Shown: positions 1-64,000 of the stretch, piece by piece | Position numbering within the stretch: position 1 is the stretch's first letter | Layout of the letters: each line of letters begins with the position of its first letter | DNA from: Bacillota bacterium | GTDB lineage: Bacteria > Bacillota > JAAYKD01 | Reading direction: 5' to 3' | NCBI GenBank assembly: GCA_963666425.2 | Contig: OY762825.2 | Coordinates: forward strand, 512,001-576,000 | DNA length: 64,000 bases | The notes under the pieces: generated by a model | Told to the model about the DNA's origin: nothing | What the model saw: only the letters and a program-made list of their open reading frames with translations | Databases searched by the model: none | Program-made: the position numbers and the translations under genes

Positions 1-517
1 TTTCAATATGGTGTATATAGGTAAAACACTCATCGAAATCAGCTCCAAAGAAAAGGAATTTGACATCATTAACAAGATGAATCCTTTCAAACCCACTGCC
101 TGGTCCTAATGCCTGAAAGCCAATTTCTCGATCAACTATACCAGCGTTCTCTCCAACTGCAATCATGGAAAGAAGTGGATCAAATGACCTGTGAACATTA
201 GGTTGTTTACGTATATATTCAATTAAGGCTCCCATGCTGGTTTTGCTATTGCGCACATCGTAATCTTCATGATTACAGAAACTATATGAAAAAGCTGGGA
301 AAATAAGCGTCCTTACATTGAGGCTCAATAAAACGTCATATAATGCTTGTAAATATCCTTTGCGTCCCAACTCTGGATTTGGTACACCGAACATTACATC
401 GGTATGAACAAAGAGAATGTCGCATTGATCTGCACCAATACCCTTTAAACATTGAAGAATATCATTCTTTTTATACTTTCTGTTGTTCGTATCAAGAAAA
501 ACATAATCCTCACTCAT
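1..517 (-). CDS. AAC(3)-family N-acyltransferase, partial (runs off window start)
   Basis: Manual translation from ATG at 517 with GGAGG RBS: MSEDYVFLD...ILFVHTDVMFG...TLIFPAFSYSFC...SMGALIEYIRK...RSFDPLLS...FLFFGADF..CFTYIHHIE, matching AAC(3)/YokD motifs. Confidence 0.75.
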   Translation of the reverse strand, partial: MSEDYVFLDTNNRKYKKNDILQCLKGIGADQCDILFVHTDVMFGVPNPELGRKGYLQALYDVLLSLNVRTLIFPAFSYSFCNHEDYDVRNSKTSMGALIEYIRKQPNVHRSFDPLLSMIAVGENAGIVDREIGFQALGPGSGFERIHLVNDVKFLFFGADFDECFTYIHHIE

Positions 518-544
518 CTCAGTAACCTCCATCTGAGGTAATCA

Positions 545-1300
545 TTATATATATCCTCCATCCACTTCAATGACTTTGGCGGTAATAGCAGATGAATCAT
601 TACTTAGCAAAAAAGCACATACCTTGGCAATTTCTTCTGGCTGTAACCATCCAAATATAGCCCGGTCAACAGCAACTTGCATTTGCGCTTCGTTGTGTTG
701 TTCTTTTATGACTCGTTCTATCATCTCTGTTTTTACACTACCTGGTGATACAGAATTCGCTCGAATACCTCGTGAGCCACACTCTAATGCTATAACTTTC
801 GTCGCAGCCTCAATCGCTGCCTTTGAGGCAATATATCCCAATTCATATGCTCTTGGATGATTCACTAACGCTGCCGAAATACCAACAATACTTGCGCAAT
901 CATTACTATATTTCCTTTTCGTAAACTGTCTAGACAATTCAACAAAAGAATAGAAATTAACATTCATTATGCTGTGTAATCTTTCACGTGTAAGCGATTT
1001 GAGTGGCATGATATACGGGATCCCCGCGCAATGAACCATTCCATCAAGTTTCTCGCCATTAACGAGCATTTGATCGAACAGATCTCCATAATCTTTCTCT
1101 TGACTGAAATCTTGAAATAAAGAAATGTGTCCTTCGCCAGATAATCCTGCTATTATATTTTGTAAACGCTCGTTATCCCTACCAATCAATACCATTCTTG
1201 CTCCAAGATTGGCACAGAGAACAACGGTTGCACGTCCGATGCCGGAAGACGCCCCCGTAACAACTATTCTCTTTCCTGCGAGTGACATCGGCGAAGCCAT
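545..1300 (-). CDS. SDR family oxidoreductase (FabG-like)
   Basis: TGASSGIG Rossmann motif, YxxxK (YIASK), NSVSPG. Confidence 0.88.
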   Translation of the reverse strand: MASPMSLAGKRIVVTGASSGIGRATVVLCANLGARMVLIGRDNERLQNIIAGLSGEGHISLFQDFSQEKDYGDLFDQMLVNGEKLDGMVHCAGIPYIMPLKSLTRERLHSIMNVNFYSFVELSRQFTKRKYSNDCASIVGISAALVNHPRAYELGYIASKAAIEAATKVIALECGSRGIRANSVSPGSVKTEMIERVIKEQHNEAQMQVAVDRAIFGWLQPEEIAKVCAFLLSNDSSAITAKVIEVDGGYI

Positions 1301-1302
1301 AG

Positions 1303-1524
1303 TTATTCCTCCATCAGTGCCATCAAATCTGCTACTGTCTTTTGTTCTTTTACTACAGAACCTTTTATAACTTTCCCAAACTCATCATCCATCATGGCCA
1401 TGAATGAAATGAGAGCAATACTATCCCATTCATCCATATCACCCAATACACTAGCTGGTTGCAAGATTGCTGCTTCAACATCCAATACATCCGCTATAAG
1501 TTCAATCTTTCTTTCATCTTTCAT
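1303..1524 (-). CDS. Acyl carrier protein, copy 3
   Basis: 73 aa, acidic, WDSIA phosphopantetheine Ser motif. Confidence 0.88.
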   Translation of the reverse strand: MKDERKIELIADVLDVEAAILQPASVLGDMDEWDSIALISFMAMMDDEFGKVIKGSVVKEQKTVADLMALMEE

Positions 1525-1526
1525 AA

Positions 1527-1748
1527 TTATTCCTCCATCAGTGCCATCAAATCTGCTACTGTCTTTTGTTCTTTTACTACAGAACCTTTTATAACTTTCC
1601 CAAACTCATCATCCATCATGGCCATGAATGAAATGAGAGCAATACTATCCCATTCATCCATATCACCCAATACACTAGCTGGTTGCAAGGTTGCTGCTTC
1701 AACATCCAATACATCCGCTATAAGTTCAATCTTTCTTTCATCTTTCAT
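1527..1748 (-). CDS. Acyl carrier protein, copy 2
   Basis: Same as neighbours except I20T. Confidence 0.88.
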   Translation of the reverse strand: MKDERKIELIADVLDVEAATLQPASVLGDMDEWDSIALISFMAMMDDEFGKVIKGSVVKEQKTVADLMALMEE

Positions 1749-1750
1749 AA

Positions 1751-1972
1751 TTATTCCTCCATCAGTGCCATCAAATTTGCTACTGTCTTTTGTTCTTTTA
1801 CTACAGAACCTTTTATAACTTTCCCAAACTCATCATCCATCATGGCCATGAATGAAATGAGAGCAATACTATCCCATTCATCCATATCACCCAATACACT
1901 AGCTGGTTGCAAGATTGCTGCTTCAACATCCAATACATCCGCTATAAGTTCAATCTTTCTTTCATCTTTCAT
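1751..1972 (-). CDS. Acyl carrier protein, copy 1
   Basis: Same as neighbours except D->N near C-terminus. Confidence 0.88.
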   Translation of the reverse strand: MKDERKIELIADVLDVEAAILQPASVLGDMDEWDSIALISFMAMMDDEFGKVIKGSVVKEQKTVANLMALMEE

Positions 1973-2007
1973 AATTATTCCTCCTGTTTGCTTAACCTTT
2001 TGGTTGC

Positions 2008-2895
2008 CTAATTTTCAATTGTAATAATTTCTGCTTCAGGCAAAGTCTTTTTCACAAAACCTGAAAGTGTATGTCCCGGACCGCATTCTATAAATGAATC
2101 AATTCCATCGTCCCACATATTGAGAAGCGTTTGCTGCCAGTATACAGGTGATGTTACTTGCGCAATCACCTTCTCAATCAGCTGATCCTTACTATGTATT
2201 TTCAACGCATCAACATTCATATAAATAGGAATTTGTGGATCATTGGTACTGATTTCTCTTAAGACTTTTTCTAGTTTTTTCGTAGCTGGTTCCATCAGTT
2301 TACAGTGGAAGGGAGCACTAACAGCCAATTTCACAGCACGCACTTTCCTACTTATGGCTTTTGCGACTAATTCATCGATAGCACTGTTCTCACCAGAAAC
2401 CACAATTTGCTCTGGAGAGTTTATATTAGCAGGAACAACATAACCGTCAACTTCATCACACAAAGCTTGTACTTCCTTAAGTGACAGATTCTTGATGGCC
2501 GCCATCGCACCTTGTCCTACTGGAACGGCCTCCTGCATAGCATCTGCCCTAATTTGAACAAGTTTAAAAGCATTCTCTATTGACAAACATCCAGATACTA
2601 CCAATGCAGCATATTCTCCCAATGAAAATCCTGCTACAGCATCTGCACTGTAACCTTTTGATTTAGCAGCTTCATACGCAGCTAAATCTGCCGCCAACAC
2701 ACACGGCTGCGTGTTGTGGGTGAGATTCAGTTCTTCTTGTGTTCCTTCGAAGCATAAGCTCGATATACTTCTATTAAGGACCTTATCTGCAATATCAAAT
2801 ACTTTTTTGGCCTGTAAAACAGATTCATAGTACTCTTTCATCATTCCAGGTGTTTGTGCACCCTGACCGCTAAAAATCATCGCTGTTTTTCTCAT
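2008..2895 (-). CDS. fabD: ACP S-malonyltransferase
   Basis: FSGQGAQ, TQP, GFSLGEY (catalytic Ser), VSAPFH, ECGPG. Confidence 0.92.
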   Translation of the reverse strand: MRKTAMIFSGQGAQTPGMMKEYYESVLQAKKVFDIADKVLNRSISSLCFEGTQEELNLTHNTQPCVLAADLAAYEAAKSKGYSADAVAGFSLGEYAALVVSGCLSIENAFKLVQIRADAMQEAVPVGQGAMAAIKNLSLKEVQALCDEVDGYVVPANINSPEQIVVSGENSAIDELVAKAISRKVRAVKLAVSAPFHCKLMEPATKKLEKVLREISTNDPQIPIYMNVDALKIHSKDQLIEKVIAQVTSPVYWQQTLLNMWDDGIDSFIECGPGHTLSGFVKKTLPEAEIITIEN

Positions 2896-2905
2896 TGGAA
2901 GCCTC

Positions 2906-3535
2906 CTAAATATCTAAAACTCTTGCTGGATTTCCAAACACCTTTTTCCCTGGGGCGACACTCCGTATAACAATACTACCAGCTCCAACATATGCGCCAG
3001 CCCCGACTATCTTGTTTGGGATAACTGTCGAATGACTACCAATATATGCGCCTTTTCCTATATGAACATGGCCACAAATATCACATAATCCGCTAATTGT
3101 CGCATAATCTTCGATTACTGCATCATGGCCTGCTCCTGAAATTAGTGTTACAAAGTCACCAACTTTAGTATTAGGACTTAGCCCAGCTCCAGGATACATG
3201 ACAATTCCTTCACCTAATGAAACAAAATCAGAAATAATAGCCTCTGGATGAATCACAGAAGTGAAGATAGCACCTTTTCCTTTTAGTAAACTAACAACCT
3301 TCTCCTTAATCACTGGGTTAGCCAAGGCTAAAGCAAACATTTCATTCTCCCCCGGCATCCAGTCTTGAATAGAACCAATAACCAAATAGTCGCATTCATA
3401 TTTCTCTAAAGCCATTGGATTATCATCTATAAAGCCTTTGATGATCCAAGTTGGGTTTTTCTTATTAATTTCTTTACACCATTGAAGCACTTCTCTGCCA
3501 TAGCCACTTGCTCCGACAATTATTAATTCTTTCAT
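2906..3535 (-). CDS. PglD/NeuD-family sugar acetyltransferase
   Basis: IIVGASGYGRE N-domain, hexapeptide repeats, GNPAR C-terminus. Confidence 0.88.
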   Translation of the reverse strand: MKELIIVGASGYGREVLQWCKEINKKNPTWIIKGFIDDNPMALEKYECDYLVIGSIQDWMPGENEMFALALANPVIKEKVVSLLKGKGAIFTSVIHPEAIISDFVSLGEGIVMYPGAGLSPNTKVGDFVTLISGAGHDAVIEDYATISGLCDICGHVHIGKGAYIGSHSTVIPNKIVGAGAYVGAGSIVIRSVAPGKKVFGNPARVLDI

Positions 3536-3568
3536 TAGTTTTACCGTCCGTTACTTCTATCTTTTAAT

Positions 3569-4168
3569 TTAACCCATAAATTCTTCCATCGTTGCTGAAG
3601 TCTCGCTAGTAATACCGTCATGTTTCAGCACAATCTTTATTGTGTCAAAAAAGATTTTCATATCTGTTTTAAAAGTAATGTGCTTTGTGTACCATAAATC
3701 CATTGCAAACTTATCACCCCAAGATACAGCATTTCTTCCATTAGCTTGAGCATAACCAGTAAGACCAGGTCGCACGTCATGTCTGTGATGTTGCTCTTCG
3801 TTGTATCGCTCAAGGTATCTGACGAGGAGCGGCCTCGGACCAATTATCGACATGTCTCCCATAAGAATATTGATTAGCTCAGGTAGTTCATCGAGTGAAG
3901 TGACACGCAAAAACTTTCCGTAGCTATTTAACCTTACTTCGTCCGGGAGCAATTCTCCACTTGCATCTATCCGGTTATCCATTGTCCGAAATTTGATGAG
4001 TTTGAAAATCTTCTCATGCCACCCAGGTCGCTCTTGAATAAAGAACGGATCGCCACCCATGAATATAGCGCCATTGACAATCAGGCATAAAAACAATGGT
4101 GAGAGAACAATAAGAATACCCAGCGTTAATGTAAAATCCAATAGCCGTTTTATATATCTAGCATACAT
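3569..4168 (-). CDS. Initiating sugar-phosphate transferase (PglC/EpsL-like)
   Basis: KRLLD, KFRTM, SLDELPEL, GPRP, RPGLTG. Confidence 0.92.
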   Translation of the reverse strand: MYARYIKRLLDFTLTLGILIVLSPLFLCLIVNGAIFMGGDPFFIQERPGWHEKIFKLIKFRTMDNRIDASGELLPDEVRLNSYGKFLRVTSLDELPELINILMGDMSIIGPRPLLVRYLERYNEEQHHRHDVRPGLTGYAQANGRNAVSWGDKFAMDLWYTKHITFKTDMKIFFDTIKIVLKHDGITSETSATMEEFMG

Positions 4169-4527
4169 TTCTGAACCTCACTCAAAACACAATCTAGTTG
4201 TCTCAATAATCTTGCTCGGCTCAACCGTGGTAAGCTAATTACCAGATGGTAAGCATAGTCCAAGTTGAAAAAATCCGCGTTAATATCAGTGTTTGTGTTA
4301 GCCGGAGTGATGAAAGTGTCAAGCAGATTTCTACCATTACGAAACAGAAACAAATGAATTCATTAGTACATAGGTTGGAGATTTCATCGACTTCTGGATT
4401 TAGCGGTCTTCTGCGCCAAGAATCAGGGTATCAAGGCATCTTATCAAGCGCAATATTTACTTATCTTTTATGTTTTCTTATCAATGACATTGTTCTTTCT
4501 CCTGCTTTGGAAGGCAATAAAGCTACA

Positions 4528-5160
4528 TCACCTACGCAGTCCATGCGAGCTAACAACCTCGCCACAATCTATCAAAGTCCAGTCCTTAACCACTGCATAT
4601 CTGTCAATGGTGGAACCACTTGAAATGATACTTCCCATACCAATTACAGCTCCAGCGCCAATAGTTGCGCCTGCGCACACAACTGTTCCTATGCCTATCG
4701 TTGCATTAGAGGAAACCACTGCGGCTGGATGAATCAACTTCGGAATAATAAAGCCCTCATTAATCAATCTCTGCATCCACTTAGCACGCAAAGTGTTATT
4801 ACCAACAGCAGGAATTGCAACTGTGTATTCATCTGAAAACCGGCCGGAATCATCACACATTCCTAAAGTATTTGTTTTTGATATGTCATCATCCAGAAAG
4901 CTTATCTTACGAAACAGACGAAGGCTCTGCACCAACTCCAATACTTCCTCACCGTAGCTACCTGCTCCAAGGATTAGCAAGTTCAGTTCTTTTATGATAG
5001 GTGGTTTGTATACGATTTTGCTACGCTTTTGTTCTGCCTCTTCGTACGTTTGGCCGTAACAATAGCCATATTGAATCTGACCGTTTTTATCACGCGCTTT
5101 GATGTAACGTGCTTCAAACCTACCGTCTTTCCGTTGGTGAACGTTGTTACCAGTTCTCAT
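4528..5160 (-). CDS. Fusion of an integrase-arm-like N-terminal domain and a PglD-like hexapeptide acetyltransferase
   Basis: N-term HQRKDGRFEARY...YCYGQTYEEA, then LLILGAGSYG, PAVGNN, IHPAAVV and hexapeptide repeats. Confidence 0.65.
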   Translation of the reverse strand: MRTGNNVHQRKDGRFEARYIKARDKNGQIQYGYCYGQTYEEAEQKRSKIVYKPPIIKELNLLILGAGSYGEEVLELVQSLRLFRKISFLDDDISKTNTLGMCDDSGRFSDEYTVAIPAVGNNTLRAKWMQRLINEGFIIPKLIHPAAVVSSNATIGIGTVVCAGATIGAGAVIGMGSIISSGSTIDRYAVVKDWTLIDCGEVVSSHGLRR

Positions 5161-5582
5161 TACCCCTCCAATAGTGGTCTTAAGTGGTCATTAATACAAT
5201 TTAACAATGAGATTATAACCCAAAACAACTTATATTACAAGAGTTTCTGAAAATATGCATCAGATACTTATTGATGACCACTTTTATCGCCATGTATAGT
5301 AGTCGTTTATGTTTAGCTGTTAATTTACCCGCCGCGCTCCCTGGCGTGGTAATTAGCATGGGTTGCCTTTAACATCCGGTTATCTCTTCTGATACCCTCT
5401 ATATGTATTCACCTAAACTATCCGTAAACCCTGATTTGTAACGGGTTTCTTCAGTGAGTTTACGGCTCACACTTTACATTCTTCTATTGAGTTCTTTTTG
5501 TTCATCAGATATTTTTTATTTTTTTGATATATTCTTCGCATTTTAAACCGTTTGAAAAAACCTACTAATAAGTGTTTCCGCT

Positions 5583-6689
5583 TCACAGGCTTTTAATTAT
5601 CCTACATACTCTATTTAAATCCTCAACAGTCATCTTCGTATCGCTTGGCAAGCAAACTCCCATCTCGAATATTTCTCCTGAAATACCAGCGCCAATAAAA
5701 TCATATTTCTCAAAGAATGGTTGCAAATGCATTGGTTTCCAAATTGGTCTTGTTTCAATATTTTCTTTCTCTAAAGCTAATATAACATCAAATGGCTTTA
5801 TTTTTCCACTTAAAGTAATGCAAGTTAGCCAACAATTAGGATTATTCCAGTCATTAATAGGCATAAAATGAATTCCATCCAATTTGCCTAATTCTTTTTT
5901 ATAAAAATCAAAAATATACCTTTTCTTAGCAATTCGTTGCTCCAATACTTTGAGTTGCCCTCTGCCGATACCTGCCACAATATTACTCATCCGGTAGTTA
6001 TAACCTAATTCGCTGTGTTGATAATGCCTTGCTTTATCTCGGCTCTGAGTTGACCAAAATCTTACTTTTGTTATTCTCTCTTCATTATCGGAAACCAACA
6101 TACCACCACCTGAGGTAGTGATGATTTTGTTTCCGTTAAAAGAAAAGATGCCATAGTTCCCAAAGGTACCCGTATGTTTTCCTTTATAGGTGGTACCTAA
6201 GGATTCCGCTGCATCTTCGATTAATGGAACATTATGCTTTTTGCATAACTCCATGATTGGGTCCAAATCGGCTGCAAGACCATAGAGATGAACAACAATT
6301 ACCGCTTTTACATTTGGATATTTCTCAAATGCTTCTGCCAGCAATTTAGGATCCATATTCCAGGTTTTTTCATCGCTATCGATGAAAACAGGAATCGCAT
6401 TTTGATAAATCACCGGATTGATGGTAGCGGAGAAAGTTAAGCTGGGGCAAAACACGATATCTCCTGCTCCAACTCCAGCAGCTACGAGTGCCATATGAAT
6501 TGCTGCTGTACCTGAAATTAAAGCTGCCGCATGTTTTGAGCCAACATAGGCAGCTAATTCGGTTTCAAATCCTGTTACATTTGCTCCCAAAGGAGCAATC
6601 CAGTTTGTGTCGAAAGCCTCTTTTACATATGCTTGCTCATAACCTTCATCACTCATGTGAGGTGATGATAAATAAATCCGCTCTGCCAT
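5583..6689 (-). CDS. DegT/DnrJ/EryC1/StrS PLP aminotransferase (PglE/EpsN-like)
   Basis: SGTAAIH, EDAAES, FSFNGNKIITTSGGG, GYNYRMSN. Confidence 0.93.
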   Translation of the reverse strand: MAERIYLSSPHMSDEGYEQAYVKEAFDTNWIAPLGANVTGFETELAAYVGSKHAAALISGTAAIHMALVAAGVGAGDIVFCPSLTFSATINPVIYQNAIPVFIDSDEKTWNMDPKLLAEAFEKYPNVKAVIVVHLYGLAADLDPIMELCKKHNVPLIEDAAESLGTTYKGKHTGTFGNYGIFSFNGNKIITTSGGGMLVSDNEERITKVRFWSTQSRDKARHYQHSELGYNYRMSNIVAGIGRGQLKVLEQRIAKKRYIFDFYKKELGKLDGIHFMPINDWNNPNCWLTCITLSGKIKPFDVILALEKENIETRPIWKPMHLQPFFEKYDFIGAGISGEIFEMGVCLPSDTKMTVEDLNRVCRIIKSL

Positions 6690-6834
6690 AACATCACTTC
6701 TCCTTAATTATAAATTAGATTTATAAAAATAACTGAACTTCTATTTTCGGCATGATTAATATGGTTTCCTGCAAAAAAATTCTCTTAAACTGCATTTTAT
6801 TTAGAAAAAAATTTGTAGATAGTATTATTGAACA

Positions 6835-8721
6835 CTAATCCATTTCACTCATTTCTGGTGCTTCCGCAGCAGAGAAATTGACTTCATCCGCATTGTGGTA
6901 AGTTGATACCACTTGCATCATGGCGGAACGAATGGTTGCATTGCCGCCTTCTTCCAGCGCTTTTGCTAATATTGCCAGTTTTTCTTCTAGAATAGCTCTG
7001 GTAATTGGCTCATCACGCTCAATAAAGATGAGTTCATTTTCGGTTTTATTCAGATCCTTTTTCCTCATCAACAGCTCTTCATAAAGCTTTTCGCCGGGGC
7101 GCAATCCAATTTCTACAATCTTAATATCTTCGTAGGGCTTTAAGCCGGAAAGTCGAATCAAGTTTTCGGCTAGATCCAAAATGCGCACCGGGTTACCCAT
7201 ATCGAGTACATAAATTTCGGATTTGGCCGCCATAGCCCCAGTCTGCAGCACAAGCTGTGAGGCTTCAGGTATCGTCATAAAGTAGCGGATGATGCGGTTA
7301 TCGGTAATGGTCACCGGTCCACCACTTTCAATTTGCTTTTTAAATAATGGGATTACAGAACCATTGGAACCTAAGACGTTGCCGAAGCGGACCGCCACAA
7401 AATCGGTCTTGCTGTCTTTACGGCTTTGGATGATTTTCTCGCACATGCGCTTGGAAGCACCCATAATATTGGTTGGGTTAACGGCTTTATCGGTAGAAAT
7501 GAGGATGAATTTCTGCACTGCATATTTCTCGGCCAGGTTCGCTAAAACGTAAGTACCAAAGACATTGTTCTTCACAGCTTCGCTGCAGCTTTGCTCCATA
7601 AAGGGTACATGTTTATGCGCAGCGGCGTGGAAAACAATTTCTGGCCGGTAGATAGCGAATAGTTCATCCATCTTATTTTCATCCCGCACGGAGGCAATTT
7701 CCACCGCCAAATTCAATTTTAAGCCGTAAGTGCGGATCAGTTCTTGCTGAATATCGTAAGCGTTATTTTCGTATATATCAATAATGACGAGTTGTTTTGG
7801 CTGCAACTTTGCAATCTGCCGGCAGAGTTCGCTGCCAATGGAGCCGCCGCCGCCGGTGATCAGAATCTTCTTGTTGCGGTAAAACTCCTTGGCTTCCGGG
7901 CTGTTGACGGTATGCGTGTTGCGGAAAAGCAGGTCTTCAATGTGCACGTCGCGCAAGGTCAGTTTGTGTTCGGAAAGGCCGTCTTCCAATAAGGGGTAGT
8001 CATACATTTTTACTGGGCAATCGGTGACAGAGTATTTTTCGTAGATCTCTTTTTTTTGCTCGGGTGGCAGATCCGGCAGGGCAATGATAAATTGCTGAAT
8101 TTGATATTTGGTAATCATTTCATTTAAATCGGCAGAAATGGGAATTACCCGGACGCCTTTGATCAGGCTGCCAATCTTGAGGGGATCGCTATCGATAAAA
8201 CAAACAGGGTGATATTTCTTTTTGCGGTCGTTGATCAATTCGGTAATTAGTAAAGAGCCCACTGCACCGGCGCCTACGATGGCGATGTTGAGCTTTTCAA
8301 TGCCGGTTTGTTCCGCGGTTTCTTTTTGGCGCAGATAACCGCGCAGAATTTGGTAGAGGAAACGAGCAGAAAGGGTGGCCAGTGTTGCCACTGAGATTAA
8401 GGCAACGCTTCTGAGGAAGGTAATATGGGTAGGTAGGACATTGCTGAGCAACAGATAAGCGATGCCGGCAATCAGGTCGGAAATGACCAATTGGAAGTAT
8501 TCGCTGGCTTGGGCATAACGCCAGACATTGGAATAGATGTGGAAGAGGAAGCGGCAGACGCTAACCAAGAAGAGGATGAGTAGGGCATGGGTAATACGCT
8601 CGGTCGTAGAGAGCTTGGTGACTTCGCTGGGGTAGTAGCCCAGCATGAGTAAGCTCGAGACGAGAAAGCAGGTAAGGTCAACGAAGATGAGGGTAATTTT
8701 GTGGCGGCTTTTGCTGTTCAT
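6835..8721 (-). CDS. NDP-sugar 4,6-dehydratase (PglF/CapD/EpsC-like)
   Basis: N-terminal TM helices, TGGGGSIGSE, HAAAHKHVP, STDKAVNP, RFGNVLGS. Confidence 0.93.
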   Translation of the reverse strand: MNSKSRHKITLIFVDLTCFLVSSLLMLGYYPSEVTKLSTTERITHALLILFLVSVCRFLFHIYSNVWRYAQASEYFQLVISDLIAGIAYLLLSNVLPTHITFLRSVALISVATLATLSARFLYQILRGYLRQKETAEQTGIEKLNIAIVGAGAVGSLLITELINDRKKKYHPVCFIDSDPLKIGSLIKGVRVIPISADLNEMITKYQIQQFIIALPDLPPEQKKEIYEKYSVTDCPVKMYDYPLLEDGLSEHKLTLRDVHIEDLLFRNTHTVNSPEAKEFYRNKKILITGGGGSIGSELCRQIAKLQPKQLVIIDIYENNAYDIQQELIRTYGLKLNLAVEIASVRDENKMDELFAIYRPEIVFHAAAHKHVPFMEQSCSEAVKNNVFGTYVLANLAEKYAVQKFILISTDKAVNPTNIMGASKRMCEKIIQSRKDSKTDFVAVRFGNVLGSNGSVIPLFKKQIESGGPVTITDNRIIRYFMTIPEASQLVLQTGAMAAKSEIYVLDMGNPVRILDLAENLIRLSGLKPYEDIKIVEIGLRPGEKLYEELLMRKKDLNKTENELIFIERDEPITRAILEEKLAILAKALEEGGNATIRSAMMQVVSTYHNADEVNFSAAEAPEMSEMD

Positions 8722-8769
8722 TATGTAGTCTCCCTAGTTTAGTGGAGGTAAAAATATTAGAGGGGTACG

Positions 8770-9720
8770 AGGACGGAGAGGACGGGGATGATAGTGGGAA
8801 ATGATATGAGTAGAACATGAAGGGTGAGATGGGGACGAGGGACGAGGGACGGAGGACGGAGGACGGAGGACGGAGGACGCGGAATGGTCAAGACCATTCC
8901 CTACATTGCGAGATCGTTGGAAATATGATGAGTAGAATTTGAAGGGTGAGATGGGACGATCGTTGGAAATAAGATGAGTAGAAGATGAAGGGCTAGATGG
9001 GGGCGGGGGGACGGGGAACGAAGGGACGCGGAATGGTCAAGACCATTCCCTACATTGCGTGATAGTGAGAAATAAGATGAGAAGAATGAGGTAGATGAAT
9101 AAAGGCGAGGGAACGGAGGACGGGGGACGGGAGGACGAGGTCAAGGGACGCGGAATGGTCAAGACCATTCCCTACATTGCGTGATAGTGAGAAATAAGAT
9201 GAATAGAACGTGAAGGGTGAGATGGGACGAAGGACGGAGGGACGCGGAATGGTCAAGACCATTCCCTACATTGCGAGATCGTTGGGAATAAGATGAGTAG
9301 AAGATGAAGGGAGGATGAGGACGGAAAGAGAGAAATAAGACAAGTAGAATTTTAAAGGTGAAATGGGGGCGATGAAGAAAATGAATAGTCATTTTTCTGC
9401 ACATTTCCATGTTTGGATTTCTATTCCAACCGGCTACATATTGCAGCCAATTGCCTTCTTTTTTACGAAAGCATTGGTCTGTTTAATCAAAATCGCGAAG
9501 TCGAACTTCTGCCTATTTCTACTTCCATTTTATTCATAAACCATTCGCTTGAAATCCGGGGAACTCCTTTATTTCAATTTAAAGATAATAGATTCTTTTT
9601 GTTTGTTGGTTTATGGTAAGGAAAAGCATGTTATTCCTGTTGTTTTAACATTTATTGTAATGTTAATTTTTGTAAGGACGCGGAATGGTCAAGACCATTC
9701 CCTACATTGCGAGATCGTTG
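8770..9720. repeat. REP cluster A (5 REPs, same orientation) with GGAGGAC-type microsatellite
   Basis: gcggaatggtcaagaccattccctac at 8879, 9028, 9150, 9244, 9680, each followed by attgcg(a/t)gat. Confidence 0.92.
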
Positions 9721-9940
9721 GAAATGATACAAGAAAATATGTGCATATGCAAAACGGCCGGGAATGCTCGATACAGTTAGAGGGTTTCGGCGCATGAACC
9801 CCGCGAATCGCGCAGAATTGGTCTTCTTCTTGATTACAATATAATAATACCTTAATATAATGTGTTTTATTCCGTTAGGTAATAATTGACATTTTCTATC
9901 TATTAATTTAAGATATTTCAAGGTGTTAATTCCAAATTAG

Positions 9941-10615
9941 TTGAAAGGGGTGTTTCGTTTGGTGATCGACTTTCAGTCTGTAAGAAAACAAATTGTGGCG
10001 CTTCTTCCCTGCTATTTACCGGAGGGGGGTAATGGCTGCCGCGTCTTGCTGCGCAACGGTCAGGAGCTTCTCTTTAGAAACCGCATTGCAAAAGTATGGA
10101 ACGACTACCTCATGCTTTGGGGTTTGGCTGACGATGCCCTGGAGCATGCCTATGCCCACGGTAAATTAACCCCGGTGCCGCTGACCAATCAGCATACCTT
10201 TCTTTGTCTGCGCGTGCGCAAGGCATTGGTGCAGGGCGACAGCGTTTATGGTTATATCGAGCACGAAAGCCTCGATTACCCTATCGGCTCCGCGCGGGAA
10301 GCGCTGCACGAAATCACCTGCTGCGGACACCATATTGAAATCATCACCAGCATCGGCCATCTGCAAATGCAGCGCCAAAAGGCAATTGCGGTGCAGCAAG
10401 CCTGGCAGGAATATCATAACAGACCGTCGCAGAAAATGACCGAATCGCTGCTGATGCGGGATTTGCTGATTATGAAGTATAAATTGCTCAGTTTCATTCT
10501 CAATAGTGAACAGCCGGAGCAGCGCCTGACAGAGATCAACGATGATTATGCCATTTTGCAGAACAGAACGGCCGCTTTCCTGCTGGAGGAACCGATTCAG
10601 CCTTTGAGAAAATAA
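9941..10615 (+). CDS. Hypothetical protein, possibly ComK-like
   Basis: 224-aa ORF; ALLPCY..GGNGC..PVPL..LRVRK..GDSVYGYI resembles clostridial ComK-like proteins from memory; start probably GTG 9962. Confidence 0.5.
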   Translation: MKGVFRLVIDFQSVRKQIVALLPCYLPEGGNGCRVLLRNGQELLFRNRIAKVWNDYLMLWGLADDALEHAYAHGKLTPVPLTNQHTFLCLRVRKALVQGDSVYGYIEHESLDYPIGSAREALHEITCCGHHIEIITSIGHLQMQRQKAIAVQQAWQEYHNRPSQKMTESLLMRDLLIMKYKLLSFILNSEQPEQRLTEINDDYAILQNRTAAFLLEEPIQPLRK

Positions 10616-10645
10616 ACAGCCGAATTGGCTGAGAACATATAAAAC

Positions 10646-10693
10646 AGCAAGACAGGTCCTGAAGAGACAAATCTTCGGGGCCTGTCTTGCTTT
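10646..10693. terminator. Intrinsic terminator between convergent genes
   Basis: agcaagacagg...cctgtcttgct stem with A/T tails. Confidence 0.75.
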
Positions 10694-10737
10694 ATGGGGC
10701 GACGTGTTCGGGTGCCCTCTAGAGGAAGTTGCTTGCT

Positions 10738-12015
10738 TTATTCGTTGACTTTATGACCAGTGAGTGTGCCAAGGTTGCTGAAACCGCTCTCACCCATAAC
10801 GAAAATACTGCAGTTGTTGATCAGGATGCCGCTGCTGCTGTTGAGGAAAGCGCCGCCGCTGACCCGCAGGAAGAAACCGTCGAGGATTATAGTGGCTTCA
10901 TTGCTAAAGCTGCCGCCGATCACATCCAGCATGCCACCGTGTGTGTTGACATTACCAGCTTTGAGGAAGATCGAACCCCGGTTAATCACTTCGCCGCTGA
11001 AGAGACGCAGCTGACCGCCAATGGGGCCGTTGTCGCTGAGATCCGGCAGTGAACTGGCCGCCAGGTTGATGGCGCCGTTGTTGATCAGTTTGCCGTTGTT
11101 CTGCACCGCCAACACGGAATAGTTGATGAAATCCGGGCGGATGCTGTCGGCACCCAGGATGTTCAGCGTGCCGTTGTTGGTGAGTGTGCTCTCCACATAA
11201 AAATCGTTGCCGCGGTTGACGGTAACGGTTACCCCGGCCGGAATGGTGAGTTCGCCGCTGATGATCACGGGTGTGCCGATGGAATCGACGGTGATCAGGT
11301 TGTAACTGCCGGATGCCAGTGCCGTTTTCAGGGTGTCGTAAGAGGAAACGGAAATGGTGCTGGGAGCCGGTTCGGCCACAATAGCTATGGCATTGGCGTA
11401 GGCATCGTTCGTGAAAATGTTATCGGCAATCAGCTTTTTGGCCAGGTTCAGGCTGCCGGTTTTCAAATCTGCCTGCAGAGCCGCCCAGGAAATCAGGCTG
11501 ACATCCGAGCGCAGAAAGTTTGTTGTATCCACACCGCTGGGCAAGATGCCCACCGCTGCCGCCAGTGTGTTCGGTTCGTTCCAGACAAAATCGCCTTCCG
11601 TATCGCTGTAGTTGAGGGCGCGCAGCATAAAGGTGAGATACATGTCGGCATCGGCATTGCCTTTGCCGAATTCCGTGGCGGAAATGCCCATGGTCAGACC
11701 CTTGCTGTAAGCGTAACCAACATAATTGTCGGCCCAGGCATCCACATCGGTAAAGGGATGTGTCCAGGTTCCGTTGAGCGCTTCCGTTTCTTTACCCAGG
11801 GTGCGGATCAGCATAATCATGGCTTCGGTGCGGGTGGGTGCTCGGTTGAGAGCAAAATCGGTATCCGATACCCCCTGAAATAAGCCGAGGGTTTTCAGCG
11901 CCTGCGCTTTGGTTTCGGCTTCCGCGCTGTTGGCGGCATAGACCGGTGTCAGCAGGCACATGCTCAAAGCCAGCACAAAAAGAAAGCTGATGAGACTCTT
12001 TGCTGTGATTTTCAT
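10738..12015 (-). CDS. Secreted SLH-like surface protein with beta-helix-like C-terminus
   Basis: Signal peptide MKITAKS...VYA; LNRAPTRTEA, HPFTDVDAWADNYVGYAY; N/G-rich repeats; start reassigned to 12015. Confidence 0.75.
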   Translation of the reverse strand: MKITAKSLISFLFVLALSMCLLTPVYAANSAEAETKAQALKTLGLFQGVSDTDFALNRAPTRTEAMIMLIRTLGKETEALNGTWTHPFTDVDAWADNYVGYAYSKGLTMGISATEFGKGNADADMYLTFMLRALNYSDTEGDFVWNEPNTLAAAVGILPSGVDTTNFLRSDVSLISWAALQADLKTGSLNLAKKLIADNIFTNDAYANAIAIVAEPAPSTISVSSYDTLKTALASGSYNLITVDSIGTPVIISGELTIPAGVTVTVNRGNDFYVESTLTNNGTLNILGADSIRPDFINYSVLAVQNNGKLINNGAINLAASSLPDLSDNGPIGGQLRLFSGEVINRGSIFLKAGNVNTHGGMLDVIGGSFSNEATIILDGFFLRVSGGAFLNSSSGILINNCSIFVMGESGFSNLGTLTGHKVNE

Positions 12016-12127
12016 TGTTTGTTTCCCTTGCCTTTCCTGATATTTCGTTTGCAACAGCTCTATTTTACAGAAACGGGGTAAACAAAAGGTGAGCTGGCAG
12101 CCCACCTTTTCAAGACAATTTGCTTTT

Positions 12128-13717
12128 CTATTCTGTTTTTGCCGCAAAGAGGCGGTCGGCGTTGGCCAGGAGAACGGCAGTCTCGCCTTTGCTAATGTCT
12201 TCCGGACGGCCGACACCGCTCAGCATGCCGCTCTTTTCGGCAAATTGTAGGGCAACCCGCACACCGGGGTAAACGCCGTTGTCGTCTTTGAGGCTGGTAT
12301 AATCGGTTACCTTTTCCGGCCAATAGATTTTCACCGCCACATAGGTCATCACATCGCGCGGTAAATATTGCTCGTCGCCCATGCCCCAGGGCAGGAAATT
12401 GTGCTCGCTCTCGTGCGGCAAACCTTCTTCCGGCAGGGCGTAGACATAGTCGCGGTCGTAGCCGTAGAGTTCGGTTAAGATGGTTTTCACAAAACCAATG
12501 TCGGCATAGGCAGCGGAATCGTCAAACAAATGGGTATTGAATTTTTGCTGCAGGTAGGTGATCGCGTCGGTCACGCGTTCTGCATCGGTGGCGACGGTGG
12601 GGATGATTCCCTCGGCAAAGGGGTTGTAGGTGGCGGCGCGATACCAGCGTAAGCCAGCCCACACAGAGAGCGCAACAGCTGCCAACAGGCAGACGCTCAG
12701 CAGGATTTTATGCCGCAGCTGCGCCGCCGGGTTTGCTTCTTGCAGCGCTTTCTTCAGCGCCGCTGCGTTGCGGAAGCGTTCATGCGGCGCAAAAGCGGTG
12801 CACTTGTTAATGATTTTGGCCAGCGGCGGGTAGATGGCGCACTTGTTGTTGGCTTTCTCGCTGCCGGTAAAGAGAAAACGCAGCAGGATGCCGAAGGAAT
12901 AGATATCGGCGCGGCCATCTGTCTGCGAAAAACCGTATTGCTCCGGCGGGGCATATTCGCGGGTGCCGAAGAATTGCGTATCTGTTTCGGCTTGCTGGTG
13001 ATAGACGCGGGCAATGTCAAAGTCAATCAGCACAAGTCTGCCATCCGGACGGATGATGATGTTTTGCGGTTTGATATCGCGGTGAATCACGGGGTTTTCC
13101 TGGCCGTGCAGGTAGATTAAAATATCGCAGAGCTGCAGACAGAGCGCCAGTTTACTGGCCTGATCGGGCGATTGCTCTGCTAAGCAGCGGTTGGGTGGAC
13201 AGAGCGGCAGTTTACTGGCCTGATCGGGCGATTGCTCTGCTAAGTAGCGGTTGGGCGGACAGAGCGGCAGTTTACTGGCCTGATCGAGCGATTGCTCTGC
13301 TAAGTAGCGGTTGGGCGGACAGAGTGCCTGTTTGCTGGCCTGATCGGGCGATTGCTCTGCTAAGTAGCGGTTGGGTGATTGCTCTGCTAAGTAGCGGTCG
13401 AGCGATTTGCCTTCGATATACTCGCGGACAATGCAGACTCCCCTGTCGTTCTCGAATTCATCCGTAAAAGCCGGCAGACCACTGTGATGCAGCCCTTTCA
13501 GGATGCTGCTCTCATGCACCAGGGAGTAGAGCTGCTTATCGTAAAATTTCGCCACATAGAGCCTGCCGGTTTGCTTTTGCCGCACCAGAAAGGTTTCGGT
13601 ACCGTGGCCGTTGGCCAAACACTCCAGCTGATCGTATTGCGCTAAAAACGCAGCGGGATAAGCTGTTTGATCGAGAGAATTGAGAATTTCATTCACCGCT
13701 GTTTGCAGATTGTTCAT
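12128..13717 (-). CDS. Membrane-anchored Ser/Thr protein kinase with internal repeat insertion
   Basis: VAK, HRDIKPQN, DFD, GTREYAPPEQ, DIYSFG; TM segment. Confidence 0.9.
   Translation of the reverse strand: MNNLQTAVNEILNSLDQTAYPAAFLAQYDQLECLANGHGTETFLVRQKQTGRLYVAKFYDKQLYSLVHESSILKGLHHSGLPAFTDEFENDRGVCIVREYIEGKSLDRYLAEQSPNRYLAEQSPDQASKQALCPPNRYLAEQSLDQASKLPLCPPNRYLAEQSPDQASKLPLCPPNRCLAEQSPDQASKLALCLQLCDILIYLHGQENPVIHRDIKPQNIIIRPDGRLVLIDFDIARVYHQQAETDTQFFGTREYAPPEQYGFSQTDGRADIYSFGILLRFLFTGSEKANNKCAIYPPLAKIINKCTAFAPHERFRNAAALKKALQEANPAAQLRHKILLSVCLLAAVALSVWAGLRWYRAATYNPFAEGIIPTVATDAERVTDAITYLQQKFNTHLFDDSAAYADIGFVKTILTELYGYDRDYVYALPEEGLPHESEHNFLPWGMGDEQYLPRDVMTYVAVKIYWPEKVTDYTSLKDDNGVYPGVRVALQFAEKSGMLSGVGRPEDISKGETAVLLANADRLFAAKTE
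13139..13400. repeat. In-frame 60-bp tandem repeat (about 4 copies plus a 24-bp partial) inside the kinase
   Basis: PPNRYLAEQSPDQASKLPLC repeated. Confidence 0.92.
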
Positions 13718-13851
13718 TTGCTTTCACCGCTTCCAATTAGGGGTAATTTTATTTCGTGTAGGACAAAGTTGGTTGGTTGTGCAGAACGCTGGTAGGTTGT
13801 TCAAAGCGACGTTGGTGGAGTGATCATTTACTTTCGCTGCTAGCAGGCCAT

Positions 13852-14305
13852 TCATTTGCTTTCGCCGTTGCCAATCAAGGGTAATTCCATTTCGTGTAAA
13901 ATGCTTTGGGTTTCCACAATAGTCATGCCATGATGTAAGCAGTAAAGGATGGCGGCATCGCGTTTGATGCGTGGATAAAGCAGGCTCATACCGGCGCAGC
14001 GTAGCAGTTCCTGCGCCGTTTCCACATTGGCGGCAAAGCCAAAGGCCAACTGCAGCACAGTATCGCGGGAGGGGTTGCGCGTACCTTTGAAGAGCTGATG
14101 ACCAAAGGAACGCTCGATGTTCGCTCGTTTGATGATGCGCTCCGGCACCAAGCCTTGTTCGCGGCAGAGCGATGTGATTTTTTCGCTGAAGGCAGGCAGC
14201 TGCATTTCCTCGGCGTTTTTTTTTCATGAATTGCTCCAGATTCGAGGTTTTAAACAAACGCTTAAAAAGCATGCTGGTTTTGCCTTGATTTGCCGATTCA
14301 CTCAT
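13852..14305 (-). pseudogene. XRE-family HTH regulator split by a frameshift in an A9 tract
   Basis: MSESANQ...LEQFMKK joins NAEEMQLPAFSEK...GTRNPSRD if the T-run at 14216-14224 is 8 rather than 9 long. Confidence 0.7.
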
Positions 14306-14339
14306 GCTGCTCACTTCTTTCTTTGCCTTTGACGGTACT

Positions 14340-15800
14340 GCGCGGGGTGTGGTGGCGGAGGATGGGGACGAAGGACGGGGTACGGGGAGGTGTAAATGTT
14401 TTGGACGGGATGGGTGTTTGGGACGGTATGGGACAGAGTTACGCGGAATGGTCAAGACCATTCCCTACCTTGCACAATGTTCATAACAAACCTGCAATGT
14501 ATTTATGAAACGCCAAAATACATTGGTTAAACGATAAATCACGTTGGTAAACCACCAATTTACATTGGGCAAAACGATAAATCACGTTGGTAAACCACCA
14601 ATTTACATTGCGAAACGATAAATCACGTTGGGTAAACCACCAATTTACATTGCGAAACGATAAAACACATTGGGTAAATGTAGGGAATGGTCTTGACCAT
14701 TCCGCAACGTATCGCATAAGTCCGCAAAGGTATATAAAACCGTCAAAGCATGCTGCATGGTTACCCGGACTTGAAACATGGGAACCCATGCTTGGGACGG
14801 GGTTACGCGGAATGGTCAAGACCATTCCCTACCTTGCACAATGTTCATAACAAATCTGCAATGTATTTATGAAACGCTAAATCACGTTGTTAAAAACGAT
14901 AAATCACGTTGGAAAATCACCAATTTACATTAGCAAAACGCTAAAACACATTGGAAAACCACCAATTTACATTGGCAAAACGATTAATCACATTGGACAA
15001 ACCACCAATTTACATTGCGAAAAACGATAAAACACATTGGTCAAACCACCAATTTACATTGCGAAAAACGATAGAATATGTTGGGTAAACCATCAAAATA
15101 CATTGGCAAAACGATAAAATACATTGGGTAAACCAACAAATTACATCGGACTAAACGATTAATCACATTGGGCAAATGTAGGGAATGGTCTTGACCATTC
15201 CGCAACGTATCGCATAAGTCCGCAAAGGTATATAAAAACGCTAAAATACGTTGGTCAAATCACCAAACCACATCGGACTAAACGATTAATCACATTGGGT
15301 AAATGTAGGGAATGGTCTTGACCATTCCGCAACGTATCGCATAAGTCCGCAATGGTATATAAAACGTCAAAGCACATTGCATGGTTACCCGGACTTGAAA
15401 CGTGGGTATCCGAGCATGAAACATGGGAACCCATGCTTGGGACGGGGTTACGCGGAATGGTCAAGACCATTCCCTACCTTGCACAATGTTCATAACAAAT
15501 CTGCAATGTATTTTTGAAACGCTAAATCACGTTGTTAAAAACGATAAATCACGTTGGACAAACCACCAATTTATATTGCGAAAAACGATAGAATATGTTG
15601 GGTAAACCATCAAAATACATTGGCAAAAACGATAAATCACATTTGGGAAACCACCAATTTATATTGCGAAAAACGATAAAATACGTTGGACAAACCACCA
15701 ATTTACATTAGCAAAACGCTAAAACACGTTGGGTAAATGTAGGGAACGGTCTTGACCGTTCCGCAACGCATCGCATAAATTAGCTTAACCATTCCCTACC
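14340..15800. repeat. REP cluster B (7 REPs) forming inverted REPINs with ~20-nt minisatellite spacers
   Basis: REPs at 14443>, <14680, 14807>, <15178, <15305, 15452>, <15739; spacer units aaaccaccaatttacattg / aaaacgataaatcacgttgg. Confidence 0.92.
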
Positions 15801-16335
15801 CTTTCAATTTCGGTTCGGCATGATATAAGCGGAAGTAATCAAACACGCAATCCTCGCCATCATAGGGCAAAACACGCGTGTCGCAATAAGTAAATCCAAG
15901 TTTTTCAATCACGCGGCGGGAAGATTTGTTTTCTGGTTTGACAATAGCAGAAAGCGCAGTCTGACCCGCTTCTTCCATTGCCCACCCGATCATCGCTTTG
16001 GCCGCTTCCGTAGCATAACCTCTGTTTTGCTGCTCATCGCTGACGGCGAATAAAACTTCAATTTCACCATTTAACTCCTGCTTTGGCGCAGCGCCCACAT
16101 AACCAATCAGCCGGTTGTTCTCTTTCAGCTCAATCGCCAGCAATTGGCAAGGCTCTTCGTTATTGCATTTGGTCTTCAGCCAGCGGATCCACTTCTCTGC
16201 CGCTTCTTTGCTTACCAGCACCATATCGGACATAAAATGCGCCACAATGGGTTGTTTGCTGAGGTGAGATGCCGCTTCAGCATCCGCTTCGTCAAAGGAA
16301 CGCAGCAGCAAACGTTGTGTTTCTATTTGTAACAT
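15796..16335 (-). CDS. GNAT acetyltransferase (RimJ/RimL-like)
   Basis: IETQRLLLR, QNRGYATEA, ENKSSRRVIEKLGF; start reassigned using GGAGG RBS. Confidence 0.88.
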   Translation of the reverse strand: MLQIETQRLLLRSFDEADAEAASHLSKQPIVAHFMSDMVLVSKEAAEKWIRWLKTKCNNEEPCQLLAIELKENNRLIGYVGAAPKQELNGEIEVLFAVSDEQQNRGYATEAAKAMIGWAMEEAGQTALSAIVKPENKSSRRVIEKLGFTYCDTRVLPYDGEDCVFDYFRLYHAEPKLKG

Positions 16336-16352
16336 GAAAAATGCCTCCATAT

Positions 16353-16588
16353 AAAATAAATCCTCCTCAGCAACATTGCCAAGGAGGATAGATAAAACGA
16401 AACAAAGCAAAGACGCAGACATTTTAATGCGACAGCCCGCTGCGATTCTATTCTCTTCTTGACAATAAACTAAGGTTCCTGAAATTGCTTAACCAATTTC
16501 TTTTTGTCAGAAAGATTTATAGTATCATTGGTATGCCCCTTTCAAGTGAAGTTAAGGGCACTATAACAAAGGCAGCGGTTATTGTCAA
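16353..16588 (-). promoter_or_regulatory. SigA promoter, leader with MIL uORF, and attenuator terminator
   Basis: TTGACA(16588-16583)-17-TATAGT; AAAGGGG RBS + ATGATACTATAA (16528-16517); hairpin 16360-16389 + U tract. Confidence 0.7.
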
Positions 16589-16614
16589 GGAAAAAAAGTC
16601 TTAATTTTTCCAGT

Positions 16615-17709
16615 TTATTTTGTGGTTTCGTAGGTTCTTACCGTCATTAATATGGCTGCTTCGCGGGTTGCCATGCCATAACCGGCTGCGATCTGCGCCG
16701 TGGTGGTGGCTTTCGGCATGAAATTACCGGAAGTATCGCCCAGGATGATGCCAAGTTTAAACATGTATTTGGTAGCTTCCGCTGCCCAGGAGGAAATCTC
16801 CTTTTGATCCGGGAAATCCGGCACACCTGTGATGCTATAATCGGCATTGGGCCGCATGGCGGTGATGGCACGGAAGAGCATTGCCGCGCATTGTTCGCGA
16901 TTGATCAGCATTTGTGGTGAAAAAGCGGTTGGTGAAGTTCCCGCCGTAATTCCCAGTGCATAGGCTTTGAGTATGACCGGATTAGTGGTATCGGTAAAGG
17001 GATTGATCGCCACCGGTGCGGCAGTGGTCAGCGTGACTTTTTCATAGAGCAGCACGGCCAACTCGCAAAATTCCTCGCGTGTGGTGGGTTTGGTTAGATC
17101 GGCTCCTTGCAGTATTTTTGGAATCAGACCTAATTCGTTGGCTTTTTTCAGCTCCGGTTCGGCCCAAGCACTGGCATCGGAGTAGAAAGCGGTGGTTCCG
17201 ATGCTTACTTCATTAGAAACAGCAGAATAGATCGGGTCTACATCTGGCCAACCTTCGTAATAATCGTAATAAACATGCAGCCGATAGGTATAGACATGGC
17301 TTTTAATGTCAACGGAGGTCAGGCTGCCTTCATCGATGGGATCGAAAGTCACGGCAAAATCAGTGGCGATGACCGGTGTTTCGCCATCTTCGCCGCCGGT
17401 AAAGACATTGATATAACCACCGCCGCCATAGTCACCCCAGTCGCCCTCATCCAGCTTCACGGCGTACTCCCAAAAGACCGAACCACCGGCGGGCGCTTCG
17501 CTGTCCAAATTGAGCACGCTTTGGGGCAGATAGACCAGCGCTTCAAAATAAGGCGCACCGCTTTCGTAGTATTTCAGCTCAATGCTCTTCATGGTGGGTG
17601 CCTCCAGCACAGAGGGAACGCCTTGCGGCAGAGCAGCCAGTGTGTTCATCGGCAGCATAATGATCATCAGCATGAATATAATGAAACAAGCCAGGTAATT
17701 TTTCTTCAT
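16615..17709 (-). CDS. Secreted SLH-domain protein
   Basis: Signal peptide; YSDASAWAEPE, TREEFCEL, PFTD, INREQCAAML, FPDQKEISSWA. Confidence 0.85.
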   Translation of the reverse strand: MKKNYLACFIIFMLMIIMLPMNTLAALPQGVPSVLEAPTMKSIELKYYESGAPYFEALVYLPQSVLNLDSEAPAGGSVFWEYAVKLDEGDWGDYGGGGYINVFTGGEDGETPVIATDFAVTFDPIDEGSLTSVDIKSHVYTYRLHVYYDYYEGWPDVDPIYSAVSNEVSIGTTAFYSDASAWAEPELKKANELGLIPKILQGADLTKPTTREEFCELAVLLYEKVTLTTAAPVAINPFTDTTNPVILKAYALGITAGTSPTAFSPQMLINREQCAAMLFRAITAMRPNADYSITGVPDFPDQKEISSWAAEATKYMFKLGIILGDTSGNFMPKATTTAQIAAGYGMATREAAILMTVRTYETTK

Positions 17710-17775
17710 CTTGATATCCTCCTCTTGAGATAATTGAAATAAGTGATTTGGTATTCGACAAAATGCCAGTCTGGT

Positions 17776-18114
17776 TCAGACGTTTTGCGGCATATTGCTG
17801 CGATAGCGGATGATCAGCTCAGCGCGGGATTTGACCTGCAGTTTCTTATAAATACTCGTCATATGTGTATTGGCCGTGGAGTATTGCACGGAAAGCTGCT
17901 TAGCTGATTCTTTCAGCGTAAAACCTTCCAGGAGAAGCAGAAAGAGTTCCCGCTCACGCGGGGTTAAGAAAGCCAATCGCCGGGTTTGTTCATTACCGGA
18001 AAGAGTGGATGATGCCGCTGCCAATAGCACTTCACCGGAACTGAGCTTTGGTTTGGGTGCGTTTTTTCCGGATGGCGCGGCTAGCTTTTGCCGGAATGCC
18101 TCCCATAGTTTCAC
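17776..18114 (-). CDS. LuxR-family HTH regulator
   Basis: LTPRERE...STANTHMTSIYKKLQVKSRAEL. Confidence 0.85.
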   Translation of the reverse strand: MKLWEAFRQKLAAPSGKNAPKPKLSSGEVLLAAASSTLSGNEQTRRLAFLTPRERELFLLLLEGFTLKESAKQLSVQYSTANTHMTSIYKKLQVKSRAELIIRYRSNMPQNV

Positions 18115-18269
18115 ATTTTCACACCTCCTACTGTTGCCACATTCGTTTTGCTATGTTTTGGATCACGTTTTGATTTTGCCTGTTTTTAGACCAGCCGTCT
18201 ATTCATTAGTTCTGCTGAAATGTAAAATAGCGCCTCATTAGTTCTAATGAGACGCTGTTTTTATTGAGT

Positions 18270-18698
18270 TTTCGAGACCGTAATATGGAAAACCACCAAT
18301 ATGCATTATGCAAAACGATGAACTACGTTGGGCAGAACGATAAAAACATATTAGTAAAAAAACGATGAACCACGTTGGAAAACCATCACTATGCATTATG
18401 CAAAACGATGAACCACGTTGGGCAGATGTAGGGAACGGTCTTGACCGTTCCGCAACGTCCCGCATAAATCGGCTTGATAGGTTAACAGCTGCGTGGTATG
18501 GGATCGAGGTTAAAAAAGAACGAAGAACGAGGAACGAAGAACGAGGAACGTGGTCACGCGGAATGGTCAAGACCATTCCCTACCTTGCACAATGTTCATA
18601 ACAAATCTGCTTTGGCTTATTCCGAACGCCAAAGCACGTTGGGCAAAACGATTAATTGCATTGCGAGATCACGCGGAATGGTCAAAACCATTCCCTAC
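18270..18698. repeat. REP cluster C (3 REPs)
   Basis: <18428, 18558>, 18673> (one mismatch); GAAGAAC/GAGGAAC microsatellite before 18558. Confidence 0.9.
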
Positions 18699-18728
18699 GC
18701 CGGAGTGATTTTACCATAACATGCTTTC

Positions 18729-20168
18729 TTATTCGGTGAGGTAATCTTTGAACATCAGTAACAATTCTGCTCTGCTGTTGATGCCCAATTTGCGATAGGC
18801 AGAATTATAATAGGTGTTGACAGTAGAGTAAGCAATTGGCAGTATTGCGGAAATTTGGCGCAGCGTGTAGCCACGCAGCAGCAGATCACAGACTTCTGCT
18901 TCGCGCTTGCTTAAGCCGTATGGTTTGAACAAAGCCAATTGATCGCCGCTTACGTCTGTGTAAGCGGAATCTCTCCCCCAATCGTTGACGTATTCCGCCC
19001 GCTCCATCAGCGGTGAAACAAACATAAAAGCAATCATTACTACCGCGGATAGAATGGAAGCGTAAACGGAAACCTGCATCGTACCAATTCGACTGATCAG
19101 ATTACCTAAGACAATACCGGAAATACCGCCGCCGATGCCAATAGAAAAGATGAATAATTTAATATAGCGCAAGCTGTTGTATTTTTTGCCAATCACCCCA
19201 AGGATGTAATACATATTAATCATGCCAACCGTGCTTCCTAAACCCAGTAAAACAGCAAAAGGCAACGCCAGTTGCGGTAGTTGCTGGCTGAATGCGTTGC
19301 ACATCAGTCCAATGGTGACGCTGGAAAAAGTGATGTTTCCCAGCCAGATATATGCTTTTTTTGCATAGGCATAAATCAGCAGATAAAACACGCAGCCCAA
19401 AATGCCACCGAAATAATAACCGGTTAGAATACCGATGTTAATCCCACTGGGCAAAGCATTGAGAATTCCCTTACCCACACCTTTACATAAAATGGCGATA
19501 GCACAGTTGAAAAGCAGTGACAAATAGATACGAGAATTCATGACCGACTGTGTTTCAGGGGGAGTTGAATCCTCATTTTCTGTTGCGGTCTCGTCTGTTT
19601 GCGGCCGAAAAAAAAGAATCATCAGCAGAGAACTGAGCAGCAGTGCACCGGAGAGCAACGGTTCCGTCCAGATAAATAGGTTATTTTCTCTGAATATGGC
19701 AGTAAACTGAATGAGCAGGTTGCTGGCGACCACCGCATAAAGCTTTTCGGTGTTATTGAGCGTGAACACAAACGGAATCAGAATGCAGATGTTAACACAA
19801 CCCATAGCAACAGCACTAACGGTCGCAGCGATTATTCTTATTTGCGGATTAACCGAAATGTAGAAGGCAATCAAACCAGCAAAGATCAGGAGCGCACCAA
19901 TGCGGGCAGCTTTGGCGAACCATTGCCTGCGGATCAGAAAAACAAACAGCGCCGAAGACAACAGGATGGTGATATGCATCAGATTTCGGATTTGTTGATC
20001 AAAAGCGGTATCCCTGAGGGGAGAACCCAACCACCAGGAAGCAAAAATGCCGATCCAGGCATAATACAACACCCAGATGGCAAGGTAAGGTAGATTTTCC
20101 AGGCGAAGGCCATGCGGATGAACTACATTTTCCGGGGGCAATTGATATTTCATTGTCGTTTCCTGCAA
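18729..20168 (-). CDS. Multi-pass membrane sensor with C-terminal LuxR HTH
   Basis: About 12 hydrophobic helices, then LSKREAEV...STVNTY..AYRKLGINSRAEL. Confidence 0.88.
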   Translation of the reverse strand: MQETTMKYQLPPENVVHPHGLRLENLPYLAIWVLYYAWIGIFASWWLGSPLRDTAFDQQIRNLMHITILLSSALFVFLIRRQWFAKAARIGALLIFAGLIAFYISVNPQIRIIAATVSAVAMGCVNICILIPFVFTLNNTEKLYAVVASNLLIQFTAIFRENNLFIWTEPLLSGALLLSSLLMILFFRPQTDETATENEDSTPPETQSVMNSRIYLSLLFNCAIAILCKGVGKGILNALPSGINIGILTGYYFGGILGCVFYLLIYAYAKKAYIWLGNITFSSVTIGLMCNAFSQQLPQLALPFAVLLGLGSTVGMINMYYILGVIGKKYNSLRYIKLFIFSIGIGGGISGIVLGNLISRIGTMQVSVYASILSAVVMIAFMFVSPLMERAEYVNDWGRDSAYTDVSGDQLALFKPYGLSKREAEVCDLLLRGYTLRQISAILPIAYSTVNTYYNSAYRKLGINSRAELLLMFKDYLTE

Positions 20169-20269
20169 AATGATTCCTCCTTGTTAGCAGCACGGCATTG
20201 GTAAGGTTTGGCTAATGTTATAAGGAAAATACGGAATGGAAAACGGAGCCACAAAGAATGAAGAACCAG

Positions 20270-20930
20270 GGATGGGGGATGGGGGATGGGGAACGGGGTG
20301 ACGGGATGACGGGATGACGGGATGACGGGATGACGGGATGACGGGATGACGGGATGACGGGATGACGGGATGACGGGATGACGGGATGACGGGATGACGC
20401 GGAATGGTCAAGACCATTCCCTACCTTGCACAATGTTCATGACAAATCTGCAATGGATGTATAAAACGCCAAAGCACGCTGGGTAGAAATGATAAAACGC
20501 AATGGTAAACCGCAAAACCACATTGGGATACCATCAAAATACATTGGGAAAACGATAAATCACGTTGGAATACCATCAAAATACACTGGGAAAACGATAA
20601 ATCACAATGCTAAACCGCCAAACCACATTGGGATACCACCAATATACATTGGGAAAACGATAAATCACGTTGGTAAACCGCAAAACCACATTGGGATACC
20701 ACCAATAAACATTGGGAAAACGATAAATCACGTTGGGTAAATGTAGGGAACGGTCTTGACCGTTCCGCAACGTATCGCATTAATTAGCTTAATAGGCTAA
20801 CGGTTGCGTAGGATGGGAACGAGGTTACAAAAAACGAGAGACAAGGTTACGCGGAATGGTCAAGACCATTCCCTACCTTGCACAATGTTAATGACAAATC
20901 TGTAATGGATGTATAAAACGCCAAAGCACG
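20270..20930. repeat. REP cluster D: (GGGATGAC)12 microsatellite and 3 REPs with minisatellite spacer
   Basis: 8-mer array 20303-20398; REPs 20399>, <20743, 20851>. Confidence 0.93.
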
Positions 20931-20978
20931 CTATGTAGTTGTAAGGATGGTTTGGTTACATGCGCTCCACATCACTAC

Positions 20979-21455
20979 TCATCGAGGGGAATAATGCTCA
21001 TCGTCTTCCCACTTCAATGGATTTTCATCGATATATTGCCAAACGCCTAAATATCCTTTTTCGTCGCGGATGACATGATCATAAAACGACTTTTGCCAAA
21101 TTTCCGCATTCGGATTTGTTTCGTGAATTCGTTTGGAAACACCAGCTTTATACAAACCAACAATGGTAGACAAATTTGGAAACGATGTTGATTGTTCCAC
21201 TGTATCGTTGCACCCGATGATAACGATTGCATGCACATGATTTGGCATAATAACATATTTATCAATTTGCACACCATCAAAATGCGCTGCAATTTTCAAG
21301 ATTTCCGCTTCGGCAATTTCACCATATTCGTTGAGCGCATTAATCCCGCCGAATAAATGCGCTTTTTTGTGTGTGCATAGAGTAATATGGTAATAGTTTT
21401 GATTTGAATAATCATAATCCGGCAATCGAGGTAATTTTCGATTTGGCAAGTCCAT
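20979..21455 (-). CDS. REP-associated tyrosine transposase (RAYT/TnpA-REP, Y1 HUH)
   Basis: RKLPRLPDYDYS, YHITLCT, MPNHVH (HUH), WQKSFYDHVIRDE, YIDENP (catalytic Tyr); GGAGG RBS; flanked by GTAG REPs. Confidence 0.93.
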   Translation of the reverse strand: MDLPNRKLPRLPDYDYSNQNYYHITLCTHKKAHLFGGINALNEYGEIAEAEILKIAAHFDGVQIDKYVIMPNHVHAIVIIGCNDTVEQSTSFPNLSTIVGLYKAGVSKRIHETNPNAEIWQKSFYDHVIRDEKGYLGVWQYIDENPLKWEDDEHYSPR

Positions 21456-21529
21456 ACAGTAAAACCTCCGATTCGAAACGGGAAAACGTGGGAGCGGGGC
21501 GAGGTTGTGGTAAAACAAGACTGTGGGGC

Positions 21530-22126
21530 GAAGAACGAGGAACGAGGAACGAGGAACGAGGAACGGGGAACGGGGAACGAGGAACGAGGAACGAGGAACG
21601 GGGAACGAGGAACGGGGAACGAGGAACGAGGAACGAGGAACGAGGAACGGGGAACGAGGAACGAGGAACGGGGAACGGGGTTACGCGGAATGGTCAAGAC
21701 CATTCCCTACCTTGCACAATGTTCATTACAAATCTGCAATGGTATATGTGAGGGCTACAAGGTACGAGGTTACAAAGAACAAGGAACAAAGAACGGGGAA
21801 CGAGGAACGAGGTGACGCGGAATGGTCAAGACCATTCCCTACCTTGCACAATGTTCATTACAAGTCTGCAATGGATGTATAAAACGCCAAAATACATTGG
21901 CAAAACGATAAATCACGCCAAACAGCATTGGGAAACCATCAATATACATTAAAAAACCGATTAACCACATTGGGCAGATGTAGGGAACGGTCTTGACCGT
22001 TCCGTAACGTCCCGCATTAATTAGCTTAATAGGCTAACGGGTAAGTGGCATGGGAACGAGGGATGAAGAACGAGGTTATGGGGAACGAGGAACGGGGTTA
22101 CGCGGAATGGTCAAGACCATTCCCTA
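21530..22126. repeat. REP cluster E: about 21 x 7-mer (GAGGAAC/GGGGAAC) and 4 REPs
   Basis: 7-mer array 21530-21676; REPs 21685>, 21817>, <21980, 22102> (truncated at CTA). Confidence 0.93.
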
Positions 22127-22139
22127 TCACTAGAATTTT

Positions 22140-23138
22140 TCAGACAAGCGCATTAATCTCAGCTTCCATTCGTCGCAGTGTAAACATGATTTCTTCAAAG
22201 CTCGGTGACGCTCCGAAGATCATATTTTTCATATGCTCATAGCCCTCTGCAAGAATGGGAATGCAGTCTTCTGGCGGGATCAACCGGATTGTGCCGGGGT
22301 GAGCCATGTCATATCTTGCAGCGTTGGTCGGATAGAAGCGAGCTTTAAATGCTACGACGTGCTCCAAAAGCGGTAAATCGGCATAGGCCTTTGCTTTCAC
22401 AGGAGACTTATCTATACAGTATAGGTCGTAATAATGCCGCGAATAGCGGCTGGAAAATTTGTCTTTAGCACGGAACGCCTCTTTATGAAGGATAGTCACC
22501 TTCTCCCAAAAAGTGCGCTCCGCCATGACGGTCAGAACGCTTGTAGAGGAAGTCTTGAAAGTATGCGGATATCGTTCCGCGGCGTATGAAGTAATTGTGG
22601 TGGTCTGCGTTGGTGTCCATGCCACCAGAGCGCCAATTTCCATGCGTACAACACTCACGATTGCGTTATCGTCAAAAATCCTAGGGTATGCAAAACACAC
22701 GGTCTGCGGCTCGTTGTCGTCTATAAAGAGCTCGAAGGGATCTGACAACTGCAGTGCAAAATCCACTTTAAGGCGTGGCAGAAAAACATCTTTTAGAAAG
22801 TTGCCGGTTCTGATGTCCATGTCTTTATTAAACTTATCCTGCCTGGTTTTAGTGCGTTCATTCCATGGTTCTGAATCAGCAAACCCAAGGACTCGCCAGT
22901 CGAGGATGATGTCGATATCCTCAGAAAAACGCTCAATCAGCTTATAGCACTTAGAGAGGCTGGTACCTCCCTTGAATGCCATATGCTTTGCCCATGGGCT
23001 TTGATGAAACAAGTAGCCCAGTACCCAACATACCCAAAAGTCTTTTTCTGCCATTGCCTCTGGCAGTTTAATGTCATGAGCCGTTGCGAGAAAGAGTTCC
23101 TCGCGCTCATCGCGGCTGAGTTTTGCGACACTATTCAT
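22140..23138 (-). CDS. AbiEii/AbiGii nucleotidyltransferase toxin (type IV TA)
   Basis: EKDFWV, FKGGTSLSK, RFSEDID, ERTFWEK, SRHYYD. Confidence 0.92.
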   Translation of the reverse strand: MNSVAKLSRDEREELFLATAHDIKLPEAMAEKDFWVCWVLGYLFHQSPWAKHMAFKGGTSLSKCYKLIERFSEDIDIILDWRVLGFADSEPWNERTKTRQDKFNKDMDIRTGNFLKDVFLPRLKVDFALQLSDPFELFIDDNEPQTVCFAYPRIFDDNAIVSVVRMEIGALVAWTPTQTTTITSYAAERYPHTFKTSSTSVLTVMAERTFWEKVTILHKEAFRAKDKFSSRYSRHYYDLYCIDKSPVKAKAYADLPLLEHVVAFKARFYPTNAARYDMAHPGTIRLIPPEDCIPILAEGYEHMKNMIFGASPSFEEIMFTLRRMEAEINALV

Positions 23139-23148
23139 AGTCGCCCTC

Positions 23149-23754
23149 CTAACATATTTTTCGTATGAGATCATAAACCCACGACGTGATACGCTTTGAC
23201 TCATTCAGCATTTGTGCTTTTTCATCATCGGATAGGAGTTTCGAGATACCTAGTAGCTCTTTGTCAGTGACGCTGCCTTTGCCCAGTGCTTTCAATGCCT
23301 GGACTACGAGCGCGGTTTTATATGATATGTTTATAAGCTCATTTTTGTTGTCTGTGTGTTTGAATTTCAACATCATTCCATTCACTTCATAGACCTTATA
23401 CGGACCGTCGCTGACATAAAGCCAAACAGCGGGAACTTGTGTCGATAAACCCAGCATATTCAAAGCGGTATCACCGTAGGGGACAATTGTCCAACCGTAG
23501 TTACGGGCTATCGCTTTGGCGATGTCATCTGTGCGTGGTGAAACGTACTTGTTCAGGAGTTCGCTAAAGCGGGGTTTCACATAGATACCGCGCATGATGC
23601 GCTGCAGATCTCCCGTTTCTTGGAGACGATCTAGACACATATTTATTTTAACAGATTCAGCAATGTCGAAAAAATCAGATGGAATAAAAACGGCACCTTG
23701 TTTTGCATCCTGTATACGTTTTTTTACTTGCTCCAAATAATCTGGGCGCTTCAT
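23149..23754 (-). CDS. AbiEi-type antitoxin (DUF6088-like)
   Basis: RIMRGIY, GDTALNMLGLSTQVP, YVSDGP; directly upstream of the AbiEii toxin. Confidence 0.88.
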   Translation of the reverse strand: MKRPDYLEQVKKRIQDAKQGAVFIPSDFFDIAESVKINMCLDRLQETGDLQRIMRGIYVKPRFSELLNKYVSPRTDDIAKAIARNYGWTIVPYGDTALNMLGLSTQVPAVWLYVSDGPYKVYEVNGMMLKFKHTDNKNELINISYKTALVVQALKALGKGSVTDKELLGISKLLSDDEKAQMLNESKRITSWVYDLIRKIC

Positions 23755-23770
23755 ATGCTCACCTCGTTTC

Positions 23771-23808
23771 GTTATAAAAAGTATATACTATTTATAACCA
23801 ATAATCAA
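23771..23808 (-). promoter_or_regulatory. abiE promoter with palindromic operator
   Basis: TTGATT-17-TATACT; 28-bp palindrome gttataaaaagtatatactatttataac (23771-23798) overlaps the -10. Confidence 0.7.
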
Positions 23809-23956
23809 GATTTTATGTGAGAAATTTATATTGTCAAAAAACACATCATTGAATTATTCCATTTTCAATGCCGATATTTCGTTACGGGATTGGGTTTTTA
23901 ATTGAATAATATCAGCATTTATTGCATCGAAACGATTTAGTCATAAGTGGCGAAAG

Positions 23957-24845
23957 GGGGTGACGCGGAATGGTCAAGACCATTCCCTACCTTGCACAAT
24001 GTTTATAACAAGTCTGCAATGGATGTATAAAACGCCAAAATACATTGGCAAAACAATAAATCACATGGGTCAAAACGCAAAACCACATTGGGATACCACC
24101 AATATACATTTAAAAACCGATTAACCACATTGGGCAGATGTAGGGAACGGTCTTGACCGTTCCGCAACGTATCGCATTTATTAGCTTGATAGGCTAACGG
24201 GTACGTGGTATGGGAACAAGGTTACGGGGAATGAGGAGCGAGGAACGGGGTGACGCGGAATGGTCAAGACCATTCCATACCCTGCACAATGTTCATGACA
24301 AGTCTGCAATAGTATATATGAGGGTTACAAGGTACGAGGTTACAAAGAACGAGGAACAAAGAACGGGGAACGAGGGATGAAGAACGAGGAGCGAAGTTAC
24401 GCGGAATGGTCAAGACCATTCCCTACCTTGCACAATGTTCATGACAAATCTGCAATGGATGTATAAAACGCCAAAATACATTGGCAAAACGATAAATCAC
24501 ATGGGTCAAAACGCCAAACAACATTGGGAAACCATCAATATACATTAAAAAACCGATTAACCACATTGGGCAGATGTAGGGAACGGTCTTGACCGTTCCG
24601 CAACGTATCGCATAAATTAGCTTGATAGGCTAACGGGTACGTGGGTTGGGAACTAGGGATGAAGAACGAGGTTACGGGGAACGAGGAACGAGGTGACGCG
24701 GAATGGTCAAGACCATTCCCTACCTTGCACAATGTTCATTACAAATCTGCAATGGTATATATGCAGATTAAGAGGAACGAGGGACGAAGAATGAGGTTAC
24801 AGGGAACGAGAGACGATGAACGTGGTTACGAAAAACATGGTTACA
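23957..24845. repeat. REP cluster F (6 REPs)
   Basis: 23965>, <24140, 24255>, 24401>, <24576, 24698>. Confidence 0.92.
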
Positions 24846-24853
24846 CGAATTGA

Positions 24854-24890
24854 AAGCCCGTCTGAATTGTAATAATTCAGACGGGTTTTC
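24854..24890 (-). terminator. Terminator downstream of tRNA-Ala
   Basis: cccgtctgaatt...aattcagacggg hairpin. Confidence 0.8.
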
Positions 24891-24893
24891 TGT

Positions 24894-24969
<76 letters not shown>

Positions 24970-25000
24970 ATGTTTATGCAGTTTTGCGGCAACAGTGAGT

Positions 25001-25029
25001 ATTTTAACTTAGAAGCGAAAATTTGTCAA
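25001..25029 (-). promoter_or_regulatory. SigA promoter of tRNA-Ala
   Basis: TTGACA-17-TAAAAT. Confidence 0.75.
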
Positions 25030-25125
25030 GGGGTTAATGGCAGGAATTTCGCTCTGCCGGTAAAAATCCGCCCATCAAAAAGAGGCAAGTTCCGCTGACG
25101 CCTGCCTCTTTTTGATGTTTATTGC

Positions 25126-25250
25126 TTAATTCAAATAATCCACCGTATAACCTGCTTCGCTCAGCAGATCCAGAATCATGCAGCTGGGTGGTAAAATGCG
25201 TTGCCCCGGTTATCGCAAAGTAAGTCTTTGAATCTTCTCTCTGCAATGGG
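25126..25250 (-). repeat. Degenerate duplicate of the 3' end of the TraB/GumN gene
   Basis: Aligns with 25260-25380, with substitutions and a 1-nt indel. Confidence 0.85.
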
Positions 25251-25259
25251 GAGTATTAC

Positions 25260-26648
25260 TTAATTCAAATAATCCACCGTATAGCCTGCTTCGCTCAGTT
25301 GATCCAGAATCATGCCACTGGTGGTAAAGTGCGCTGCGCCGGCTACCACAAAGTAAGTCGTTGAGCCTTCTCCCTCCAGCAAAGAGATGAGGATGTCGGT
25401 CATTGCTTTGTCTCTTTGCCCCAACAACAGGTTGCTGAATTCGTCGTTCGGGTCCACTTCGGTGCCGATGATTGCCTGAAAAGCAGCCAAATCGCCTTGA
25501 ATCCAGGCCTGCTGCATGTTTTTGACCTGTTCGCCGGAATCGGCTGCCGGGTCTTGGCTCAAGGCGCTATCCAGTTGGCTGTTCAAATATTCAGTCTGCA
25601 GCTGCAGAGACATATTATCGAAGAGCTGGCCTTGTTTGGCGTAGCCTTCCAATTGAAACACCTGCTTGCCGTTGACATAGGCGTCCTGCAGGAGTTGGTA
25701 ATCCACGCCCAGCATGGCGGCGACTTGGGCATCTTCGGTATCTTCAGAGGAGCTGGCTGCCAGGGTCGAGACAAGATTTGCTACATACCAGGGTTTGTAA
25801 TTGCTCAGGTATGCTCTGGTGTAGCCAAAAGGCGACAGATAAGCGTCCAATTTTTCCGCGGTGCTCGCATCAATGACATCATAAAGACTTTGTCCGTCCG
25901 GATAAGTCGCCAGCGCCATAAAAACGAGGGAGCCGTTGGGGTCGAATAAATTCACTTCCGCCCAGAGCGAGCTGGCTGTCGCATAGGCATCTTGAATCTC
26001 CTGGCTCAAGGGATACATGGAATAGTCACCGATATGGATCGAACCCAGCAGATAGAGCGTGTTCTCGGCGCTGCTGACCTGCCAGAAAAAACCTTTCGCT
26101 CCGCTGTCGGCTGCTTGGTAGGCGTCGGTAATCAGGCGGCTGGCAAAAATCACCGCTTGTTCCGTTGTGCATTGCCAACCCAGCTGATAATCGCCTGCCG
26201 TTCCGTAGCCCTCTAAGAGACCGCGGCTGCTGAAATATTCCGCTGCCGATGTGGCTGTCTCGTATTCCGGCAGCAGACCGTTCCATTGGTAGCGATCCAG
26301 ACTTTTATAGAGACGCGCGATGACATTGCGTCTGGTTGTGTTCAGATCATAGCTCTCCCGGTAGTTTTCGTTCAGCGGCAGGCCGATTGCATCCAGTTTG
26401 CTTTCAACAGCATCCATCAGTGCGCTCAAGTTGCGCTGTGTAATGGGATAACGGAAGCTCTGATTATACCAGTCGAGCGGGTAGATGCCGTAGGTTTCGG
26501 CGTCCAGCAGATCGTTGACCGCCCAGTTGCTGACGGTCGCATCGGGCTCCTCCGCTGCGGTTACCGTGCCGCCAAAGACGGCGAAAAGCAGCGTCATTCC
26601 CAATGCTAAGAGCAGAATTCTGCGATTCCAATGCAATAATTGTTTCAT
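25260..26648 (-). CDS. Secreted TraB/GumN-family protein
   Basis: Signal peptide; LYLLGSIH, GVD, LEG, RD..M, VAGAAH. Confidence 0.85.
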   Translation of the reverse strand: MKQLLHWNRRILLLALGMTLLFAVFGGTVTAAEEPDATVSNWAVNDLLDAETYGIYPLDWYNQSFRYPITQRNLSALMDAVESKLDAIGLPLNENYRESYDLNTTRRNVIARLYKSLDRYQWNGLLPEYETATSAAEYFSSRGLLEGYGTAGDYQLGWQCTTEQAVIFASRLITDAYQAADSGAKGFFWQVSSAENTLYLLGSIHIGDYSMYPLSQEIQDAYATASSLWAEVNLFDPNGSLVFMALATYPDGQSLYDVIDASTAEKLDAYLSPFGYTRAYLSNYKPWYVANLVSTLAASSSEDTEDAQVAAMLGVDYQLLQDAYVNGKQVFQLEGYAKQGQLFDNMSLQLQTEYLNSQLDSALSQDPAADSGEQVKNMQQAWIQGDLAAFQAIIGTEVDPNDEFSNLLLGQRDKAMTDILISLLEGEGSTTYFVVAGAAHFTTSGMILDQLSEAGYTVDYLN

Positions 26649-26685
26649 AGGAGTTCAGTTCCTTCTTTCGGGTAGTGATTGGTCT

Positions 26686-27336
26686 CTAACTAAAAGTGCG
26701 CAAGGAGCGCAGCGCTTTGGCATAATCCGCGGCGCCAAAAACAGCGGAGCCGGCCACCAGCACATCAGCGCCGGCCTGGATGACTTGTGCCGCATTCTGC
26801 GCGTTGATGCCGCCGTCCACCTGGATCAGGGCATGCGCGCCGCAGGCGTTGATTTTCTGCCGCAGCGCTGTGATTTTTGCCAAGGTAGCCGGGATAAATT
26901 TCTGGCCGCCAAAGCCGGGATCGACCGACATCAGCAAGACGAGATCCAGTTCCGGCAGCAGGTAATCGAGTACGTCAAGCGGCGTATGCGGGTTGAGGGC
27001 AAGGCCGGCTTGCAGGCCAAGTTCTTTGATTTTAGCAATGGCGCGGTGCAGATGTGGCGTCGCTTCCGCATGAATGACCAAAAGGTCGGCGCCGGCAGCG
27101 GCAAATTGCTCGATAAAGCGCTCCGGTTGGGTGATCATCAGATGCACATCCAAAGGGATGTTCACGCGGCCCCGCAGCGCCTGCACAATGGGCAGACCGA
27201 TGGAGAGGTTCGGCACGAACTGTCCGTCCATCACGTCAATATGAATCCAATCGGCGCCGGCGGCAACAACCGCCTGCACTTCGGCTAAAAGGCATCCAAA
27301 ATCGGCCGAGAGGATGGATGGTGCGATCATGGTCAT
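26686..27336 (-). CDS. rpe: Ribulose-phosphate 3-epimerase
   Basis: IAPSILSADF, HIDVMDGQFVPN, VDGG. Confidence 0.96.
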   Translation of the reverse strand: MTMIAPSILSADFGCLLAEVQAVVAAGADWIHIDVMDGQFVPNLSIGLPIVQALRGRVNIPLDVHLMITQPERFIEQFAAAGADLLVIHAEATPHLHRAIAKIKELGLQAGLALNPHTPLDVLDYLLPELDLVLLMSVDPGFGGQKFIPATLAKITALRQKINACGAHALIQVDGGINAQNAAQVIQAGADVLVAGSAVFGAADYAKALRSLRTFS

Positions 27337-28208
27337 GAGTAAAGCCCTCTTTCTCTGTCTTTCATTTCCGTCAGGAACTTCAGGTAAGCCGCATAGCGAT
27401 CCGCGGCGATTTTACCTTCGGCTAAAAGCTGTTTGACGGCGCAGTCCGGTTCTTTGTCATGCACGCAGGAGATAAAGCGGCATTGACCCAAGGCCGGGCG
27501 CATTTCCGGAAAATAATCAGCCAGGAGGCGCGGTTCCACCAAAGGCAGATCGAGGTGATAAAAGCCAGGCGTATCGGCAATCAAACCGTCTTCCGGGCGG
27601 CCGTAGAGTTCCGCATGCCGGGTGGTGTGTTTGCCGCGCTGCGATTTTTGGCTGATTTCACCGGTTTCCAACTTCCAATTGGGGTAGAGGCAATTGAGCA
27701 AACTCGATTTCCCCACACCGGAAGGACCGGCAAAAACGGAAATCTTGCCCTGCAGCAACTGACGCAGTTCGGCAATGCCAAGTTGTTCCAAAGCGGAGGT
27801 GCGCAGGATGGTGTAACCGGCCAGAGCATAGTCGGCCATCATCCGATCGACCTCTTCCCTGTCACTGAGATCGCTTTTTTGCAGCACGATAATTGGTACA
27901 ATGCGATGAATTTCCGCCTGCAGCAGCATTTTATCCAAGAGTTCCCGTTGCAGTGCCGGCTGGCTGTAGGCAAAGACCAAGATCAGCTGATCGACATTGG
28001 CTAAGCTCGGACGATCCAGCTCATTGCGGCGCGGCAGGACTTTTTCGATCATCGACTTGCCGCCCTCCGTTTCAATCTCCACCAGATCGCCAATTAAGAT
28101 ACCCTGTTCTTTGTGTTTGCCGCGGCTGCTGCCGCGATAACGATTGCCCTCTCGGTCCTGCATTTGATACAATCCGCCCACTCGTTTGATTACGATGGCT
28201 TCTGTCAC
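27333..28208 (-). CDS. rsgA: Ribosome small subunit-dependent GTPase A
   Basis: GPSGVGKSS, RGKHTT, DTPG, Zn-finger CRF..C.H..EPDC. Confidence 0.96.
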   Translation of the reverse strand: MTEAIVIKRVGGLYQMQDREGNRYRGSSRGKHKEQGILIGDLVEIETEGGKSMIEKVLPRRNELDRPSLANVDQLILVFAYSQPALQRELLDKMLLQAEIHRIVPIIVLQKSDLSDREEVDRMMADYALAGYTILRTSALEQLGIAELRQLLQGKISVFAGPSGVGKSSLLNCLYPNWKLETGEISQKSQRGKHTTRHAELYGRPEDGLIADTPGFYHLDLPLVEPRLLADYFPEMRPALGQCRFISCVHDKEPDCAVKQLLAEGKIAADRYAAYLKFLTEMKDRERGLYS

Positions 28209-28221
28209 TCATTACACCTCA

Positions 28222-30039
28222 TCAATATTTCTTGGTCGATTCCAATACGCCATTGCGGTAAATTTCAATGGTAGCCGGTGCCACAATGGGGATATCCAGC
28301 ACCAGCGGTGCGTCGCCTTTATGATGCGTTTTTTCATAGACGGTGCGGACCGGCGAAGAGATGCTGTTGTCGCGCACCACAATACTGATTTTGCTGACGC
28401 CAAAATCGTCAAAGGTGATGGTGATGTGTGCCTGGGTGGCGCCCAGATTTTCCACCACATTCACCGCGCTGCCGGCTGCCACTTCATACTGCGGTGCCGG
28501 TTCCTGAGAAACGATGGTTTTAGCGGCTTGGGTTTCATCTACAGTCGAACCGGTGGCGCCCAGTTTTAAACCAACCGAGGTCAGGGCTGTCATCGCCTGT
28601 TCCAGTGTCATGCCGCGCAGATCGGGTACTTTGACCTTCTCCGGCCCGGAAGAAACCGTTAGGGTGACCGAACTGCCGGTCGGCGCCCGTTTGAACGATT
28701 CCGGGTCTTGCTTGATGACTTTACCGGCTTCCACCGTGGTACTGCTTTCCGGTTTGATCACGACATTAAATAACTCATTGGTCAGGGCAATGCTGGCTTC
28801 GCGTTCGGTTTTGCCGGTGACCAGCGGTACCTGACGCAGTTCCGGCCCTTTGCTGACCGTGAGATAGATGGAGCGCGAGCGCTTGACTTCGGTATCGCCG
28901 GAGGGTGTCTGGTGGATGATCACATCCTCTTTGACCTCCTGATCGTAACGTCTTTCCGTAATTTCATAGGAGAGCCCGGCGGCGTCAAAGAGTTTATCGG
29001 CTTCGGTCAGGGTTTTGCCGATCACCGATGGCACCATCACAATGGTATTGTCGCGGCTGCTCTGCCACCAACTGTTGAAAATCAGGATGCCGCCGGAAAA
29101 GAAGATGATAGCGGCCAGCAGCTGAATCAAGAGGCGCATCCAGCGCTTTTTTTTGCGCACCGCCTCTGCTTTCTCCAGTGAGGTTGGATTGCGTTTGGGC
29201 CGCTTGGTGACGGGCTGCAAACCGCTTTTTTGCACGCTCTCCAGATCCGCCAATAAGTCGCTGGCGCTTTTATAGCGGTCGCGCGTGTCTTTTTCCAACA
29301 ATTTCATCACAATATCTTCCAATTGCGGTGGAATATCGGGACGGAAATCTTCCAGCGGCGGTACCGCTTCGCGCACGTGCTTTAAAGCCAGTTCAATGGG
29401 GGTGTCGCCGATAAACGGCACCCGCCCGGCCAGCATTTCGTATAAAACAATGCCGACCGAATAGAGATCCGATTGCTCGTTGACCGGTTTGCCCTGCGCC
29501 TGTTCCGGTGAGAAATAATGCACCGAACCGATGATGGCGCGGGTATTGGTCAGGGTGGAAGTGGAGACGGTGAGTGCAATGCCAAAATCGGTCAGTTTGA
29601 TCATGCCGTTTTTGTCCACCAGAATATTGTGCGGTTTGATGTCGCGGTGAATGACCTTATTGGTGTGCGCATGCTGCAGGGCTTTGGCAATCTGACAGGC
29701 AAAGTTGACGACTTGTTCGTAGCTAAGGTTGCCGTTGCCGATCAGTTTATCGAGGGTGGTGCCTTCCACCAGTTCCATCACGATATAATAGGGCGGCGTT
29801 TCTACCTGCACGTCGTAGGTCGTAACCAGATTGGGATGGTTGAGGCGCTGCAGTGATTCGGCTTCCCGGCGGAAACGGCGCAGAAAATCTTCATCGGAAT
29901 CGAATTCTTCCCGCAGTACTTTGATGGCCACAAAGCGGTTCTCTTTTAAGTCTCTGGCTTTGTAAACATGCGACATGCCGCCGCTGCCCACCAATTCGAG
30001 AATTTCATAGCGTCCTTGCAGTAATTTTTCCATCATCAT
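28222..30039 (-). CDS. pknB: PASTA-domain Ser/Thr kinase (PrkC/Stk1)
   Basis: GSGGM, HRDIKPHN, DFG, TM helix, 3 PASTA repeats. Confidence 0.94.
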   Translation of the reverse strand: MMMEKLLQGRYEILELVGSGGMSHVYKARDLKENRFVAIKVLREEFDSDEDFLRRFRREAESLQRLNHPNLVTTYDVQVETPPYYIVMELVEGTTLDKLIGNGNLSYEQVVNFACQIAKALQHAHTNKVIHRDIKPHNILVDKNGMIKLTDFGIALTVSTSTLTNTRAIIGSVHYFSPEQAQGKPVNEQSDLYSVGIVLYEMLAGRVPFIGDTPIELALKHVREAVPPLEDFRPDIPPQLEDIVMKLLEKDTRDRYKSASDLLADLESVQKSGLQPVTKRPKRNPTSLEKAEAVRKKKRWMRLLIQLLAAIIFFSGGILIFNSWWQSSRDNTIVMVPSVIGKTLTEADKLFDAAGLSYEITERRYDQEVKEDVIIHQTPSGDTEVKRSRSIYLTVSKGPELRQVPLVTGKTEREASIALTNELFNVVIKPESSTTVEAGKVIKQDPESFKRAPTGSSVTLTVSSGPEKVKVPDLRGMTLEQAMTALTSVGLKLGATGSTVDETQAAKTIVSQEPAPQYEVAAGSAVNVVENLGATQAHITITFDDFGVSKISIVVRDNSISSPVRTVYEKTHHKGDAPLVLDIPIVAPATIEIYRNGVLESTKKY

Positions 30040-30821
30040 TGCGCACCTCTCGTTTCAGAGAGATAGAGAGCCGTTATAGCGGAAATATTATCAAAACCAC
30101 CACGCTCGTTGGCCAGTTCAATCAATTCATTGGCTGTGGCGCTGGGGTCTTTCATTTTTTTTAAGGCGGTCTGCAGTTCGTTGTCCGTCACCAGCGTGTA
30201 GAGACCGTCACTGCAGATTAATAAACGCGAGTAGGGCGTTAGTTCCAGGACTTTGGTTTCCGCCAGCAGCTTGCCGGCATAACCCAAAGACTGGGTGAGG
30301 ATATTACGGTTGGGATGGGTTCTGGCTTCTTCCGGAGAAATCTGGCCGGAGCGCAGCAATTCAGCCGCCCAGGAGTGGTCGGAGGAGATTTGGTGCAGCT
30401 TGCCTTCATCATAATGGTAAAATCTGCTGTCGCCGATATGAAGCATGTATAAAAACTGATTGATTTCCACGACAGCGGTCAGCGTGGTGCCCATCGCCGT
30501 ATAGCGGGGATCTTCTTTGGCCGCCAAGAGAATGGCGTCGTTGATTTCGGCCGCCATCTGCTTGAGCAGCTTGGGCCAGAGAGAAATCGCATCCTCCGCC
30601 GGCCAGAGCAGTTCCGGGTTGCGCAAAAATTGCAGAGAAGTTTCAATGGCTATTTTGCTGGCGGTATCGCCGCCCAAATAACCACCGATGCCATCGGCAA
30701 CGGCCAGAAAATGAATCGCTTTCGCATCATCGCGTTCCAAACGCCCGGCAAAAAGAGTATCCTGATTCATCGCACGTACTTTTCCGGTGTGAGTGGCAAC
30801 ACCATAATGTAGTTGCTTCAT
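30036..30821 (-). CDS. PP2C-family Ser/Thr phosphatase (Stp1/PrpC)
   Basis: VADGIGG, MGTT, IGDSR, CSDGL, GGFDN. Confidence 0.93.
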   Translation of the reverse strand: MKQLHYGVATHTGKVRAMNQDTLFAGRLERDDAKAIHFLAVADGIGGYLGGDTASKIAIETSLQFLRNPELLWPAEDAISLWPKLLKQMAAEINDAILLAAKEDPRYTAMGTTLTAVVEINQFLYMLHIGDSRFYHYDEGKLHQISSDHSWAAELLRSGQISPEEARTHPNRNILTQSLGYAGKLLAETKVLELTPYSRLLICSDGLYTLVTDNELQTALKKMKDPSATANELIELANERGGFDNISAITALYLSETRGAQ

Positions 30822-31879
30822 TTTCTGTTTCCTTTCCGTATTTGGTGCTGCCCGCGCAATTGACCGCAGGCGGCAAAGATATCGGAACCCATTTCCCGGC
30901 GCAGGGTGACTTCAATGCCCATTTGTTTCAGGAGATCGGCAAAGGCTTGCGTGTTGTCCGGTTTGGAGCGGTATAAGTTGCTTTCCGGCACGGTATTGAG
31001 CGGAATCAGGTTGACATGACAGAGCATGTTGCGCATTTTTTGCACCAGTTCGCGGGCATGTTCCGGTTTGTCGTTGATCGAATCGATTAAGTTATACTCA
31101 AACGTGATGCGGCGCTTGGTGGTATCGCTGTAGACTTTACAGGCGGCCAGCAATTCGTCCAAAGGGTAATGCTTGGCAATCGGCATCAGCTGCTGGCGGA
31201 TGCTGTCATTTGGCGCATGCAGCGAAATGGAGAGGTTGATCGGCAGATCTTCCTGCATCAGGCGTTCAATCTGCGGTGTCAAGCCACAGGTAGAGACGGT
31301 GATATGCCGGTAGCCGATGCCCAAACCCCAGTTGGCGTTGGCAATCTGCAGAAAGCGCAGGACCTGATCGTAATTGTCCAGCGGTTCGCCCATGCCCATC
31401 AGCACCAGATGGCTGATGCGGTCGCCGCCGTCGAGATCGCGCATGACCAAGACTTGGCCCAGCATTTCACCGGCCGATAAATTGCGCCGAAACCCGTTCA
31501 GTCCGGTGGCGCAAAAACGGCAATTCATTTTACAGCCGGCCTGTGTGGAGACGCAAACGGAATTGCCATAGTTATACTTCATTAAAACACTTTCGATCAT
31601 CTCATGATCCCAGAGCGACATCAGCGCTTTTTTGACGGGATCCTGCTTCGATTCGTAATACTCTTCCACAACCGGCATGCCGATTTCGCTGACTTCGGCT
31701 AATTTTTCGCGGAAACTCAAAGAAAAATCGGTCATTTCCGCAAAATCGGCCGCGCCTTTGCCATAAATCCAGCTGCATAATTGACGGGCGCGAAACGGCT
31801 TCTCCCCCATTTGCTGCATGGCGGTTTCCATCTCGGGCAACGTCATCCCTAACCAACGAATTTTTTGTTCACTCTGCAT
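30818..31879 (-). CDS. rlmN: 23S rRNA m2A2503 radical SAM methyltransferase
   Basis: CVSTQAGCKMNCRFCATG, MGMGEP, AACGQL. Confidence 0.95.
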   Translation of the reverse strand: MQSEQKIRWLGMTLPEMETAMQQMGEKPFRARQLCSWIYGKGAADFAEMTDFSLSFREKLAEVSEIGMPVVEEYYESKQDPVKKALMSLWDHEMIESVLMKYNYGNSVCVSTQAGCKMNCRFCATGLNGFRRNLSAGEMLGQVLVMRDLDGGDRISHLVLMGMGEPLDNYDQVLRFLQIANANWGLGIGYRHITVSTCGLTPQIERLMQEDLPINLSISLHAPNDSIRQQLMPIAKHYPLDELLAACKVYSDTTKRRITFEYNLIDSINDKPEHARELVQKMRNMLCHVNLIPLNTVPESNLYRSKPDNTQAFADLLKQMGIEVTLRREMGSDIFAACGQLRGQHQIRKGNRK

Positions 31880-31943
31880 TACAATACCTACTCCTTCAAT
31901 ATTTAACATTTTATAGTATGAGAGGATCACCTCTCCTCGGGGG

Positions 31944-33305
31944 TCATTTCAGATCAGGGAGCGCTGTTGGTTCACTCTTCTTGCTGAGCATGGCCAGAAA
32001 GAAGCCGTCGCCATCAAAATAGTGCGGTAAGATGGTGAAATAACCGGCATTTTCATATCTCTGTTTCGGTCCGCTGATGGTAAACGGAATCAACTCGGCG
32101 GTTGGTTCCTCTGCTAAAAACCACTGGATGTTTTTCTCGTTCTCTTCTTGCTCCAAAGAACAGGTGCTGTAGATGAGGTGGCCGCCCGGTTTCAGACAAG
32201 CGTAAGCGTTTTGCAGCAAAGCGCGCTGTAAGTCCACCAGCGAAGCCAACTGTTCGTAGGTTTTGCTCCAGCGGGCATCCACCTTGCGGCGCAGCACACC
32301 GGTACCGGAGCAGGGGGCGTCCACCAGAATTTTATCAAAATAAGCTGCCTGCGCCAGAGGTTTGGTGCCGTCGTGAACCTTCGCCTCGATGATCGTAGCG
32401 CCGGTACGCCTGGCAGTGGCTGCAATCAAACCAACCCGCTGCTCGTATAAATCGCAGGCGACGATTTCGCCCTGGTTTTGCATCAGCGCGGCCAGATGCG
32501 TTGTTTTGCCGCCGGGAGCCGCGCAGTAATCCAATACCCGTTCGCCTGGTTTTGGCGCTAAGGTTTGGGCAATCAGCATGGCGCCGATGTCTTGAATCAC
32601 CAGATGCCCGTTTTCTATTTCGCCCATCAGATCGCTGATAGGCGCGTTGATTTGGCAGGCTTGCGGTACCGTTTCGTTAAAAATCGCTTCGATGCCATGG
32701 GCGGCAAACCATTGCTGCATGGCTTCCACTGAGCAGCCGAGGGTATTGACGCGGGCAAACAGGTTGGGTGTGAGGTTGTTGGAAGCCAGCAAGTTTTGCG
32801 TTTCTTCTATGCCGAAGCGTTTCAGCCAGCGCTGTATCAGCCAGAGCGGATGAGAATAGGTAATGGCAAGAAAGCCGGCTTTACCTTTTTTGGATTTGAC
32901 CGTCCAATCGGTTTGGGCTGCCGCTTTGTGCAGAATGGCATTGACCATCCCGGCGGCATAGGGGATTTCCTGCTTGACCAGCTCCACCGTTTGATCCACG
33001 GAAGCGTAGGCCGGGATGCGGTCCATATAATGAATTTGATATAAACCGAGCCGCAGGGAAACAAGAACAGAGAGATCCAATTGCGCTAACGGCCGTGTAC
33101 ACCATTTTAACAAAAAGAAATCCAGCCAGGCTTGCCGTTTCACACAGCCGTAAACCAGTTCGGTATAGAGTCCCCGGTCGGCCGGGATCAGCAGTCCGCT
33201 GTTCAAAACAGACGCTGTTTCCAGATTGACGTAGGACCCCTGTGCGATTTTTATGCAGGACTGCAGGGCAGCCTGTCTGGCGCTTAGGGTTTGAGTCGTT
33301 TGCAA
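31944..33305 (-). CDS. rsmB: 16S rRNA m5C967 methyltransferase
   Basis: NusB-like N-domain, CAAPGGKT, DAPCSGTG, YSTCS. Confidence 0.95.
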   Translation of the reverse strand: MQTTQTLSARQAALQSCIKIAQGSYVNLETASVLNSGLLIPADRGLYTELVYGCVKRQAWLDFFLLKWCTRPLAQLDLSVLVSLRLGLYQIHYMDRIPAYASVDQTVELVKQEIPYAAGMVNAILHKAAAQTDWTVKSKKGKAGFLAITYSHPLWLIQRWLKRFGIEETQNLLASNNLTPNLFARVNTLGCSVEAMQQWFAAHGIEAIFNETVPQACQINAPISDLMGEIENGHLVIQDIGAMLIAQTLAPKPGERVLDYCAAPGGKTTHLAALMQNQGEIVACDLYEQRVGLIAATARRTGATIIEAKVHDGTKPLAQAAYFDKILVDAPCSGTGVLRRKVDARWSKTYEQLASLVDLQRALLQNAYACLKPGGHLIYSTCSLEQEENEKNIQWFLAEEPTAELIPFTISGPKQRYENAGYFTILPHYFDGDGFFLAMLSKKSEPTALPDLK

Positions 33306-33365
33306 ATGTTTTCCTCTTTTCTAACCTGTGGAGCAGCGCAAATCCGCTCTCCGAACCTTCTTGCT

Positions 33366-34412
33366 TTAATGTAGTAATTCGCCTTGGATGACTTTATTCC
33401 CTCTGATAAAGGCAGCCGCTGCCATTTTGTTTTTTCCGGCCGGCTGGATTTCGGTCAAGCGCAGCCTGCCGCTGCCGCATTGCACCAGCAAACCATACTG
33501 ATCCGCCTGCAGAATTTCACCGGGCAGAGGCGAGCTGGGTTCGGCTGCGGCGGGTTGAGCTGCGGCGGGCTGAGGCGAACTGGATTCAGCTACGCTAGGT
33601 TGAGCTGAGCTGGATTCAGCTACGCTGGGCTGAGCTGAGCTGGGTTCAACTGTCAGTCTGCTCTGCCAGAGTTTCATGTTTTTACCGCGGAAAAGGCAGA
33701 AGGCTCCCGGTTCAGGATTTAAGCCGCGGATGCGGTTGAAAATTTGTTCCGCACTCTGCTGCCAATTGATTTTCTGGTCTGTCGCAGTGATGGCGGCGGC
33801 ATAGGTAACTTTGCTTTCATCCTGGGGATGCGCCGTGATAGTGTTATTTTCATAACGATCCAGGGTTTCCAGCAGTAGTTTGGCGCCAATTTGTGCCAAT
33901 TTCTCATAGAGGCTGCCCACGGTATCGCTCGCTTCAATGGCGCAGCTTTGCTGCAGCAGCACATCGCCGGCATCCATGGCATGCACCATCAGCATGGTAC
34001 TGACGCCGGTTACCTGATCGCCGTTGAGCATGGCGCGGTGAATCGGTGCGCTGCCCCGATAAGCCGGCAGCAGCGAGGCGTGCAGATTGATGGCGGCCAC
34101 CTTAGCGTGCTGCAGAATCCGATCCGGCAGCAGTTGGCCAAAGGCGGCGGTGATGATGTAATCGGCTTCGCAGGCCAGAATCGGCGCCTGGCTTTGAGCA
34201 GAACGCAATTTTTCCGGTTGGTAGATGGTTTCAATGCCCAGCTGCTGCGCCGCTTGCTTGGTGGCGGACAGACCAAGATGCATACCGCGGCCTTTGGGGC
34301 GGTCGGGTTGGGTGACGACCATCACCACCTGATAAGCGGATTGCACCAGTGCTTTCAATACGGTTGCCGAAAAATCCGGTGTACCCATAAAGATTACACG
34401 TTTTTTACTCAT
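33366..34412 (-). CDS. fmt: Methionyl-tRNA formyltransferase (with short repeat insertion)
   Basis: FMGTPDF, NLHASLLP.YRG.API, MDAGD. Confidence 0.96.
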   Translation of the reverse strand: MSKKRVIFMGTPDFSATVLKALVQSAYQVVMVVTQPDRPKGRGMHLGLSATKQAAQQLGIETIYQPEKLRSAQSQAPILACEADYIITAAFGQLLPDRILQHAKVAAINLHASLLPAYRGSAPIHRAMLNGDQVTGVSTMLMVHAMDAGDVLLQQSCAIEASDTVGSLYEKLAQIGAKLLLETLDRYENNTITAHPQDESKVTYAAAITATDQKINWQQSAEQIFNRIRGLNPEPGAFCLFRGKNMKLWQSRLTVEPSSAQPSVAESSSAQPSVAESSSPQPAAAQPAAAEPSSPLPGEILQADQYGLLVQCGSGRLRLTEIQPAGKNKMAAAAFIRGNKVIQGELLH

Positions 34413-34935
34413 TTTGCGATTCCTTCGCGGTAAGCGGTGGGTCGGCTTGCGGTGCAGTCGCCGATTCGTCCGCAGCTTCGGCATGGGGATCGGTGAAACG
34501 AATCACTTTATCAACAAAAACCTCGCCGAGCAAATGATCCATCTCATGCTGCAGAATGACGGCCAGCCGTCCTTCACCTTCGATGGTGTATTCTTCTCCA
34601 GAGCGGTTTTGTGCTTTCACGGTAACCTTGGCAAAGCGTTTGACTTCGCCCCAGATGCCCGGGAAGCTCAGACAGCCTTCTTCGGTGATGATTTCGCCCT
34701 CGGCAGCAAGCAGGACGGGGTTAATCAGTTCATAGACTTTTTCTTCAAACTCGATGACGATCACCTGTTTGGAAATGCCGACCTGAGGCGCTGCTAAGCC
34801 AACGCCGAAATACTTATGCATCGTGTCCAGCATATCATCCAATAAGCGGATAGTACCGGCGGTGATTTCCTTGATCGGCAGAGCCGGTTTCCTTAAAATG
34901 CTGGCGTCACGGTATCTCATAAAACGAATTGCCAT
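34405..34935 (-). CDS. def: Peptide deformylase
   Basis: GVGLAAPQVG, EGCLS, QHEMDHL. Confidence 0.97.
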   Translation of the reverse strand: MAIRFMRYRDASILRKPALPIKEITAGTIRLLDDMLDTMHKYFGVGLAAPQVGISKQVIVIEFEEKVYELINPVLLAAEGEIITEEGCLSFPGIWGEVKRFAKVTVKAQNRSGEEYTIEGEGRLAVILQHEMDHLLGEVFVDKVIRFTDPHAEAADESATAPQADPPLTAKESQNE

Positions 34936-34979
34936 GGGGTATCTCTCCTTTATTTCTATAAAATAGTAAACTGGAATTG

Positions 34980-36355
34980 GTTACGCGGAACGGTCAAGAC
35001 CGTTCCCTACAATTTACACAATGTGATATCAGCAACACAAAATGATGATGTTACGTTGGGATGGGGTTAGGTTGGGACATCAATTGTTTTCAGCACCAAG
35101 CGATGGAATAATTATAGCACAGCGCAGTAGCAGGATAGCGCAAATGTAGGGAACGGTCTTGACCGTTCCGTACGGTTTAATTACCACCGCGAAATGATGA
35201 AGCCACGCATGGACATCAATTGTTTTCAGTACCAAGCGATGGAATAATTATAGCATATGCAATCGTAGGATAGCGCAAATGTAGGGAACGGTCTTGACCG
35301 TTCCGCACAGTTTAATTACCACCGCAAAATAGTGGAGCTACGTTGGGACATCAATTGTTTTCAGTACCAAGCGATGGAATAATTATAGCATATGCAATCA
35401 TAGGATAGCACAAATGTAGGGAACGGTCTTGACCGTTCCGCACAGTTTAATTACCACCGCAAAATGATTGAGCCACGCAGAGACGGAGTTACGCGGAACG
35501 GTCAAGACCGTTCCGCACAGTTTAATTACCACCGCAAAACGATGGAGCCACGCAGAGACGGAGTTACGCGGAACGGTCAAGACCGTTCCGCACAGTTTAA
35601 TTACCACCGCAAAATGATGAGGTTACGCATGGACATCAATTGTTTTCAGTACCAAGCGATGGAATAATTATAGCACAGCGCAATCGTAGGATGGCGCAAA
35701 TGTAGGGAACGGTCTTGACCGTTCCGCACAGTTTAATTACCACCGCAAAATGATGAAACCAAGCTGGGACGGAGTTACGTTGGGATGGAGTTACGCAGAG
35801 ACGAAGTACGCGGAACGGTCAAGACCGTTCCCTACAATTTACACAATGTTATATCAACACCGAAAAGCAATTGAGCTACGCATGGACATCAATTGTTTTC
35901 AGCACCAAGCGATGGAATAATTATAGCATAGTGCGAAAGCAGGATGGCGCAAATGTAGGGAACGGTCTTGACCGTTCCGCACAGTTTAATTACCACCGCA
36001 AAATAGTGGGGCCACGCTGGGACGGGGTTACGCGGAACGGTCAAGACCGTTCCCTACAATTTACACAATGTTATATCAACACCGGAAAGCAATGGAGTCA
36101 CGCTGGGACGGAGTTACGCGGAACGGTCAAGACCGTTCCCTACAATTTACACAATGTGATATCAGCTACACGAAATGATGATGTTACGTTGGGACGGGGT
36201 TACGCGGAACGGTCAAGACTGTTCCCTACTATTTACACAAAGTAAAATCAACACCGCAAAACGATGAGGTTACGCGGAGACGAAGTACGCAGAGACGGAG
36301 TCACGCGGAACGGTCAAGACCGTTCCCTACAATTTACACAATGTGATATCAGCAA
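34980..36355. repeat. REP cluster G (13 REP-type palindromes) between priA and def
   Basis: 34985, 35146, 35281, 35416, 35493, 35568, 35702, 35810, 35955, 36032, 36118, 36204, 36305; all carry the C stem variant. Confidence 0.93.
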
Positions 36356-36422
36356 CACACTTTCCCTACAGCCACATGGGGTCCAATGTTAAGCCAATTG
36401 CAACACCGCTTTGACACTTTCC

Positions 36423-38792
36423 CTACAGCCACATGGGATCCAATGTCAAGCTCAATTGCAGCGCCGCGGGCAGCGGATTTTTCTGCAGTACCATTTTGAC
36501 ACTTTCCACCAAAACCGGCCGGGTCGGCGCTTCCACTACAATCTGAAAGCGATAACGTTTCTGGATGCAAAACACTCTTGCCTTGGTCGGCCCCATCACT
36601 TCAATTGTGTGATCAAACTGGCTGGCCAAATTTTTCAGCCAGACCTCCGCTGCCGCACCGTCTTCACTGCTGACTAAAATCGTCGCCAAATGGCCGAAAG
36701 GTGGCAGATGATGTTTCTTGCGCTGCTCTATTTCATCCCGATAAAAGGATTTGTAATCGTGTTTACAGACAGCCTGGATGATGGGATGTTCCGGCGAATA
36801 GCTTTGTAAAAAAACCTCGCCCGGAAATTCACCGCGGCCGGCTCGACCGGACACCTGCAGCAGCAGCGAAAACGCATGTTCCCCAGCCAAACCGTCGCTA
36901 TTGCGGATCATGCTGTCGGCCGACAAGATGCCGACGCAGGTGACCAGCGGAAAGTCAAAGCCTTTGGCGACCATCTGCGTGCCAACCAGAATCGCCGCTT
37001 TGGCTTTTTCAAAGCTGCTGACAATGGCGGCGTGGCTGCCTCGCTTGCGGGTACTGTCTCGGTCCATGCGATAGATTGGTACCCCCGGGAATGTTTTTTC
37101 GCACTCCTCCACTACTTTTTCCGTGCCTAGACCAAAGAAACGGAAGTAGGCGGAACCGCAGCGCGGGCAGGTGGGCGGCATATTCTGTTCATAGCCGCAG
37201 AGATGACAGCGCAGTCGCTGCGTATCTCCTTCGTGATGCTGAATGAGAGGTACTTCGCAGTGCGGACATTCTAAAACATAGCCGCAGGAACGGCATAAAC
37301 TCATTCGGTGAAACCCGCGCCGATTGTGAAACAAGATGACCTGTTGATTTTGCGCCAGGGTTTCGCTGATCCGCTGCTTTAAGGCTTCGCTGAAGATGGA
37401 ACGGTTGCCGTTTTTCAGTTCCAACCGCATATCTACCGGAATAATCTGTGGCAGTTGAGCGTCACCGATTCGGTCCTGCATTTCCACCAAGTGGTATTGC
37501 TTCTTTTCCGCCAGATAGTAGCTGGTGACAGCCGGTGTGGCGGAACCGAAAACGACGGCCGCATGATGAAATCTGGCGCGCAGGATGGCTACTTCCCTGG
37601 CGTGATATTTGGGGTCTTCTTCCTGTTTATAGGTCTGCTCATGCTCTTCATCGAGAATGATCAGGCCGATCTTTTCTGCCGGAGCAAAGATCGCGGAGCG
37701 CGCGCCGAGGATAATGCATGTTTCCCCTTTGCGCAGGCGCTGCCAAATTTGCGCCCTTTCTCCCCCGCTTAAACTGCTGTGCCAGATCATCACCCGCTCG
37801 CCGAACCGTTCGCGAAAACGGCTGATCATCTGGGCAGTCAGGGAAATTTCTGGTACCAGCATGATGGCGCTCTTATCGTTCTGCAGCGTTTTGGCTATTG
37901 CCTGCAGGTAAACTTCCGTTTTGCCGCTGCTGGTGACGCCATGGATGAGAATCGGCAGCGGATTTTTCTGTTTCATGGCTTTCAGAACCAATTGCAGCGC
38001 TTGCTGCTGCTGCGCGGTCAGGGTCAGAGCGCTTTGCAGCGGCGTGTCTGCTGTGGGTTCCTGCCAGGTTAAAAACTGCAGTTGCAAGAGTTTTTTTAAG
38101 AAAAGACCGGAGTATTCCGGCCAAGTTTTTACTTCGCTAAAAGGAACCGGTTTTTGATTTTGCAAAAATCTCTGCCAAAGCAGCCTGATTTTACCTCTGC
38201 CCGGTTGATCTTCGCGTTGAATGGCCACCAGCTGACGATATTCCAAAGCGGAATTGAGTTTGATCTGATCGAGATCGGTTAGAAAACCGGCTTCGCGCAA
38301 TTGTTTGACTAATTTCTTGCCAAAGACAGCCGTTATTTTATCTTCCGCAATCGGCTGCTGTGCCTGATCGCACCAGACCAGCGCTTCCTGCATCGCTTCA
38401 CTAAAGGTTTCTTCCGGATCGTTTTCCGCGATCTCGGGATGAAAGTCGAACGAGCGGCTGACTTTGGCTTTGGCGATGGCCGGCAGCACGGCCTGAAAGG
38501 CTGCTGCCCAACTGCAAAGATAGCGGCTGGCCAGCCAATCGATCAGCTGCAGCTGTTCCGCATTCAGAGTCGGTCCGTTTTGGTCGAGCAGCTGACTGAC
38601 CGCGCGCATCTGCACATCCGGTAAGGCGCTGTCTTCTGCTACCACAATTCCCCGGCAGCGGCCGCCCTGCAGCGGGACTTCCACCAAGGAGCCGATGCAG
38701 AGTTTTTCGCTGAGTTCTGGCGGTACAGCATAAGTCAGGCCGCTCTCCAAAGCAGCCACAACCCGATCCAATTTAACACGCACATATTCCAT
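36423..38792 (-). CDS. priA: Primosomal protein N'
   Basis: GVTSSGKTEVY, DEEH, Zn-binding Cys motifs, QVSGRAGR. Confidence 0.96.
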   Translation of the reverse strand: MEYVRVKLDRVVAALESGLTYAVPPELSEKLCIGSLVEVPLQGGRCRGIVVAEDSALPDVQMRAVSQLLDQNGPTLNAEQLQLIDWLASRYLCSWAAAFQAVLPAIAKAKVSRSFDFHPEIAENDPEETFSEAMQEALVWCDQAQQPIAEDKITAVFGKKLVKQLREAGFLTDLDQIKLNSALEYRQLVAIQREDQPGRGKIRLLWQRFLQNQKPVPFSEVKTWPEYSGLFLKKLLQLQFLTWQEPTADTPLQSALTLTAQQQQALQLVLKAMKQKNPLPILIHGVTSSGKTEVYLQAIAKTLQNDKSAIMLVPEISLTAQMISRFRERFGERVMIWHSSLSGGERAQIWQRLRKGETCIILGARSAIFAPAEKIGLIILDEEHEQTYKQEEDPKYHAREVAILRARFHHAAVVFGSATPAVTSYYLAEKKQYHLVEMQDRIGDAQLPQIIPVDMRLELKNGNRSIFSEALKQRISETLAQNQQVILFHNRRGFHRMSLCRSCGYVLECPHCEVPLIQHHEGDTQRLRCHLCGYEQNMPPTCPRCGSAYFRFFGLGTEKVVEECEKTFPGVPIYRMDRDSTRKRGSHAAIVSSFEKAKAAILVGTQMVAKGFDFPLVTCVGILSADSMIRNSDGLAGEHAFSLLLQVSGRAGRGEFPGEVFLQSYSPEHPIIQAVCKHDYKSFYRDEIEQRKKHHLPPFGHLATILVSSEDGAAAEVWLKNLASQFDHTIEVMGPTKARVFCIQKRYRFQIVVEAPTRPVLVESVKMVLQKNPLPAALQLSLTLDPMWL

Positions 38793-39017
38793 CGATTCAA
38801 CTCCATCGTTTGAGAGAATACTCCTGAACCGTCTCATTTTACCTGCTTAAGCCCAAAAATCCTGAGCAAAACTGTCCTGATTGCTCTGATGAACGGATGA
38901 GTACAGCACACTAAATGTACTACGGATTCCCCGAATTGTCAATTCATTTCTAAAGAGCAGCGGCCAAACGCCTGAGACAGAAAAAACCGCAGGGGCTTTG
39001 ACGTCCCTGCGATTTTC

Positions 39018-39635
39018 CTATTTGCGAATCAGGTCTTTGATTTTCATCAGGCGGGTGGTAGAAGCGCGTTCCTGTTCGGAAAGCTTCATGGAAATACTCT
39101 TGATGGCGGTTTCCAACTGCGGGATCAAGACATGTTCCAAGGCGTTGACGCGTCTTCTGGTCCGTTCGATCTCCTCGGCCAGCAATTCTACGGAACGTTC
39201 CATGCCGGCCAGTTTGACCATCAGGGAAAGCACTTCGGAGAAAATACCAAGGCTTGCGTCCAGCTCGCTGGAGGTATTGGCTAAGCCGTAAGCATAGACT
39301 TCGCCTTCCTGATGCAGTTCAAACACCGGAGCCGTCAGGTTGAGCATGCGTTTTTCACTCATGGTCAGGCTGACTTGCTGTTTGGGAAACATGATGGCTT
39401 CTTCCAGCATTTCCGGCGACATCACCGCTCTGGCTACCAGGAAGCTGCGGTAGGCTGTGGTCAGTTTGTCGTCCACTTCCCGACGCAGATCGCGCGCCTG
39501 GCGGGTGAGCGCCAGGAAGGTTTTCATCAGTTCATCGCGTTTGTCCTTCAGGAGCTTATGACCGCGCTTTGCGACGGCTGCTCGTTTTTTTAAGCGCAGC
39601 AGCTCCATGCGGGTGGGGTTAACACGAATTTCCAT
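39018..39635 (-). CDS. ntpD: V-type ATPase subunit D
   Basis: NPTRMEL, GHKLLKDKRD, TRRRVNALE. Confidence 0.95.
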   Translation of the reverse strand: MEIRVNPTRMELLRLKKRAAVAKRGHKLLKDKRDELMKTFLALTRQARDLRREVDDKLTTAYRSFLVARAVMSPEMLEEAIMFPKQQVSLTMSEKRMLNLTAPVFELHQEGEVYAYGLANTSSELDASLGIFSEVLSLMVKLAGMERSVELLAEEIERTRRRVNALEHVLIPQLETAIKSISMKLSEQERASTTRLMKIKDLIRK

Positions 39636-39650
39636 CTTTATTCACCCCGC

Positions 39651-41033
39651 CTAAGCATCGGTGTCTTTGGGCATATACTTGGCAATATGCTCATCACTTA
39701 CTCTCTTCAGTTCTTCTACCGGCAGCAGCGCCAGCAGTTGCCAAGCCAAATCAAGTGTTTCGATGATGCTGCGGCTTTCATGGTCGCCCTGCCGGACAAA
39801 ACGGTTTTCGAATTCATCGGCGAAGCGATAGAAACTCTTATCTGCATCGGAAAGGGCGGCTTCACCCAGGATGACGGCCAGTTCTTTGGCATCTTTGCCG
39901 CGGCTGTAAGCTGCGAACAATTGGTTCAGGACGCCGCTGTGGTCTTCGCGGGTTTTGCCTTTACCGATACCTTTGTCTTTCAAACGGGAAAGAGACGGCA
40001 GCACGTCGATGGGCGGGTAAATGCCTTTGCGGTGCAGTTCGCGTCCTAAGATAATCTGACCTTCGGTAATATAACCGGTTAAGTCAGGGATCGGATGCGT
40101 TTTATCATCTTCCGGCATGGTCAGAATAGGAATCTGGGTTATGGAACCCGGTTTGCCCTGGATTCTGCCGGCGCGTTCGTAAATACTGGATAAGTCGGTG
40201 TAAAGGTAGCCGGGATAACCGCGGCGGCCGGGAACTTCTTTGCGGGCGGCGGAAATTTCACGCAGCGCTTCGGCATAGTTGGTCATATCGGTGAGGATAA
40301 CCAAAACATGCATGCCTTTTTCATAGGCGAGATATTCTGCGGCAGTCAGCGCCATACGCGGAGTAGCAATTCGCTCGATGGTGGGGTCATTGGCCAGGTT
40401 CATGAACAGAACCGCACGGTCGATGGCGCCGGTCTTGCGGAATTCGCTGATGAAGTAATCGGCTTCTTCAAAGGTAATACCCATGGCGGCAAAGACAACG
40501 GCGAAGCCTTCATTGGTGGAAAGCACCTTGGCCTGGCGGGCAATCTGCGCTGCCAGTTGAGCATGCGGTAAGCCGGAAGCCGAGAAAATCGGCAGCTTTT
40601 GGCCACGCACCAGGGTATTCATGCCATCAATGGTGGAAATGCCGGTCTCGATGAATTCGGAAGGATAAGCTCTGGCGTAGGGATTCATCGGGTTGCCGTT
40701 GATATCAACGCGCTTTTCCGGAATGATGTTGGGACCGTTATCAATGGGACGGCCGAAACCGTCAAAAACGCGGCCCAGCATATCCATAGATACGGGGAGC
40801 TCAATGGATTTACCCAGGAAGCGGACTTTGCTTTCACGGATGTTGATGCCGGAGGTGCCTTCAAAAATCTGCACCAGGGCTTTGCCTTCCATGGCTTCTA
40901 GGACTTTGCCGCGGCGAATCTCACCGTTTGGCAGTTCGATTTCCACCAGCTCTTCGTATTTGACTCCCTCTACTCTCTCCACTAACATTAGGGGGCCGGC
41001 TATTTCGGTTATGGTACGGTATTCTTTTTGCAT
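39651..41033 (-). CDS. ntpB: V-type ATPase subunit B
   Basis: [37 protein letters not shown]. Confidence 0.97.
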
Positions 41034-41047
41034 CGTTCTCCCTCCCC

Positions 41048-42799
41048 CTATTTTAGTTGCGCCTGGATATGGCTTTCGATGGCGTCAAAAGCCGGATCAA
41101 GGTCTTTTTCCGGAATGTATTTGGCTCGGGCAATTTCTACCCGCACCGGCAATTTGAGGATTTTTTCCAAGGCAAAGCCGCCGGCCATGGCCAGTTCCGA
41201 TTCCCGGTAGAAGAACAGGATCAGATGCAGCATGCGGAATTGCTTTTTCAGTGACGTGTAGGTATCGATTTCGTGGAAGGCGTTTTGATGTAAAAAGTCT
41301 TCCCGAATGGATTTGGCGGTTTCCAGGGTTAAGCGATCGGAGGGAGACAGTGCATCCAAACCAACCAAACGCACAATTTCATCCAATTCGGCTTCTCTTT
41401 GCAGCAGACGCATGGCATCGCGGCGGGAGTTGGCCCATTCCGCATTGACATGGCGGTCAAAGTAAGTATCCATGCGGTCGCTGTAGAGCGAATAGCTCTG
41501 CAGCCAGTCGATGGCGGGGAAATGGCGCGCTTCGGCGAGGCGGGCGGCCAGAGCCCAGAAAACTTTGACGATACGCAGAGTCGATTGCGCAACCGGTTCG
41601 GAAAGATCACCGCCGGGAGGTGAAACGGCGCCAATGGCGGATAGGGAGCCTTCGCTGCCGCCTAAGGTGACGACTTTACCGGCGCGTTCGTAGAATTCGG
41701 CCAGACGGGAACCCAGATAAGCCGGATAACCTTCTTCGCCGGGCATTTCTTCCAAACGGCCGGACATTTCACGCAGGGCTTCTGCCCAACGGGAAGTGGA
41801 GTCGGCCATTAAAGCGATGGAGTAACCCATATCGCGGTAGTATTCGGCAATGGTGATACCGGTATAGATGGAAGCCTCACGCGCTGCCACAGGCATGTTG
41901 GAGGTATTGGCAATTAAAACGGTACGTTCCATCAAGGGTTCGCCGGAGGTAGGATCTTTTAATTCGGGGAATTCCAGCAGAACATCGGTCATTTCGTTAC
42001 CGCGTTCACCGCAGCCAACATAGACGATGATCTGAGCTTCCGCCCATTTGGCCAGCTGATGCTGCACAACCGTCTTACCGGAGCCGAAAGGACCCGGAAC
42101 ACAGGCGGTGCCGCCTTTGGCGACCGGGAAAAACATATCAATAACACGCTGGCCGCTGGTCAGCGGTTCTGTGGGAGTAAGTTTTTGTTGATACGGCCGT
42201 GGACGGCGCACCGGCCAAAGCTGCAGCATGGCGATTTCTTTTTCGCCCTGTGCCGTTTGGATGCGGGCAATCGGTTCCACGACGGTGGCATCACCGGCAT
42301 GTAACCAGGTCAGGGTGCCGGAAACACCGGGCGGGACCATGATTTTATGCGATACCAAAACGGTTTCCTGCACGGTACCCAACGTCTGTCCGGCTTTTAC
42401 TTCGCTGCCAACAGTGGCAAGCGGTACAAACTGCCAGACTTTCTCGCGGTCGATGCTGTTCACCTGCACACCACGCGGAATGAAGTCGCCCGCAACAGCG
42501 CGGATCTTATCCAGCGGACGCTGAATCCCGTCATAAATGGAGCGCATCAGACCGGGAGCCAGTTCCACGGAAAGCGGTTCGCCGGTGGAAACCACAACTT
42601 CACCGGGGCCGAGGCCGGATGTCTCTTCGTAAACCTGAATGGAAGCCTGGTCGTTACGCATTTCAATGATTTCGCCGACCAGCTGTTGTTTGCCGACCTT
42701 GACCACGTCGTACATTTTGGCATCCTGCATGCCTTTGGCGACGACGAGAGGGCCGGATACTTTGATAATTGTTCCTTGCGACTGAGCAATATTTGCCAT
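41048..42799 (-). CDS. ntpA: V-type ATPase subunit A
   Basis: GPFGSGKT Walker [20 protein letters not shown]. Confidence 0.97.
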
Positions 42800-43126
42800 C
42801 TATTTTCCCTCTTCCTTGAACAGAATGTCCGCACCGACGGCCTTCTCTACCATGCTGCGCATTCTCTTCATCCCGAGACCCAGATTGCCGCGGTTATCGG
42901 GTATGATGTTGATAACGGGCAGACTTCTCTCGCGGAATTCGCGCAAAAGATCAGGAACCAGGGCGTAGGTTCTTTCGGTCATGAAAATCAGAGCATAGTC
43001 TTCTTTCATGACGCTCTGCAATGCTGCAGTGGTGTCTTCACGGGTGATGACTTCGTAGGTTTCAAGACCCAAAGCCCTGAATCCCATGATCGTATCCCGA
43101 TCACCGATTAAGCCGATTTTATACAT
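42800..43126 (-). CDS. V-type ATPase subunit F
   Basis: MYKIGLIGDRDTIMGFRALG...EKAVGADI. Confidence 0.93.
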   Translation of the reverse strand: MYKIGLIGDRDTIMGFRALGLETYEVITREDTTAALQSVMKEDYALIFMTERTYALVPDLLREFRERSLPVINIIPDNRGNLGLGMKRMRSMVEKAVGADILFKEEGK

Positions 43127-44129
43127 AACTATCACGCAGCCTTTCGCGGATGACAGCGGTCGCGACATCATTGAGTTTCCCCACCATGATGATGCGGATG
43201 TTGCGGACTTCCGTCTCTTTCGCCATCAGGTAGCCGATGACCGGCTCCGGTCCGAGCGACAAGACTTTGGCCTGCTTGACCTGCTGCATGATTTTATCGT
43301 CGATCAGTTTTTCCAGCAGGGTCAGCTGACCCACGGCGAGAAAATCGACAATGCCTTCCTTGACCAAGGCGGCATGCGCCGTATTGGCAAAGCCTGTGAT
43401 GATCTGATCCCATTCCGCATCGACCAATTCCAGATACTTGGCCATGGGAATTGCACCGCCGGGCAAGAGCGATTCGTTGAGGTAATCTTTGTCTCTGCCC
43501 ATCCGTTTGGCGCGGATCATGCTGCGCAGGTTAGAAAGATCGATCTGATCGGTGATGATTTTAGCGTAGAAATCGTAGTGATTCTTTTTGGCTATGCTGG
43601 TTAAGGAACTATAGAGTTCCCGATCCAGGATCGTATCAATCACCTTGGGATCATTACTGGCAGCAAAGGCAAGACGTGCTTCGGCTGCCGCTTTGAGATA
43701 ACGCTCCGGCACCCCCGGGACTGTTTCGCCTTGGGCGACATATTTCATCAATTCAACCGGGACCAAACCAACGTCCATCAGAAGATGATCGAAGTTTTTT
43801 GCCTGATACGCGGCTTTTAATAAAACTTTGAGATTGTGAATGTCATATTTGACACAAAATAAATCGGTCAGCGGTTCATTGGGCAGCATTTTACGAATCA
43901 GTTCGTAAACTCTGCGAATTTCACCCGTGGTGACCAATTCAAACTGATGCGGATTCTTGGCCATCGCCACCAGGTCTGCGTATTCAGTTTCTGCCAAAAC
44001 ATGAAAGGCTTCTTCCGGGGTTTTGGCTTCCAGCATTCGCTGCATTTTGGCCTGATCCAGGAGCTTCATTTCCAGCACCCGGATTCGTCCAACAGCATAC
44101 GCAAACTTAGAGTCCTGTGACACAGCCAT
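43119..44129 (-). CDS. ntpC: V-type ATPase subunit C
   Basis: YAVGRIRVLE, KYDIHNLK, EVRNIRII..GK, RERLR. Confidence 0.93.
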   Translation of the reverse strand: MAVSQDSKFAYAVGRIRVLEMKLLDQAKMQRMLEAKTPEEAFHVLAETEYADLVAMAKNPHQFELVTTGEIRRVYELIRKMLPNEPLTDLFCVKYDIHNLKVLLKAAYQAKNFDHLLMDVGLVPVELMKYVAQGETVPGVPERYLKAAAEARLAFAASNDPKVIDTILDRELYSSLTSIAKKNHYDFYAKIITDQIDLSNLRSMIRAKRMGRDKDYLNESLLPGGAIPMAKYLELVDAEWDQIITGFANTAHAALVKEGIVDFLAVGQLTLLEKLIDDKIMQQVKQAKVLSLGPEPVIGYLMAKETEVRNIRIIMVGKLNDVATAVIRERLRDSYV

Positions 44130-44209
44130 GCCATCAACTCCTTCGTCAGCAGCCAAACCGCAATCGCAATCGCAATTGCAGCCGGTCTGATGACAGCATT
44201 TTCATTTCT

Positions 44210-44815
44210 TTATTCGTTTTGACCGAAGAGAATTTTGACCACTTGCGGTTCCAATTCGTCGCGGATCTCTTTGATCAAAGCCGGATAAGTGGCGTTGATT
44301 TCAATGTCTTCCGCTTTCAGGATAAAACCACCACCGGTACTGCCGGTTTGTTCCGACAGCTTTAAGCCAGCTTTACGGCCGCTCATCATCAGCGCCAGGT
44401 TCACCTTGGCTAAAAATGTCAGGTTATAGAGCTTACGATCCTGCTCTTCCACCACAATTTCTTCGTTACCGGTGACAGCCGCTTCCAATAAGAGTTGTTT
44501 CAGTAATTCCTGACTCTCCTCTTGAGGTAAGGCACGCAGTTCTACCAGTGCTCGGTCAAAGGACCCTTGAATTACTTCCTGCTGCGCTAAAAGCCTGCTT
44601 TTGCGGGCTTCCAATTTGGCGATGGAAAGAAGAGGCAGCTCGTATTCATCCGCCTCGAGATTTGCTTGCTGTAGGATTTGCTGACGACGGATTTCTGCTT
44701 CATCCTGTCCCTGCTGCCGGATTGCTGCTGCGCGCATCTGGGCTTCGGAAATCAGTCGGGAGCCTTCTGTCTGACCGTCGAGGATGATTTTGCTTAAAAT
44801 ACTTTCTAAGGACAT
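44210..44815 (-). CDS. ntpE: V-type ATPase subunit E
   Basis: Coiled-coil N-terminus, GGFIL, operon position. Confidence 0.88.
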   Translation of the reverse strand: MSLESILSKIILDGQTEGSRLISEAQMRAAAIRQQGQDEAEIRRQQILQQANLEADEYELPLLSIAKLEARKSRLLAQQEVIQGSFDRALVELRALPQEESQELLKQLLLEAAVTGNEEIVVEEQDRKLYNLTFLAKVNLALMMSGRKAGLKLSEQTGSTGGGFILKAEDIEINATYPALIKEIRDELEPQVVKILFGQNE

Positions 44816-44887
44816 CTGACCAACCCCTTCAGGTAAACCGTGCTGTCATTGCAGCAACGGATTTGCCCTTTACTTTATTTGATCCTG

Positions 44888-47442
<2,555 letters not shown>

Positions 47443-47456
<14 letters not shown>

Positions 47457-47766
47457 CGCGCTTCACCATCCTTTCCTTAATCAATGCAATTGCTTCGGGA
47501 ATATGCTGCTCCGCACCGGAGACGATCTGACGTCTTGTTTCCTGGTTTTCCAGACTGATCGACTGTAATTTCTCTTCTACGAGAGTCTTACGTTCAGATA
47601 ACAAATGCTCTGCTTCGCTGCGCGCTTGCTCAATGGTTTTTTCCAACTTGAGTGCTGATTCTGTTTTGGCGTGATAGATCAGTTCTTCAGCCTCTGTTTT
47701 GGCTTTTTCCACCGTGGTTGCTGCTTCCTGCTCGGCATTTTTCACCTGACGGAGTATTTCTTTCAT
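47443..47766 (-). CDS. V-type ATPase peripheral stalk subunit (G/H)
   Basis: Charged coiled-coil protein at the start of the operon. Confidence 0.8.
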
Positions 47767-47918
47767 AGATACCTCACCACCTTTCCTGCTCCATTTGAAG
47801 TATTAAAGAAAATGAAATTCAGGATCCTCCTCGAGGATCGGTTACACAAAAAATTCGACAAAGCCAGTCAGACTAATAAAAACGATACAATTATACCGAT
47901 AATTCGATATCGATTCAT

Positions 47919-48094
47919 AAAAAAAGATGGACTGAAGAAGCAGCACCCCTCCCGTCCATCCTGAATTGGCTGAGTTGTTAGGATCGCTCCATGCACTCAA
48001 AAACTGACCGCCTTTGCTGTGAGAAAAAGAATTATGATGTCGTGATAAAAATAAGAGACAAGATATAATACCTTGACGCAAGAGACTTTGTCAA
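47919..48094 (-). promoter_or_regulatory. V-ATPase leader: promoter, candidate riboswitch aptamer and terminator
   Basis: TTGACA near 48094; structured segment 47968-48012; gatggac/gtccatc stem + U7 (47919-47960). Confidence 0.55.
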
Positions 48095-48169
48095 GTTCTA
48101 TTATTTGATATTTTGAGTGTTCTACCCGAATTTGCAAGATTCTTTCAATTGCCGTTTTTGGGGCGCAGC

Positions 48170-48958
48170 AATGGGGCGGCGGAGTGGCGGAGACGGGGTA
48201 CGCGGAAGGGTTCTGTGGGATAGCAGTTGCATTTTCAGCACTAAGCGATGGAATAATGATTGCATAGCGCATAACGATGGAATGGCGCCAGAACATCCAT
48301 CACATTTTCAGCGCCATGCGATGGAATAATGATTGCATAACGCAAAACAATGAAGCTACACCAGGACGGGGCACGCGGAACGGTCAAGACCGTTCCCTAC
48401 CTTGCGAGTTGGTTGAAGTAACACCGCAATGTAATGAAGCTACGCCGGGAACGCAGGGACGCCGGGACGGGGCACGCGGAACGGTCAAGACCGTTCCCTA
48501 CCTTGCGAGTTGGTTGAAGTAACACCACAAAACAATGAAGCTACGCCAAAACGGGTTACGCGGAACGGTCAAGACCGTTCCCTACCTTGCGAGTTGGTTG
48601 AAGTAACATCGCAATGTTGCGTGTAGGTTGAAGTAACACCGCAATACAATGAAGCTACGCCGGGACGGGGCACGCGGAACGGTCAAGACCGTTCCCTACC
48701 TTGCGAGTTGGTTGAAGTAATACCGCAATGTAATGAAGCTACGCCGGGGCATCCACCACATTTTCAGCACCAAGCGATGGAATAATGATTGCATAACGCA
48801 ATTGCAGGTTGGAGCAATGGAATAATGATTGCATAGCACGAAATAGGTTGGAGCAAATGTAGGGAACGGTCTTGACCGTTCCGCACGGTTCAATTAACAC
48901 CGCAGAACGATAGAGTTACGCCAGGACGGGGCACGCGGAACGGTCAAGACCGTTCCCT
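48170..48958. repeat. REP cluster H (6 REPs, last one split by IS110; cluster flank resumes at 50455-50535)
   Basis: 48375>, 48476>, 48560>, 48674>, <48859, 48935>; flank cttgcgagttggttgaagtaac. Confidence 0.92.
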
Positions 48959-49064
48959 CGTATATACTAGTAGTGCCAAGGTAACTCATTTACAGGGTAC
49001 AGGAAGCGAGCCAAAGCCACTCTTTAAGTATCCAAGGGGTTTGCCCTTTGTGGTATAATTTTGT

Positions 49065-49200
49065 CAGGCAGAGGTCAACGTACTGTTCCCTGGGAATCGT
49101 TCCTGTGATGTAGAGTGTTGCCTCTGATCTGACAGAAATCTGCGTATTGGCTGGATAGGGTAAAATCCTTGTATTTCACGCGAGGTTGCAGCTGTCAGCG
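49065..49200 (+). ncRNA. Putative IS110 bridge RNA (target-binding and donor-binding loops)
   Basis: Two stem-enclosed internal loops with guides CTGTTCCCT/GTAG (REP target) and TGGCTGG/CGAG (donor junction). Confidence 0.78.
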
Positions 49201-49248
49201 TCAGAGAGATCATCCTTTGCCGCATTCCAGTTTGAGGAGTTGCTGTAA

Positions 49249-50421
49249 ATGATTACTTTTGGCGTAGACATCGGTAAATTCCGTCACCAGGCGATCGCGG
49301 TGGACGCCAGTGGTCAAGCGCTGGCTCCCTCGTTTGCATTTGAAAATTCCGAAGAGGGCTTTCAATTGTTTTTGCAGAAGGTCGCTTTTTACCAAAAGCA
49401 AGATGCAATTTGCGTCGGCATGGAAGCCACCGGTCATTACTGGCTGAATTTTTATTGTGTTTTACTCGATTTAGGAATTGAATTGCATGTGGTCAATCCC
49501 CTGCTCACCGACGCCATACGGCGCATGTCTGTCCGTAAAACCAAGACGGATACGGTGGATTGCGGTTATATCGCGGATGTGATCCGCATGGGACGTTATT
49601 CCGACGTAGCGGTACAAACGGAGGATGTCCAGAATTTACGCGAGTTATGCCGTTTCCGCTGTTCTCTGGTTGATGAGATTGCAAAGCACAAAAACCATGT
49701 AATTGGCGTGCTGGATCACCTTTTTCCGGAATATCACAAGCTGTTTTCAGATATTTTCGGTAAAACTTCGCTGGAGTTGCTCAGCAAGTATCCGTCACCG
49801 GATGCCATTCTGAAGCTCGGTACAAAGCGGTTGGCTGATTTTTTAGCGAAGCATTCCCGCGGCAGTTTCGGTGAGGAAAAAGCGCTCGAGATCCGCAGCG
49901 CCTGCAGACACACTGTTGGTGTGAATAGAGCGAACGCTGCTCTATGCTTTGAATTACACCAAACCGTGGATCTGATTCAATTCATTGAAGAACAGATTGA
50001 CGCAATTGAGAATAAGATTGAGCAGATCTATTCCCAATGTGAATGCTATCTGGATACCATTATTGGTGTTGGAGTCACCTCGGCTGCGGTGATCTACTCG
50101 GAAATCGGCAATATTGATAATTTCGAAAATCCAAAGAAATTGGCGGCATTTGCCGGTATTGACCCTTCGATTAAGCAATCCGGTAATTTCACTTCAACGC
50201 ACAACACGATGTCGAAGCGAGGCTCACCTTATCTGCGCAGAGCGCTCTGGAATGCCGCAACGGTTGCCGCGCAAAAAGATCCGGTCATGTCTGCTTTTTA
50301 CCAGAAGAAACGCGACGAAGGAAAAGATTATATGACGGCAATTGGAGCTGTTACACATAAATTATGCAACATTGTTTTCGCTGTTTTAAGGGATAAAAAG
50401 CCTTATGTTCCCAGAATATAA
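49249..50421 (+). CDS. IS110-family DEDD recombinase/transposase
   Basis: GVDIGK, MEATGHY, KTDTVD, AFAGIDP..KQSG (catalytic Ser), SKRGSPYLR. Confidence 0.96.
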   Translation: MITFGVDIGKFRHQAIAVDASGQALAPSFAFENSEEGFQLFLQKVAFYQKQDAICVGMEATGHYWLNFYCVLLDLGIELHVVNPLLTDAIRRMSVRKTKTDTVDCGYIADVIRMGRYSDVAVQTEDVQNLRELCRFRCSLVDEIAKHKNHVIGVLDHLFPEYHKLFSDIFGKTSLELLSKYPSPDAILKLGTKRLADFLAKHSRGSFGEEKALEIRSACRHTVGVNRANAALCFELHQTVDLIQFIEEQIDAIENKIEQIYSQCECYLDTIIGVGVTSAAVIYSEIGNIDNFENPKKLAAFAGIDPSIKQSGNFTSTHNTMSKRGSPYLRRALWNAATVAAQKDPVMSAFYQKKRDEGKDYMTAIGAVTHKLCNIVFAVLRDKKPYVPRI

Positions 50422-50541
50422 TTTTCGTTTTGCCACTTGACGTTTGATAGCTGGCTACCTTGCGAGTTGGTTGAAGTAACACCGCAATATTGCGAGTTGG
50501 TTGAAGTAACGCCGTAAAACGATGAAGCTACGCCTTATCCC

Positions 50542-51921
50542 TTACGCGACGATACTTCTCACCCAGCTGTCGGTTCTCAGCATGATAAAACCGATGACCG
50601 ATTTGATACCGTCGGCCATGTTCACGATCAGGTAAACAGTCACAATCGGCAGTAAGGTATAGCGTGAAAGAAAAAAGGCCAAAGGGACGCTGACGATACA
50701 GGTGAAAACACTGTCAAAGAAAAAGGTGATGATCGTTTTGCCGCCGGAGCGCAGTGTAAAGTAAACACTGTGGTTAAAGGCGTGCAGCGGGAAGGCCATG
50801 GCCGACACAATCAGGAAGCTGGATGCCATTTGGCGAACCGCAGCTTCTGTATTATAAATCAGCGGAATATAGGAAGAAAACAGGGCTAATAGACAACCCA
50901 GCACCACGGAAGTGCCGACATTGAGGAAAATCAATTTATGATCGGTATCTTTGGCTTTAGCGAAATCACCAGCTCCCAACTGCTGCCCGACCAAAACGCC
51001 AACCGCATTGCCCATCGCCATAAAAAAGATGGCAAATAGTTGAGAAATCGTGGATGAAATATTCAGCGCGGCTACCACTGTGATACCGCGGAAGGCATAG
51101 TTGGCGGTGAGTGAGGCAGTCGCGATCGACCAGACAAATTCGTTGAGCAGTAAGGGAGAACCTTTGATGGCAATGCCTTTGAGGATTTTCGCCGGGATGT
51201 AGGCACTTTGGAAGGCTTTACGCACAAAGTAGAAATTGTCTCGCTGCAGCCAGGTTGCCCCAACAATGAAACCTGCTTCTACCAAACGGGATATTACGGT
51301 GGCTATGGCGGCTCCCTCTACGCCCAAACGCGGGAAACCGAAGCTGCCAAAAATGAGCAGGTAGTTGCCGACCAAGTTGGTCAAAACAGCCAGGATGCTG
51401 CCGGTCATGGCAATGACGGTGTTGCCGCTTTCACGTAAGGTGGAAGAAAAACATTGCGAAATCACAAATGGCACGATACCCCAAAGCATGATCTTGAGAT
51501 ATTGCCTGGCTAACGTCATGGTTAACGCCAGATCCGCCGCGTCCCCCGCTGTCTCATTCAGGAAGAGATGAATCAATTGCGTGTCCCAAATATTGAAGAC
51601 CAAAATCGCCGCAAAACAAATGGCAATACCAAAGAGAATTTTGTAGCGGAATGTGTGCATGACGCCTTCGTAATCCTTGCGGCCAAAGAATTGAGCCGAG
51701 AAAATAGAGGCGCCGGAAAGTCCACCGAAAATTGTAACATTTAAGACGAAGAAAAATTGACTGCAGATTGCCACGGCAGAAATCGCTTCTGTGCCGAGCC
51801 GACCCACCATGACATTATCCAGTAAATTGACAATACTGGTGATTCCTTGCTGAATGATCATGGGAACGACCAGCAGCAGGACCATCTTATAAAAGGCTTT
51901 ATTACCGATAAATTTTTTCAT
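50542..51921 (-). CDS. MATE family efflux transporter
   Basis: DNVMVGRLG, About 12 TM, GVEGAAIATVISR. Confidence 0.93.
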   Translation of the reverse strand: MKKFIGNKAFYKMVLLLVVPMIIQQGITSIVNLLDNVMVGRLGTEAISAVAICSQFFFVLNVTIFGGLSGASIFSAQFFGRKDYEGVMHTFRYKILFGIAICFAAILVFNIWDTQLIHLFLNETAGDAADLALTMTLARQYLKIMLWGIVPFVISQCFSSTLRESGNTVIAMTGSILAVLTNLVGNYLLIFGSFGFPRLGVEGAAIATVISRLVEAGFIVGATWLQRDNFYFVRKAFQSAYIPAKILKGIAIKGSPLLLNEFVWSIATASLTANYAFRGITVVAALNISSTISQLFAIFFMAMGNAVGVLVGQQLGAGDFAKAKDTDHKLIFLNVGTSVVLGCLLALFSSYIPLIYNTEAAVRQMASSFLIVSAMAFPLHAFNHSVYFTLRSGGKTIITFFFDSVFTCIVSVPLAFFLSRYTLLPIVTVYLIVNMADGIKSVIGFIMLRTDSWVRSIVA

Positions 51922-51927
51922 AACTAC

Positions 51928-53112
51928 CTACATTTCTATTTTTGCCAGTGCCTGATCTAAATCAGCAATTAAGCTGTCTACATCCTCCAGACCGACATGA
52001 ATGCGGACCAGATTCGCCGGGCAATCTACTTTGGCGGCTTGTTCTTCGCTCAAGCCAACCGTGTTGCCGTGAATCAAGCTTTCAAAGCCGCCCCAGCTGA
52101 CGCCATATTGGAACAGTTTGCAGGAATAGATGAATTCCTGAATCTGTTCGGTGCTGCCGTGGGGTACGATGCTGATCAAGCCGTTTGTGCCGCTGAGATA
52201 TTGATTAAATAAGTCTTGTTGTTCGTAACTGGCAGACCCTGGATAAAACACTTGTTTCACTTTGGGGTGTTGTTCCAGAAATTGTGCCACTTTCAAGCCA
52301 CTTTTGCCGTGCTGCGCCAAACGCACCGGCAGCGTCCGCAAACCGCGGATCAGGAGCCACGCCTGATGCGGATCCATGTTGGAGCCGTAGAGTTCGCGTT
52401 CGTTATGTTGAATGCTTTCAATGATTTCGGCATTGGCGGCCAGAGCGCCGGCGACAATATCACTGTGACCGCCCATATATTTGGAAGCGGTATGGCAGGA
52501 GATGTCGATGCCGTATTGCAAGGGGTGCTGATGCAGCGGCGTAGCGTAAGTATTGTCGATCACCGTTCCGATCTGATGCGCTTTGGCAATTTTGGCGACA
52601 GCAGCCAGATCCTGCATGCGGAAAACGCTGCTGGAGGGGCTTTCCAGGTAAATCAGGGCGGTGTTCGGCTGAATTGCCTGTTCAATGTCCTCCACGTCAC
52701 TGCCTCTGACTGCAGTGTAAGTCAGTCCGATGCGATTCGCCAAGTAACCGGTGATAAAGCTGCGGGTAGGACCGTAGCTGGAAGCGACATAGACGACATG
52801 GCTGTCTTTTCTGACAAAATGCATGATAGCAGATGAGATGGCCGCCATCCCGGAGCTGAAACAGAGCGCACCTTCCGCGCCTTCCAGAGCAGCGATTTTC
52901 TTTTCGGCAATCTCAATGGTGGGATTGCTGACCCGCGTATAAGCATAACCCGTATCCGGTACACCGTTATACGGAGTTGGTTTGACAAATAAGGAGTTCT
53001 GAAAGATCGGCGGTACAATGGAACCCAGATATTGTGCGTAGTCATCTCCCAGATGGGTGCAGATATCATCAACGGAATGAAAAGTACGGTCTTTTGCGCT
53101 CAAAATAGCCAA
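51928..53112 (-). CDS. Cys/Met metabolism PLP-dependent lyase (trans-sulfuration family)
   Basis: YTRVSNPT, SSGMAAI, DNTYATP, TASKYMGGHSD, RIHVGLED. Confidence 0.9.
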   Translation of the reverse strand: MAILSAKDRTFHSVDDICTHLGDDYAQYLGSIVPPIFQNSLFVKPTPYNGVPDTGYAYTRVSNPTIEIAEKKIAALEGAEGALCFSSGMAAISSAIMHFVRKDSHVVYVASSYGPTRSFITGYLANRIGLTYTAVRGSDVEDIEQAIQPNTALIYLESPSSSVFRMQDLAAVAKIAKAHQIGTVIDNTYATPLHQHPLQYGIDISCHTASKYMGGHSDIVAGALAANAEIIESIQHNERELYGSNMDPHQAWLLIRGLRTLPVRLAQHGKSGLKVAQFLEQHPKVKQVFYPGSASYEQQDLFNQYLSGTNGLISIVPHGSTEQIQEFIYSCKLFQYGVSWGGFESLIHGNTVGLSEEQAAKVDCPANLVRIHVGLEDVDSLIADLDQALAKIEM

Positions 53113-53354
53113 AATAAAAAGCCTCCCCGCAATATGATCTTTTTCTCTCTGTCATCCTTGATTTTTCTCACTTTGTGAATCAAGTGATCCTTTTTCAATT
53201 CTGGATGAGAAGGAAATTTCCTCCCATCTGCCAGAAAAAAATTAAAATGTTTGCGAATTAAAGTTTCTTATTCGATGAAGCGGCAAAAAGGCCGGAACAG
53301 ATTTGTTCCGACCTTTCAGAGCTGATGACTGCGATTACCTCGGCAGCAAAACCA

Positions 53355-56300
53355 TTAATCCGGTTGCTTTGCCATCTTGCTGTGCATGGCAAAACGCTCG
53401 TTGGCTTCGGTTTCCGCCTTGGCAAAGAGGCGCTCCGCTTCCTGCGGGAATTGTTTCGCCAGGGCGGAATAACGGACTTCGCTCATCAAAAATGTCTTGA
53501 AATCGGCTTGCGCTGCCTGATAGTCGATTTGGAAGGGATTTTCGTCGGCTGCTGTCCGCTCCGGATTGTAACGGTAGAGCGGCCAATAACCAGCTAAGGT
53601 GGCTTTCTTGGCTTCCAACTGCGATTCGCTCATATTGATGCCATGATTGATGCAGGGAGAATAACAGATCAGCAGTGACGGACCGTTGTAACTTTCCGCT
53701 TCCGCCAGCGCCTTGACAAATTGACTTTGATTGGCACCCATATTGACGGACGCGACATAGACGTAGCCGTAGGACATCGCCATCATACCGAGATCTTTTT
53801 TCTTGTTTTTCTTGCCGGTGGCGGCAAATTTAGCCAAAGCACCGGTCGGCGTCGCTTTGGAGGCTTGACCATTGGTATTGGAATAGACTTCCGTATCGAG
53901 CACCAGCACATTGACATCAAGGTTCTGCGCCAGAACATGATCCAAGCCGCCATAGCCGATATCGTAAGCCCAGCCATCACCGCCAAAGATCCAAATGGAC
54001 GGTTTGACAAATAAATCGCTGCGCTCTAGAATTTCCGCAAAGGCCTTTTGCTCGGCCGCAGGGACTTTGACCATCGCTTCCGGCAGCAATGCTTTTAATT
54101 GCTCGCCGTAAGCCCTAGAGAGTTTGGCATCCATGCGATGCTGCAGCCAATTTTCCAAGGCTGTTTTTACTTCGCCAATGATCGGTGTCGTCAGCAGTTG
54201 GGTGACCAGTTCGGCCAATTGATCGCGGCGCTGGATATAGGCAACCGCCATGCCAAAGCCGTATTCCGCATTATCTTCAAAGAGGGAATTGCCCCAGGCC
54301 GGGCCCTGCCCTTTTTGGTTACTGCAGTAGGGATTGGACGGCGCGCTGCCGCCGTAAATGGAAGAACAGCCGGTGGCGTTGGCAATCACCATGCGGTCGC
54401 CGAATAATTGAGTCACTACTTTGATATAAGGCGTTTCGCCGCAGCCGGCACAGGCGCCGGAGAATTGGAAGAGCGGCAGATTGAACTGACTGCCTTTGAC
54501 GGTTGCCGCATTAAATTGATTCTCTGTTCTGGGCAGTTTTTCTACGAATTCGTACTTCGCAATTTCGGCTTCCTTCACGGTCTCCAGATTTTGCAGCAGC
54601 AGCGCTTTGTCTTTGGCGGGGCACACCTCTACGCAGTTGCCGCAGCCGGTGCAGTCCAGAGGCGACACTTGAATGATGAATTGTTTGCCGGCCGCTTCTT
54701 TGCCGATGGCCGCTTTGCTCATCAGGCCGGCAGGTTTTTGACTCAAATCAGCTGCATCTGCTAAATAGGGGCGGATGGCTGCATGTGGGCAGACAAAAGA
54801 GCATTGGTTGCATTGAATGCATTTCTCCATCTGCCAAACAGGGATATCCACCGCGATACCGCGCTTTTCATAAGCGGTTGTCCCTACCGGATAGCTGCCG
54901 TCCGCCGGGAAAATGCTGACCGGCAGCTGATCCCCTTGCAGAGCAGCCATCGGTTGAGCGATCTGGCTGATAAACAGAGGCAGATCCTCTTTGATTTTAG
55001 CTGGTTCCGGCAGATCGCGCCAGGCAGCCGGTACGGGAATTTCCTGCAATCCCGCAATGGAAAGGTCGATGGCGGCAAAGTTCATCGCCACCACTTTTTC
55101 ACCTTTTTTGCCGTAGGTCTTGACCACAGCCTGCTTGATGTAATCAATGGCTTGCACTGCCGGGATGACGTTCGCGATGTGGAAGAAGCAGGACTGCATC
55201 ACAACGTTGATGCGATTGCCCATACCAACTTCGCGGGCGACTTTTAAGGCGTCGACCGTATAGAAGCGGGCTTGCTTTTCAGCCAGTGCCCGTTTCAGGT
55301 GAGCGGGCAATTTCTCTGCCATTTCTGCGGCTGTCCAGGGCGAGTTGAGCAAAAAGATGCCGCCTGTTTTGAGATCGGCAGCCATATCATATTTATCCAC
55401 AAAGGAAGGGTTATGACAGGCAATCAGGTCGGCTGCTCCAATTAGATAGGGCGATTGGATCGGCGTCTTGCCAAAACGCAGATGAGAGACGGTAATGCCG
55501 CCCGATTTCTTGGAATCGTAAACAAAGTAACCTTGCGCATAGAGATCGGTATGATCGCCGATGATTTTGATGGAATTCTTGTTGGCTCCCACTGTGCCGT
55601 CGGAACCAAGCCCGTAAAACAGGCAGCTGTAGGCGCCGGCTGGAGCGGTGTCGATTTTCTCTGAGAGCGGGAGGCTGGTGTGGGTCAGATCATCCTGAAT
55701 CCCCACCGTAAAGCCGGTCTTTGGCTGTGCACGGTGCAGATTTTGATATACCGCATGTATCATGGTCGGCGTAAAATCTTTGGATCCCAAACCGTAACGC
55801 CCTCCGACGATCAGAGGATGCTCTGTGCGATTAGCAAAGACGGCGCAGACATCAAGATACAGCGGTTCTCCCAGCGAGCCGGGTTCTTTCGTGCGGTCCA
55901 GAACGGCTATTTTTTGTACGGTTTTTGGCAGCACGCGCAGGAAATCCTGGCTGGAGAAGGGGCGGTATAAGCGGACTTTGATCAAACCGATTTTCTGTCC
56001 CTGCGCAGTCAAATAGTTGACCGTTTCTTCAATGGCTTCGCAGGCAGACCCCATGGCGACGATGATTTCGCTGGCATCCGCAGCACCGACATAATCAAAA
56101 GGCTGATAATGCCGGCCGGTCAATTCGCCGACTTTCTGCATCATTTCCGTTACAATCGCCGGAACCGCCTGATAGTAGGAGTTTGCCGCTTCGCGGCCCT
56201 GGAAATAAATATCGGCATTTTGAGCGGTACCATGCTGCACCGGGTGTTCTGGGTTGAGCGCTCGGGCACGGAAAGCTTTGACTTCATCCCAATCAATCAG

Positions 56301-56879
56301 TTTAGCCATTTCCTGATAATCGATCAGTTCAATTTTTTGAATTTCATGCGAAGTGCGAAAACCGTCAAAGAAATGCAGGAAGGGCAGGTGAGCTTTTAAT
56401 GTGGCAAGGTGCGCCACCAAAGCCAGGTCCATCACTTCCTGCACGGAAGCGGAAGCCAACATGACAAAGCCGGTCTGACGGGTGGCCATCACATCCTGAT
56501 GATCACCAAAGATCGATAAGGCATGGGTAGCAATGGCGCGCGCCGAAACATGGAAGACCGTCGGCAGCAATTCACCGGCAATTTTATACATATTGGGGAT
56601 CATCAGGAGTAAGCCTTGCGAAGCGGTAAAAGTGGTAGTCAGAGCGCCGGCGCTCAAAGCACCGTGCACTGCTCCGGCAGCGCCGGCTTCCGATTGCATT
56701 TCGGTGATTTTCAGGGTTTGGCCGAATAAGTTCTTGCGGCCGGCAGCAGCCCACTCATCGCAGACTTCCCCCATAGTGGTGGAAGGGGTAATCGGATAGA
56801 GCGCCGCAACATCACTAAAGGCGTAAGCTACATGGGCAGCCGCTGTATTGCCATCGATGGTTTGTTTTGTGACCGGCAT
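53355..56879 (-). CDS. nifJ: Pyruvate:ferredoxin (flavodoxin) oxidoreductase
   Basis: YPITPS, 2x CxxCxxCxxxCP, GACAGCGE, GGDGWAYDIG. Confidence 0.96.
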   Translation of the reverse strand: MPVTKQTIDGNTAAAHVAYAFSDVAALYPITPSTTMGEVCDEWAAAGRKNLFGQTLKITEMQSEAGAAGAVHGALSAGALTTTFTASQGLLLMIPNMYKIAGELLPTVFHVSARAIATHALSIFGDHQDVMATRQTGFVMLASASVQEVMDLALVAHLATLKAHLPFLHFFDGFRTSHEIQKIELIDYQEMAKLIDWDEVKAFRARALNPEHPVQHGTAQNADIYFQGREAANSYYQAVPAIVTEMMQKVGELTGRHYQPFDYVGAADASEIIVAMGSACEAIEETVNYLTAQGQKIGLIKVRLYRPFSSQDFLRVLPKTVQKIAVLDRTKEPGSLGEPLYLDVCAVFANRTEHPLIVGGRYGLGSKDFTPTMIHAVYQNLHRAQPKTGFTVGIQDDLTHTSLPLSEKIDTAPAGAYSCLFYGLGSDGTVGANKNSIKIIGDHTDLYAQGYFVYDSKKSGGITVSHLRFGKTPIQSPYLIGAADLIACHNPSFVDKYDMAADLKTGGIFLLNSPWTAAEMAEKLPAHLKRALAEKQARFYTVDALKVAREVGMGNRINVVMQSCFFHIANVIPAVQAIDYIKQAVVKTYGKKGEKVVAMNFAAIDLSIAGLQEIPVPAAWRDLPEPAKIKEDLPLFISQIAQPMAALQGDQLPVSIFPADGSYPVGTTAYEKRGIAVDIPVWQMEKCIQCNQCSFVCPHAAIRPYLADAADLSQKPAGLMSKAAIGKEAAGKQFIIQVSPLDCTGCGNCVEVCPAKDKALLLQNLETVKEAEIAKYEFVEKLPRTENQFNAATVKGSQFNLPLFQFSGACAGCGETPYIKVVTQLFGDRMVIANATGCSSIYGGSAPSNPYCSNQKGQGPAWGNSLFEDNAEYGFGMAVAYIQRRDQLAELVTQLLTTPIIGEVKTALENWLQHRMDAKLSRAYGEQLKALLPEAMVKVPAAEQKAFAEILERSDLFVKPSIWIFGGDGWAYDIGYGGLDHVLAQNLDVNVLVLDTEVYSNTNGQASKATPTGALAKFAATGKKNKKKDLGMMAMSYGYVYVASVNMGANQSQFVKALAEAESYNGPSLLICYSPCINHGINMSESQLEAKKATLAGYWPLYRYNPERTAADENPFQIDYQAAQADFKTFLMSEVRYSALAKQFPQEAERLFAKAETEANERFAMHSKMAKQPD

Positions 56880-56982
56880 CATAATCTCTCCTTTTCCTGA
56901 TTGATTCGCATTTCTGTCATCTGCATCTGTGGAACTTTGAGTCGGACTTATGCAAGGTTATTCTTTTTTGGCTTCGATATAA

Positions 56983-57810
56983 TTACTGCTGCTTTTTCAT
57001 AAAATCAGCATTGGAAACAGCGTAGCTCACCAGGGTCGCCGCAGCGGAAACATTGAGTGATTCCACTTTTTCCGCCATGGGGATGGTGATAAATTGCTGA
57101 CAAATCTCTCGTACTTCCGGAGAAATACCGACGCTTTCGTTACCCAAGACAAAAATCGCTTTTTCGGCAAATTTCGTGCCAAAAAGGTTTTTGCCTTTGG
57201 CATCACCGGATAAACCGTAGATGGTAAAACCGGCTGTGACAGCCTGCTGCAGCGCTTCCAACAAGGTGGGGTGGCGGTAAATATTCGCCTGGAAAACGGT
57301 TGCAGCCGCTGCTTTGATTACGAAGGGCTGATTGATGCTGGGCATACCCGCTTCCGGAATCAGCAGGCCATCCAAACCGGAGGCCACCGCAGAACGGATG
57401 GTCATACCCAAATTCGCCGGGGTAGTGATGCCATCCAGGGCAATCAAACGGGCATTGGCAGGCGCTGTAGCCAGCCAGGCTGACCAATTGTTATCGATTT
57501 TGCCAATTACATCCGCAACAACACCCTGATCTTCATCTTTGTTTTTGGAAATCCGGGAAAGTTGCTCGCGGTCCATTTCTTTAACCGTGATTTTGCGTTG
57601 GTTTGCCAGCTGCACAATTTCACGAATCGCTTCGGAACGGCTGTCTTTAGCAACCAAAACCCGTTCCACTTTCACATCGGCATGGAATGCCAGCAGATCA
57701 TGCACTGTTTTTTTACCGTAGACGGTAATGAATTGTTTGAAATATTCTTTCTTGGCTAAGTATTCCGGAGAATCTACAAATTGCCGCTCCGTTGTTTTGT
57801 CTTTTGTCAT
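56983..57810 (-). CDS. TrmH/SpoU RNA methyltransferase
   Basis: PANLG..IRSA, LGNE..G, ESLNVS. Confidence 0.9.
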   Translation of the reverse strand: MTKDKTTERQFVDSPEYLAKKEYFKQFITVYGKKTVHDLLAFHADVKVERVLVAKDSRSEAIREIVQLANQRKITVKEMDREQLSRISKNKDEDQGVVADVIGKIDNNWSAWLATAPANARLIALDGITTPANLGMTIRSAVASGLDGLLIPEAGMPSINQPFVIKAAAATVFQANIYRHPTLLEALQQAVTAGFTIYGLSGDAKGKNLFGTKFAEKAIFVLGNESVGISPEVREICQQFITIPMAEKVESLNVSAAATLVSYAVSNADFMKKQQ

Positions 57811-57895
57811 TTTTTCCTCCTCCTGATCGTTCCCTTTGGAAAACGATCTCACGTAAAAAGGCAGGGAGTAATTTCTCCTGCCTTTCTGTTACGCA

Positions 57896-59044
57896 TTATT
57901 TAACTTGAAACTCAAAACTCAATTGATAAACCGTTCCTGCCTGCAATGCTACACAGCGAGAACCGATCGGATAGACACTGACCTCGTTTTGGTCGGCGGT
58001 TTTCTCCGAATCTCCCGTTGGCTGTAAACTGAAGACAGGTAAAGAAACCGTAGAATCGGCAGGAATCACGATTCCTTGCAAGAGTTCGACGAGTTCCTCC
58101 CCGGTTCCTTCTATTTTTAATTCTGTCAGAGATCCTTCTGCGGTGGCCGCTATGAGTTCATAAGCTAAGGGACTGTGCTCCGCCGCCGTTAAAATTGCTT
58201 CCTGCAGCGTCTGATCCAGTTCAATTTGCACGCTGCGCGGCTCTGGCTGCACCAAAGCGGTTGGCGGTGCTGCCGCTAAACCATAGAGCGCAGTCGGTTC
58301 TGACAAGCCATCCGGGTCAGCCGTACTGTTTGGTGCCGCCGCACTGTCCGTGGCAGCAACGCTTGCTTCCGGCAGCAGTGTGTCGTTAGTCACAGTTGGA
58401 TCGGTGAGGTTTGCTTCGGGAGGTTTAGCCAACATTTTACTGCCGCCTGTCGCTTCCTTCACGGGTGCTGTCTCGCTGTCACTAGGCGGTTCACAGGCTG
58501 TTGGCACTCCCGGCAGAGACGGAATGGCTCTTTTCATGTCTGCACTATTCGCATCCTGCTCTGTTTTTGCTGTCTGCTCCGCGCTTTCGTTTGTATCCGC
58601 CGCCGCGTCATATTCTTTTGCTGTATCCGTGATGCCAACCTCAGCCGTCGTTTGCTCCGGCCGAACCAAAAGACCCGAAGTTTGGATCAGCATCGCAACC
58701 GCGGCGATTGCCGCGATCGCGGCGGTAGTCCAAAACCGCCAGTGCCGCTTCCAGCTTTTTGCCTGAAGCGCTTTCGTTTTGGCGCTGTCGCCTGTCTTGT
58801 TCGCTGCCGCAACAGCCGTCATTTTTTCGGCTGCGATAGCCGCCATAATACTGCTATGCAGATTTGGTGGAAGTTCCGTCGGATGATCCGCTCTGATTGC
58901 AGCTTGAACTTTCTGCAGCCAAAGAATTTCCTGACGGCAAGCGGCGCATTCCGCTAAATGCTGTCTGAGTTCTGGGGGCCATTGTTCTTCCGGCAGGGAT
59001 AAAACGGCAGATAATTCTGCTCTGCAATCCTGACAATTCATCAT
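57896..59044 (-). CDS. Zinc-finger anti-sigma factor
   Basis: HLAECAAC (HxxxCxxC), single TM, downstream of ECF sigma. Confidence 0.85.
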   Translation of the reverse strand: MMNCQDCRAELSAVLSLPEEQWPPELRQHLAECAACRQEILWLQKVQAAIRADHPTELPPNLHSSIMAAIAAEKMTAVAAANKTGDSAKTKALQAKSWKRHWRFWTTAAIAAIAAVAMLIQTSGLLVRPEQTTAEVGITDTAKEYDAAADTNESAEQTAKTEQDANSADMKRAIPSLPGVPTACEPPSDSETAPVKEATGGSKMLAKPPEANLTDPTVTNDTLLPEASVAATDSAAAPNSTADPDGLSEPTALYGLAAAPPTALVQPEPRSVQIELDQTLQEAILTAAEHSPLAYELIAATAEGSLTELKIEGTGEELVELLQGIVIPADSTVSLPVFSLQPTGDSEKTADQNEVSVYPIGSRCVALQAGTVYQLSFEFQVK

Positions 59045-59673
59045 TCAGAACCTCCTTTCTGATCAGTATGACGCAAATACCCTTGAAAAAGTTCCGCCCG
59101 GCTGAGAACGATCTGCCGCAGCGCGCTGCGGGCACGGAAAATACGGGATTTGACCGTACCCAATTGACATTGCAGCAGCTCTGCAATTTCTTCGTAACTT
59201 CTGTTTTCGATATCGCAGAGGATCAAGATGATTTTTTGATCCGGGTTGAGCAACTTTAAGGCTTCCTGCACCAAAGACTGCAAATCGGAGCGTTCTAAAA
59301 GTTCCTGCGGCAGCGGGGAAGCATCGCTTGGCTCCGTCTCTTTTTCAAAAACATCTTTCTGATTTAAACTAAAGGCCACGACCTTCTCCACCCGCTGCCG
59401 TTTTCGCAAAAAATCGAGGCAGGCGTTGGTAGCCAGGCGGTAGAACCAGGTATTGAACGTGGATTCTCCTTTAAAACTGTCGAGGGAACGGTAGAGTTTC
59501 AGGAAAATCTCCTGCGTCATTTCCAAAGCATCATCCGGATTGGCCGCCATCCGATAAGCCAATTGATAGACTTTTTTTTCGTAGAGATGAACCAATTGCT
59601 CAAAGGCCGCTTCGTCTTTGCGCTGAGCCGCCAAGACCAGCTGAGCGAGTTCAGTCGCTTCGTCCTGTATCAT
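59041..59673 (-). CDS. ECF RNA polymerase sigma factor
   Basis: AFEQLV, F.TW.YR.A.N.CLD.LRK, SYEEIA, GTVKSRIFRAR. Confidence 0.93.
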   Translation of the reverse strand: MIQDEATELAQLVLAAQRKDEAAFEQLVHLYEKKVYQLAYRMAANPDDALEMTQEIFLKLYRSLDSFKGESTFNTWFYRLATNACLDFLRKRQRVEKVVAFSLNQKDVFEKETEPSDASPLPQELLERSDLQSLVQEALKLLNPDQKIILILCDIENRSYEEIAELLQCQLGTVKSRIFRARSALRQIVLSRAELFQGYLRHTDQKGGSE

Positions 59674-59762
59674 CGCGTTCCCTCCTTTCCCCCCTGCCTT
59701 GCGGCAATCGGACAATTTCTTCTGCCATCTTATCATGCGCTGATTTGCCGCGCAAGTAGCTT

Positions 59763-61235
59763 TTAGCGCTGCAGGGTGATGATCTGCGTTGCAATTCGCT
59801 GCACGAAAGCAGCGTCATGTTCCACGAAGACAATCGTAGGCGCATCCTGTAAAATAATCTCTTCAATCTGCATGCGCGACAGCAGATCAATATAATTCAG
59901 CGGTTCATCCCAGAGATAAAGGTGCGCTTTTTCACAGAGGCTGGCCGCGATCACCACTTTTTTCTTCTGTCCCATGCTATAGGTCTGCATCGGTTTTTCA
60001 AATTGCAGGCGGGAAAAATCCAGCTTGCGTAAGATCGTTTTGAACAAGCTTTCATCGATACCGTTTTGCTCGGCAAAAGCTTTTAAATCACCTTGCAAAA
60101 AAGACGTATCCTGCGGCACATAAGAGATTTTCAGCTGGCTGCCGCGGTAAATGACGCCTTGATATGGGATATCTTTATCCAAAATTAACTTGAGCAGGCT
60201 GGTTTTCCCGCAGCCGTTTTTACCCGTCAAAGCGATGCGGTCGCCGCGGTGCACTGCCAGGCGGATGTTCTGACAGACGATGCGCTGATCGTAGCTGACG
60301 CTGACATCCCGCAGTTCCAGCAAGGTATCTGCATGATAACGCAGGGGATGGATGGCAAGCTTTTCTGCCGTTTCCCGATTTTTCAGCAGCTTCGCTTTTT
60401 CTTCAATGCTGCGCTGCACGCGCTTTTCTGTGTTCTTGCTGCGCTTCATCATTTTTGCTGCCTGATGCCCGATGTAGCCGCGGTCGACCGGACCTTGCCC
60501 TATCTTTGTGTTCTCAATTTGCTGGGACCAGACGGCAGTTGCTTTGGCCAATTCCTGCAAACGCCCGATTTCCTTTTTCTGTTTCTCATTTTCGTCCCAT
60601 TCAAATTGATCCTGCCGGTTTTTATTCAGCCACCAGGAGGAGAAATTGCCGCGTTGGATTTCAATATTGGCTTGATTGATCGCCAGGATATGATCGACAC
60701 AATGGTCCAAAAAGCTGCGGTCATGCGAAACCAGAATAAAACCGGCTTTGCGCTGTAAATAATCGCTGACGATCTGCCGTGCTTTCAGATCGAGATGATT
60801 GGTCGGCTCATCAATCAATAAGAAGGAATCCTGCCGTAAAAAGAGTGCCGCCAGCAATATTTTTGTCTTTTCTCCTTCGCTTAAGGTGGAAAAAGGCCGC
60901 AGCAAAACGTCGTCTGTCAAATCCAAGAGGGAAATTTCCCGATTGATTTGCCAAACTTGCGCTTCCCCGCAGATCTCTGTCATGATTTGCTGCGTGTTTT
61001 TTTCCTGATCGGGAACCGCAAAGGGAAAATACTGAAAATCTACAGCGGCCGAAATTGTTCCCTGATAAGCATAATCGCCTAAAAGCAAGCGCAGAAAGGT
61101 CGTTTTCCCCCTGCCATTGCGGCCGACAAAGCCCAGTTTCCAATTGCTGTCCAATTGCAGATTGACCTGCTTAAAGATCGTATCATAGCTGCCTTCATAG
61201 GCAAAGGTTAAATTTTGTATGGCAATCAAGGACAT
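59763..61235 (-). CDS. ABC-F ribosomal protection protein (Lsa/CplR-like)
   Basis: Two ABC domains, no TM; MSLIAIQNLTFAYEGSYD..GRNGRGKTT, LWDEPLNYID, FVEHD. Confidence 0.85.
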   Translation of the reverse strand: MSLIAIQNLTFAYEGSYDTIFKQVNLQLDSNWKLGFVGRNGRGKTTFLRLLLGDYAYQGTISAAVDFQYFPFAVPDQEKNTQQIMTEICGEAQVWQINREISLLDLTDDVLLRPFSTLSEGEKTKILLAALFLRQDSFLLIDEPTNHLDLKARQIVSDYLQRKAGFILVSHDRSFLDHCVDHILAINQANIEIQRGNFSSWWLNKNRQDQFEWDENEKQKKEIGRLQELAKATAVWSQQIENTKIGQGPVDRGYIGHQAAKMMKRSKNTEKRVQRSIEEKAKLLKNRETAEKLAIHPLRYHADTLLELRDVSVSYDQRIVCQNIRLAVHRGDRIALTGKNGCGKTSLLKLILDKDIPYQGVIYRGSQLKISYVPQDTSFLQGDLKAFAEQNGIDESLFKTILRKLDFSRLQFEKPMQTYSMGQKKKVVIAASLCEKAHLYLWDEPLNYIDLLSRMQIEEIILQDAPTIVFVEHDAAFVQRIATQIITLQR

Positions 61236-61254
61236 TATTTTCACCTCATATCGT

Positions 61255-61504
61255 AAAAAGACTGCAAGAAAGCAGCTTCTTGCAGTCTGGTACAAGGTCA
61301 GGAAGCGGTGCCGAGCATTCTTTTTGCAAATTCGGCTTCCCTGCTGATGTAAGGCTGATTCTACTCTCTTGCTTTTGACACAAAGAATCAACGGCTCTGC
61401 TGCCGTTTTATTTCTTTGTCTGATTAGAGCAAGATTAGCTGCGCATCCTTACATCTCCTATCGTCAATTTATTCTATTTTATCATTGGCAGTCTCGACTG
61501 TCAA
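61255..61504 (-). promoter_or_regulatory. ABC-F promoter and attenuator leader with MRS uORF
   Basis: TTGACA-17-TAAAAT with extended TG; AGGAG + ATGCGCAGCTAA (61446-61435); hairpin actgcaagaa/ttcttgcagt + U tract. Confidence 0.72.
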
Positions 61505-62031
61505 GAATGCTTTGCCAGCCAATAAAGATAGGATGGATGCATCAAGCCGGTAGGCGCATAATATTCGTCTTTCAGGTAGCAAAAGCCCAACCCTTGCAGG
61601 ACTTTTTTGGAACCGCTGTTGTTGGGGTGGTGACCGGCAAAAAGCGCTTTGGCCTGCAGTACTTCTGCGGCATAAATCATGGCGCGCCGCGCCGCTTCGG
61701 TTGCCAAACCTTTTCCCCATTGCGCACGGACTAAATGCACCCCAATTTCCAGGATTCCCTGCTCCTGATCATAAGGGCGTAAGCCGCAGCAGCCTAAGAA
61801 TTCTCCCGTTGCCAAAAGAAAGATCGGCCAATACTGCATCTGATGATTTTGCTGATTTTCAATTTCTTTTGCCAGTCTGGCGCTGATCTCCGCTTCGCTG
61901 AAAAGGCCGCTGGCGCAAATCCAATGCGTCACAGCGGCGTCACCCCATAAGCTGCGCGCCAACGACAGATCTTCCCGGTGCCAGTATCGGAAGCCGATGC
62001 GTTCGCTTTGCATAAAATATTCTGTTGGCAT
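61501..62031 (-). CDS. GNAT acetyltransferase (RimJ/RimL-like)
   Basis: WGKGLATEAA, HHPNNSGSKKVLQGLGF. Confidence 0.88.
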   Translation of the reverse strand: MPTEYFMQSERIGFRYWHREDLSLARSLWGDAAVTHWICASGLFSEAEISARLAKEIENQQNHQMQYWPIFLLATGEFLGCCGLRPYDQEQGILEIGVHLVRAQWGKGLATEAARRAMIYAAEVLQAKALFAGHHPNNSGSKKVLQGLGFCYLKDEYYAPTGLMHPSYLYWLAKHS

Positions 62032-62160
62032 TTCATTTCGCCTCACTCTGCTGCTATTCGACTCATTCTAACAAATTAATAGAATTTTGACAAGCTTTCT
62101 CTTGATTTTTTTTGCAATTTCCACTAGAATTAAAGAAATGCGTTTAGGAGGCTGACTCAA

Positions 62161-63858
62161 TTGAATAATCCTCGTCAGGAATACCCACGGCCGCAGCTGG
62201 TACGACCGATTTGGCAAAACCTTAATGGTACCTGGAACTTTGAAATGGATCCCGGGAAAAGCGGACGAGCGCGCGGATTACCCGAAGCAGAACATCTCCG
62301 GCAAGAAATTCTGGTCCCCTTTTGCCCGGAAAGCAAACTCTCCGGCATCGGCTGCACAGATTTTATGCCCTGCGTCTGGTATTTGCGCACGATCACAGTT
62401 GAGCAGGATTGGCTGCTCAATCACCGCCGCACACTGCTGCATTTTGGCGCCTGTGATTACCGCACGGAAGTTTGGCTCAACGGCCATGCGGTCGGTAGTC
62501 ACAGCGGCGGCTTCGTCTCTTTTTCTTTTGATCTGACTGACTGGCTGGTTCCGGGAGAAAACCGCATCATCGTCTGCGCCGAAGACGATTTACGCAGCCG
62601 GCAGCAGCCAAGTGGCAAGCAGAGCCGCAGTTATAATTCGTACGGTTGTTATTACACCAGAACCACTGGCATCTGGCAGACGGTTTGGTTGGAAAACCTG
62701 CCTGACGCTGCGATTGTTACCACCCGCTATACCCCGCTGCTTGCTGAACAGTCTCTGTTAATCGAAGCGGTTTGTGCCAACGCTCATGGTATGACCTGCA
62801 AAGCGGAAGCGTTTTTTGCCGGTAGAACCGTAGGCAGTGCCGAAGCAGTCGTTTCCGGCAAGAAAGCTGTGCTCTGTTTACGGCTGCATGAACTGCAGCT
62901 ATGGGCTCCCGGTCAGGCGAATTTATATGATCTGCGCCTGACACTCGGCGAGGACAGCGTAGAAAGCTACTTTGGCATGCGGGATATTGTTTATCAGCAA
63001 GGGAAACTGCTGCTAAACGGCCAAGTTTTATTCCAACGTCTGGTGCTGGACCAGGGTTTCTATCCCGATGGCATTTATACTGCCGCCGACGATGAAGAAT
63101 TGAAAAGGGATATCCTACTCTCGCAGGCGATGGGCTTTCAGGGCGCGCGTCTGCATCAGAAGGTTTTTGAGCCGCGCTTTCTGTATCATTGTGATCGTCT
63201 TGGTTATTTGGTTTGGGGAGAATACGGCGATTGGGGGCTCGATTTAGCTCAGGCCGAAGCCTGGCAGAGCTTTCTGCCGGAGTGGCTGCAAATTCTGGAA
63301 CGCGATTACAATCATCCGGCTCTGGTGGGATGGTGTCCCTGCAATGAAACGCAAGAAGATCAGAACCAAGCTTTAGTGCATATGGCGGTTGCTCTCACAC
63401 ACGCTTATGATCAAACCAGACCGGTGATTGATACTTCCGGTTGGACCCATGTCAGGGGGTTGAGTGATCTCGTCGATACCCATGATTATGAACAAAACCC
63501 CGCTGTTTTTCAAGCCCGCTATGATAAGCTGATGCTTGGCGAAACGGTAGCCATGGTCAACGGCGAACCGGATCGGCCCACTTTTATGAGTGAATATGGC
63601 GGCATCTGGTGGTGCCCTGCGGCAGCGGACGGCTGGGGTTACGGCGAGCGCCCGCGCAGCGAAGAGGAGTTTTTAGACCGTTTCAGCCGACTGACGCGTG
63701 CCATCCTGCAAAACCCGAATTTCTGCGCACTCTGTTATACGCAGCTGACCGACGTGGAGCAAGAAAAAAACGGACTCTATACCGATCGGCGGCATCCCAA
63801 ATTTGATCCGCAGCGGATTGCTGCCGTGCTGCAAGAAAAAGCTGCGATTGAATCTTAA
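62161..63858 (+). CDS. Glycoside hydrolase family 2
   Basis: NLNGTWNF, LHFGACDY, GIWQTVWLE, NHPALVGW..NE, SEYGG, YTQLTDVEQE. Confidence 0.92.
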   Translation: MNNPRQEYPRPQLVRPIWQNLNGTWNFEMDPGKSGRARGLPEAEHLRQEILVPFCPESKLSGIGCTDFMPCVWYLRTITVEQDWLLNHRRTLLHFGACDYRTEVWLNGHAVGSHSGGFVSFSFDLTDWLVPGENRIIVCAEDDLRSRQQPSGKQSRSYNSYGCYYTRTTGIWQTVWLENLPDAAIVTTRYTPLLAEQSLLIEAVCANAHGMTCKAEAFFAGRTVGSAEAVVSGKKAVLCLRLHELQLWAPGQANLYDLRLTLGEDSVESYFGMRDIVYQQGKLLLNGQVLFQRLVLDQGFYPDGIYTAADDEELKRDILLSQAMGFQGARLHQKVFEPRFLYHCDRLGYLVWGEYGDWGLDLAQAEAWQSFLPEWLQILERDYNHPALVGWCPCNETQEDQNQALVHMAVALTHAYDQTRPVIDTSGWTHVRGLSDLVDTHDYEQNPAVFQARYDKLMLGETVAMVNGEPDRPTFMSEYGGIWWCPAAADGWGYGERPRSEEEFLDRFSRLTRAILQNPNFCALCYTQLTDVEQEKNGLYTDRRHPKFDPQRIAAVLQEKAAIES

Positions 63859-63897
63859 AAAACAGACCTTCTCTTTTAGAGAGAAGGTCTGTTTTTT
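63857..63897. terminator. Bidirectional intrinsic terminator
   Basis: aaaaaacagaccttctct-ttt-agagagaaggtctgtttttt. Confidence 0.88.
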
Positions 63898-64000
63898 AAA
63901 TCTCTTTCGCAATGATCTGGGTCACCAATTGATGTTCTTTTTTAAAACGCTCATATTCCGCAAAGGAGCGGAAGGGTTGTTCACGGAAACTGTTTTTTCC
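63896..64000 (-). CDS. 3' end of an unidentified gene entering from beyond the window
   Basis: Open frame GKNSFREQPF...QIIAKEI* ending at the terminator. Confidence 0.4.
   Translation of the reverse strand, partial: GKNSFREQPFRSFAEYERFKKEHQLVTQIIAKEI

Follow-up and report, generated by a model that had tools for sequence, protein, structure and literature searches.

The targeting of REP sequences by IS110-family elements (2003, 2006) and the existence of bridge RNAs (2024) are already known, and the element described here is an ordinary fresh example of both. Among the closest known systems is IS621 of E. coli (PDB 8wt6 and related entries), with which it shares a recombinase made of a DEDD RuvC-like domain and a Tnp domain that carries the catalytic Ser-Gly, an RNA encoded in the left end that has one loop for the target and one for the donor, the 5' side of each repeating the top strand and the 3' side being its reverse complement, and a CT core with a target at the end of REP hairpins where ...CCT meets AC. 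The wild-type target of IS621 is given as ATCAGGCCTAC and the REP queries as ending in GGCCTAC (PMC11208160), and both systems have guides that tolerate a non-canonical G:T pair (PMC11208160, PMC11208158). As far as these two accounts describe them, the architecture and pairing rules are those found at the present locus. ISPpu9 and ISPpu10 of Pseudomonas putida are also reported to occur in multiple copies, all of them in REP-type intergenic hairpins, with a target stem-loop 5' of the paired stretch as here.

We read the locus, with a probability of about 0.9, as an IS110-family insertion sequence that belongs to the bridge-RNA type and looks functional. The original prediction, a bridge-RNA IS110 element aimed at the REP family of its own host, held in each of the elements tested; the novelty was overstated, given that REP targeting by IS110 and the bridge-RNA mechanism had both been published.

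Anatomy of the element and its recombinase

The window, that is the whole 64,000-nucleotide stretch of DNA that was analysed, carries the element on its forward strand with the following parts.

48937-48958, + strand: left target half, read directly, with REP arms GGAACGGTC (48937-45) and GACCGTTCC (48948-56) and the CT core (48957-58)
48959-50454, + strand: IS110-family insertion sequence, 1496 bp between two CT cores, delimited by copies and flanks
48959-49248, + strand: left non-coding end (LE), 290 bp, its first letters CGTATATAC being the right donor half
48961-48966, + strand: TATATA, the -10-like half of a putative circle-junction promoter, proposed from the sequence
49249-50421, + strand: recombinase gene, 390 aa, assigned by Pfam, NCBIfam and catalytic positions
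50422-50454, + strand: right non-coding end (RE), 33 bp, with a TTGACG -35-like box (50437-42) and the left donor half TAGCTGG (50448-54)
50455-50461, + strand: second CT core (50455-56) and right target half CTACCTT

The element had been placed between CCCT and AC of a REP with CT at both ends (48957-58 and 50455-56), and re-reading the coordinates found all of this in place. The CTAC of the right target half complements the GTAG head of the REP, and the LE start CGTATA(A/T)T is kept among orthologues.

The proposed identity of the recombinase was borne out by matches to PF01548 (E 2.5e-40, residues 5-160) and to the C-terminal Tnp domain PF02371 (E 8.2e-26) in Pfam, and to NF033542, "IS110 family RNA-guided transposase", in NCBIfam (262.1 bits, cut-off 140). 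The DEDD positions D7, E59, D101 and D104 are present in the alignment with ISCro4 and IS621, where MEATG, KTDTVD and SG fall on E60, D102/D105 and S241-G242 of IS621 (numbering of PMC11208158), so that S311-G312 aligns with the catalytic serine and glycine; the sequence match to the two solved proteins has an E value of about 1e-20. Protein relatives at 74-92% identity exist, and a metagenome scan for closer relatives returned nothing above 64% identity.

A REP family of the host and ten identical insertion sites

The host repeat consists of GTAG followed by GGAACGGTC-TT-GACCGTTCC and occurs in about 180 copies, mostly outside ORFs. With the IS copies removed, the genome contains 182 C[CT][GA]TTCCCTAC sites (118 CCG, 51 CCA and 13 CTG), and ORFs of at least 150 aa, which cover 83.5% of the genome (mechanical ORFs rather than an annotation), contain 19 of the 172 empty sites. 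The repeat is thus a short, imperfect palindrome headed by GTAG, as is typical of REP sequences, and shares their high copy number and extragenic location. Inside one REP cluster, with REPs on both sides, lies a RAYT-like ORF (20979-21518, - strand) that resembles the Y1/HUH transposases of REP/RAYT systems; it has an HVH motif and reaches 28.6 bits against PF01797 (cut-off 23) and 68.8 bits against NF047646, below the cut-off of 80. As to the host itself, a search of the genome for markers found PolC of the Gram-positive type over cut-off and neither LpxC nor Spo0A_C, absences that are no proof in a genome recorded as 98.5% complete; the host looks Bacillota-like, in agreement with the Firmicute assignment made originally.

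Ten full-length copies of the element are present in this genome, 99-100% identical to each other with 27 variable positions among them, and they account for all PF01548 matches genome-wide. The 390-aa frame is open in 10/10. Every copy shows the same junction, ...GAC[CT]GTTCC-CT followed directly by CGTATATAC, and outside the REP the flanks vary from locus to locus; mapping of all copies, which had been suggested as a check, thus placed 10/10 between the CT and AC of a REP with identical junctions. The left flank reads CCGTTCC in 8/10 copies and CTGTTCC in 2/10, and the right flank CTACAT in 7/10 and CTACCT in 3/10. A short CT core shared by both junctions together with a fixed target sequence, as expected of a bridge-RNA IS110 element, is therefore found in all ten.

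A predicted two-loop RNA conserved in the left end

The left end contains a predicted RNA with two modules, behind a promoter-like box.

49051-49059, + strand: extended -10 promoter-like box TGgTATAAT, directly upstream of the bridge RNA (sequence, orthologues)
49066-49200, + strand: predicted bridge RNA, about 135 nt, from fold, conservation and covariation, both ends being inferred
49069-49126, + strand: target-binding loop module, with an outer stem (49069-79 / 49117-26) and an inner hairpin (49092-49104)
49129-49198, + strand: donor-binding loop module, with stems 49129-35 / 49192-98 and 49140-43 / 49188-91 and an inner hairpin at about 49155-72

The two stem-enclosed internal loops that had been described lie where they were placed: cagagg(t)caac (49069-79) pairs with gttgcctctg (49117-26), ctgacag (49129-35) with ctgtcag (49192-98) and ctgc (49140-43) with gcag (49188-91), and the minimum free energy fold of 49066-49200 is exactly these two modules. 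The folding energy is by itself weak support for a bridge RNA, with z -1.7 for 49066-49200 (14 of 200 shuffles fold equally well) and z -2.6 for 49040-49250, the segment proposed for folding. A search of 48500-50900 against Rfam (E up to 10) returned below-threshold microRNA matches on the REP hairpin only and no bridge-RNA family.

Support comes instead from comparison across homologues. In a structure-blind MAFFT alignment of 61 orthologue left ends the two-module RNA is conserved and its stems carry compensatory changes, 71% of cells being paired vs 61.0 +/- 0.6 in shuffles (0/500 reach the observed value), and the covariation score is 0.399 vs 0.205 when shuffled and 0.10-0.22 with slid partners; the covariation that the original prediction had called for is therefore present. 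Stem by stem, 88% of cells are paired in the outer stem of the target loop (two-sided changes in 7/10 pairs), 91% in its inner stem (4/4 pairs) and 97% in the 4-bp stem of the donor loop (4/4 pairs). The 7-bp donor-loop stem is misaligned by MAFFT; its duplex energy is -11.1 kcal/mol for cognate vs -5.2 for non-cognate partners, and 0/5000 permutations are as low.

Guides that follow targets and donor ends

Four segments of the two loops are candidate guides.

49083-49091, + strand: left target guide (LTG), CUGUUCC plus CU, CUGUUCCCU (DNA CTGTTCCCT), from flank match and orthologue covariation
49107-49113, + strand: right target guide (RTG), GAUGUAG, the reverse complement of CTACATC, from orthologue covariation
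49148-49154, + strand: left donor guide (LDG), UGGCUGG, then AU at 49155-56 (whole word TGGCTGGAT, 49148-56), from donor end match
49180-49184, + strand: right donor guide (RDG), proximal part GCGAG (CGAG at 49181-84), from donor end match

The LTG is an exact match to the minor REP variant and needs a single U:G wobble for the major one, as had been noticed for the word at 49083-91, and the variant CTGTTCCCTAC does occur in the window, as an 11-mer at 36219. Accordingly the LTG equals the left flank plus core in 2/10 copies and is one U:G wobble away in 8/10; one of the ten copies has C at 49084 and the other nine have U. On the right side, ATGTAG (49108-13), which lies within the target loop, had been read as the complement of CTAC(AT), and this applies to the seven copies with CTACAT; the present copy has CTACCT, so that ATGTAG matches at 5/6 positions and the 7-nt RTG at 5/7.

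In orthologues the same loop positions carry different words, each matching its own flanks. LTG and left flank agree at 268/378 positions in a first orthologue set vs 186 +/- 7.5 under shuffled pairing, and RTG and right flank at 171/260 vs 91 +/- 7; a second set of 65 metagenome loci gave 304/427 vs 200.6 +/- 8.1 and 144/210 vs 72.2 +/- 6.6, respectively. The homologous LTG 9-mer and RTG 7-mer thus track the flanks in both sets, with 0/10,000 shuffles reaching the observed value in each comparison. L095 and L096, the nearest relatives, have inserted into other hairpins tagged with GTAG/CTAC, which their LTGs match at 9/9 and 8/9 positions. No convincing register for the handshake positions of the target loop was found by analogy with IS621.

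One may ask whether REP targeting depends mainly on a recombinase that recognises the hairpin, by its structure or by protein-DNA contacts, the RNA match being secondary or partial. All targets of the present element lie at the foot of a hairpin, as do those of L095, L096 and L033; the CCA variant of the REP, which would need two wobbles, is occupied at 0/51 sites; and a 2026 preprint on ISPpu10 presents a target-encoded stem-loop as a specificity determinant added to base pairing. Most members of the clade are nevertheless inserted at non-hairpin ...CCTCCT sites where the guides still follow the flanks, which makes the RNA guide the general determinant in the clade and leaves a primarily hairpin-driven choice improbable.

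For the donor loop the reading put forward originally holds in part. The LDG matches the donor right end TAGCTGG (50448-54) at 6/7 positions, the remaining G standing opposite T as a wobble, and CGAG is present; the final AU of TGGCTGGAT, invariant in the orthologue alignment irrespective of the core, is more likely the counterpart of the A131-U132 linker of IS621 than a pairing with the core, to which the LDG shows no pairing. Across orthologues LDG GCUGG, GCCGG or GUUGG accompanies right ends GCTGG, GCCGG or GTTGG, and RDG ACGAG, ACAAG or AGUAG accompanies LE starts CGT, TGT or ACT. GCGAG is the reverse complement of CTCGC and the donor reads CT plus CGT; the final pair is thus G:T, and its counterpart in IS621 is G161:dT12 (PMC11208158). 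We found no convincing register for the distal RDG by analogy with IS621 and assigned 5 nt. Directly after the RTG comes A49114, which is unable to pair with the G at donor position 7; most relatives differ and have a right end with an extra T, the T-less right end being common to L012, L095, L096 and L088. Taken together, the identical junctions in 10/10 copies, the stem covariation in 61 orthologues and the covariation of guides with flanks make the RNA more than a product of chance.

Distribution of the copies among matching sites

The genome offers 121 unoccupied exact C[CT]GTTCCCTAC sites. The abundance of empty REP sites claimed for the element is thus real, with 22 of them in the window rather than the "dozens" first announced. 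Both REP stem variants are occupied (8/10 CCGTTCC, 2/10 CTGTTCC), which is consistent with guides that tolerate the two, as had been proposed; it stops short of a demonstration because occupancy does not differ significantly between CTG (2/13) and CCG (8/118; p = 0.26). Neither the 0/51 occupancy of the double-wobble CCA variant (p = 0.064) nor the difference between right-flank variants (p = 0.34) is significant.

Eight of the ten copies form same-strand pairs less than 1 kb apart, a rare outcome under random site choice (P = 0.0024), so guide matching alone does not explain where the copies lie. Segmental duplication of REP arrays would produce such neighbours, in which case the REP-like words of loop 1 would be a captured REP or a coincidence. 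The pairs do lie inside repeat arrays, two of them being identical or one base apart, and in one assembled metagenome contig the right end (50459) is followed, after 44 letters, by the left end (48934), an arrangement better accounted for by copies in tandem or a loop in the assembly than by a circle. Against this, the sequence outside the REP varies from locus to locus, the members of two of the four pairs clearly belong to different haplotypes, and the loop words of orthologues differ and match their own flanks; already disfavoured, this explanation is hardly credible to us, and insertion guided by the RNA remains our reading. On the more speculative scenario given in the discussion, the excess of neighbouring pairs would point to local hopping within REP arrays.

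Promoters and signs of activity

Joining of RE and LE would bring TTGACG (50437-42) and TATATA (48961-66) together with a 16-nt spacer. Orthologues have TTGAC in the right end, a 17-nt spacer and TATAAT in LE; the shorter spacer here reflects a right end without the T of most relatives. For the bridge RNA itself, a TGn(G/T)ATAAT box stands at the same place in 40/62 orthologue left ends, and several others end short of the place. A scan for consensus promoters listed nothing on the + strand of the left end; the extended -10 box escapes it because its -35 region is weak.

Four of the 24 sequencing runs listed were examined for RNA and junctions, the one RNA run being a wastewater metatranscriptome, available as contigs. 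Two of its contigs cover parts of the left end (48935-49145 and 49177-49443); the former extends into the REP flank, and carried-over DNA may be the source, so that we did not count them as a transcript. None of the four runs showed a direct RE-CT-LE circle junction.

That neither transcript nor circle junction has direct evidence in these runs, and that the missing T leaves the junction promoter a 16-nt spacer, would suit a recent but now inactive relic whose RNA is not made or whose recombinase is defective. We consider such a relic quite improbable: all ten frames are intact with the catalytic residues present, the copies are 99-100% identical, and the T-less right end is common to L012, L095, L096 and L088.

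Discussion

On the model of IS621, the 390-aa DEDD/Ser recombinase would be guided by an RNA of roughly 135 nt that the left end of the element encodes and in which stems enclose two internal loops; UGGCUGG and GCGAG of the donor loop would pair with the joined ends TAGCTGG-CT-CGT, and recombination at the CT core would place the element between CCCT and AC, the GTAG/CTAC-tagged end of extragenic REP hairpins. It is from the IS621 work that we infer how the bases pair, that a circular intermediate forms with a promoter at its junction, that the RNA is transcribed and that the element is active.

We tentatively suggest, at somewhat less than even odds, a wider scenario in which the element together with L012, L095 and L096 would form a REP-tracking lineage within a clade that mostly targets Shine-Dalgarno-like ...CCTCCT sites. 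The RTG would be fixed on the GTAG/CTAC tag common to RAYT-type REPs, the LTG would be rewritten for the hairpin arm of each host (CUGUUCC, CCGUCCC, GUCGCCC), the promoter of the RNA itself would allow integrated copies to supply guide RNA in trans, and the element would hop locally within REP arrays. Guide and target may even be co-evolving now, as suggested by the polymorphism of the LTG (nine copies with U, one with C) at precisely a position that is itself polymorphic in the REPs (C at 118 sites, T at 13).

The interest of the locus lies in a single genome from which guide rules can be read directly, with 10 occupied and about 170 empty sites in three sequence variants. The natural U:G wobble of the LTG, and the one copy with a "corrected" guide, make it easy to test whether mismatches are tolerated and whether guide and target co-evolve. 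The pairing, known from E. coli, of a GTAG-tagged REP with an IS110 element between CT and AC recurs here in an apparent Bacillota host. For engineering, it adds one further orthologue with a 7-nt RTG; the principle is not new.

With regard to described systems, the host repeat resembles in format the REPs of PMC2817692, for instance the Haemophilus parasuis entry; all hosts in the available passages of its table are Proteobacteria and the word "Firmicutes" is absent from its text, whereas the present host is apparently a member of Bacillota. ISPpu9 and ISPpu10 also belong to another host phylum, and the stem-loop requirement is, in the available account, demonstrated for ISPpu10 only. CazIS110-1 of Caloranaerobacter azorensis, which has been studied experimentally, is likewise an IS110 element with a bridge RNA and comes from a Clostridia-type host. 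From IS621 the present element differs in several respects: the similarity of the recombinases is distant and covers parts of the protein (phmmer E 1e-20), with 390 aa here and 328 aa in the IS621 chain; the host is apparently Bacillota, not E. coli; the LE measures 290 bp and the predicted RNA would begin some 107 nt into it, preceded by an extended -10 box of its own, whereas the IS621 RNA is described as starting from the junction promoter (PMC11208160). The predicted RNA has no visible 5' stem-loop, its LDG lacks core pairing, and its RTG spans 7 nt instead of the 4 nt of wild-type IS621.

The element, its recombinase and its copies

As read from the sequence, the element has a CT on either side (48957-58 and 50455-56) and holds a single long ORF.

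48959-50454, IS110-family insertion sequence, 1496 bp
49249-50421, + strand, recombinase ORF, 390 aa

The encoded protein matches PF01548 (DEDD_Tnp_IS110; E 2.5e-40) and PF02371 (E 8.2e-26) in Pfam, reaches 262 bits with the NCBIfam model NF033542 'IS110 family RNA-guided transposase', whose cut-off is 140, and aligns at E ~1e-20 with the recombinases of ISCro4 and IS621, both of solved structure. Its MEATG falls on E60 of IS621, its KTDTVD on D102/D105 and the Ser-Gly of its KQSGN on S241-G242, residues to which passages of PMC11208158 assign roles in the IS621 recombinase.

Searching the window's genome (3.2 Mb, 18 contigs) returned ten full-length copies at 99-100% identity, the only PF01548 matches that it contains; the 390-aa frame is open in all ten, and they vary at 27 positions, forming about three haplotypes plus mosaics. 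The original prediction held that every genomic copy would lie at CT|AC of the host REP, a repeated GTAG-tagged extragenic hairpin, and the ten copies indeed all map there, at the common site ...GGAAC[GA]GTCAAGAC[CT]GTTCC-CT | IS | CT-AC... within the hairpin. The left arm reads CCGTTCC at eight of the occupied sites and CTGTTCC at two, the right flank reads CTACAT at seven and CTACCT at three, and farther out the flanks are locus-specific and not alike among the ten copies. Once the copies are deleted computationally, 182 sites of the form C[CT][GA]TTCCCTAC can be counted in the genome, of which 8/118 CCG, 2/13 CTG and 0/51 CCA sites are occupied; occupancy does not differ significantly among these REP variants. 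Empty CCG or CTG sites number 121 genome-wide and 22 in the window. Only 19 of the 172 empty sites fall inside ORFs of at least 150 aa, although such ORFs cover 83.5% of the genome, and the REP repeat is therefore extragenic.

Eight of the ten copies have a same-strand partner less than 1 kb away, forming four pairs in one contig (G000:C1 92801/94821, 706185/707993, 1537838/1540109 and 1590171/1591869), each with both members in the same orientation and spaced by 200-775 bp. When sites were chosen at random from the 131 CCG/CTG sites, at least eight paired copies arose in 0.24% of 20,000 trials (P = 0.0024). In two of the pairs the members are identical or near-identical, and the other two pairs join unlike haplotypes. 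Local copying and repeated insertion into the same REP arrays both seem to occur. A diverged left-end fragment (L011, G000:C1:1593457-1593539; 81 nt as matched, about 100 nt as a remnant) covers the beginning of the left end and lacks the bridge RNA; it lies next to a GGAATGG-type REP and opposite one full copy, and a contig from a run with the label organism B also has it. Sequencing runs of two organism labels contain near-identical copies of the element, and parts of it in freshwater, wastewater, landfill, soil and sludge metagenomes.

The predicted bridge RNA

Folding of 49066-49200 yields two stem-enclosed modules, the same two loops that had been proposed from the sequence. The fold energy is unremarkable (z -1.7; z -2.6 for 49040-49250), so that the case for the RNA rests on comparison among orthologues. 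A scan of species-representative genomes supplied 80 related loci at 43-64% identity, nearly all from Bacillota/Clostridia records; in 65 a start codon is preceded by at least 300 nt, 62 of the 65 are unique, and once L077 had been set aside because of a large insertion, 61 left ends were aligned by MAFFT without structure input.

The covariation anticipated across homologous left ends is present. The outer stem of the target loop is 88% paired, with changes on both sides in 7/10 pairs, its inner stem 91% (4/4 pairs) and the 4-bp stem of the donor loop 97% (4/4 pairs). Overall, 71% of cells are paired as against 61.0 +/- 0.6 in shuffles (0/500 reach 71%), and the covariation score is 0.399 as against 0.205 in shuffles and 0.10-0.22 with slid partners. 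MAFFT misaligned two further helices, which are 40% and 22% paired in its alignment. One is the 7-bp outer stem of the donor loop: both of its segments are present in 56 of the 61 sequences, in which duplexes average -11.1 kcal/mol for cognate and -5.2 kcal/mol for non-cognate pairings, and none of 5000 permutations is as low. The other, the inner donor hairpin, is weaker, its fold beating shuffles by over 2 kcal/mol in 40/61 sequences.

An extended -10 box, TGgTATAAT (49051-59), lies 7 nt before the first RNA stem, and a similar box occurs in at least 40 of 62 orthologue left ends, more having been lost to the extraction limit; we infer that it is a putative promoter of the bridge RNA's own, inside the left end. 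Were the right end joined to the left, TTGACG (50437-42) would come to lie 16 nt from TATATA (48961-66), and the orthologue equivalent is TTGAC, 17 nt, TATAAT. This putative junction promoter resembles one described for IS110 circles in passages of PMC11208160. The four sequencing runs examined yielded neither a demonstrated transcript nor a circle junction.

Guides, targets and relatives

In the scheme set out in passages of PMC11208160 and PMC11208158, each loop carries on its 5' side the top-strand sequence of the left half and core, and on its 3' side the reverse complement of the core and right half.

Predicted guides and the sequences they face
49083-91, left target guide (LTG) CUGUUCC-CU, target CCGTTCC-CT or CTGTTCC-CT
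49107-13, right target guide (RTG) GAUGU-AG, target CT-ACATC
49148-54, left donor guide (LDG) UGGCUGG, donor TAGCTGG
49180-84, right donor guide (RDG) GCGAG, donor CT-CGT

The flanks facing the RTG are CTACATT or CTACATC in seven copies and CTACCTT in three. In one copy (C1:706185-707680) LTG position 2, equivalent to 49084, is C rather than T, so that the guide of this copy exactly matches the major REP variant, CCGTTCC. The G:T pair of the RDG occupies the same place as G161:dT12 of IS621, as portrayed in part of PMC11208158.

Covariation of guides with flanks, as expected if the guides specify the insertion site, was found in two orthologue sets, in which element ends were fixed from donor-side words only and target guides were then compared with the flanks. 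The first set gave left boundaries at 54/61 loci and right boundaries at 52/61, the window's own element being among the seven loci without a left boundary by this rule; the second, 80 metagenome loci reduced to 76 with a start codon and 65 unique left ends, gave 61 left and 42 right boundaries.

Guide matches to flanks, observed against shuffled pairing (0/10,000 shuffles as good in each case)
First set, LTG non-core positions: 268/378 against 186 +/- 7.5
First set, RTG: 171/260 against 91 +/- 7
Second set, LTG: 304/427 against 200.6 +/- 8.1
Second set, RTG: 144/210 against 72.2 +/- 6.6

The LDG likewise covaries with the right end across orthologues (GCUGG/GCCGG/GUUGG with GCTGG/GCCGG/GTTGG).

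Among relatives whose DNA was compared, the closest are L012, L095 and L096 (61-64% identity), which keep the RTG ...GUAG and have right ends without the extra T present in most of the clade. L095 lies at GGGACGG-AAAAC-CCGTCCC-CT|AC, which its LTG CCGUCCCCU matches at 9/9 positions, and L096 at GTAG-GGGCGAAC-ACA-GTTCGCCC-CT|AC, matched at 8/9 by GUCGCCCCU; the LTG of L012 matches its own flank poorly. Most of the clade, as judged among loci L013-L091 and L097-L174, has an LTG ...(C)ACCTCCT and a site ...CCTCCT|CGTATAAT. Where the start of the left end can be recognised (102 loci), the flank ends in CTCCT in 55 cases; 33 of these 55 have CAT 3-10 nt upstream, and in 28 of the 33 the opposite strand has an open frame. 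Such members sit at a predicted Shine-Dalgarno sequence immediately preceding a gene. The more distant relative L033, from a Succinivibrio record (46% identity), lies at a hairpin foot, GGAACCG-TGCG-CGGTTCC-CCT|CG; its LTG matches this site and its RTG is not GUAG.

The host and its REP sequences

The host genome has a Gram-positive-type PolC over the cut-off, and a marker-family search found neither LpxC nor Spo0A_C in it, a marker set that fits a non-sporulating member of the Bacillota. Its REP has the GTAG head typical, according to passages of PMC2817692, of REPs associated with RAYTs (Y1/HUH transposases).

20979-21518, - strand, RAYT-like Y1/HUH ORF with an HVH motif, 179 aa

This ORF scores 28.6 bits against PF01797, over the cut-off, and 68.8 bits against NF047646, below the cut-off of 80. 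It lies inside a REP cluster (REPs at ~20743, 20853, 21685, 21817 and 21980), flanked by two REP variants, of the GGAACGG and GGAATGG types. Two more Y1 genes, of 245 aa, are found at G000:C8 and C1:435734. A tandem 7-nt repeat, (GAACGAG/GAACGGG)n, adjoins REPs at ~21530-21680, 21780-21810 and 22060-22100, its unit resembling the REP arm GGAACGG. In the REP arrays at 48390-48869 and 35000-36320 the units measure ~85-115 bp, and each arrayed REP is followed by a further conserved word such as CTACCTTGCGAGTTGGTTGAAGTAA or CTACAATTTACACAATGT. REP sites occur on contig C1 only, in about a dozen of its 64-kb bins.

Comparison with known systems

The element is a member of the IS110 bridge-RNA type by the family features testable here, in its recombinase, insertion sites, predicted RNA and guides. 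Reports of 2003 and 2006, as cited in part of PMC11208160, already gave REPs as targets of IS621 and other IS110 elements, and the bridge-RNA mechanism was published in 2024 (passages of PMC11208160 and PMC11208158); portions of preprints describe the need of ISPpu10 for a target stem-loop and the study of a Clostridia-type IS110 element. Both REP targeting and the mechanism are thus already known, and the element is a further example. What would distinguish it is a putative RNA promoter of its own in a long left end, a predicted 7-nt RTG and a donor guide that appears to lack core pairing.
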